A DNA stretch of 64,000 nt, taken from the NCBI GenBank assembly GCA_037379345.1, contig CM074514.1, forward strand, positions 13,392,001-13,456,000. Direction: 5' to 3'. Each line of letters opens with the position of its first letter. The stretch's first letter is position 1. The notes beneath the pieces were generated by a model, which saw nothing but the letters and a program-made list of their open reading frames with translations, ran no database searches and was not told the origin of the DNA. Position numbers and translations under genes: made by a program. This DNA comes from Perna viridis (lineage: Eukaryota). Shown here in pieces: positions 1 through 64,000 of the stretch.

Positions 1-909
1 TATTTGAGAAATGTTGGTTTCTATTTCATAAATCGATCGGAGTTCTCTTTTCCAAACAGACACCATGATTATGCTCTGTGTCGATATTTTGTCTATAACA
101 CAGGGAATAATAATGTTTCATGGCCCCTTAACAATTGTAAATAACAATGATATCTGTGTCAACGAACAACAAACAGTATGAAGATCCTAGAGGAAGACAA
201 AAGCTATATATCTACAACGAAATTAAGAGTTCCTACTATTTTATTCTGGCATATATAAACAAAACAGTTTCTTTGTTGTTGGTTTTTTTTTTCTTACAAT
301 AACTAAAAAAAAATATACCACTCATACAATTTCTAACCATTTACTGCAGTGGTTTATCGTGGATAGGTTATTATAATAGCAAATTAATCCTCATTTTTTT
401 ATAAAATGGATTTTTTTTCAAGTCTGTTATGTTAAAGATAAAATAAAAAAACCCTACAGTTAGATTTTATTTTACATACCACTAAATCAACCAAATGAGC
501 TTTTAGACAGAACGTACGCAAAAATAGTCCTACACCAGTTTTAGTGCACATGTGTTATGTTGCTGTGGAAAAAGTGCACATCAAACCTACACAAGTGAGC
601 TTGTGTTTTGCAGGAATTATATTTTTACATAAAATAGTCACTGTAACTTACTGAATTAAATATTTTTTATGAATTCTGAATGAAGACCCCTTTTGTGAAA
701 TTGAGGGGAATTCCCATTCTATTTTTAGCTCATTGTCTTCTAGGAGCCAGTGTCACACTGCAAGGTATTTTCAAGGCTATTAGTGTAAAATTCAGCTTTT
801 ATGTTAAACTTAAGGTAAAAGGTCTATAACACATTAAACTTAGCAACATCAGTAGTTTGTATGTAATAATAAAATGATGCCAGATACTGGAATTTTAAGA
901 CTTGCCATT

Positions 910-1020
910 GACTAGCAATCTAATTAGAATCAGACCTGTCAATTGTACCATTCAGTAACATCATGTAGTGACTGAATGGAACAATTGATACAATCTAATT
1001 TTAATCAGATTGACCGACTA
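910..1020. mobile_element. Small fold-back (MITE-like) palindrome
   Basis: ~45-bp imperfect inverted arms caatctaattagaatcag...cattcagtaac and gtgactgaatgg...aatcagattg, with a short spacer. Confidence 0.6.
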
Positions 1021-2697
1021 TAATCATTATATATAGACAATTTTAAAGACGAAAAAAATAATATGCTTCATACAAAATCAGTATACAAATTCTACATTAA
1101 ACTTCGTCATTGTTAAGGAATAGTTTTCATTGAGACTGTATCATGTTAATGAATAACGCATGAGATATCCAACATTTACATCAAAAGTTGATTTTAAGGT
1201 AAATGACTTACAAAGTGTTATGATTCGATAGTGTTGATAGAATATGCATTGGTTGATCGGTAAAGCGCCGGAAGTACAGAAAGATCTAATGTTTCGATGT
1301 AGTTTACCCAAAAAAAAATAGTCTTTAAGTTTTCATAACAGCGTAAAATCACGGAAACAGAATTGTGTCTAGCAGTAGACCGTACGAAAATCTCAGATCT
1401 TGAAAGTGGCGATTGGGTTGTTTAACCTTAAACAATTGAGATGTTCAAAGCGATTTGCATTTGGTGACAATATCTTTTTATTTCATTTTTTTAAACATTC
1501 AAAACCCTGACTTGGGAGGATGCCATTCAAATAATTAAAAAAAAATATACGAACACACCAATCAGTGTTGATTTTTTTTTCTATAGAATTCACAACTAAC
1601 GTTTAAGTTCAAAGCTAATTTATTGTAGATTATTTATTAGAAAAATCTGTATATATCTTGACGTTCTTGACTCCAGACTTTAAAACTATATACAGTTTTG
1701 TTCCGGATTAAGAAATAAATGCTCGTCACGTTATCTGTAATTAAATAAAATCATTTGTATCTACCTCAATTATTTCCAAGAGCTATCAAATTTAACAAAC
1801 ATAAAACTTGGAAGGAGGATCTATAGTCTGGTGTAATACAAAATATCTCCTAATTAGAACATTAAGTAGACTTTGGAGTTTTTTGTGTGGTATAAACTAG
1901 TAATGTAAAAAAACTAATGCATTACAAATTAGGGCATCAACTGAAAGTTATTAACAGATGTTATAAACAGACTTTTCCCCAAGGTCACAAGTAAATAACT
2001 TGGAATTAATAACACTATACTAAATCCCTGGTACGGACAGGATAATGCTTCCGGCGAACACCACTATCATCTATATTCATACACATTGTACAATAGGACA
2101 TTATGTATTAGTTGGATACAATCCATTAGGATACTTCTCACAGCTATATAAATCAAAAGATCTCAATTCATTCTGTGTGCATTACTTGATGAATTACATA
2201 AGTACTAGCTGCTAGTATTTTCACAGAGTTCTAGCCTGTTTTGTAATAATATGATTTACTTGTGTCTTGTTATATCATTGTACAAGAGACTGCAGAGTTA
2301 AGTTTTAAATAATGCAATCAGTCTTAAAAACAAAACATTGCTGATTCCTTGAACATATTTTGTTTAAGTTTCATATGGTTATAATAATAATTTCTGTTGT
2401 GTTGTCAATTTAAACAGCTATCAAATGGTACAAGTCAAAATGTAAATGTTATATCTAAATATTGTGTTGCAGAATACTGCATTTCATTGTTAGGCTACGA
2501 CAATTTTTATCCAAAGGGGGTCAGGGAATATTAGGCTGGGATTTGATGTTGGATCAGATTTTTTTCGCGCAGCAACCAAAATCAATATTTTTTATTAGAA
2601 AACCTGCTTGTTAAGTATTGGGAAAATGTACAAAAATACATTAAATCTTTTTTTTCAATGGATGAACAAAAAAAAACCCTTTTGAGGCACTACAAAC

Positions 2698-2930
2698 CTC
2701 TTTCAGTGTTGAATTGATTTGCGGTAAAAGTTTGTGTCCTCCCGTCAGCCCCCGTCGAGCATTTACTCTGTACCACATTGAACTGTGGTGTTCGTTCTGT
2801 GCTATTTTTGCCGCTGCAAGTTTAGCTGCCTTTTCTTCAGAAAGATCCCTGTTCCGCCCAAGTTCTTTTGCTAGATGTATGATTTCAGCTCTTTCCTCTT
2901 CGGCATTCGTACTTTCACTATTGTCGTAAT
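2698..2930 (-). CDS. SLC8A: Gene B coding exon 2; the gene continues beyond the left edge of the window
   Basis: Minus-strand translation (D)YDNSESTNAEEERAEIIHLAKELGRNRDLSEEKAAKLAAAKIAQNEHHSSMWYRVNARRGLTGGHKLLPQINSTLKE; enters in phase 1; homologous to gene A exons 2+3. Confidence 0.9.
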
Positions 2931-4564
2931 CTTTAAAAATAAATTTGTCTTATAAAAGATATTTCTTTTCATAATTATAGTCAACAACAACCATACACTT
3001 TGATGGTGATAATCGTTGGATTAAAACGTTTGATTAAAATATGATAAATTGCAATGATAAATGTTAACCGCAATATATACACATCTAACAAAATAGGGTT
3101 ACCTAAATCTTAAAAGCAATATACAGTTTAATTGCTTTGTATTATGTTATCACAGTTCCAGATAAATACTACGACAACAACTCATGCAACTACTTTTTCC
3201 CAAAGCATACAAACAAGCATTTAGTTGGTGTTCATTCCTTGCACTATCTCCATAACCGATCAATAGTACATTATATCAAAAAATGTGCATGGACAAAGAA
3301 GTAGTAACAGAGTAATAGACATTTTTTTTTTATTTATTGCTACTGTAGTCACATGACTTTAAACGATGTAATACTGTAATATGTAATACTAAAATAAGAG
3401 CAGCTTAGAGAAACATACGTATTTGAATGGGATAAAAGTAAGCTTTACTTTAACTATCATTCTGTTCCCTTAATCGAAAGTTTGAAACCAAGCTTGTTAC
3501 AAATATAAACCATCTTATGTAGATGCACACAAAGGTTTTGGAATTTCAAACATGGCCACCATTTCAAAATGGCCGAGGTTCAAATTTTAAAAAATATGTC
3601 AAAAAATTACAAAAAATGTAGAAGGACATACTTAGTTTGAAAATAGGTCACCAGAAGGGCTGCCCATCGGCCATATTAAAAAATCAAAAAGTGGCCGTCA
3701 TACAAAGATTTATTAAAAAATAAGAATATAAAAAGAATAATCATGGAGAAACTGATTTAAAATGCTCCCGTGACAACTTGGAAGCTCGTGGAACATTCTA
3801 TTACGCTGTGCGTAATAATTATATCTAGTTGCATTTAATTTACATTTGCATAAGACACAAAAGCAACCGAGCATTGCAACATAAATCTGCAAGTTATGAT
3901 ATCACGCAAATATGGTATGATCTTGCAGAATGTAGGACAAGGTTACGAAAAACTTTTTTACAAACTAAAATGGTAATAGTTAATTGTTTTTGTTTGTTTG
4001 TTTTTTTTTTTGGTTTTTTTTCATACTTCTTTCATACTTTTGTTAATATAATGGTATACTATTTGCGTGATATTATAATATAAGACTAAGGCCACAATAA
4101 GTAGACACTACCAAGCTGGCAACGTTAGCTTAACACAATATACATTTGTTCATTCCATGTTAGTAAAGTACTGAAATATGGCGACACTGTAGATTCAAAC
4201 TTTTATCGTCTTATGGTAAGTGAATAATGAATGATAACTTAAATCATATTCTCTCTGTAACTGTACATGTATCAAATAAGTAAAGCTTAAATAACAGCAA
4301 AAAAAACCAGTCAAATACGATGTAACGTAAAAGTGAATAGTTAAAAACAAAACTCAAAATATTGGATTGTTTACCACTTTTTAAACAAGGACAATGATTG
4401 GGTACAGACGATAAAGATTTGAGTCTTGGGGATTTGTTAGATTTCATGCATCCCTGTTACCTATTGTTATGCGCACTTTGACATCTTTAATCGTAGTATC
4501 TGATTTTTCACCTAAATGAAATAAATATTTACAATATTGAAGTGATCACTACAGATGTTTTTTT

Positions 4565-4828
4565 ATGGTCGTCATCATGAACGATCAATACGGTGTTTCC
4601 ATGAGCAACTCGGCAGGTGTTTCTAGAAAACCAAAGGACTTTTACCTTACCGGTGCACCTGGTCCATGCTTCCAGTTTTTAGTGAAGTCCGAGTTGCTCA
4701 TTTGCTTTTATTTATATGTACATATTATTTTGGATTTTCATGTTTTTGTCTGTTTTCCCTTTCTAGTCTTTTATCTTTGAATTATATTGTTTTGATTTCT
4801 GCTCGAATCTTGGTTCCCTTGATTACAC
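4565..4828 (+). mobile_element. Penelope-like (Naiad-type) 3' fragment
   Basis: Same ctagaaaa...ccggtgcacctggtccatgct tail as 43400-43520 and 44660-44905. Confidence 0.8.
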
Positions 4829-5313
4829 AAATTTACCTAACGGTGTACCTTTTCTCAAATAACAAAATTATTACACCTATCCCAGAAGTGGCAGTAAGTT
4901 GTAATTCCCAGTCCATAATGTATGGCCTTGTCTATATATCATGCACAGGTTTGTTTATCACATATCTTTAATAATCTCTGCAATGTTTTTTTTTCAACTA
5001 GGAATGTTGTATATTAGATAATTTATGACTGGCTATGGTGCAAAAGTGTGTACAAATTTAGGAGAGAGATTTCCCTTATTCCCTCAAAGAAGATTGTCAC
5101 GGATGGGTGTATTGATACAAAAGTATAAATATTGCAGTATTTTATTTTTAATAAATGCGAAAATTCATAATAAATATGCTCGTACTGAAAATTGAATAAA
5201 GCAAGACAACATATTTTTTTTTAAATTCTGGAATTTATCTTGAAAGGTTCGATGACTAATTAATTCTTAACTAAAAGAAATATAATTATATGAACAATGA
5301 AATCAGTTGAGCA

Positions 5314-5582
5314 GACTACACAGGAAAAATTATTTCACGTGATTTTCGCATGAATTTCATATGATTTCCACCTGAATTGAGCAAATAAACTTCGTGATAA
5401 ATTTCACTTTAAATTCAGGTGAATCGAGTCTTCACATGAAATTCACGTGAATTGATAACATGAAAGTAGTGTTAAGTGAATTTCACGTTAAAATCACGTT
5501 AATTTCATGTGAAATTCACATGAATTTCACATGAAGCTCGATTAACATGAGCTTCACATGAAAAATATTTGCCTGTGTAGTC
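5314..5582. mobile_element. MITE with GACTACACAGG TIRs and many internal TTCAC(G/A)TGAA palindromes
   Basis: gactacacaggaaaaattatttcac ... gaaaaatatttgcctgtgtagtc; more than 10 internal copies of the motif. Confidence 0.8.
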
Positions 5583-8500
5583 GTTCATCTCGATGTGATT
5601 ATTCCATGATAGTGCATTTTCTACTTAGATGCGACGTAGATAAAATCATTCCTCTTCATTTAGGTAATAATTGATTTACGGAGAATATAAGATTTTCAAT
5701 GATTAATTATTTGATAAAAAATGTAGTAAGTCTTGCTATTGTCTGTCACCTTCAATATTGATCTGTTGTAATAATGCAAGACTTTATCATTGTTTCGTAA
5801 GATTGTTTAATTCAGCGTTTCCAACGAGAAGATTTTCTATGCGAACTTTGGTGAACTTAGTCAATGCCAGGACAGAAGAAGATATCAAGTATAGCATAAT
5901 ATGTATGATTGAATTGGGGTTACTAACTCCATCATATATTACTTGTCTTAATGACAACTTAATTAACAAAAATATAGAAACACCTTCCTATGTAGCTATA
6001 GTGTTCATAATGACGATGATGAATTTTAATGAAAAGAAGTGCTTTTTATACAGTCTAAGTACAGATCATACAAAAGCTACTGTGTATAAATATATAACAA
6101 AGAAAAGTAAATACGTCATGATAAGTAAAATGCTTTCTGTATTTATGGTTTATATGTAGAAAAACAGGATCTAATTAGTATAAAGAACAAACAGATGATG
6201 ATACTAAAACTATAGCCATAAAAACATAAGCATAAAAACACTTGGTAAATGGATGATTTTGCATCTAAGGTGACACACACTAAAATAATCATTGTCCAGA
6301 AAATTACTGAAATAGCAAAATGCAATGTTTTATAAAACGGACAGAAAAATGATAAGGTGAATATTAAACACGCCGTCACAATAAGTATGGAGTGCCGATA
6401 TGGCAGTTAGAATATATTGAGATGTATGGAAATATTAAGTTGTTGTGAGATCAGCATCAAAACACAACAAATGAACCGTAAAGACTGACGAATAGATCAG
6501 AAACAAAGATGCATTGATTCCTGGCAACATATGAAGAAAACGCTATTCAAGACGCATGAATAACTGATCATTTTGAGAGCAGATAGAGATAACAACCATC
6601 GACGATATGTAAAAAAAAAACCAAATAGAATCAGAGACACACAAAGTATACGTGGTTTAAAGAGTAGAAAAGTATCAAAAATCAAAGAAACGTGTATAGC
6701 TGGTTTTGTGGAGAAGACGCATGAAATGTTGGTACAGAATACATACTCTTGTTCATGCAGTTAAGTTTAAGACCACGATTTCTAAGTGAATATTTTGAAA
6801 ATAATGAAAGCAACAAAACTGTCCGAAACATACACTCTTCACGGTTAAAAAAACCGTTTCACATATATTTGTATTACAACTAAATACTCCAAAATTCAAT
6901 AAGCACTCATATATACATTTGAAAATGACAACTAAGTTGATAGTGCATGCGAGTTGGCCAATTGTCAGATAAGAAGAAATATTCACATAGTGTTTTCTAT
7001 ATTAACTAGTGCTATTAGTAGATGTTAATTAGTAAAGGTTCATTCCCCGTGCAACTAGATTACGAAAATAAAGACCAAATTTCTTTTCTACATTACCTTC
7101 GGTACTCTTCGGTCCTGGAATGAGAATATTTGCGTCTTAAAATCGGCGTAAGGATTTTTATATGGTTTGTCCTAACAATGATGATAAAAAATATACCAAG
7201 CTTTTGGCTAATAAGTGTCTCTGGCTGTTATACGATGTAATTAAAAAAACGCACACAAAAAAAAATGTTCAAACATTAATAATAAAAAAAGAACTTACTA
7301 AACATCATTGATTTACAAATTGACATGTCCTTATCAAAAATCTTGTAACATGGGACTTTGATGAGTCATTTGCATGTCATTACATCATTGTTGCAAAGTT
7401 TCTAGCAACGAACTAAAGCACTTCAAAGAGATTGGGATTAATGCAGCAACAATTATAGTATAAGTCTCAGAAAGAATAATTCATGCTCTTTGTTTATAAA
7501 AAAAAAAACAAAAAAAAAACATCAGCACAATCACATATTTAAATGGATAGACGTTGAGTTCCTCCTTTCCTAACACACAGATATAATTGTAAAATGTGTG
7601 TAAACAGACAAGGCATATTACATGTAATATTTTTGCAGAAACGAATTTTATTCGTGTTTTACAAAAATCTTCGATCATTCACTAATTATGCATATTTCGA
7701 GTCGTGTTCTTGAAAGTTGATGTAAATTTACAGTCGTCAACTGAACGATATATAACAAATGTTCAATAAAAATAATCAATTACCTCCTGTAAGTAAACAA
7801 GCATTATTTTGAATTGAAGTGGAAAGGTTGTTCTTTGATAAAGCAATGGCGTGATATAATCCAATGGTTCCAATTACGTAATACTGTCCTCAAACACATT
7901 AAACAGAATGACGTGTTTGTAGTGATTCTGGGTTTGAACAGCCGTTCATTTTCCTTTTATCGTTATTTCCTTATAACTGAAAAAACTGCCATGTGTAAAA
8001 TTCTGGCAAAGTTCTTACTTACAGAAACAGGATAGGGTCTAGTCGTATTCATTTGAGCAACTTATTATTGTTAGATATCACTCAGTATATTTTAATACAT
8101 AGATCGACGTTGAAGAATTAAAATAAGAATGTAAATTGTGAAATATTTTCTGTATCAATACGTCAAAAAAAGATAAACAATCATAAAAGTTGTGCATTCT
8201 GTAATGATGGATCTAATGTAACTTATAAAATCTCAGGGTAAAATTAACCATTCTAATACTCATAGATGTACTATGTTACCAATAAGAATCTTTGAATCCA
8301 TTTTTTTTTCTTAAAACCTCTATACGTGCCAGGTGTCTAAAAGCCGTAACTGTCAGACCTTCTATCATCAAAACAAGTTTTACAGACGATTGTAAAAACA
8401 AACAAAACGTGACTGATCGTCAAGTTTTGATTGTTTTCCGAATAAATTAAACATCACATAAAATCATCAAAAACCATGATCACTTAATGGAATTTGATAA

Positions 8501-10191
8501 GAGAAAGAGTAAACACAATATGGGGGTTGTTTTGTAATATTTTATATTTATGATTGGCGGTTAGTCAGTGACTCTTTTTACAATATATTTGATTACCGAG
8601 AGAAAATATGTATGTGACATTTCCAAAACATGTTTTTTAAGCTAATCAATTCATTTAACATCCTACCATGAAACCTCTTTTCAAACGATGCGTTTATTAG
8701 AACTTGGCTGGCAGAAATAACCACAAAAAGTTAGAATTCAACCAGGTCTATTGATTTCTGACATCTTCGTAAAATATTCCGTTCTTTGTGGAACCTTTTG
8801 AATGTTAGCTAAAGTGCTTCACAATTCAATTTACATTTGCATTAATACCCTGCAAAATATCCGCTGCCTCTTTTGATTAAGCAGTAATGGATAATCAAAA
8901 GATCTTTCATGTGTTCAAATTATTCAATAATATAGCAATTTCGCTAACATTTTATAATGTAATAGTCGTATTTGACTTTCTTACGTCAGAGTGAGAACAA
9001 TATGTGACCACTAAATGGTTTTGAATTTTGAGATAAAATGTTTGGTCAGTCTGTCACAGAAATCTCGGGAAGGCAGTGGAAATTACATTGAAATTAAGCT
9101 TTGTTTTTCTTGTTTGTTGTAATTTTTTGTTCTTTTTTTTTCGTAGTACTTTATTTTCACATTTTATGAAACCTTATTCAGGTAAAAAAAAGGAAAATGA
9201 AAAGCGATTAGGAGCTACAAATAAATCAACGGAACTTTAAATTGATTAATTTTGGAAGAAACACTTGGATTGGCCGCTCAATAATAAGTCATGTACATGT
9301 TTTACTGCAAAACTGTAATGAATAAATATTCTATGACCATGGGTTTCTAAATCTGAAGAATATGAAATAAAGCTTTCCCCAAAAGCAAGCGAAGGTGTTG
9401 AATTATTCAGATTTTATGTATCTAGATTCACATAATTTCATGTCTATATTACTTGTGTCCATACAGCTAATTAAGGGGGTGAACGCCTATCTGAATATGA
9501 ATATGCATGTCTTGTCTTGTCTTGTCTTGTCTTGTCTTGTATTATGTTTTGTGTGTGTATACGTATGCCAGTATTGCTCAATTTTTCATTTCCAAAAGCT
9601 AAAGGCAGCCTAAATCTCATCTCCACTATCTAGGTTAAATCTGTAAAATTTAATTGTTTTGTTTCTCTGTTTTGTCATTTTTTTCCTTACGTCTACAAAG
9701 AGAATAGCTATCATCGGTACTACTTGTATTCTCCTTTAGTGTCACCACAACTTGCCTGATCACATTTTTCTCAAACTTTAGTTTTTATATTTTCTTATCT
9801 TATCATTATTTTGCTTTCAATTTTGCTTTCATGCTTACGCACGCAAATAAAATTTATGAACAAAAACAAAACGTCATGATGATTCGTCTCATGACTTGTT
9901 CAAATTCATTTGTGAATTTTACATAATAGTTGCCGCGAATATTGCTTTGAAATGATACTGAAATATAGACCCTTCCTCAGCAACGAGCGGTTCAAATAGT
10001 TTAAATCAAGAGTAGGCTGACGAAGAATTTAATCCATTTCACCCATGAATTCAGTAGAAAACTAGGACAATGTAGGACGGTGGGAAATCTCTCCAAAAAT
10101 TTAATATCCACCATGTGGTTAAAAATCCTCGTGCATTTTTAATCACTGGCTTGTAATGGGAGAAATATAATAACACCTATATTAAGCTTAC

Positions 10192-10849
10192 CTATTCCAA
10201 TTTCCACTTCCGAGGACGTTTTATTGCTTCTTTTACAACAGAAACGTTTGTCAACAGCGTACGACACCAAAATTAGCATAGGAAAAAACAAAAATGTGAC
10301 AACTGCCTCCCATAAATCCACAACGTCGGGTGTGATCACCATGAGCACTAATGCAAGCCATACGTAAGACAAAAGATTAAAAACTGACGTCACAACATAC
10401 ACAGGAACAAGTTTAATTCTTCTAATTTCGTTTTTCGGTATACAAATGACACAAATAGCGGTTATAGCCAACAAGTTAAAGGAAGCTGATCCAACAATAG
10501 TTCCAGGACCTAGCTCTCCTGCCACAAATTTATTTCCACATATTTCTATCACATTGAGCAAAATTTCTGGGGCGCTAGTACCGAAAGCAAGAAGACTTAA
10601 ATTAGCGACAGTGTCATTCCACACTTTAACTTCTACGTCTCTCGTACCCTCTTTTACTTCTGAATCTGCTATCTTAACTATTCTAGTCTTACTAGTAATT
10701 TTTTCTATTGCGCACATGAACGTATCTGCTACTATAGCTATTCCAAGAAATAACCATAGCATGGCAACTAAGTAGAGAATTGCCCGAACTGCAACATGCC
10801 AGTTCGATTCATCCAGAATAGGCAAGATCAGTGCCGTGCAGTTCGACAT
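10192..10849 (-). CDS. SLC8A: Gene B coding exon 1: second NCX paralog (exon begins at 10871)
   Basis: MSNCT...VWNDTVANLSLLAFGTSAPEILL...GPGTIVGSASFN; tttcag acceptor; in-frame upstream TAA; AG|GTAAGC donor, phase 1. Confidence 0.95.
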
Positions 10850-10992
10850 CTTTTAAATTATCTTCTTATTCCTGAAATCAGAGAGAAATACGAATCAGTA
10901 TACAAAAATTATTACTGATATGCCTATTCTAAAACAAATATCTACACTGTTAATGACCATGGTGTTTGCATTTACAAGATAATTGTTAACAA

Positions 10993-11308
10993 TTGATTGA
11001 TTGTAGTTTTACATCATATGGCAGTTATTTCATGCATTTCAGGACGAGATCTAGTCTATCCACTTATCGAACAGACCCTGCTTTGTGAATACGCAGACCC
11101 AGATTTTAATGTTCCGGCACATAGGATCGACAGTCCGAAGAAGAAAGACGTATTATTCCAGTTCGGCACTTTATTTCAGACTCCGGGCTATTCAGTCGTC
11201 ACTGTTCAGCGGAGAAGCAGTGATTCTTCGGTATAATCCATCGGGGATCGAATCCACGACTTTGCACGTTCCCATACATTCTACCGCGAGGCAATCGAGC
11301 CGGTTTTG
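10993..11308 (-). mobile_element. tRNA-derived SINE (V-SINE-like), decayed
   Basis: Minus strand: A-box-like ttgcctcgcggtaga, B-box-like gattcgatcccc, tgcttctccgct core, (CAAT)n tail. Confidence 0.65.
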
Positions 11309-11610
11309 TTTCAAATATCATTGCTACTGACAGAGATGCATTGTCTTTTGTTATAAACTTCTATTTTAACATACAAACTGACTTTTATAGAAATATAAAA
11401 CTACATAAAAGGTTTAATCGTCTTTGAATGGATTAGTAAGTTACTTATGAATGTCAACAAATCTATTTTTAATTCGTATTCGTTAAAAATGTGAAATCAA
11501 CTAATGTTTTCAATCCAAGTTGGTGGTACATTTGGAATGGTGATTGCGGCAATATTTGACCATCATTAACATGGGATTAAAACAATTATACAATAAATAT
11601 CAAGAACAAA

Positions 11611-12142
11611 AACACTGTGCAGGTGGTATATTGAACTCAGAAAGTATGTTAGGCCTGCAGCAAGACTAAGCATGTCGTAAAAGGCGACTAAATAGTGCTC
11701 AGAACCCTAGCAGGGGCTAGGGCGCTCTGCCCACAGAGCAACTGCGTTGTGTGCCCCAGGTGGTGGAATGGGGTACCCCTGGCGAGTTACATGCTGGGGT
11801 TGTCAGGCTATAATACGGAAAACCTGACCGCAAACCATAGTGGTGCACCGTGTTGGGAAAGATGTCACGTTCCTCACACATTAAAGAACCCTACTGTGGT
11901 ATTCTCCCGTAGTGGGAACCATAGGACTCCGCCACAGGAGGCTAATTTGCCCGACCCTACCCACCACTCCCTATTTCCAGTGGCAATCAAAATTTGTCGA
12001 CCCCATTATCCTTGTGTCCCATCCCATTTTTCATTTCATCATTATTTCATGTTCATTTTATCATCCACTTCATGTTCATCATCTGAATATAGCTGAAATA
12101 TTGCTACTCGGGCGTTAAACCCCAACAAACAAACAAACAAAC
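11611..12142 (+). mobile_element. SINE-like non-autonomous retroelement, copy 1 (structured non-tRNA head, Meta/MESC-like core, (CAAA)n tail)
   Basis: Near-identical to 32535-33056 and 33425-33867; core cacattaaagaaccc; tail atagctgaaatattgct...ggcgttaaaccccaacaaac. Confidence 0.85.
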
Positions 12143-15100
12143 AGTAAGTATAATTGGTCATTGATAATTCTTTTATAGAACATGTCATTATAGAGTCATA
12201 TTTAGCTTTAAAACGCTACATGTTCGTATTCCAACAGCGTGACATTTAATTTAAGCACCTAAACACGGACCCGAGCCTTATCATACTTTTATCTGTGTGT
12301 TGCTGCTATTTGAATGTTGTTTGCCATTTGACTCTATTTCCATAACTTTGTCTCCTTATTTTGGCTTTTTGATTTTCTATCTTCCCCTCAACTTATTTCA
12401 AAGTATTAACAATAGTTATTGACATTTTTTTCACATATTTCTTCGGTACTGTATATGGTTTTGTCAGTTAATTTTTTTTTCGATTTGACTGAAAGTTAAT
12501 AAAACTTTGCATACATATCATAAGTTCCAAATCCCCTGTTAAATATCGCAAATGTTTTACAACTGAATTCATGCTTTAAACGTGGCCGTCTATTTTTTAT
12601 TTCTGTACTAAGTACAGACGTTCTGAAATTCGTTTCATTATTTTGTACGTTCCGGGCGTATTGATTTGGGTTCTTTATTTATGTATAGGTCAAGCTACCT
12701 TTATTTATATTTTATGCAGGTTAATGGAGAAAATCAACGATAGGGTGAAAATGTATAGGGAATATGTTGTCTTGTTTCACCAACTAAAGATTTGGAGATA
12801 ATATAGTAAGCAGATATGGAGAACTTAACAAAATCACAGTGACATATCAATAAAACACAAACAAATAAAAAATGTCTTGTTTTGCTTCATGTGCTCTACT
12901 ATTGCTCACACTGGATATGACCAGCCAGTTCTCATTCAGAATTTGCGAATCTATTGCTGGTGTACTGTGATAATTTGCGTGGAGTGGCTGGTTTAAATAC
13001 AGAGTATGTGGAGGTGTGAAGGCTGTGAAAAAGCGATATCATACGAGTATATATTCAAATGTGATTATATCATTGTTTAAATACTAATAAGTATTAGTCA
13101 ATGTAAAATGTTGTTTGAGTATAAAAATTAAGTCTAAAGTTAAAAATCTGACAGTTCCTTGCATTTGTTGATATACCCTTAAAGTAGTTGTTACTAGTGT
13201 AACACGCCGTTAATGAATGATAAAAGCTGACCATAAGTGTCGGTTTTCTAATTTAAAGCAAATGCCTGGTCTCGTTGTGATCGTGACAAATAAATATTGA
13301 TGGTTTAATGAAGTAGTTAGATAATTAGGCCTATGTATGGATAGAATTCCATACTGCTCCACAAGCCAATCTGTATAATGGTGTTCATCAAATTAAACTG
13401 CTTTGACTACACTAAAGCATGAGAAACATTTCAATCAGCATATATTTTGTATTTTCAAAAGTTATGTCATTGATGTTATCATACTTTATGTAAAAATTGC
13501 ACCGAATCCATTTACAATAACAATGACTCTTACACAACATCAAGATAATATTGGTGTATGTAGTAAATACTAGGAACTGTAGTGTCTTTAACTGCAGTGG
13601 TTATATCTCCTAATTAACAGTTTAATAACGCGTCTGTAGGAGGTACTGTATCCGTATGAATTCCTTAGAGTAAAGTGAACAATCAACGATTCTAAGAATA
13701 CCAGAAATGTTGATTATCAATCGAGAACTTGAAGTTTCACATTTATCAAACTACCTAAGGATTAGTTTAACACTTTAGTGCTTGGCAATTGCTTTAAATT
13801 AACACCACAAAATTTTGTAAGCCGAGTTGTGAAATAATGTAACAGACAATTAACAATTCAAATGCATCATTCATAGTATCGAATGACCCTTTTGGCTTTA
13901 CTGCGGGGTAATCAATAAGCGCACGTGACATGTACTTCCCCATAGTAGGGCTTGGGGTAAAGCAAAATATTTTTCTTCTCAAGGAAGTTTATATTGGGCA
14001 TGCACAAACAAAACCCCGCAGTAAATTTAATATTCATGATTAATACCTGCAAACTTTACTCACCCGCAGACGTTACTTTTAAAATTTTAATTGTTCTTTT
14101 ATGGATATAATTGACAATTGAAGTAGAATGACGACTGGTATGACTAGATTTGGTAGTGGTTAATTAAGACGACAAATCTTCAAATACAAGAAAGATGTCT
14201 TCTTATCATTATTGTCTTCAAAACAAGGAACGCTGAACTGCTTCACAAGCAGGATATCATAAGTAATCAAAGTACTGCCTGCAAATCAGTTTGCATTACA
14301 ACTTCCAGGAACAATGCAAATTATTAGTATATGTTAACTAATGGTCTTAATATACTAGTTGTGTTATTCGGACAATATAAATGGTTTTCAGTGGGGAAAA
14401 GATAAATGAACGCTAGCCAAGCTCCATATTTTTATTGTATCACCACATTTTATGATTTATGATATTCATATAATTGTTTTCTTGCGCCATGTTTACAATT
14501 TCTAGACAACATTAACAACTTTTTTCACATTTCGTGTATTTAAGAGAAATCTTAACCAAATTAATAACATAAATGCTTGGTTCACGCGTGCTGCACATCG
14601 ATTGTATTACTAGAATCAAATTCTCAACAAATGAATACAGCTCGTGACATCCCCTCTGATCATTGGGCTACAGAAAGGGTTCAAGAATTCACATGTAAAT
14701 AACATCCAATTCGCATTTACAACAGATTATGCTGTTTTCTTGTGAATTTCAATGAAAATTTGCTATCATTTATGCAAACTGGAATCGGATCATTTGATAT
14801 GAATTGTGAGGACAGACGCATCGCATTTGATCCGCAATGATTTGCGTTTTATGTACATATGGATGGGGCCTAAACGAAAACATTTGCTCTCGATCTATTT
14901 ACTCAATGACACTGTTGAATACATCGTGGCAACCTACTTTGGTCTTGTTTTGATTCCACATCGTATGAATGTGGGTGGCTTCGTTATTTTTTTCCCGAAT
15001 AAATTACAAAATAACACGCTGATCGTTTGTTTTTCTCAATATATGTGCAAGCGTAGATTACAAGATTGGAGATCGAAAATGAGTAAAAAGCTAAAAGTGG

Positions 15101-17030
15101 ACGTTTAAATTCGATCTTATAATGGACCTTGTCTGTGATGGCAAAATCTGATAGCGGGACAATAAATTATTCAATATGATATCAAACAATAATTGATAGC
15201 TCATTGCAGCTCGTTTCTCACTGGTTTTAACAGCTTTATTTTAATTAATAGGAAACAGAGAGATTATACATCTCTATAGTGACACAAACATATTGATTAC
15301 ATAACAGAATAATTTCCACCAATCTAATTAGAATTCATTTGTTTTGTATTCGGTTTTATGTAACTTTGATAACTTTAAAAGGTATCATATTTACACTGCA
15401 AATAGCTTAAAGTTTCGTAAGTTTTCCAAATCCATAGTTTAAACTCGGATCAGGGGAGATTGTATTTGGAAACCAATTGTTCCAATATTTGATGAAAAGT
15501 CCCAACGTTGAAATTTTGATTGCTGTTTGTTCAAGTCTTGTTTCATTTTTGTTGCAACGATGTGTAGCATTATATTCGTATAAAAGGCGTATTTTTTTTA
15601 TTTTTTTTTTTTGGGGGGGGGGGTTGATATTTAGTCCAGAATAGTGTATGATCTCGTTATTTGTAAATAAATTTCGACATATGTTAAACTTCCAACAGTT
15701 TCATTTTCAGGCTTTCCAGTCGTGAGATGGTAAAACATCTGCGCATATTTTCACTATTAATCTTTTAACTCTGTTTCAAACTTTGCAGTGGTCTACATTT
15801 ATAATGGGGAAGTGCAAAATACTTGTTATATAGTTAGTTATAAAGCAAACAACGAGTAGTCACATTCAGTCGGATTTTCAAGAGAAAAATGAAAGTAACA
15901 TTTTTTTTCTTATTAGTACAATCAAGTTGTTCTTGTGGTTATTCAACTATAGAAACTTAGTAAACTTGAAAACCTTTGTAAGTTACGTGTAAAATAAACT
16001 ATTAGGCTGAATTATGTTTAATTCAGTATAAATGACTTTTGTTGATTTCATTTAAATGAAGTAAATGAAGGGACACCCGAAATGTAAAAATAAAAATAGT
16101 TTAAAAATGATCGACTATACCAGGAACGAACACGATTAATTTCGAAAAGAGAGTTTCCAAAACTTCAGGAAACAGTTTAAGACTTTTTGCTTATTCATTT
16201 AAACAGTATTTCACACCTTAGTGGATTTAGATTTTCCACTATATAGGAGAACAATTAATATGTTCTGGATTATGAGCTTACAGTCATGATTTATTAATAA
16301 ACTCTGAAACTAAGAGTGTAATGGTCTAGCTGTGTCGACATGGACTCACTAACCGTATTACAGTTATGGCTCATTATACAGAATAAAAAGGCGGTAAACG
16401 TTGAAAACAAGACGTACATGTACCAGGCCGAAATAAGAAAAAAACATTTAAAGTGTCGATTAATTGCAATTAACGATACCAAAAGCCACCGAAAAAGATT
16501 TAAAATGTATTTTTACCTTGTAATTAAACATTGTAGAGTTTGTATTTCAACTGACCAACATTTGCCTTCCGTATCAAATCAATATTAAACAGATACAAAT
16601 ATTCCATTGTTTTCCTATCACTGAAGACTAGCTGTTAAGGTGTTTTATCAATTATGATGACGTCATGAAATCGTTAAGAAAGATACCTCTAACAAAATCA
16701 CAAAAATAGATCCTGTTTTACAGATCACTGTCATGGCGATTCGTGTTTCAGCTTTAGAAAGGGACATTTAAAGAAATAGAAGCCATATGTCACCAATGTG
16801 ACGAAAATACCATAGACAGTGGCTGGATATGGGCAGTTGTTTTCCCCAAGCTTGTGGTCTTGTGTTCCATGGAAATGTTAATTTAGCTTTTAATTTAACG
16901 GAAAGCTTTGCAAATCCGTACGTTCAAACCAGGAAGTTTTTTTTCTCTTTAAATATTCTATCATTTCCTACAGTAACAATGTATCATTTTCGGGGTGTAT
17001 ATTATCTATTCTGTCTGAAACAATATATAT

Positions 17031-17235
17031 CAGACTGAGTGGACCGGATCAAATTTCCCGTGGGAAAATACGTTTTCATTATGAAGAACCTGATAACTTA
17101 AGAAATAACATAGCAGACTGAATGTATCGTAGAAATGATGGACAAAATGGCTTCAAAGCAGAAAAATATAGCAGACTGAATGGACAAAATAGTTTTACAG
17201 TAGAAACAAAAGAGCAGACTGAATGGACAATAATT
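17031..17235 (+). repeat. Degenerate minisatellite (gcagactgaatggacaaaat)
   Basis: Motif at ~17031, 17113, 17171 and 17213. Confidence 0.6.
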
Positions 17236-17647
17236 TCCTGCTAGTAGATCAATAACGTCTTAAGAAAATATAACTTTCTAGTAAGAATGATAAAAGTACT
17301 TAGATCTTTCTGTTAGACAATGAATTCACTATACAATAAATCCCAATGGAAAAACGAGATGTTTTGGGGATGTTATGCAACATTTTAGACAACGAAAACA
17401 ACCTACCATCTTGTAACTTCTTGTTTCTGGTGTTTATTTACTTGTGCATAAGAAATGCAGCAAACTAACGGGCTTCAAGTAATTTCAGTAATTTTGTATA
17501 ATTTTATCACTGAGGTCCCAACTGTCTTAAGAAAACTCCTTAAAGTTCCATAATGCATCCTTTCCTGAACTTACGTCTACAAACCATTTTATATAAAAAA
17601 AATACAATATTTTTCACGGGATGACAGACCATTTTATAGCGTATACA

Positions 17648-17690
<43 letters not shown>

Positions 17691-17977
17691 AACTCTGTTA
17701 ACCGAACCCAAATATCTTTCCTAGTATATATCGGCTTTACATACTTTAAAAGTTATTAGGGTTCGACTTTGAAGTTTTCATTTTCTAAAGAATTGAACGC
17801 AATATATACGGACTAGCATTTCATAGTACCAGGGATATAAAACGATGAAATATAGCAATTATGAAATTATGGATCTGATATTAATTGAAACAAGTGTAAA
17901 ATCTGAAAACTTTCTTATGGAGTAATTCTTGAAGAAATAAAATATTTAAATAATATAACACAAGATATTTTACATAC

Positions 17978-18031
17978 CTAATTTTTATTCCACCTATTTC
18001 TTAAGCCACAGCACATGTGTCGATTTCAGTC
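17978..18031 (-). other. Candidate non-coding 5'UTR exon of gene B
   Basis: gtttcag acceptor and TAG|GTATGT donor 54 nt apart. Gene B's ATG exon has an acceptor, so an upstream exon must exist, but nothing else supports this particular one. Confidence 0.3.
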
Positions 18032-20909
18032 CTGAAACAAATTCAATAATCCACATTTTAAAAACTTTCAAAATGTCCCGATCAAATAGTGCTGTTTTAT
18101 ATTTAAAATTGATTGCCGGTTTTCTGTGTTTCTAAATAATTAAAATGAATTAATAAATGTCTGTTTGCAGGCTAAATCACAGAGTATATATAAATATCTC
18201 AGTCAGAAACCAATAAACCAATACGTTGTGCTATTGAGCTCTTGTTGAGAAAATCACCTTGATCGATGCCGTGTCATACTGTTGACGATTTTTTCTGGGA
18301 TTTAGATCACGGTCTTGAGAATGCGAATAAGCAGAATTAAATGTCCGATACTGGGTGAACAGAAGAAGTGTCACAAACACAATTGTGGTGTTTTATTCAG
18401 CATGACCAACATGTTAATGTGGAGTTTTATATCAATTTTAAATTATCAGTCGTCATTAGGAGCATTTGGGCAGCTTATTGCGTTTGAAATTTCTTGAATG
18501 TTTTAATTGTGTGTGTTTAGCAGATATGTACTTTGGGTCTAGTATTTCCATAAAATACCAGATATACCATCTTTCGCCCAGTCGTACTCATTCAAACTGA
18601 GATGAGTATTCCACTGGGGTTATAAATTAAATCACAGGTCTAAAGTATTTTACTTGGGATATAGTCAGAATTTATAGCCATTGAAAAAAACTATATTTTA
18701 CAGTTTTACTGCTTTCTGCATATTTACACGAACTGTGTATAAGTGGAAAGTAATTAATTGCATATTTCACAAAAGAAAATCCTAAATCTAATTTGTCACT
18801 GCAACAGACTATTTTTCACAATGTCATGAAGGATATTTGTAGACAATACCAATTGAAGTTCAACCATGAATCTAAACACATCAACATTTTTGGGTATCAA
18901 AACGTGTCTTCATTACATGAATTACTGTAACGGGTAATTATGATTTATAGGAAACGGATGATCACGGATTATGAATTATATATTTCTTGGATTTATAGTT
19001 ATGAAAAATTAATCAATTACATTAAGAACATTGTCACCTTTAATATTAACAAGAAGAGCAAATAGGTGTTCCCTAAATATGGACCAAGTTTACAGGAGGC
19101 CCGGTTTCATATGACTGACTATAGTACTACCGTATAGGGTACAGATGGAGCAAATGAAAATGGTAATATTCCTTGTGGCAATACTCCAAATAAACAATAA
19201 TGGTGATAATTGTTTTTAAAAACTTAAAAGTGTCGTAAATATATGCAAGTAAATTTTGAATCTGCAAGAGTGTTAATGTGTGTAATTCTTTGTTGCTGTC
19301 CCCTAAAAATTAAATAGAAAGCCAAATTTTTGTCTTAATCATTTTGCAGCATATATAAATCATTTCTCAAAAAGTTCAAGGGTTTGGGTATATCGTGTGG
19401 ACATGATATAACATGTTGTCGATGAACATTTCGTATACCGTGATGTTACATTCTACGGATGGATACGTTTACGTGAAACATATTGATAAACCCAGCAATT
19501 AGAGCTTTTAAGTTTTTATACTTGATAAATATATGATATTGATTAACTATCTCATCATAAAGTTCCATTTCGGTCTTTTTGTGTCATGGCTTTGGAAAGG
19601 GCGCTATAATTGATTCTGTTTTTTCCCTTGCATTATTTATGCTTGCTTTAACGATAGTTCCCATGACGAGAATGACAACGACATGGTTGACTGGAGATTA
19701 AGATGGATACCCCAATGACAAACAACAAAGCAAACTACGCAGTTAAATTGGTAAAGAAACTAGGAATCAAGTGTAGTTGTATATACAGACAAGTACATCT
19801 TATCTGCATAGCAAGCCAGTTAATTTGTGCTAAATGCGTAATTTTAAAATTTATGAAACAAGTTTCGAGTATTAACCTTTTGGAAGTCGAAGAAATTTTG
19901 TAATATTTTGCTCAGTAAATATACTATTGTCAAAGTTTTTTTTAATGTAATATAACGTCGCTGAATGCACAAGTCTTGAGGTTACAGACCATCAACTGCA
20001 CCATCAATTTGGAACGTACGCAAAAAAGTCCTACGCCAAGGTACAAAGTAGTCCCTTTAGCATGCCATAATTAAAAGAGTTGACAATATTTTTAAATGAA
20101 TGAACTTTTTTTCATAAAGGGAATTTTATTCTGATAATTTTGAGCCCAAAGTATGCTGCCTCAAACTTTAATAAACTAATTGGTGGAACCATAAATAAAG
20201 ATGGTCTAAATAAAGAATTTTTAGGATTCCCCAGTCTATTTTTAGGGTAGACGAGTTCCGAGTTTCAATGATGCACTGCAAGGTAGTAAAGCCCTTGTGA
20301 AATTTTAAGTGACATAGCAGTACATGTGTATGTTTTATGTGATATATGGTTTTGGTTAGGTTAAACTTAAGGTAAACTACTGAGGATACCCTGAAAATGA
20401 GCAAATTAACATTGAGACTAATGGGAATCAGAATTAGTGGTTTGTAGCCTGGACTTGTCCGAAATTTCCGATGTAGAACGTATTAACATCCGAAGTCCAT
20501 TTAGCATTTTATTGTTTACTTCCGGGAAATCGAAACGCTGCATTACAACGCAAAATCTTCTATTTTATGCTTTTCTTTGCATTTTTAACCTGTATACGAT
20601 TTTTCATCAGTATTTTTACACAAAAAAGGTACTTCGCTTCTAATATTGAACTCAACGCTATGTTAATGACAAATCTCGATGCATTTGAATGGTGGATGAG
20701 GGCCCATTTTTATGAAACCACGGACTTACGTGACGAGCTTTAAATATCCTTAAATGTCGTTCGTGCGCTTACGCTGATCCGCGCCGTTCCCGACCAGTCG
20801 TGTTTGTCGCCGCTCCCGTAATGTTGGGTTCGTTCGTAATTAAGCTTTGTTTGCACTGTGTACTTTTTCATTTTATTATTTAATTTGTAGCTTTTAGACT
20901 AAGTTCATA

Positions 20910-21413
20910 NNNNNNNNNNNNNNNNNNNNNNNNNNNNNNNNNNNNNNNNNNNNNNNNNNNNNNNNNNNNNNNNNNNNNNNNNNNNNNNNNNNNNNNNNNN
21001 NNNNNNNNNNNNNNNNNNNNNNNNNNNNNNNNNNNNNNNNNNNNNNNNNNNNNNNNNNNNNNNNNNNNNNNNNNNNNNNNNNNNNNNNNNNNNNNNNNNN
21101 NNNNNNNNNNNNNNNNNNNNNNNNNNNNNNNNNNNNNNNNNNNNNNNNNNNNNNNNNNNNNNNNNNNNNNNNNNNNNNNNNNNNNNNNNNNNNNNNNNNN
21201 NNNNNNNNNNNNNNNNNNNNNNNNNNNNNNNNNNNNNNNNNNNNNNNNNNNNNNNNNNNNNNNNNNNNNNNNNNNNNNNNNNNNNNNNNNNNNNNNNNNN
21301 NNNNNNNNNNNNNNNNNNNNNNNNNNNNNNNNNNNNNNNNNNNNNNNNNNNNNNNNNNNNNNNNNNNNNNNNNNNNNNNNNNNNNNNNNNNNNNNNNNNN
21401 NNNNNNNNNNNNN
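20910..21413. other. Assembly gap (504 N)
   Basis: Run of N. Confidence 1.
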
Positions 21414-21943
21414 GTTTTAACATTTGTTCTAATTTTTTCTTCAAACTTAAAATAAATATCCGCCGTAATCTCATTTATTTTGATTGACATTTTTTTTTCT
21501 TTCAAAACAGGAGGTTTCATCAAATCTTTATTAATTCATTATTAATTATGGCTAGCCTTACAAGAAAAGGCAGAAGCCCAACAGGCACTTCACCAGAAAT
21601 GCCTATCAAGAAGGCTAATTTTAATGGCCACAAATAAAAAAGTTAGAACTTCTTCCCAAGGGAAGAAGCAATAGTTCTTTGCTCAAAGGCTAAGAAATTT
21701 ATTACCTTGACAGTACAAACTTTGCACTACCTCCTTGTTTTTGGCTCTGTGAGATATAAACAAAGAGGCTATATCCATCAAGCCTTGCAAAAAGAGTTTC
21801 TTGCTACATGTGCCTTCAAAAACTATAAGATCAAAACTCTTATCTTTAAATAAATTAGGTTCATTTACGGTAAACTTTTCCAAATATGATAAGCGTCATA
21901 AAAATTTAGTTCAAACTCGCACCACACTCACAGGTGATAAGAT

Positions 21944-24247
21944 GAATGTAGGAAAAAAAGTCACTGGAAAAAAAGTCACGGATAAAAATTCACAGGAAAA
22001 AAGTCTCGGATAAAAATTCACAGGAAAAAAGTCACGGATAAAAAGTCACAATACATGAAAAGAAGTATTATATTCAAATCTGAATTATCATCTTAATACT
22101 TCTGTTTTTTAATTTTATTAAATCTATGACATATTTGTTCACCTTTTTTTTTTCATGGGTATACCTTTTCAAGATACTTTATTTAATAGGAAAGAAATAT
22201 GTTAACTGTCAACTTTTATTATTAATTGTCAAACTCATATAATCATATCACATGTATTGTATCTGTATGTTCATTTGTTTGTATATGCTTTGGATTATTG
22301 TAACCCCTCGATAAACTGATTGTTTAAAGACAATAAAAACATGACAAATAAACTAACAATTAATCATTTCTGTTTGAAATGAAGCCATTTCACTGTAACA
22401 GTTATTTTAACAATTTACAAGCACCCAGATAAACTGTATGAAGCCAGATCTGTCAATTAGAATATGACAACACATCCTACCATATTGTGTATGCTTGACA
22501 TGTTTATTCAAATTTGTTTGTTTGACAATTATTTCATGTCCATTGCATATTGTTTTGAAAGGGAAATCCAGACAAATTGGCTACAAATGTAACTTTCAAG
22601 AAGCCCCACTTTAATTGGGACATTATTACGGCATCCTCTATGGCTTCCATCATTTTTGCATATAATGTAGAGCAGATTTCAAATGTCATCACAACCAAAA
22701 TGGAAATCATCACAAGCAACAAAGGCGGTTTGAAGCTTTGCTACCAAGGCTTCATGTACACCAAACATGCTACCAGAAACCAATGGTGGAAGTGTGTTAA
22801 AAGATCAAGCACCGGCTGCAGAGGGTCCATCAGCACAACACTTCAGAATGAAAATCCAGTTCCTCCCCAGCCACACAACCACGCTCCCAATGACACCAGC
22901 ATAAAGTACTCCAAAGCAAGAAACACCATGAAAGATCAAGCCAGCAACACCAAAGACAAGTCTAGCCAGATATTTGCCCAAGTTGTTGCTCAGTGTGAAG
23001 ACAACGTCCCAGCCCTGATGCCAAGAAAAAAGAACTGTAAGAGAACCATACGGTACCAACGGCCAGCATCTCCAGTTCCAGACACACTAGCAGATGTCAG
23101 TTTGCCAGGTGACTTCAAGGAAACATCAAACCAAGCTGACTTTCTACAGTATGACAGCGGCCCAGAGTCACAGAACAGTATCTTAGTCTTCTTCTCACCA
23201 GACAGCCTAGAAAGATTAGTAGATGCCGAGACATTCTACATGAATGGAACCTTTTCTGTGGCTCCCCGTCCATTCAATCAGGATCCCATTTAAAGACGTA
23301 TCCATGACAGCAGTCTACGCCTTCCTACCAAACAAGCACCAGGAGACATATACAGAACTCTTCCAGGCCATCGTTGACAAATGTAACAACAGAAACCTTC
23401 AACTCCACATCCAAACCATAGTCACCGACTTTGAAGACGCCGTTCTACGTGCTGTTGCAGCTGTATATGGCCGTAAGATTAATCACCAAGGATGCTTCTA
23501 GCCACACGGAGGAAGATACAGCACTTTGGTTTGGTCCCACTCTACAACACAGACAATGACTTCAGACTCTTTTGTGGTATGATAGATGGCCTTGCCTTCC
23601 TGATGCAAGAAAGAAGAATAAACTGTACGAACCATGATCCACCAGGAAGCCATCGGCAACCCACCAGTAAGGAGACTCCAGCATCGCTACGTCCAACTGC
23701 AACAACGTTTACAGAACCTCTGCACTTACCTTACCACTGGACAGAAGACTATCCAGCAGTTTCTCCAGGGTGTGGGATTCAACATCAGACTAAACCACAG
23801 ACGTTAAGACTTTCTACCAAATGAACAATCAAAATCTATGTGTTGAGTTGAACATTCAAGTTTATGTTAATAAGTTGAACAATATCCATGTTACATGTGA
23901 TGAACATTGTGATAATTAATCTGTGTCATTTATTTATTCTTTGTTGTTATGTCTTGTGATACTTGCATTGTTATTATTTATTGTAATTTATTAAATGTAC
24001 AAAAATCAGTTGGTCTCTTTACTTATTATCGTTATAAAGTTTGGAAATAAAACAATACAATTTATGCTGAATTAAACATTAAAACATGCCAGAAAATATG
24101 TCAAATATGTCACAACAAATCAGTGTTATATCCACATTTTATACCAGAAGTAAATCTATGTTCACAGCAAAAGTTTCGAGTAAATCATACCAAGTCAGAG
24201 TACTAATATTATTGTGACTTTATTTTCTAACTTTTTTTCCGTTTACC
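21944..24247 (+). mobile_element. MULE/Mutator DNA transposon 1 (FLYWCH + MULE transposase pseudogene)
   Basis: Ends GAATGTAGGAAAAAAAGTCAC ... CTTTTTTTCCGTTTACC with subterminal aaaaagtcac repeats. FLYWCH-like GGLKLCYQGFMY..WWKC..C...HNH; NGTF, TDFE, QGCF* with frameshifts. Imperfect TSD gataagat / gataaaact. Confidence 0.88.
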
Positions 24248-24841
24248 GATAAAACTCTCCTAAAAGAATAATTAAAGTCATTTGGAATCCCATCCAGGTA
24301 CAATTTTTTAACAAAAAGACAATTAAACTTAAAATGGGCGGTAATTCAAACTTTATTTTGTCTAGTCTGGATTACAAGCACAAGGATTTATCCACTATAA
24401 CATTAGGACACTTTCAAGATTACACGCTTAGCCGTTATAAACCTAATCAAAACTCTGTACTTCTTGTGCTAAGTTGTGACATTTTGAAAAGGAATGCAAC
24501 AAGACCAGCCTTACTTGAATTAAATGTGCAGGAAAACATACAACATCTAAATGCACTAGTCAAATAATAAAATGCAACAACTGTAATGGCAACCATCAAG
24601 CCATAGATAAAAAATACCAAGTTTATCAACACCACAAACTGGTTTTACAATACATGTATGTTGATTATTTAAATTTTGACCAGGAAGTCAAAAAGGCTCA
24701 ATCTAAAAGTCAACCTGAAAACAACACCGAAGCCATAAAACCCACCACAGATGACACCACAGGAAGACTACTTCCTATATCACCGGAAATAGTGGTAATT
24801 AATGACAATAAAAACCAATCTTATGCCGAGGCTGTAAAAAC

Positions 24842-26770
24842 GGTAAAGGACGGAAAGTCACAGGACAAAAAGTCATAATTTCGGTAGGACAAAAAGTCAC
24901 AGGACAAAGTCACAAATCATGAATAGGACAAAAAGTCACAATTTTAGTAGGACAAAAAGTCACAATACTTTATATAGCACCATAGACATTTTATACAAAA
25001 CAATAAACAAACAACAATATAAGCACAGAAAGTCAATAAATAAAAAGTTTTGCAATGTTTTCTTTAAACACACGATATCACTTTGAGCATTTTGTTTAAA
25101 CACATGAGTTCATTTTCACTATTGTCACTGTTTTAGCAAACACTGTTGAAAGTCTATTTAGTTAGAAACGTCTATCTCTGCAGCTGTAGTACGTCTACCC
25201 AGGCAAATGTTGAAGGCGACACCATTCAGGAATTCTGGAACTGTCTTTCTGCCTGATACACGGTCTTGGCACAGATTCTGGAGTCGTTTCTGGAGATGAA
25301 CTATCTTCTGCGGAACTCTCTTTGCTGGCTGTGTACCGATTGCGTCTTGGAGAACGATCGTTGTTACAGTAGACTGCTCACGCTGAAACCACTTGAGGAC
25401 GGTCCAAATACTAGAATGAGACGTACCAACCAGTGTGTAGAACTTGTTATTCCAACCTTCGCAGACGTTGTTGGTTCTTGGGTTGCATTCCATAGTGGCT
25501 TTGTGGACACTCCAAACAGCAAGCTGGAACATAGGCGGTGTACGGCGCATCATCAGCTGAGGTTGTTGGTCTGCGTTTAGTTGCTGTACTGGACGGTAGG
25601 TTCCACTAACGTAGGTTGCGTCAAAGTAGTCGACTAAGTCTGCTGTCTCTGCTGGCTCTTCTGGTGTGAGGCGTCGGATGTAGGCATTACCCTTTGGTAA
25701 GTCTTCTATTGGAAGGAAGGCTAAGGCATCTAAGGTGTTGCAGAAGTGGCGGAACACTGGATCACTCATGTAGTGGGTAGATAGTCTGAATTTCTGTATC
25801 TTACGCCAGGTTGCCTGTGTCAGGTGGTAGAAACAGCCTTGGTGCTCAACTTGACGACCGAATACTGCTGAAGTTGCTCTGAGTAGACCATCTTCAAAGT
25901 CGGTTACCACTTTGGTGATGTTGATCTGTAGACCCATGTTGTTGCACTTGTCGATGATTGCTTGGAAGTGTTCTTCATATGCTTGGCGTGACTTCTTCTG
26001 TAGTAGGCTGTAGACAACGGTGATGAAGGTGTTGCCGAATGGTATTCTAATGGTGAAGATCTGCTTAAATAACGGTGGTGCTGTGTCGAAGGTACCATCC
26101 ATGTATAGTGTGTCTGCTGCTGCTAGATGTCTAAGGTTGTCATCTGTTGCAAAGGCAATTATTCTGGTTCTGGCTTCTGGACCATTGTCGTGGAGGAGGA
26201 AAGTCTGCGGGTTAGGAGGTAGTCTGCGATAAGATTGTTGTTTTAATTAGTACATGCAGGTCTGTCCAGATGTTCATGCATTTCCTTGGAAGCCATACAT
26301 CTTTAAAACCACACATTGATTGGTCAAACAAAACTCACAACTTTCACTATGCACCCTCCTATCAAGCCATACAGATTTTGTAGCACATTCATTGGTCATA
26401 AAAAAACTACTGAAAATTTCACTTCTACAAATGTATATCCAACAAAAAAGAAAAAAAATAATACTTCAAAACAATCTTAATGCCTTTTTCATAAAAAATT
26501 AAATATTTGCCTGTAAACTTTAGCAAAACTCTTATTATTTTACCATAATTGAAAAAAAAACTATTTGAAAAAAAAATACAAAACTAAAAATTAATCCCCC
26601 AAAAAATTAAAAAAATATATTTCTATTTCATATTTGCCTTAAAAATTATCAACATTTTATGATTTGTGACTTTTTGTCCTCAATTTCCACTGTGACTTTT
26701 TATCCTGTGACTTTTCGTCCGTGACTTTTTGTCCGTGACTTTTTGTCCTGTGACTTTCCGTCCTACACTC
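24842..26770 (-). mobile_element. MULE/Mutator DNA transposon 2, internally deleted, perfect 9-bp TSD
   Basis: TGTAAAAAC at 24833-24841 and 26771-26779; TIR core AGGACGGAAAGTCACAGGAC; subterminal ggacaaaaagtcac repeats. Confidence 0.93.
25158..26102 (-). pseudogene. MULE transposase catalytic domain (314-aa open frame, N-terminus missing)
   Basis: DGTF, TDFE, GCFYH and RTNNVCEGWN give a complete D-D-E triad plus CxxH; no FLYWCH domain upstream. Confidence 0.85.
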
Positions 26771-40745: not shown

Positions 40746-41068
40746 ACGTCTCAGAATGTGACGATTCTATTTGCTACACTGCTCCATCGGGTCAAATTGA
40801 TACAGGAAAGATATATAAACGTATAGAAGGGTCTGAAAAATTCCCAACGATGTTAGAACTGTCAAATTTGCGATGCAAATTTTTTTCTATGGCAACACCG
40901 CCTGCACAAAGTCCAGCGCCCTAGACCACTCGGCCAGCTAGGCTACATAAAATATAGCTTTCGCTGGCCGGGTCATTCCTCCTCGTAGGATTAATCTAGG
41001 CCTGTAACTTAGTACACGATGTATGGTGTTGACAGTTCTAACATCGTTGGGAATTTTTCAGATCTTTC
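40744..41068. mobile_element. (TA)n-embedded modular element copy 1, with 40-bp TIRs and an internal tRNA-like A box
   Basis: Inverted repeat 40826-40865 / 41029-41068; shares modules with 46338-46592. Confidence 0.75.
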
Positions 41069-42139
41069 TATATATATATGTATGCATTTGTGATCAATTT
41101 CCTTTGTATATACACTAATGAATAAGTCATAATTTGAGGATTTTTCACAGCTGTACAAGTGATATTGTATTTATATTGGATTGAAAAATCAATGATCTCA
41201 AAGCAAGTATATATATATATATTTCAGAAGCAATCTAGTGTTGAAATATTTTCCTACTGCTTGTTCGAGTTTTTAAAAATGAACAAAGAAGTATACTACC
41301 ATTCCTGTAAAACCCATGGTAACCAGATGCTTATATACACATTAATGATTTGGGAGAGGTTTCTGGTACAGCTATACAATGTATTTAATTCATTACTCAA
41401 ACAGGAGCCATTGATATAAACAGTGCTTACAGAACAGTACATTTTAATTGTTTTACATTAATATGTTCGCAGGAAACTTTAATGAAAACGTTTTTAATAT
41501 CAATAAATACATATAGTTAGTAGATGAAAGGTTTCAAAATTTTTGGTGGTACTGTAGGCAAATAGACGTCGTGAATATGCTTGAAAGGAAATAAATGCAT
41601 AATGTTTCATACTCCTAATACATATGTAGTGTTAGCATGAACATCAAGTGCGTTGTAGAGGGACTCTAATCATCGTTATTTTGAAAAAAGGGCCGATGTC
41701 GTTAAACTGACTTGTACTATCACTTTTCTTGTCAAATTTCTTGACAAAGTCAATACAACAACGGAAAAAATCTACACTCAATTTCTACGTGTCCTCACAG
41801 AGTTGAAATAGATATTTCCCTGAAAGAATTCCAGAATACGGGTACTTTTGTCGCCATGTCCCTAACTAATTTGTCTCCACGTCCCGGGCTAATTTATCTC
41901 CATGTCCCTGACTAATATTCTTTCTTAAGTTTCTGTATATGTAGTTGTTTTTTATTTGTTCTGTTTTTGTTTTATGTTTATGCCTGTTTATGTTTTTGCT
42001 GTTGTTTAAATTCCTTTCTTTCAGTTTGTCCAAGTATGTCTTCATTAACCGTAATTTTTACCGATTTGGATATATCTGTCGATGATTTTGTATTTGATTA
42101 AAACATTTTTAAATTGGTGAATGACCTTTAAAATATGAT

Positions 42140-45100
42140 AACATATGAGAAAAATGGCAGATGTCAGTCGGAGAACACTAAGTAACTATTCGCTTAAACG
42201 ATTTTTAGTAATTATCTCAACATTAGGCACGGCATTAGCAGAAGAATCCAATAAGAAATTCAGGAGTGATTTTGATATCATTCTCTATCTAAATATGTAA
42301 AAAAACAACACCAAAATACAACCAGGTTTCATTTAATGGGACTTAGGATGAACAAATGACCGAAGCAATAATGCAACAATTAATACGCTAGAGGTGGGTC
42401 CAGAAAATTTGAAAATGGAGTACCAGAGAGGTTCTAAGAAAAAGGGGGTTCCAGTCTATTAAAATTTGGCTTGAAACGAATCACTTTTTTTTCAACCAAA
42501 GAGACCCCAATGGTTCCGACGCTGTATTTCTTGCACACGAACTTTTTTCGTTACATTAAACTGGATGTCTGATGAATGATGATAAAGATGATGAAGTAAT
42601 TTAGGCGTTTTTTTTGTTTGTGATTTTTTATTTTGTTTTATTTAGTTTCTTGTTTTATGGATGTGTGTTTTATTGTTGTTTTTTTTATTTGTTGTTACAT
42701 ATTTAATCGTTTTATGAAAAAGAGATTTCAATGTTTTTTTTACCAAACGTCATGATACAAGGTTAGGTTTGCGTTAGGTTTTACGGTTTCCACGCCGGTG
42801 TTCGGAAATTTACGATAATTTCATGAGAAAAAGCGTATAGCGTAAGCAAATTACTCTGATATGAATGACCGTTCAGTTGATCTATTTAGCCATATGAGGA
42901 TTCGGTTCTAAACATTACCAACCTTTAAGTGGTTGTTGGTACATGTATGCAGATGTAAAAGCGTACCGTTTGCTCCATCATTCGTAGAATCAAATATAAA
43001 TAAGCGATTTTTTTTGTCTGATTGATTGCCTTTCACCGGAAAACAGTGTGTCAGAAAAAACCCCAATTGCATATGGGACATTCCTTTTCACTCACATGAC
43101 CTTTCTCTGATACGGACGCTTAACTTACTGAGTGTCTGTATTTATGGAATTTTCATATCACAACTCATACGTTATGCCAGAGCTTACAGTAACTATGTAG
43201 AATTTTTGTATCGCACTAGACTTCTTACAAATAGGCTTCTGGAACAGGGTTATGTTGGTACAAGGTAGAAGTCATCACTACAGAAGTTTTATGGTCATCA
43301 TGAACTCGTTAGCCATTATAATGTATCCATCTGCGCGATGAAAACTGATTTGTTTTTCTTCGTGTCATAGTCTTCCTTTCCTCTTTCCTCTACCCCGGAC
43401 TTGACTTTTTATGAGCAGTTGGGAGGGTGTTTCTAGAAAAGAAGAGGGCGCTTACCCTACCGGTGCACCTGGTCCATGCTCCCAGTTTTTAGTGAAGTCC
43501 GAGTTGCCCATTTACTTTTGTTACTTTATCTCTATACAGATTTGTTGCTATCATTTTGGATATTGGTTTCCACAGACTCTTTAAACCAGTTTTTGTCAAA
43601 AGACAAGATGAAGAAAAATGATCATTTTTCCACTACCTTTGTCAACAAAGGTATAGATACAATTAATTTGACTAACATCCTCCATCACAAAAAGGTACCC
43701 AGCAAAAATCCCCCATATTTCCAGAACAAATTAATACCAATTATTTCATATTCCTATACTTGATCCATTGCATCAAAAATTTTCAATTATAAAAGGCTAT
43801 TGCTGAACCTCAAGATTGAGGACTTCAAAGCTAAACCACCTGACTGTCCTTGCAAAAACTCTACATTTAAATATGGTCCTTCCGGTCACGTCGTTACGGG
43901 AGATTTAACAGTCATTGAAAACGAATCTCTGCGTAATATCCTTTCTAAAGGTCCCAAGTACCGCGAACCACGCTCCATAAATTGAAATTATAACTTTAAA
44001 GTTCTTATGGATGCGGTGGAGGACTACACAAGAAAATGGATCAAACGAGGACAAGAAGACATTGATTCTCAAATGTAGCAAAAACATTGTCTACTATATA
44101 TGACAGATATGTTGTCGATCCAGCAGACAAAGCCCAAAACAACATTGTTTTTGTCTGCAAAACATATTACGTCCAGTTTATTATCAGAGGTAGACTTAGA
44201 AAATAATAGCAGTGATAAGACCTACTTCGCATCTACCCAAAAGAACCTGAGATAAAGGATATTATAGACACTGTAAAGTCAGCCTCGTATGTTGACCTAC
44301 ACTTAGAGATCGATGCTAATCGAAAACTACTAACCAAACTTTACGACAAACGTGATGACTTTTCATTCAGTATTGTCCTTTCCTTTCATCTGTGGCAACA
44401 TGCCTTCAGCACATACTTATGGAGTTTTCATATCACAACTCACACGTTATACCAGAGCTTGCCGTAACTACGCAGACTTCTTTCAGTTAGGCTTCTGGAA
44501 CAGGCCTATGTTGCTACAAAATTGAAGTCGCCAGTACAGAAGTTTTATAGTCGCCATCATGAACTCGTGGATCGTTACGATGTATCCATCTGCACCATGA
44601 AAACTGATTTGTTCATTGTGTCATAGTTTTCCTTTCCTCTTTCCTCTACCACTTACTTGACTTTTTATGAGCAGCTCGGAGGGTGTTTCTAGAAAAGCAG
44701 AGGACGCTTACCCTACCGGTGCACCTGGTCCATGCTCCCAGTTTTTAGTGGAGTCCGGGTTTGCTCAATTGCTTTTGTTACTTTGTATGTATTATTTTAG
44801 TTACTTAATGTTCTTTGTTGTGTATGCCTGTTTTCCATGTTTGGTCTTTGTCCCTTGGTTGCTTTCTTTTGATTACCGCTAGAACCTTGGTTCCCTTGAT
44901 TACTCTTGTAAGCATTATTTTGGTTATTATATGTTCTTTGTTGTGTATGTCTGTTTTCCATGTCTGGTTTTTGTCCCTGGATTACATCTTATTGATTACT
45001 TTTCCTTAGTTTCTGTATTTTTTGTTCTTGCTTTGTTTTTTTTTATTTTGTTTTTCTTTTGTTTTGTTTAGTTTCAGCCTTCATTGCCAGTGAGTTTCAC

Positions 45101-45835
45101 CAATGACATTCGAGATTTGATTATCTCTTTTGCTATGACTATTTTTGATTCGACTTAAAGAATTTCAATTTTGTATATCGCCCTCTAAACAAGACCGCAA
45201 ATGAAAAAAATAGCAGATGTAAAACAGAGAACATTTTTTTTATTATACTCTCTAAATTGATTTATTGTAACTTATCTCAACATTAGGCTCGACATTGATA
45301 CTTCGAATCGAAATAAAATAAGGAGGGATTTCGATTTCATTCTTTATTCATATGTGAAAAACAACACAAAAATACACTTTTAATGAACACACGACCGATA
45401 CAATAATGTAAAAATACAACTCAATTCAAAAATTGGGTCCAGAAATTGTTAAAATAGGGTATCAGAGAGGTCTCAGTTTATCATTTACTCTTTTAGCCTG
45501 AATTTGTTATGACATTAATCATTTTTTTTTTGACAAAAAATTACCTCACTCAATCCGACACTGTATTCTTGCACCCGACCTGTTTTCGTTTCATTGCCGA
45601 ATGACTGAAGTTCTAGATGATTAAGTATATTATGCTTATTTGTTTTTTTTTCCGTCAGGTATTGTTTTTTATTGTATGAGTCTGTGTTTGTTGTTTTATT
45701 TGTGTTTTGTTTTTGTTTTGTTTTGTTTTGTTTTATTTTGTTTTGTTTTGTTTTGTTTTTTTTTTTTTTTTTTTTTTTGGGGGGGGGTGATTTATTTAGT
45801 TGTTTTCAATTGATTTATTGTCATGATACAAGGAC
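42140..45835 (+). repeat. Old direct duplication of ~630 bp (42140-42765 vs 45200-45835) flanking the Penelope insertion
   Basis: Collinear shared anchors gcagatgt, ttatctcaacattaggc, aaaaacaacac.aaaataca, gggtccagaaa, cagagagg, tcttgcac, gtcatgatacaagg. Confidence 0.75.
43135..45003 (+). mobile_element. Penelope-like retroelement (Naiad-type), partial tandem (pseudo-LTR) structure, RT core deleted
   Basis: FVNKGID.INL, C.C...GHVVTGDL, KGPKYREP, ADKA.NN, LYDKRDDF, YGVFISQL.RY.RAC, KFY.RHHELV. The 3' segment is present twice (43135-43530 and 44415-44790). Confidence 0.85.
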
Positions 45836-46276
45836 GTAATCTAATATGACATAACAAATATTTTCAAAATTTGTCAGTGTCTAACTCCTAAAACAGTTTT
45901 ACAATTTCAACGACCGATTCATGGCTTTTCTAGCAGTTTTTTTATTAATTTTGTTTTTACTTCAGTTTTTAGTTTGAGTAGAGCTTTTCATCTGTGTGGG
46001 TGTGCGAGATGTCTTAAATGTTTCAATTATGTGTAATTTATCTGTTATACACCTGTGTGTGTGTTTATATTATTATTATTATTTAGTTACACCCTTTTTG
46101 TTGCTCCTGTCACCTGTCAATTGTTTATTAACTTATGACTATTTGATTATAAACTGATCACGTTCTTTTATTTTCTTGTTTAAAAATGTTTAAACTTTAA
46201 TATGTGTTTTTTTGAAAATTATACTTAGAAATAAAATTATTTTTTAGTGACATATAGGTATATAAAAAGTTCGAGA

Positions 46277-46280
<4 letters not shown>

Positions 46281-46337
<57 letters not shown>
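46281..46337. repeat. (TA)n microsatellite (others at ~17653-17687, 40709-40743, 61048-61081)
   Basis: Seen directly. Confidence 0.95.
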
Positions 46338-46339
<2 letters not shown>

Positions 46340-46592
46340 AAAGGTCTGAAAAATTCCAAACGATGTTAGAACTGTCAAAATTGCGATGCAAATTTTTGGT
46401 CGTTCCCTCCGCGGGACTCGAACTCGTACCACTGTGACATCTATGGCAACACAAAGTCCAGCGCCCTAGAGCACTCGGCCAGCTAGGCTATATATGAGGG
46501 AACGACCAAACGTTTACATATCTTCCCTGTATCAATTTGATCCGATGGAGCAGTGTAGTGAATAGAGTCGTCACATTCTGGGACGTTTGTGT
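46338..46592. mobile_element. (TA)n-embedded modular element copy 2, with a full tRNA-like head on the minus strand
   Basis: Minus strand TGGCCGAGTGCTCTAGGGCGCTGGAC ... GTTCGAGTCCC; flanked by (TA)n. Confidence 0.75.
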
Positions 46593-49041
46593 ATATATAT
46601 ATCTCGGAGAAAATCATTAATTTTTTTAATAAGCAACGGTTAAATTTATAGTTTCACTATACAATTGTCAGGTTGTCGGTGTTTTTCAGGAATACTGAGA
46701 TATACATTTTATTTCTTTTGAAATCTTCCAAATAACTTTTGGCCCTGCATTGTTTATAATCGCACGATATATTGCTTTGTGACATCAAATTCAAGATCAA
46801 ATTCAAAATTGATGAATGATGATCTCTGTATTTACTATGGTGCATTTGATGCGTTTCACCATATCTGTTCGTTGACTCTCAGGAATTTCTCAGATCGTAA
46901 ATCAACATTTTATTGGCTGATATAAACTTTAGAATATATATTATTTATCAGTAATAACTATGTGGAATATTCATAATAAGAAACCTTATTCTACCATCAA
47001 TGACTTTTATTAGATAACTAATTTCTCTTGACCATGAAAATAAGTAACTAGTAAATATGATGTAAGGAGATAGGGTGTGTCAATCAAGCTATTCTCGCAC
47101 TAATTCTTGAAAACAAAGATGTAAAATATCAGAATAGTGAAGACATTTCTGTTTAAGTTTCAGAAATAGTATAATATAGAACGAAACTGTTTACACATCA
47201 TGTTGAAGATTTATCAGTGTATGTTAACACACCCATTTTATTATATAAAAAGACATAACCTATTGAATCAGTGTTCAAAGTAGATATGACAATACTTAAT
47301 ACTAGATTTCTATTTCTAAAGGCTTTTTGGACGGATTCATGAACAGCATAAACACAAAAAAAAACAGATAACAGGAAAGACAGTTACAACATCAACAGAA
47401 CAATAAACAATATTATTTTGTAAAAAAAACCAAAACAATCCAAGTTATCAAATTTTGATTAATTACATTTCAAAGTTCAAAATTTAATATACTGAATATG
47501 TGCCAAATAAGTAGCACTATCCTACCATATTTTCTCTTGCTCAGTGCGCAATCCATCACAAGCCAAACTGAACATACGTGTAAAAACTTATACAAACTAA
47601 TAAATGTTAACTACTATCCTTAAATAGTTAAACACCGTAATACCAACATCTTTCAACGCTGAAAAACGTAACAAGAATGAAAACGGGAGAAGCACTATCC
47701 ATGTATAATATCTACAAAAAACAAGTCAGTCATACATCTGAACAATAACAAAGATATACTATACACAAGAAACCAGTATCAAAATAGTTTTGTTAACACT
47801 GATACGTATGAAAAACTTATAAAATAACAAACTGAATAAATTGTCCGCTTTTAGGGGAAAATTGAGTATCTTTGATTTTCGTTACAATATGATAAAAATA
47901 GAGGTAAAAAACTTCATATACATGTACATATAAATATTAAAAGTTTCTCACAAAATTCATTTATGTAAAAGTGCTTTAACAAAAACACGAGTGAATTTCT
48001 GAATGTACAGAATAATGATCGTGATGCTCTTTTCAGTGACGAAAAATATTAATAACATATTGTAGAAAAAAAACCGTAATAAATTTCGTACGGATAAAAA
48101 CTTTTCTGCTTTGCATACTGCCTCAACTTTTCTCCGGAATAACAAACCGTTTATGCACGCTGTTAAATCAGTGAAAATGATTTTATTTTATTTTTTTTAA
48201 CTTTGTCAATTACTTTTTTATTTATTTGTATATTCTCTTTTTACAGGGCAGTGAATAATTAAGGTATGCGAACAAAGAATAAAATATATATTAAAGAAAT
48301 GGAAATTAAAACTGAAAATATGATACCACAGCCAGCGTGTAAAACAATAAAATATATATATAAAACAGGAAATCAACATTTTAATAAATTAGGAGGAATG
48401 TTAAAATGGTTCCATAAATATCATGTCAGATTATCACAGACAAAAAATGATTCAAAACAACACAAAGTATAAAAAATTAGAATAATTAACCCGATTTACA
48501 AGAGGAAACGCAAATGGTTTGTTCAAGTACATAAAATGATTTACCAGATCTGGTCAACTTTGAAGGGTATTTTTCATGTAATGATGTAATTGAGTAAATC
48601 TGATATTTAATTCATAACTGGTGCCTGTACAATATAATGGTGATCAGATTCAAAATGCATAATGCTATTCACTTCGAAATTCGAATTAATATTTAATTAA
48701 TTCAGCTAAATATTTTTCAACTCAAAATATATGAAAGCCATGACACTACATGCTCATTTCCACATTACCCATACAGTATATCTTAAATGAGGTGAGGTGT
48801 AACGTGTGAGATGTTATCCTTTACATCACTAATATTCTAATACAAAAAAACCAACTTAATCTCTAAAAAGAATAGGTATCCCATTTGACATATATATATG
48901 TACTTTGAAAATACATAACATCAAAACTAATACTCATTGGTCTAGCAATTGATCTAAGTTTTTTTCAGGTTTTAATATGTCTAGTGAGTTAACGGATATA
49001 ACGAATGTGCCATTATCTCTATCCTTTTTCGACCTTTTTTT

Positions 49042-49281
49042 CTAAAACCCAGGGATATGCTCATAACTTTGGAGAGATGATATTAACACATATAAAAACC
49101 AGAGGAAAATCATAAATAAACCACTGATCAGCTTTGGTACGTGTGGCCCGCCAAGCTCTGCCTTCCCGAAAATCGATACGTTTCTTCTGACTACTAACAA
49201 GGCCAGTGTTACTATGGAACAAATTGTATAGACAACTACACTAAATGCCAAACTGCCCGCAGGAACTTCGAAAGTTTTGCC
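49042..49281 (-). CDS. SLC8A: Gene A terminal coding exon
   Basis: FEVPAGSLAFSV...RR...ELGGP...LWFLYVLISSLQSYEHIPGF*, a typical NCX C-terminus. Confidence 0.95.
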   Translation of the reverse strand, partial: GKTFEVPAGSLAFSVVVYTICSIVTLALLVVRRNVSIFGKAELGGPHVPKLISGLFMIFLWFLYVLISSLQSYEHIPGF

Positions 49282-52200
49282 CTGAAAAAAAAATGTATTT
49301 GAATAGAACAAGATCAGAAAACAAAGCGGAACAAATCATTCAACAAAACATTAATACATGAATCAGAATTTTAACATTACTTTCTTTTTCAAAACTACCT
49401 GTCATACTATAATTACCAATCAATCTTTGTAATCAATTGATCAAGTACTAATACTAATTGATAAGGGGACTCCCTTTTGATTACATTAGAGCTAAGATAA
49501 AAAATTGTAATGATTACAGAAATTTCTCTCGAAATCCTATCAAATAACGCGAAAATCATTTCAAACCATAAAACGATAACGAGGTCCTTGTCTTTATTTA
49601 AAATATCGAACTGAATCTGCCCCTCCCCCTTATAAAATTAAATGGTTGTTTCTATGTTAACTTTAAGATTTGATCTACGTTAAATCACCCTTTGATCATA
49701 TTAATTAAAAGCAATGTATGCCTTTATAATTCTAATAACGATGCTAAGGAGTAACCACATTTATGATCATTTAATTTTTATCGAAAATTGTACAAGCATA
49801 CCTGAGCTGACCAGTATATAGCTGCTATGGACCAAGACACACCAAGACCCATGAAAACATTGACAGCATTACTGCCAGTGACATTGCCGACGGCATTATC
49901 AGCATGTCGTTCTATTGTCGCCGCAGTTCTACTAGCGAACAAATCTGGCAAACTTGTTCCTAAGGCAACAAATGTGATAGCCACTACGTCAGGTTTCAAT
50001 CCAATTAAACATCCAAAGATTGATGCTAAATCACCTATTATGGCAGTAAGTAATCCGATAACAACCAACGCAAAAACAAATGTGAGCCAACCACCTAGAA
50101 TACTGGCTGGTGGAACAAGAGCAAAAATGACCTGAAATTTAATAAAATATAACTTCAATGGTAATTGTACTATCGTTTACTAAATAAAGTAATACAAAAG
50201 TTAAAAATGAAACAAATGGCGTGTCTTTTTAATAGTCCGCATATAAAACAAATAAACTATCAAATTTTCATGACAAGCAAGTGAAATAATACAGTTCTCC
50301 ATAGTTCGTTGACTTTTAAATAACTTTCGAAAAGTTCATTCAAAGATAAATGTATATGACAAAGGTGTTCAAGATGAGATAATTTACGGACAAAAAATTA
50401 AATATTTGTTACACTGCTATAGACAAATAGTTCACAAATGTTTTATGCAAGCCAGTTCAATATTTGTATTCAAAGAACTTTCCAATTCAGTGATTGTATT
50501 GTCTTGAATTATAGAAATATTAATAAGGTAAAACAAGTAATCATCTTTAAAAAACATTAATATCATACATTACCTTCCAACCGAATGTGAAAAAATGCAA
50601 GAGATAGTCTAATAATGTTGCATTCTCTATATCACCTCCATTGACATTCATGGCATCTTGGAATTGTTTTCCCCATGTTGTGTACGACATACGCAAAGAA
50701 TCCAAGTTGGCATTAGTCAAATCGGTAACTCTTGCAACAAATCCTTTAAACTCTGTTAAAATCATGAAAATACGAATTGATACTTTTTTTCCACATTGAT
50801 AAATGAAAGAAATTTTCCACTTCTGTCTAAATTTGTCAAGTTGCCCTGTATTTCCGGTTTTGTGGTATTATCAAACTTCGAAAAATCGTTTTATTTGACA
50901 TCACAGCAACGTGTCTGTCCATGCTTTATATACTTTGTATTTTAGTACGAGAATTGAATATTTTAGTATTTTTAGATTTTTGGATTCCGTCTTTCCACAA
51001 AATTAAGTCTTCAATAGATACATAACATATAAAGAAACTGCTTTGAAATCGAACTACTTTGACTTACCATCGTCGTTAACAATAGTCACAACACATCTTG
51101 TTTTCCTTTTGTCAAGTTCACAATTTCCTTCAACACCAGTCAGTCTTACTTCAAAATTTTCATCTTTTTCAAATTCCTAAAATTTGATGGAAAGTTCTAG
51201 TTGTCAAACAAATAACCATAGAAAAAATATGACATGCGGAATTTTGTTGTTTTCTAAATGTGTTGCATTAAATGGGTTACACAGCTCGTCCAACTCTCTT
51301 ATCCAGCAATCTTTTGAGAAAACTGTGTATATCAATTGTCATGAATGTTCCCTGTGTATGTATGTTTCTTTAGAGAAATTAATAAGTGCCTGAAGTTTAT
51401 TTTTCATATTTTCAAGAGTTTAAACGTTTTTTCGGTAGATGTCTCAAATTTTCTCAACATATATTGTTACAGAGTATTTCGAAACCCAAATCAACTGCAA
51501 AAGTGAACAGCTTTAAGAAAAAAATCAAATGTTTCCATTATTTCTTAATAAATGAATTCCAATTTATGTTGTAGTAGGTCAGGTCAATTGTTTCAGTTAA
51601 TTTATATCATATTTTATTATACATATTTTACATTTAGCGAAACCAGCATATTGTAGTTAATTTATGGTGTAGACTTATGTATAAACCTATGCATAAAGTA
51701 AAGTACCTATTTTGTACAGAAAATATGCTATAAGCAGAAAGGGCATTATGGGAAATAAACATTACGCTTACCATATCGTCTTTAATGCAGATTTCAATCA
51801 TCTTGGAAACTTCCCCTTTCTCAAACACCACTTCCTGTTTATCATCAATGCTATAGTCTCGTCCCTTAACTGCTATTAAGTCCTTGGTATCATATTTAAC
51901 TACGACTTTAGTTTTACATCCTCCCTCGCGTTCAATAGGTATCAATGCTGTTCCAACACTTTCTTTGTATACAAATGCCGGTTTCGGGAAACGAACAACA
52001 TCTTTCACTGTAAAACACATTCAATAGATAAAAAGTATTTGTTACATTAATAGGAAGTTTAAAGAAATTAAGAGAACCAAGATTCTAGCGGAAATCAAAA
52101 GAATGTAATCCAGGGACAAAGACTGGATATGGAAAACAGACATACACAACAACGAACATAAAATAATCAAAATAATACATACAAAGTAACAAAAGTAAAT

Positions 52201-55200
52201 GAACAACTCTGACTCCACTAAATACTGGAAGCATGGACCAGGTGCACCGGTAGGGTAAGCGTCCTCTGCTTTTCTACAGCCGCCGAATTGCTCATAAAAA
52301 GTTAAATCCGGGGTAGACGAAGAGGAAAGGAAAACTAAGACACGTTGAGCAAATCTGTTTTCATGGTGCAGACGGATATATCGTAACGATTCACGAGTTC
52401 ATGATGACGACCATAAAACTTCTGAAGTGAAAACTTTAAATTTATAGAAACATAATCCTGTTCCAGAAGCCTAATTGTAAGAAGTCTAGCGCGATACAAA
52501 AATTCTGCGTAGTTACGTCAAGTATGACATAACGTATGGGCTGTGATATGTTGCCACAGGTGAAAGGAAAGTTGACAATACGGAGTGAAAAGTCATCCTG
52601 TTTGTCGTATAATTTGGTCAATAGTTTTCCTTAACCATCGATATCTAAGTGTAGGTCAAGATATGAGGCTGACTTCACAGTGTCTACAATATCCTTCATC
52701 TCAAGTTCTTTGGGATAGATAAGATGTACCAAATCCCCGAAACTAGGATTTTGAACGATAATACGTCATCTATATAGCGGAAACTGAGTTTAAAGGACAT
52801 AGAAAAACGATGTTCCTTCTTTTGGATCAGATCAGCTATTAAGTCAGCTTCATAGGAGTGAAGGAATAGGTCAGCAAGTAGAGGAGTACAATTTGTACCA
52901 ATTGGAATGACGACCATTTGTTGAAAGACGCATTCACCACACTGGACAAATATGTTGTCGGTATATCTTAAAGACGACTTGGATTTTGTTTTACTGAGTA
53001 TGAGGAATCTGTACCTAGAACTACATATTAGTATCGAGGTGTACCGTCTTTTTTCACAAATGCCATAATCGTTCACCTTTTCCTATTTGCTTATAATATG
53101 AATATTTTAGACGAAGTGTGATTTTTAGAAAACTATCATTCGTAATCTAAATACCATCTCTTTATATTGACATCCTTGTCAACTTACCATCATCGTTTAA
53201 CACTATTATTTGAGTAATAGCTCTCTTTCCAACAACTCCAGGCTCACTAGGGTCGACGGATATCTTTGCGAAGAAAACTTCATCCTCCTCCCAAATATCA
53301 TCATCTACAATATCTATCTCAATATAGTTTATGCTTTCTCCTGGTTCGAACACTAAAGTTTGTTTGAATTCAATATAATCTTCCACGGCTACTGCTGTTC
53401 CGTCGAAAGTTTCAACTCTGAAAACAAATTCAAATATTAACAGAAATAAAAAAGATAAAAAGATACACATTTGTTCTCGAAATGATAAAGTCGCAAGTAA
53501 TTGTTTCTATATAGCTTTTATTTTCCCATATGAATTACTTATATTATTATTTTCTACAGTCTTTGGACATATAGCTACATAAAATATGTCCAAAAAATGT
53601 ATGGTTGCAATAATGACAACACGGATTTATATTAGGAATCATTATCTACTATGATGACATACTGCCTGCTTTTAATTTTCCTATCTAATCTTTTCGTCTG
53701 GAAACAACTTGAGATTTTCTTAAACACAGAGGATGTATACCTAACCTGTGCACATTTTCTAGGTTGGTTTCAAAACTCCATTGCTTTTAATGCCCATTAT
53801 TTAGATGTATTAGTTATCTCTTTTCTTATGGTTTGCGACCACTGATACTTCCACTAAATACCTTAATTGTGATTTCTTTTAATTCTACTTTTAAGTACAA
53901 ATGATTTCAAATTTAAAATGCAATGGTAAAGGATACCTGTATTGTACTCTTCTTTTAATGTTGCCATGTCTCATTATTCCAATTTTTACTCTCTTGTCAC
54001 ATTCAAGGATGGAAGTTGATGGCGCTGCAAACTCAATAATTGCTTTTTCTCCTCCTTGGCTCATTTCAGTCAACGAAACTTGGGAACCCATTTCATCGAC
54101 AGTTAGAAGCGATCTCAAAAGCTAAAACAGACAGGTGAAAACTCAAGATAGGTACCCAAAGGAAGTAGGTCTATAAATCAAAATGAATGGATCAGTAAAG
54201 TTGGGGTGTATGCCTAATGCTATTTTTTTCAGGTTAGAACAAGAACTAGTTATACACGGTAATTTTTATAACTTTTTTGTTAAAACAAACTTAATTTCAC
54301 TGGCAAACAACCAAGACAGACAACTAAAACCTTTAAAATGATTCTATAATTAAAATTGAAAACATTCAAAATCTAGGCCGTAATTTTGTTAATTCCTTCA
54401 CCTCTTCTGTCTAAACATTCATAAGCGGATTCAGCTTATGATTACCGAAAAAGGTTTATTCGCGGTATTTGTCACTTCATGGCCACCAGTGAAGGTTCAG
54501 TTGCATTTACAGCATTACTTCTTACCTCCTCTGTCTTATTATCAATATCACAAGTCAGTTTATGACCACCACTAAGAGTCTTGGTGGCGTTAATAATATC
54601 GTATACCTCTTCTAGTATGAGGGCTCAGATGACATCGTTTAATATTGTACAAGCCGTATATTGTATAGCATAAACTCCTACCTTTTCTGTTCTATCATTC
54701 ATGAAAGGAGTCAGCTTATGATTACCGATGAGGGTTCAGATGGCATAAATTCCTACCTCTTTTCCCTATCATTCATAGGAGGAGTTCCTTTGTGACCACC
54801 AGTAAGAGAACTTAATTGCGTATTTTTTTTTTTGGAGGAGTCAATTTAAGACCGCCAGTAAAAGACTTATAAGTGTTTTAACATCTTCTGTCATGGCATT
54901 TATTGGATATGCAAGTTTATGCTCACAAGTATGATCCCAATAGGCATTAATTTTATTGTTTTTGTTTACCATTTCTGTCCTATTACTCAATAGAAGAGTC
55001 ACTTGATGACCATCACTTGCAGTATTATTGCGTTAATAATAGTGTTCTTCTGTCCAGTCATTCGCGGATGTTGTCAGTTTATGGCCACCAGTGAAGGCTC
55101 AGATGCATATATAGCATTAATTCTTACCACCCCTGTCCCATCACTAATGTTGTAAGTCAGTTTATGACCACCACTAAGACCTCTGGCGGTGCTAATGATA

Positions 55201-58200
55201 TTGTTTATCTCTTCTATTCTGTCATTCACGAGAGTAGTGAGGGTTGAGATAACATTGTTTTGCATACACTCTTACCTTTTCTGTTCTATCATTCATGAGA
55301 GGAGTAAGCTAATGGTCACCACTAAAAGTCCTACTGGCGTTTAACATATTGTTTACTTCTTCTGCCCAGTCATTCATGGGAGGAGTGAGGACGCAGATGA
55401 CATTTACAGCATAATTTGACCTCTATTCATAAGAAGAGTCCACCATCACCGCTAACACTATTACTACGTTAATAATAGCGCTTCTTCTGTCCAGTTAATT
55501 AATTGCCAACAGTGAATGCTCAGATGAACTTTAAAGCATAAATTCTTACCTCTTCTGTTCTATCATTCATGGGAGGAGTCAGTTTGTGACCACCTGTAAG
55601 AGCCCTGATGGCATTAATTCTGTACCATCCTCTACTGTGCTCTTTGTTTTCTTCCATTAGTCGAGCTGTAAGTGTAGCAACTTCTTTTTCTCCAATATTG
55701 GATCTATGTTGCATTCTCTGAAAACGCATTTATAATGTTCTTGTACAAAACAAACACTTGTCCGTTACAAAGCAGTTAAACCAAGACAATAGTAATATCA
55801 AACAAAGACATGAACATTTCTACTAATTCGCAGTTTATTTGTAGGTTTATTACTTCTAAGGTGTAGAGCAATCAATTCAAAGATATTTGTTACCTCACAG
55901 GTAAGAGAGGTTGAAAGTTTTTGGTGAATGTTATTGTTAAAATCTTACTCTTAACATCTCCTGTATAATCTGTCGGTCTGCTTTCTGTTTTTCAAGTAAA
56001 TTCTGAGTTTCATCTCCTACAAAGTAACACATTAATCACAATTATTAAGGCTCTAAATGGTTCAATTGGTGATTTCTAGAACAGAATAATTGGTAAAATT
56101 TCAGATTGAGGCTTCGTGATCTCAATACAGTTAAAGAGATATGTTTGCATTTGAAAGCTAGGAAGATACGGCATGTATATGCTTAAAACGAAAGGGGTGA
56201 ATCAATTAAAAACGAAATAAGTATATAATAAGTACAGTGTGGTTGGTTGTAAGTGAGTATTAAAACAAAATGGTGTCGTTGAATATGGGTCATAAATCCA
56301 AAATCATTTTAAGGACCAAGAAATCGATGAGAGCATGGCCAAACATAGCAACATAGAAAACTTTGATTATTAGTTTCATGTTGACAATATACTCTAGCTG
56401 TTCTACTTTTCAGAATATGTGCACTGGCATTGACATCGCAGCCCAAATCTAGCATTTAACTTTCCAAATGCACCTAGTTTTGGTGGGTGTGTAAACGTAC
56501 CATTAGCAACAGACCTAACAAGCGCTATTTCAAAAGACCATTTAAAATTACAACAGTTTACTTGAAAGTGTATTTACATACAGAGAGAATAAATTTGTCC
56601 ATTTAAACTACATGTATACTATAAACCCCAATATTTCGTCGCAAGCTGAAAATATTAATATAAACAAGTTGCATGCATGAACATTTCAACGGAATATATG
56701 GGGCATCTTTTTAACAGATTATTGAATGTTTGTTTTATACTGAGAAATTAGATGATGACCTGTATAGCTAAAGTAACTTAAAAACACACAAATCGTGTGT
56801 GATATGATTTATCAGTAAACAATGGAGAGTATTTTGATATGAAAGATGGATATCCCTCCAGTCCATGTTAGATGTTCCTAGTTTTAGACGAGTCCGGGTT
56901 CAATCACTCTAACTTTTTGTGTGTTTGCTACATATACATTGTTGTTTAGGTCAATTTTTATAACTGTTCTTTGGGTTTTTACATCTACTTCTGAGCAATC
57001 TGTCGCTTCAATTTTCAAATTCTATGACACTTTTTTTCTTAGAAACTTGAATGTGTCCTCTTATAAAAAGACAAACAAAACTGGCTACACGATTTCATAT
57101 AAACAAATGTAGACATTTATAGAATAAAAAAACTACCTGGATTTTATATATATATATACATTATTGGCCTCTGACTTGCTATGAAACTAGCTTAATATTT
57201 AGAATTACTAAATTTACCTTAGTAAATTGTGTAATCCTTCAATAAAGAGATATCAAAGTTTAAAACGAAAAACATGCTATTTGTTCAATGCACACTGTTA
57301 ATATATCGGAAACTTAAGAAACCAGTGGCAGACCCAGAAGAGTGTTCAGGTGATTGGAACCCAAATTTGTTGTGAGTTTGTCAATTTTATGCTAATATGG
57401 GGAAAATTTGACGAATAATAGCCTGGACACCCCACTGCCACCCTCACCCTCAAATGAAAATAAATTCTGGCTTGCACTCCCCCTTTTGTTTATAAATTTC
57501 AGCTTTGCATTTTCTTTCATTTGGTACAGGACAAATAATGGCTCTCGATTCTGACGGAAAACGGTTGAGTTATGTTAAAGTTTAAAATTTCCATATAATT
57601 CAAACTTAAATACTTCAATCGTACAGGGTTTATTAAATTTCATTAACAACAAATAAGGACTGTGTGTTTGTATTGTTTTGTTGGGGTATCTTGGTGATTC
57701 ACAATTACAATAAATTAAATATACAAATAAAATACAACAAACTAACAACGAATTTGAAAACGAGAAAAAATAAAATAAAAAAAAATTAAGTGAAATTCTA
57801 CGACATAAACAATGGTGCATATATTTCAAACCTTTTGTGGTAAAATCTCCATCAAGTGCTTTTGTAGAAGAAAAAATAAAAAAAATATTAAGCATGCTTT
57901 GTAAAACGGCATTAAATCAGCCTTTCATTTATAGAAAGTGTAATGCACATTCAATGAGCGAACCAGCACGAAATATGTTTAAATGTTTAAATGAAATTTG
58001 TGAAACCTACAGTCAAAATAATACAATTTTGTTGGTTATGCGAAAGTAATTTATTTCAAGCAATTGTATATTTTCTGTACTGCTTAGGTAAGAGTTGTGT
58101 CCCCTTCTTTACCTACCCATTTCAAGTCCAGCATCTTGCACACTCCCTTTTCCACAGAAATCTTTATCTATTATATAGGCGATGAGAACCAGGATGGGGA

Positions 58201-58798
58201 AGAACAGAAAGGTCAGAACTGCCTCCCAGACGTCAATGTAATCAGGAGTTATTGCTACTAATACCACCAAAATCCACAAATATGCTAACGTAGAGAAAAC
58301 AGCAGTCACTAAAAATACTTTAAATTTGTCTATCCTTCTGCTCTCTCCTTTTGTAACAGATATAACGCATACGCCGGTAATACACATTAAATTAAAAGCT
58401 GCCGAACCGACAATGGTCCCTGGACCAAGTTCGCCAGCTTTGAAATTGTTGCCAACTACTTCTATAATAGAAAGTAAAATTTCTGGCGCACTCGACCCAA
58501 GCGCCATTAAAGTCAAGTTGGCAACAGTACCATTCCACATTTTGATTTCGACTTCTGTATAACCAGTTTCAGATTCTGCATCTGGAACTTGAAGTTTCTG
58601 TGTTTTACTAGTAATTGCTTCAATACCCTGCATGAAAATATCTGCGATAATAGAAACGCCCATGAAACTCCATAATAGTCCAATTATGTAGATGGTAACT
58701 CTTGCTTCTTTTGGCCATGTGTATTCGTTTACAAAGGGCATCAACAAACCCTTATCGGAACAGAGATATTCTTCGCACACAGTGCAATTTGTTGCCAT
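49042..58798 (-). CDS. SLC8A: Gene A: complete Na+/Ca2+ exchanger (NCX/SLC8/Calx family), 10 coding exons: 58798-58117, 56016-55949, 55717-55550, 54121-53937, 53417-53188, 52007-51772, 51176-51068, 50752-50574, 50131-49802, 49281-49042 (808 aa)
   Basis: All introns are GT-AG with consistent phases (1,0,0,2,1,0,1,0,0). Exon lengths sum to 2427 nt = 808 codons plus TAG. Motifs: alpha-1 ALGSSAPE...GTIVGSAAFN, alpha-2 ALGTSLPD...NVTGSNAVN, two Calx-beta domains. The symbol is family-level only. Confidence 0.95.
49802..50131 (-). CDS. SLC8A: Gene A exon 9 (alpha-2 repeat)
   Basis: VIFALVPP...IGDLASIFGC...AITFVALGTSLPDLFAS...NVTGSNAVNVF. Confidence 0.96.
50574..50752 (-). CDS. SLC8A: Gene A exon 8
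   Basis: EFKGFVARVTDLTNAN...TWGKQFQDAM...DYLLHFFTFGWK matches the NCX SWREQF...DYVMHFLTVFWK region. Confidence 0.93.
51068..51176 (-). CDS. SLC8A: Gene A exon 7 (CBD2, second part); not in the ORF track
   Basis: EFEKDENFEVRLTGVEGNCELDKRKTRCVVTIVNDD; ttttag acceptor and GTAAGT donor; phases fit. Confidence 0.9.
51772..52007 (-). CDS. SLC8A: Gene A exon 6 (CBD2, first part)
   Basis: FPKPAFVYKESVG...AVKGRDY...FEKGEVSKMIEICIKDDM; tttacag acceptor and GTAAGC donor. Confidence 0.92.
52066..52960 (-). mobile_element. 5'-truncated Penelope-like (Naiad-type) copy in the intron between gene A coding exons 5 and 6, sense to the gene
   Basis: IPIGTNCTPLLADLFL..YE, FRYIDDVL, SASYLDL, plus the same 3' tail. 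Confidence 0.88.
53188..53417 (-). CDS. SLC8A: Gene A exon 5 (CBD1 core)
   Basis: TFDGTAVAVEDY...IVDDDIWEEDEVF...IIVLNDD Calx-beta acidic motifs; tttcag acceptor and GTAAGT donor. Confidence 0.93.
53937..54121 (-). CDS. SLC8A: Gene A exon 4 (start of CBD1)
   Basis: LLRSLL...IIEFAAPSTSILECDKRVKIGIMRHG; ttttag acceptor and AG|GTATCC donor. Confidence 0.9.
54391..55620 (-). repeat. Degenerate tandem array (~75-81-nt unit, at least 12 copies) derived from the 3' end and splice donor of gene A exon 3
   Basis: Recurring gtcagtttatgaccacc (GGHKLT on the minus strand) and cttacctcttctgttctatcattcat motifs, e.g. at 54431, 54471, 54554, 54710, 54784, 54840, 54998, 55073, 55156, 55304, versus the exon copy at 55578. 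Confidence 0.9.
55550..55717 (-). CDS. SLC8A: Gene A exon 3 (cytoplasmic helical region, HSRGWYRINAIRALTGG)
   Basis: Matches the NCX1 KSRAFYRIQATRLMTG motif; tttcag acceptor and GAG|GTAAGA donor; 168 nt. Confidence 0.92.
55949..56016 (-). CDS. SLC8A: Gene A exon 2 (68 nt, (G)DETQNLLEKQKADRQIIQEMLR); not in the ORF track
   Basis: ctttgtag acceptor and GTAAGA donor. It bridges phase 1 (exon 1) to phase 0 (exon 3) exactly and aligns with the start of gene B exon 2. Confidence 0.85.
58117..58798 (-). CDS. SLC8A: Gene A coding exon 1 (TM1-5, alpha-1 repeat); exon begins at 58813
   Basis: ORF 58109-58798 MATNCT...WNGTVANLTLMALGSSAPEILLSIIEV...; acceptor tttctag before 58813; in-frame TAA upstream of the ATG; donor G|GTAGGT, phase 1. 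Confidence 0.95.
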
Positions 58799-60378
58799 TT
58801 TGTAGTATTAGTCCTAGAAAGAATAAAATAAAATAAATAGAGATAGTCATACTTAAAAGTTTATTAATTTTAATTTAATGTTAAAAACAATACTTAAATA
58901 ACCTTTGATGTGTGTCAAACATCTATGTCAACCAACGTTCATTTAATCCGTCACTACTTTCGCTACATATACTTGTAGATATCATTAAGATCAAGGTTTG
59001 TACGGTAGTTCAATACTTTACCTTTATAACTGTTATAGAGCATAACAGGCGATATTCATTTAGGTAAAAATCAATGCATGTATGTTTGTTAATTAATTTG
59101 CGTATTTGTGGATTATTTATGGATTAAATGTGGATTGGCTATAAATAAATGTAATAAATGTTCCTGTATGTAATCCGTTTAGTAGACTCGGCTTGTACAA
59201 TATTAAACGATGTCTGAAAAATACTAAATCTTAATATATTGTAATACTCCGCTTATAATTCAGACTATGCAACAAAATCTCTGTCAGTCTATTCATCTAT
59301 CTGACAAAAACTCCAGAAATGAAGGCGTTAAAGAGATCTTTAGAATTAAAGTAATACAAGGTCTAGCGATCCTATTCTTTCGAAGGCGAGTAGAAGAACG
59401 TGCTTACGAATTAAAGGCGACCCATAATTTGTACGTTCGACAGTTTTATATTCCTTGCAAAAAGGCTATATTTTTTTTTAAGAAAACGGTTACTATTTAT
59501 CGATAATGTGATATTTCCGGAGAATATAACCTTTGACTCAAATACTTAAAGGTTAAGCCGAGGGTTTTAAATTGGCATAATATTTAAAGTTTTTCAAATA
59601 TGGTTCGATAAAGCAGAACAATCATTGCATTATCATAATAATAAACGCTTGTACATCCGAGTATAAATAATTTATTGGTCACAGTTGTTCGCAATGAAAA
59701 GCGAAAAGCTTGGTGTACGATTTAATTTAGATTTGATGTGTTTAATCTAAGTTTCGTTAGGGACTTTAATGTGATGTAATGAAAAAAGATGTTTCATCAA
59801 ATGACTTAGTAGTAAAGGCAACCGATTTGAAACCCTTTTCAGAAAATGCTCATCCTGTAGGTTTTTGAGGGAAATGGCCTATGTAAAACTAGACTGAACT
59901 GTATGCCATTGGGATTTTTTTAAATCTAAGATAATTTCAAACATGAAATTATGTGTATTATGTGGTAAATCTTGGAAACTACCACTGGTGGTTCATTTAT
60001 TCCAATTCTAAGTTACCTTACAAGAATAGTTGCGAAATAAGACACGAACGGATGATACAATGTGTCTTGGTGCAATTAAAGATAACATAAAGGAATAGGT
60101 AGCAAAAATAAATTTTTGAGATAAATACCTAACGGCCCTCTCTAAATATCCTCTTTTTAAAAATTTCTTTAAATTCAACTATTATGATATTGAATCCGTG
60201 TTACTAATGCCTCGTATCAAATATGTGAAGATAAACAGTAGAAGCATCTAATTCATTTGGAAATTATTCAAATACATCAAGTTTTATGAAAAATCGTCAA
60301 TAAAAGTCCATCAAAATTATATTCAATCATTATCAACAAAAGTTAATAGCGCGAATTTAATTTAAAATTTTGTCTTAC

Positions 60379-60480
60379 CTTTTAAGATTTTAACCAGATA
60401 GTATAAATGATGAACGGGATCAGGTAGCCATAGCGGGGAATACAATACCTGTGTGTTTGCCTGTCGTCAAAACACAATTC
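60379..60480 (-). other. Candidate first (non-coding) exon of gene A
   Basis: Strong AAG|GTAAGA donor at 60377-60378 next to a slightly GC-richer patch; the 5' boundary is a guess. Confidence 0.3.
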
Positions 60481-61009
60481 ATTGACGTATTTAACAAAGT
60501 AAGAAAGATAACTCAGAGGAGTGTTGTTGCTTGCTATTAAGTTATAGAAACCCTTTTACCCCGAAGATATTCGGTATTTAGCAATAACCATATACATGAT
60601 AAAAGGCAATTATCATATATGTATTTTTTTTTATTCAGCCTGACGCTCAGAATATACTCAATACTTCCATATAAGGAACCAAAGGCATACCAATAAATAC
60701 CTAACTCGCAAACTTATCAGTTATGTTATTATACTACTTAACCTAATTTAGTAACTTATTTAATCCACATTTTTACTGATTGTCCCAGTTAAAACATCAT
60801 AGGCCAAAACCTCCTAGAAATGTTAGTTGTTTTACTTAACAAATTTGAAACAATTTGAAAAGCCAAAACATCTATCTTTTGATGAAAATGTTGCAAACAT
60901 GCGATATTAATGGTAGGTTTTAGACATTAACTGAACGAGGGAACATACAATTTGAAATTAGAATTGCTTGTTTACGTATGTATGAACCCAATTTTTTTCT
61001 TTTTTTTTC

Positions 61010-61045
61010 TTAAAATTGGGACCGAAGGTGAAAAATTTCCGAATT

Positions 61046-61088
<43 letters not shown>

Positions 61089-62005
61089 TTTCAAGATATT
61101 GGCTGAAAAAAATGATAAAAACACCATTTATCGCCTTTCAAGGGCAATAACTCTAACAAGGAGTTGTCCGACATCTTTGATGCTTACAGACTTTTGTAAG
61201 CCTTATCATAAGGATCATTTCAGTATATGGGTTTCTTTCTATCTATCATAATTTTCAAGATATTGGCTGAAAACTGTAAAAAAAAAAAAAAACAAAACAA
61301 AACAAAACGACATTTTTTTTCAAATTCCCAGGACAATAACTCTAACAAGGAGTCGTCCGACAATTTTAATCCAATGCAGACTTTTGTAGTCCCTATAAAA
61401 AGGATCAGTTAGGCAGCTAAAAGAATTTGGCTTAACCTAACGGTTATGGAGATATATGAGAAAAACTTCTGACTCCTTTGTTCTATTTTTAGTAACAGCG
61501 GCCATGTTATTCGATGGATAAAAAAAATCCCCATAATAGTTCTACGCATAATACCATAAGGAACATTCATACTAAGTTTGGTTCAAATTGGTCCAGTAGT
61601 TTCAGAGGAGAAGACTTTTGAAAGATATAACGTTAAAAATAGCCGAAAAACGTAAAAAGGGCAAAAACTCCAACATGGCTTAAAGAATATATATGCAAAT
61701 TTGTCCACAGAAAAATCTCATCATTCTGAACTGACTTTTACCCTATGTCAGAACTGTACTAAACCCAAGGATTTATATATATATATAGCTCCTTGCTATA
61801 TGGGGAAAACTCGGTCTGAACCCTTTTACACGGCGGCCATGTTTTTCAACATTTCAAAAATATTCACATCAGTTCTATGCAGGATACCCTAAGGAACATT
61901 CAAACCAAGTTTGGTTCTTATCAGCCAAGTGGTAATCAAAGGAGAAGTTTTGTATAATTGTTAACGACAACGGCCGACGACGGACGCCAAGTGATGGCAA
62001 TAGAC
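61010..62005 (+). mobile_element. Helentron/HINE-like non-autonomous repeat with internal tandem subrepeats
   Basis: Repeated ttttcaagatattggctgaaaa, caataactctaacaaggagt and ccagtagtttcagaggagaag units; end gacgacggacgccaagtgatggcaatag. Family assigned from recall of bivalve HINEs. Confidence 0.6.
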
Positions 62006-62616
62006 CAGTCGGGTTAAAAAGCAGTCTGGCAAAAAATGTAACACACAGGGACTTCAACATGTTTGATTAAACCTATTGGTGACCATATTTCTTGTTTGGC
62101 TACATTTTTACAAGTGAAGAAAAACATTGTTTTAAGAACCGATCATACGAGGCTTGATAATATTTTTTTGTATTTATGATTTTATGTTCAATAATGGTGC
62201 CGTGCAATTTTATACTGCTAAAATCTGCCATAATGTTGTTTTTTTTAAACGAAGAAGTGTTTTATATAATTAATATTTTTGTTACTTTTGTTACATAGTG
62301 TCTCATAACTCTTCAAAGAGTGGCTATATTGTAGTCTTAATAAAGCATTTTATACTGTATATAGATGACTACATTAGGTTAAACTTTTTAAAAAGTTTTT
62401 GTCTTTATGATAAAAAGCTTCGCGGAGTGCAGCATACGACCACAGTAAATGACCAATCCCCCCCCACAGTTTGGAGAAGTGCGGACACATTATTAGTGTT
62501 TAACACACTTAAGCATAGGGACTTACAATTCGTTATGGACAAAACAACCGGTTGAACACTACATCACACAAAATGTGAAATTTGATTAAAAAAAAATCAA
62601 AATCAGACAAAAAATA

Positions 62617-62800
62617 ACTAGAGGCTCTAAAGAGCTTAAATCGCTCACCTGGTTCAATTAACAAATCTACTTTTGCAAAAGCAGCCAGATTTTTTTCTTT
62701 GATAAAAATTCCTAGCACACATACCAAAGGTACAATCATATCAATTTTCATTAAGTTCTATCCAGTAGTTTCTGAGGAGAATTTTTTTTTAATGTAAACT
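62617..62800 (+). mobile_element. 5' fragment of a HINE-like repeat (followed by a Penelope tail scrap to ~62868)
   Basis: actagaggctctaaagagc..atcgctcacctgg start; ccagtagtttctgaggagaa unit. Confidence 0.5.
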
Positions 62801-62869
62801 GATTTGTTCGACGTGGCATAGTTTTCTTTTCCTCTTTCCTCTACCCCGGACGACTTTTTATGAGCAACA

Positions 62870-64000
62870 AAATGTAGACTATTTTTATCAGTCCTTTTTT
62901 GAACATGAAGTAAAACTTTCTAATGAACAAAAAATGTCTGTGGAGGTAATTTGACTTTTAAAGAATGCTTAGATGCTTTGAAAAAAAAATGTCCAATGGG
63001 AAAAGTCCAGGGTAAGATGTGTTTACCGTTGATTTTTATAATTTTTCTTCTTAGTCCTTTTGTCTTTTTATCTTTGCATCATGGTTATGAGGTGAACATT
63101 TTTCACCATTCAAGTATCAAGGAGTTATTACATGTATACCAAAAGAGCATAAGGCGAGACGTTTTATTAGTAATTGGAGACTTATTAGTGTTCTTAATAC
63201 TGAACTAAAAATTGCTTCAACTGTGTTGGCTAAGAGTGAAATCAGTGCTCCCACACACCATTAGTGACTCACAAAACGGTTTCATGAAGGATTGATTTAT
63301 TGGTGAAAATACTCACTTATTACATGATCTTACGCATTATTTGGAGGAAAATAACAAATCTGGATTGCTGCTTTTAGTAGACTTCGACAAAGCTTTTGAC
63401 TCTGTTGAAAGGGATTTTTTAACCAAAGCTTTTAAGACTTTTAATTTTGGTACTTCTTTCTGCAAATGGTTTAAGGTCCAATACACTAGAGCCAAAAGCT
63501 GTGTGATCAATAATGTCACATGTCAAACTTTTTTTTTTATTTAAATAGAGGTTGCAGGCAAGATCCATTATCTCCTTATCTCTTAGGTGCTATTATTGGT
63601 GTTGAACTATTAGCAATCAAACTAAAAAACAAGAAAGATGTGGGTGGTGTCATTGTTAATAATTCCGAACCTCTTTATCAGTCACTATGCAAATTATATC
63701 TTTTTAATGTTAGATGGAACAGAGTCCTCTTTAAGGGAGACCATAAAATGTTTTGATTCCTTCCACTTAGTATCTGTTCTGAAGATCTATAAACCAATAA
63801 CCAGAGCAGTTTGGGTTGGGAGTAAGTGATTTTCTGATCATGTTCTATGTCCAAATTTAGATTTAAAAAGGTCACATTCTAATTTCTGTGTTCTTGGTCT
63901 GGACTTTTCCTTAGACTTAGGTGCTATGGTTGAAAATAAATGTTTCAAGAAAAATTAAGGAGGCATCGAGAGTGTTAAAAAGTTGGGAACAGAAAACTGA
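62870..64000 (+). mobile_element. Decayed L1/Tx1-clade LINE ORF2 (RT) fragment
   Basis: GKSPG.D, NWRLISVLN...KI, QNGFM, LLVDFDKAFDSV, RGCRQ.PLSPYL, ISHYAN (YADD-equivalent); frameshifted. Confidence 0.85.

What the first reader, a model, noticed from the sequence alone, without database searches (positions are those of the whole stretch)
54391..55620. Intronic array of at least 12 copies of an NCX exon end, about nine retaining a 5' splice site
Seen: the intron after gene A exon 3 is mostly built from diverged tandem copies of that exon's last ~25 codons plus its donor (unit INAIRALTGGHKLTPPMNDRTEE|GTAAGA). GT is retained at the equivalent position near 55355, 55274, 55126, 54968, 54755, 54680, 54605, 54524 and 54400; three copies keep GTAAGA. 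Higher-order duplications are visible (54465-54730 vs 55065-55330, and 54985-55060 vs 55425-55500). Reading past the true donor hits TGA at 55520, and the copies have no obvious acceptor. Inference: this is a ladder of competing or decoy donors. Using a downstream donor would give an NMD target or a half exchanger (TM1-5 only), so the array could tune expression through copy number. It may instead be a neutral slippage relic.
Basis: partly seen in the sequence, partly recalled or inferred. Interest (0 to 1): 0.8.

Follow-up and report, generated by a model that had tools for sequence, protein, structure and literature searches.

The report
Decayed splice-donor repeat in NCX intron
The last 25 codons and splice signal of one exon of a sodium/calcium exchanger gene were copied about 16 times into the following intron; the copies have since decayed, only the first splice signal is seen in use, and close relatives lack the repeat, so it looks like a tolerated by-product of a known kind.

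Summary
Exon 3 (55717..55550, minus strand) of an NCX gene ends in a 75-nt unit: 23 codons plus GTAAGA. The first 1159 nt of the 1428-nt intron that follows are tiled by 16 diverged copies of that unit (62-85% alike). Eleven copies keep GT at the donor-equivalent place, and five are about as complementary to U1 as the true donor.

The array is not an assembly artefact. Contigs from a second individual cross it colinearly. The unit occurs nowhere else in the 723-Mb genome.

RNA contigs from three studies show one junction only, 55550->54121, from the first donor.

Two related species have the orthologous intron (515 and about 1089 nt) with a single unit. Three paralogous copies in this genome also lack the array.

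Among themselves the intronic copies show no codon-position bias, carry stops, and have no usable acceptors.

Best reading: an old, species-specific, degenerate exon-boundary minisatellite. This kind is already known from amphioxus 'mirages', human F7 intron 7 and ABCA7 intron 18. The spliceosome ignores it, and it has nearly tripled the intron.

The decoy-donor 'expression dial' idea is not supported, but contigs cannot exclude rare junctions. The scan has noted the same kind of array at other loci of this genome.

The parts
55550..55717 (-). Exon 3 of NCX gene A (168 nt, 56 codons). It encodes ...RLMEENKEHSRGWYRINAIRALTGGHKLTPPMNDRTEE.
   Evidence: Both junctions are seen in RNA contigs of 2-3 runs. 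Translation. Weak Pfam Na_Ca_ex_C match.
55544..55618 (-). Founder unit: the last 69 nt of exon 3 plus GTAAGA. It is exactly 75 nt, or 25 codons (INAIRALTGGHKLTPPMNDRTEE+VR).
55544..55552 (-). Authentic 5' splice site GAG|GTAAGA (G at 55549). It is the only donor of this intron seen in RNA.
   Evidence: Junction 55550->54121 in X12, X17 and X19. 7/9 match to consensus and U1 duplex -9.6 kcal/mol.
54385..55543 (-). Array of 16 diverged units (57-88 nt each, intact ones 75 nt), making up 81% of the intron.
   Evidence: nhmmer hits and tiling. Self-BLAST against shuffles.
55520..55522 (-). First in-frame stop (TGA) when reading past the authentic donor. Use of any internal donor would therefore give a premature stop.
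   Evidence: ORF 55520..55729; sequence.
55270..55278 (-). Pseudo-donor AAG|GTAAGA (unit 4).
   Evidence: 7/9, -9.5 kcal/mol.
55122..55130 (-). Pseudo-donor GTG|GTAAGA (unit 6).
   Evidence: 6/9, -8.0 kcal/mol.
54751..54759 (-). Pseudo-donor GAG|GTAGGA (unit 11).
   Evidence: 6/9, -9.3 kcal/mol.
54676..54684 (-). Pseudo-donor AAG|GTAGGA (unit 12).
   Evidence: 6/9, -9.2 kcal/mol.
54520..54528 (-). Pseudo-donor GAG|GTAAGA (unit 14), identical to the authentic 9-mer.
   Evidence: 7/9, -9.6 kcal/mol.
55060..55320 (-). Higher-order block, copy 1.
   Evidence: 74% identical over 269 nt to 54458-54726 (family D5).
54458..54726 (-). Higher-order block, copy 2.
54122..54384 (-). Non-repetitive 3' part of the intron, with the pyrimidine tract and the acceptor.
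   Evidence: No unit hits. Acceptor ...ctgtctgttttag|.
53937..54121 (-). Exon 4 (LLRSLLTVDEMGSQVSL...), joined to exon 3 in RNA.
   Evidence: translation.

Best explanation
This is a fossil exon-boundary minisatellite of the 'mirage' type. A 75-nt segment holding the last 23 codons of NCX exon 3 plus the first six intron bases (GTAAGA) was duplicated in tandem. The first duplication probably arose by slippage between the near-identical words GGTACAGA and GGTAAGA, which lie 76 nt apart (inferred). The intronic copy was then amplified further, partly in blocks of several units, after this species' lineage split from its closest available relative. The copies have since decayed neutrally. The spliceosome uses only the first, authentic donor, which lies at the normal distance from the exon's acceptor. 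The downstream look-alike donors stay silent, as in human F7 intron 7. The net effect is a longer intron: 1428 nt against 515 nt in the close relative. Shown here: the structure, its uniqueness in the genome, its presence in a second individual, the single junction in RNA contigs, its absence from orthologues and paralogues, and the lack of coding-like constraint. Inferred: the slippage mechanism, the silence of the pseudo-donors at low level, and the lack of function.
For: Structure: 16 units tile 55543-54385, and four intact units are exactly 75 nt. Not a dispersed repeat: the unit and the whole array match only this intron in the 723-Mb genome and in the window. Not an artefact: DNA contigs of run X3, a different haplotype with SNPs, cross the array colinearly with one substitution (55344) and no indel. 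Splicing: RNA contigs of three studies all carry 55550->54121 (GT..AG), and none carries a junction from an internal donor. Species-specific: the closer relative (exon 1 93% aa, exon 3 85% nt) has a 515-nt intron with one unit (L021/L022). Its transcript-derived protein P0124 reads ...TPTMNDKTEE|MLRSLL.... The farther relative has a ~1089-nt intron with one unit (L013-L020). Paralogues: gene B, a third NCX gene and a pseudogene-like copy on another chromosome each have a single unit. Timing: at sites where this species' exon is derived, most units carry the derived base, for example G in 9 of 12 at column 59. Neutral decay: divergence from the intronic consensus is 0.248/0.213/0.248 at codon positions 1/2/3, p=0.57. 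Most units carry stops or truncations. The closest pair of copies is only 85% alike, so there has been no recent turnover. Precedent: F7 IVS7 pseudo-sites are functional but silent because the most upstream site is chosen (PMC1557585). Amphioxus mirages do not disturb splicing (PMC3087553).
Against: Five pseudo-donors remain as U1-complementary as the true donor after 15-38% divergence. GT is kept in 11 of the 12 units that retain that segment, against roughly 7 expected from the mean per-site divergence. This hints at constraint. However, many other columns of the unit are equally invariant, the copies share ancestry, and the alignment is anchored on the conserved core. Only contigs, not raw reads, were available, so rare or NMD-degraded isoforms from internal donors cannot be excluded. 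One RNA run has a low-depth 191-nt contig inside the array (54844-55034). I take it for pre-mRNA, but that was not shown.
Confidence: 0.8

Rival explanations
1. Decoy or competing donor ladder. The strong pseudo-donors bind U1 and either yield a fraction of PTC-containing, NMD-targeted transcripts or slow intron removal. In this way the array would set NCX output.
For: Five pseudo-donors have U1 duplex energies of -8.0 to -9.6 kcal/mol against -9.6 for the true site. GT is retained in 11 of 12 units that keep the segment. Use of any of them would meet the TGA at 55520. The human ABCA7 donor-anchored VNTR does affect splicing and shows low-level use of a second-unit donor (PMC5954066).
Against: No internal-donor junction appears in RNA contigs of three studies. 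The array is absent in two related species and in the paralogues, so it is not a conserved regulatory device. Over the 9-nt donor motif, divergence ranks 12th lowest of 71 windows, which is not exceptional. The unit count is identical in a second haplotype, so no copy-number 'dial' is visible. In F7, equally strong pseudo-sites do not compete.
Confidence: 0.1
2. Fossil or cryptic coding repeat. The array was, or still is in some isoform, a 25-residue tandem repeat inserted in the cytoplasmic loop, later cut out by use of the first GTAAGA.
For: The unit is exactly 25 codons and GTAAGA reads in frame as Val-Arg. Two units (55196-55122, 54594-54520) are still open. Compared with the exon copy, third codon positions differ most (35% against 25% and 22%, p=0.0016).
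Against: The third-position excess vanishes when the intronic copies are compared with their own consensus (p=0.57). It therefore comes from differences between the exon copy and the intronic consensus, half of them at third codon positions, each counted once per copy. A stop follows 9 codons after the donor, and most units have stops, frameshifts or truncations. The mRNA-derived protein of the close relative and the RNA contigs here carry a single unit. Across NCX proteins this motif is single-copy (general knowledge of SLC8 sequences).
Confidence: 0.03
3. A dispersed repeat (transposon, SINE or satellite) that happens to overlap the exon end, or an assembly artefact.
For: The window is rich in repeats and transposon fragments.
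Against: The unit occurs only in this intron genome-wide. The founder unit is conserved NCX coding sequence shared with orthologues and paralogues. An independent DNA run assembles through the array.
Confidence: 0.01

Closest known systems
Amphioxus 'mirage' minisatellites (Adh3 and globin genes; Ebner et al. 2010, PMC3087553, which cites the Adh3 work)
   Same: Both are tandem repeats whose unit spans an exon-intron boundary, so splice signals are repeated in the intron. Unit lengths fall in the same range (10-160 bp). Regular splicing is undisturbed. That paper also reports degenerate mirage repeats inside an intron.
   Different: Amphioxus mirages are young (81-100% identity) and vary in length between haplotypes and even somatically. 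This array is old (62-85%), shows no recent turnover, and has the same length in two haplotypes. It lies in a bivalve, not a cephalochordate.
Human F7 intron 7 37-bp VNTR (Borensztajn et al. 2006, PMC1557585)
   Same: The first element spans the exon-intron boundary. The authentic donor is followed by pseudo-donors that stay silent because the most upstream site is selected.
   Different: In F7 the unit is 37 bp, the pseudo-sites are identical in sequence and the array is polymorphic. Here the unit is 75 nt, carries 69 nt of coding sequence and is heavily decayed. Silence here is shown only by contigs, not by mutagenesis.
Human ABCA7 intron 18 25-bp VNTR (De Roeck et al. 2018, PMC5954066)
   Same: The tandem array starts at, and includes, the exon's splice donor. 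Use of a second-unit donor would give a frameshift or PTC.
   Different: The ABCA7 unit is purely intronic and highly length-variable (12 to ~427 units). Its length correlates with exon skipping and disease risk. No such effect or variation is shown here.
Intron gain or extension by tandem genomic duplication (Rogers model; Hellsten 2011 and Gao & Lynch 2009, as reviewed in PMC3443670)
   Same: An internal tandem duplication carries splice signals, and the duplicated part ends up spliced out without changing the protein.
   Different: No new intron is created here. An existing intron is lengthened from its 5' end, and the duplication was iterated about 16 times.

Membership tests
Exon-boundary ('mirage'-type) minisatellite | Head-to-tail repeats whose first unit spans the exon-intron boundary | tested here: met
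   The founder unit 55618-55544 (69 nt of exon plus GTAAGA) is followed directly by 16 units down to 54385.
Exon-boundary ('mirage'-type) minisatellite | The splice signal is repeated in the units (pseudo-donors) | tested here: met
   GT at the equivalent place in 11 of 16 units; five have U1 complementarity close to the true site.
Exon-boundary ('mirage'-type) minisatellite | Regular splicing from the authentic site; pseudo-sites not used in the main mRNA | tested here: met
   Only 55550->54121 appears in RNA contigs of three studies. Rare use is not testable with contigs.
Exon-boundary ('mirage'-type) minisatellite | Length instability or polymorphism typical of minisatellites | tested here: inconclusive
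   A second haplotype (run X3) has the same length, with one SNP and no indel. The closest units are only 85% alike. This looks like a minisatellite that is no longer active, but only two haplotypes were seen.
Exon-boundary ('mirage'-type) minisatellite | Derived, lineage-specific state (single unit in orthologues) | tested here: met
   Single unit in L021/L022 (515-nt intron) and in L013-L020 (~1089-nt intron). Derived bases are shared with this species' exon.
Regulatory decoy splice sites / regulated unproductive splicing | Transcripts that use the alternative sites | tested here: inconclusive
   None seen in contigs. Raw reads and NMD inhibition were not available.
Regulatory decoy splice sites / regulated unproductive splicing | Conservation of the element across related species | tested here: not met
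   Absent in two related species and in the paralogues.
Regulatory decoy splice sites / regulated unproductive splicing | Donor motifs conserved beyond the neutral background of the unit | tested here: inconclusive
   The GT columns are nearly invariant, but so are many other columns. The 9-mer ranks 12th of 71 windows. The copies are not independent.
Coding tandem repeat | Open reading frame through the units and codon-position bias in their divergence | tested here: not met
   Stops and truncations in most units. No bias against the intronic consensus, p=0.57.
NCX / SLC8 sodium-calcium exchanger (host gene) | Two Na_Ca_ex membrane domains and Calx-beta domains | tested here: met
   Pfam PF01699 on exon 1 (1.7e-22) and on 49778-50158 (4.1e-20); PF03160 on 53162-53470 (2.9e-13).

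The most novel reading that the evidence does not exclude
The silent but still strong pseudo-donors are kept because U1 binding along the first kilobase of the intron matters, for example by setting splicing kinetics, yielding a small NMD-targeted fraction, or suppressing premature cleavage. More broadly, this mussel genome may generate donor-anchored minisatellites by a splice-site-linked mechanism and not by ordinary slippage. That would make it a natural system for studying 5' splice-site choice and intron growth.
Probability: 0.07. Interest if true: 0.6.

Novelty: new member of a known kind. Interest (0 to 1): 0.25.

Why it matters
As a single locus it matters little. It is one more exon-boundary minisatellite, of a kind described in amphioxus and in human F7 and ABCA7, and it appears to be ignored by splicing.

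Its modest value is as an aged example:
- Such arrays can persist long after they stop turning over.
- They can become ordinary-looking intron filler. Here the intron is 1428 nt against 515 nt in the close relative.
- They can leave several full-strength but unused donors downstream of the real one, a natural test of the rule that the first donor after the exon wins.

The scan has noted many similar arrays in this genome. A genome-wide census of their ages, and of whether they sit at donors more often than chance, would be more informative than this locus alone.

Tried and rejected
- Tandem Repeats Finder found nothing in the region because the copies are too diverged. A profile search was needed.
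- The codon-position test against the exon copy gave a seemingly significant third-position excess. I rejected it as an artefact of counting the exon-versus-consensus differences in every copy. Against the intronic consensus it vanishes.
- The exon-1 protein search found relatives, but their contigs (L010-L012) stop before exon 3. The exon-3 ORF search and its 90% cluster gave the useful loci.
- The Rfam scan of 53800-56100 gave only a chance-level snoZ5 hit: 22.6 bits against a gathering score of 60, E=0.93.
- Dispersed-repeat and assembly-artefact readings were rejected.
- MaxEnt-type splice scoring was not available. I used matches to CAG|GTAAGT and duplex energy with the U1 5' end, taken from general knowledge.
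- The paper by Gao & Lynch (2009) is not held in the library. It is cited only through the review PMC3443670.
Exons were searched one by one by reference.
- The N run at 20910-21413 was left alone.
Full report
**Host gene**

The finding lies on the minus strand, in a gene for a sodium/calcium exchanger (NCX/SLC8). Pfam finds Na_Ca_ex on the first exon ORF (58109-58798) and on 49778-50158, and Calx-beta on 53162-53470. RNA contigs of three probable RNA runs from three studies fix the first four exons:
- exon 1 ends at 58117 or 58116 (the joint is ambiguous by one base);
- exon 2 is 56014/56015..55949;
- exon 3 is 55717..55550;
- exon 4 is 54121..53937.

Exon 3 encodes ...RLMEENKEHSRGWYRINAIRALTGGHKLTPPMNDRTEE and ends at GAG|GTAAGA. 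I scanned exons one by one by reference and built no joined model.

- A profile made from six copies finds the exon end and 15 further hits, all between 54398 and 55513. It finds nothing else in the window.
- With the gaps between hits filled in, 16 units tile 55543..54385. That is 1159 of the 1428 intron bases.
- Four units are intact and exactly 75 nt (55618-55544, 55196-55122, 54750-54676, 54594-54520). This is 25 codons, with GTAAGA reading in frame as Val-Arg.
- Self-BLAST gives 28 pairs at E<1e-4 against none in 20 shuffles.
Three units keep GTAAGA.
- Five pseudo-donors (G at 55275, 55127, 54756, 54681, 54525) pair with the U1 5' end at -8.0 to -9.6 kcal/mol, against -9.6 for the true donor.
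- Reading past the true donor meets TGA at 55522-55520.
- No AG with a good pyrimidine tract lies inside the array.

**It is real DNA and unique**

- DNA contigs of run X3 differ from the assembly by several SNPs, so they come from another haplotype. They cross the whole array colinearly, with one substitution (55344) and no indel.
- Both the whole array and the single unit match only this intron in the 723-Mb genome.
- The founder unit is conserved NCX coding sequence shared with paralogues and orthologues. The array therefore derives from the exon, not the reverse.

**Splicing**

All three RNA runs carry the junction 55550->54121 (GT..AG). None carries a junction from an internal donor. One run has a low-depth 191-nt contig inside the array (54844-55034), most simply pre-mRNA. 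These are assembled contigs, which drop rare forms. Low-level or NMD-degraded use of internal donors is therefore not excluded.

**Comparative evidence**

Within the genome, none of three paralogous copies has an array:
- gene B, with exon 3 at window 2704-2850;
- a third NCX gene about 420 kb away (L005);
- a pseudogene-like copy on another chromosome (L004). It carries exon 3, a ~265-nt intron and exon 4, with stops and a frameshift.

Across species, two relatives were reached:
- The exon-3 ORF search and its 90% cluster led to a closer relative, with exon 1 93% aa and exon 3 85% nt identical. In L021/L022 the orthologous intron is 515 nt and the profile finds only the exon end. A transcript-derived 811-aa protein of that species reads ...TPTMNDKTEE|MLRSLL....
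- In a farther relative (L013-L020, about 75% nt in exons) the intron is ~1089 nt and again holds one unit.

At sites where this species' exon is derived relative to both relatives, most units carry the derived base. At one site all units share a base that the exon lacks. This suggests that the later amplification started from an intronic copy. The array therefore arose in this lineage after the split from the closer relative.

**Tests for constraint**

Compared with the exon copy, the units differ most at third codon positions (p=0.0016). That excess comes from differences between the exon copy and the intronic consensus, each counted once per copy. Against the intronic consensus the three positions diverge alike (0.248, 0.213, 0.248; p=0.57). 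This contradicts the scan's other note that the units diverged like protein.

The GT columns are nearly invariant, but so are many other columns. The 9-nt donor motif ranks 12th lowest of 71 windows for divergence. The copies share ancestry, and the alignment is anchored on the conserved core. I therefore see no sound evidence of selection on the donors, though a mild excess cannot be ruled out.

**Origin**

In both relatives, which lack the array, the words GGTACAGA (GGTATAGA in the farther one), inside the exon, and GGTAAGA (AGTAATGA in the farther one), at the donor, lie 76 nt apart. Slippage or unequal exchange between them would produce just this 75-76-nt tandem duplication. This is inference. 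A 75-nt unit is in frame, so even occasional use of the second donor in the young duplication would have added 25 residues and not shifted the frame. That may have eased its survival, which is also inference.

**Comparison with what is known**

- Tandem repeats that span an exon-intron boundary were named 'mirages' in amphioxus. They do not disturb splicing, and degenerate examples inside introns are reported (PMC3087553).
- The human F7 intron 7 VNTR has a first element that spans the boundary. Its pseudo-donors are functional yet silent, because the most upstream site is chosen (PMC1557585).
- The human ABCA7 VNTR starts at the donor, and its length affects splicing (PMC5954066).
- Tandem duplication is also an accepted route to intron gain (PMC3443670).

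This locus meets the structural features of the mirage kind. It differs in being old, with units 62-85% alike, no visible recent turnover and equal length in two haplotypes.

Earlier notes of this scan list many such arrays elsewhere in this genome and gave me the F7 and mirage leads. I checked the two papers. In part I also checked one locus: L023 holds two arrays of 68-76-nt units with a GTAAGA-like word.

**Verdict**

It is a new member of a known kind and of low to moderate interest. The decisive test I could not run is counting raw RNA reads at the internal donors, with and without an NMD block.

Noticed in passing
window 10139-10849 (-) and 2704-2850 (-); L005 = G000:C4:13864791-13867910: The NCX gene is one of a local family. 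A second NCX gene (gene B) lies ~45 kb downstream in the same orientation, and a third about 420 kb away. Neither has the array.
   Followed up: partly
L004 (G000:C2:66017663-66020800), about 1056-1652: Pseudogene-like genomic copy of exon 3, a ~265-nt intron and exon 4 of gene A on another chromosome. Exons are 70-80% identical, with two stops and an internal deletion in exon 3 and a frameshift in exon 4. It has no array.
   Followed up: partly
window 52335-53076 (-): ORFs inside a gene A intron resemble a reverse-transcriptase fragment of a retroelement (…IPIGTNCTPLLADLFLHSYEADL…). Not examined further.
   Followed up: no
window 11695-12096 (+), 32560-32916 (-), 33467-33865 (-); L013 10970-11230: A repeated element whose ORFs share motifs (…NTENLTANHSGAPCWERC…PDPTHHSLFPVAIK…) occurs three times in the window. 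I did not compare it with the repeat-like stretch that sits in the orthologous intron of the farther relative.
   Followed up: no
window 22577-26102: Transposase-like ORFs (238 aa on +, 314 aa on -) lie between the two NCX genes, next to an N run at 20910-21413, which was left untouched.
   Followed up: no
L023 (G000:C4:6557800-6561300) 1-523 and 3182-3501: Two young tandem arrays lie 2.7 kb apart and both run off the fetched stretch. One has a 76-nt unit (99% alike, contains ATGGTAAGA). The other has a 68-nt unit (88% alike, contains GTAAGA on the minus strand). This fits the scan's notes that donor-bearing arrays recur in this genome.
   Followed up: partly
window 54844-55034: A 191-nt, low-depth contig of a probable RNA run (X17) lies wholly inside the array. 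It is probably pre-mRNA or DNA carry-over. Its strand is unknown.
   Followed up: no
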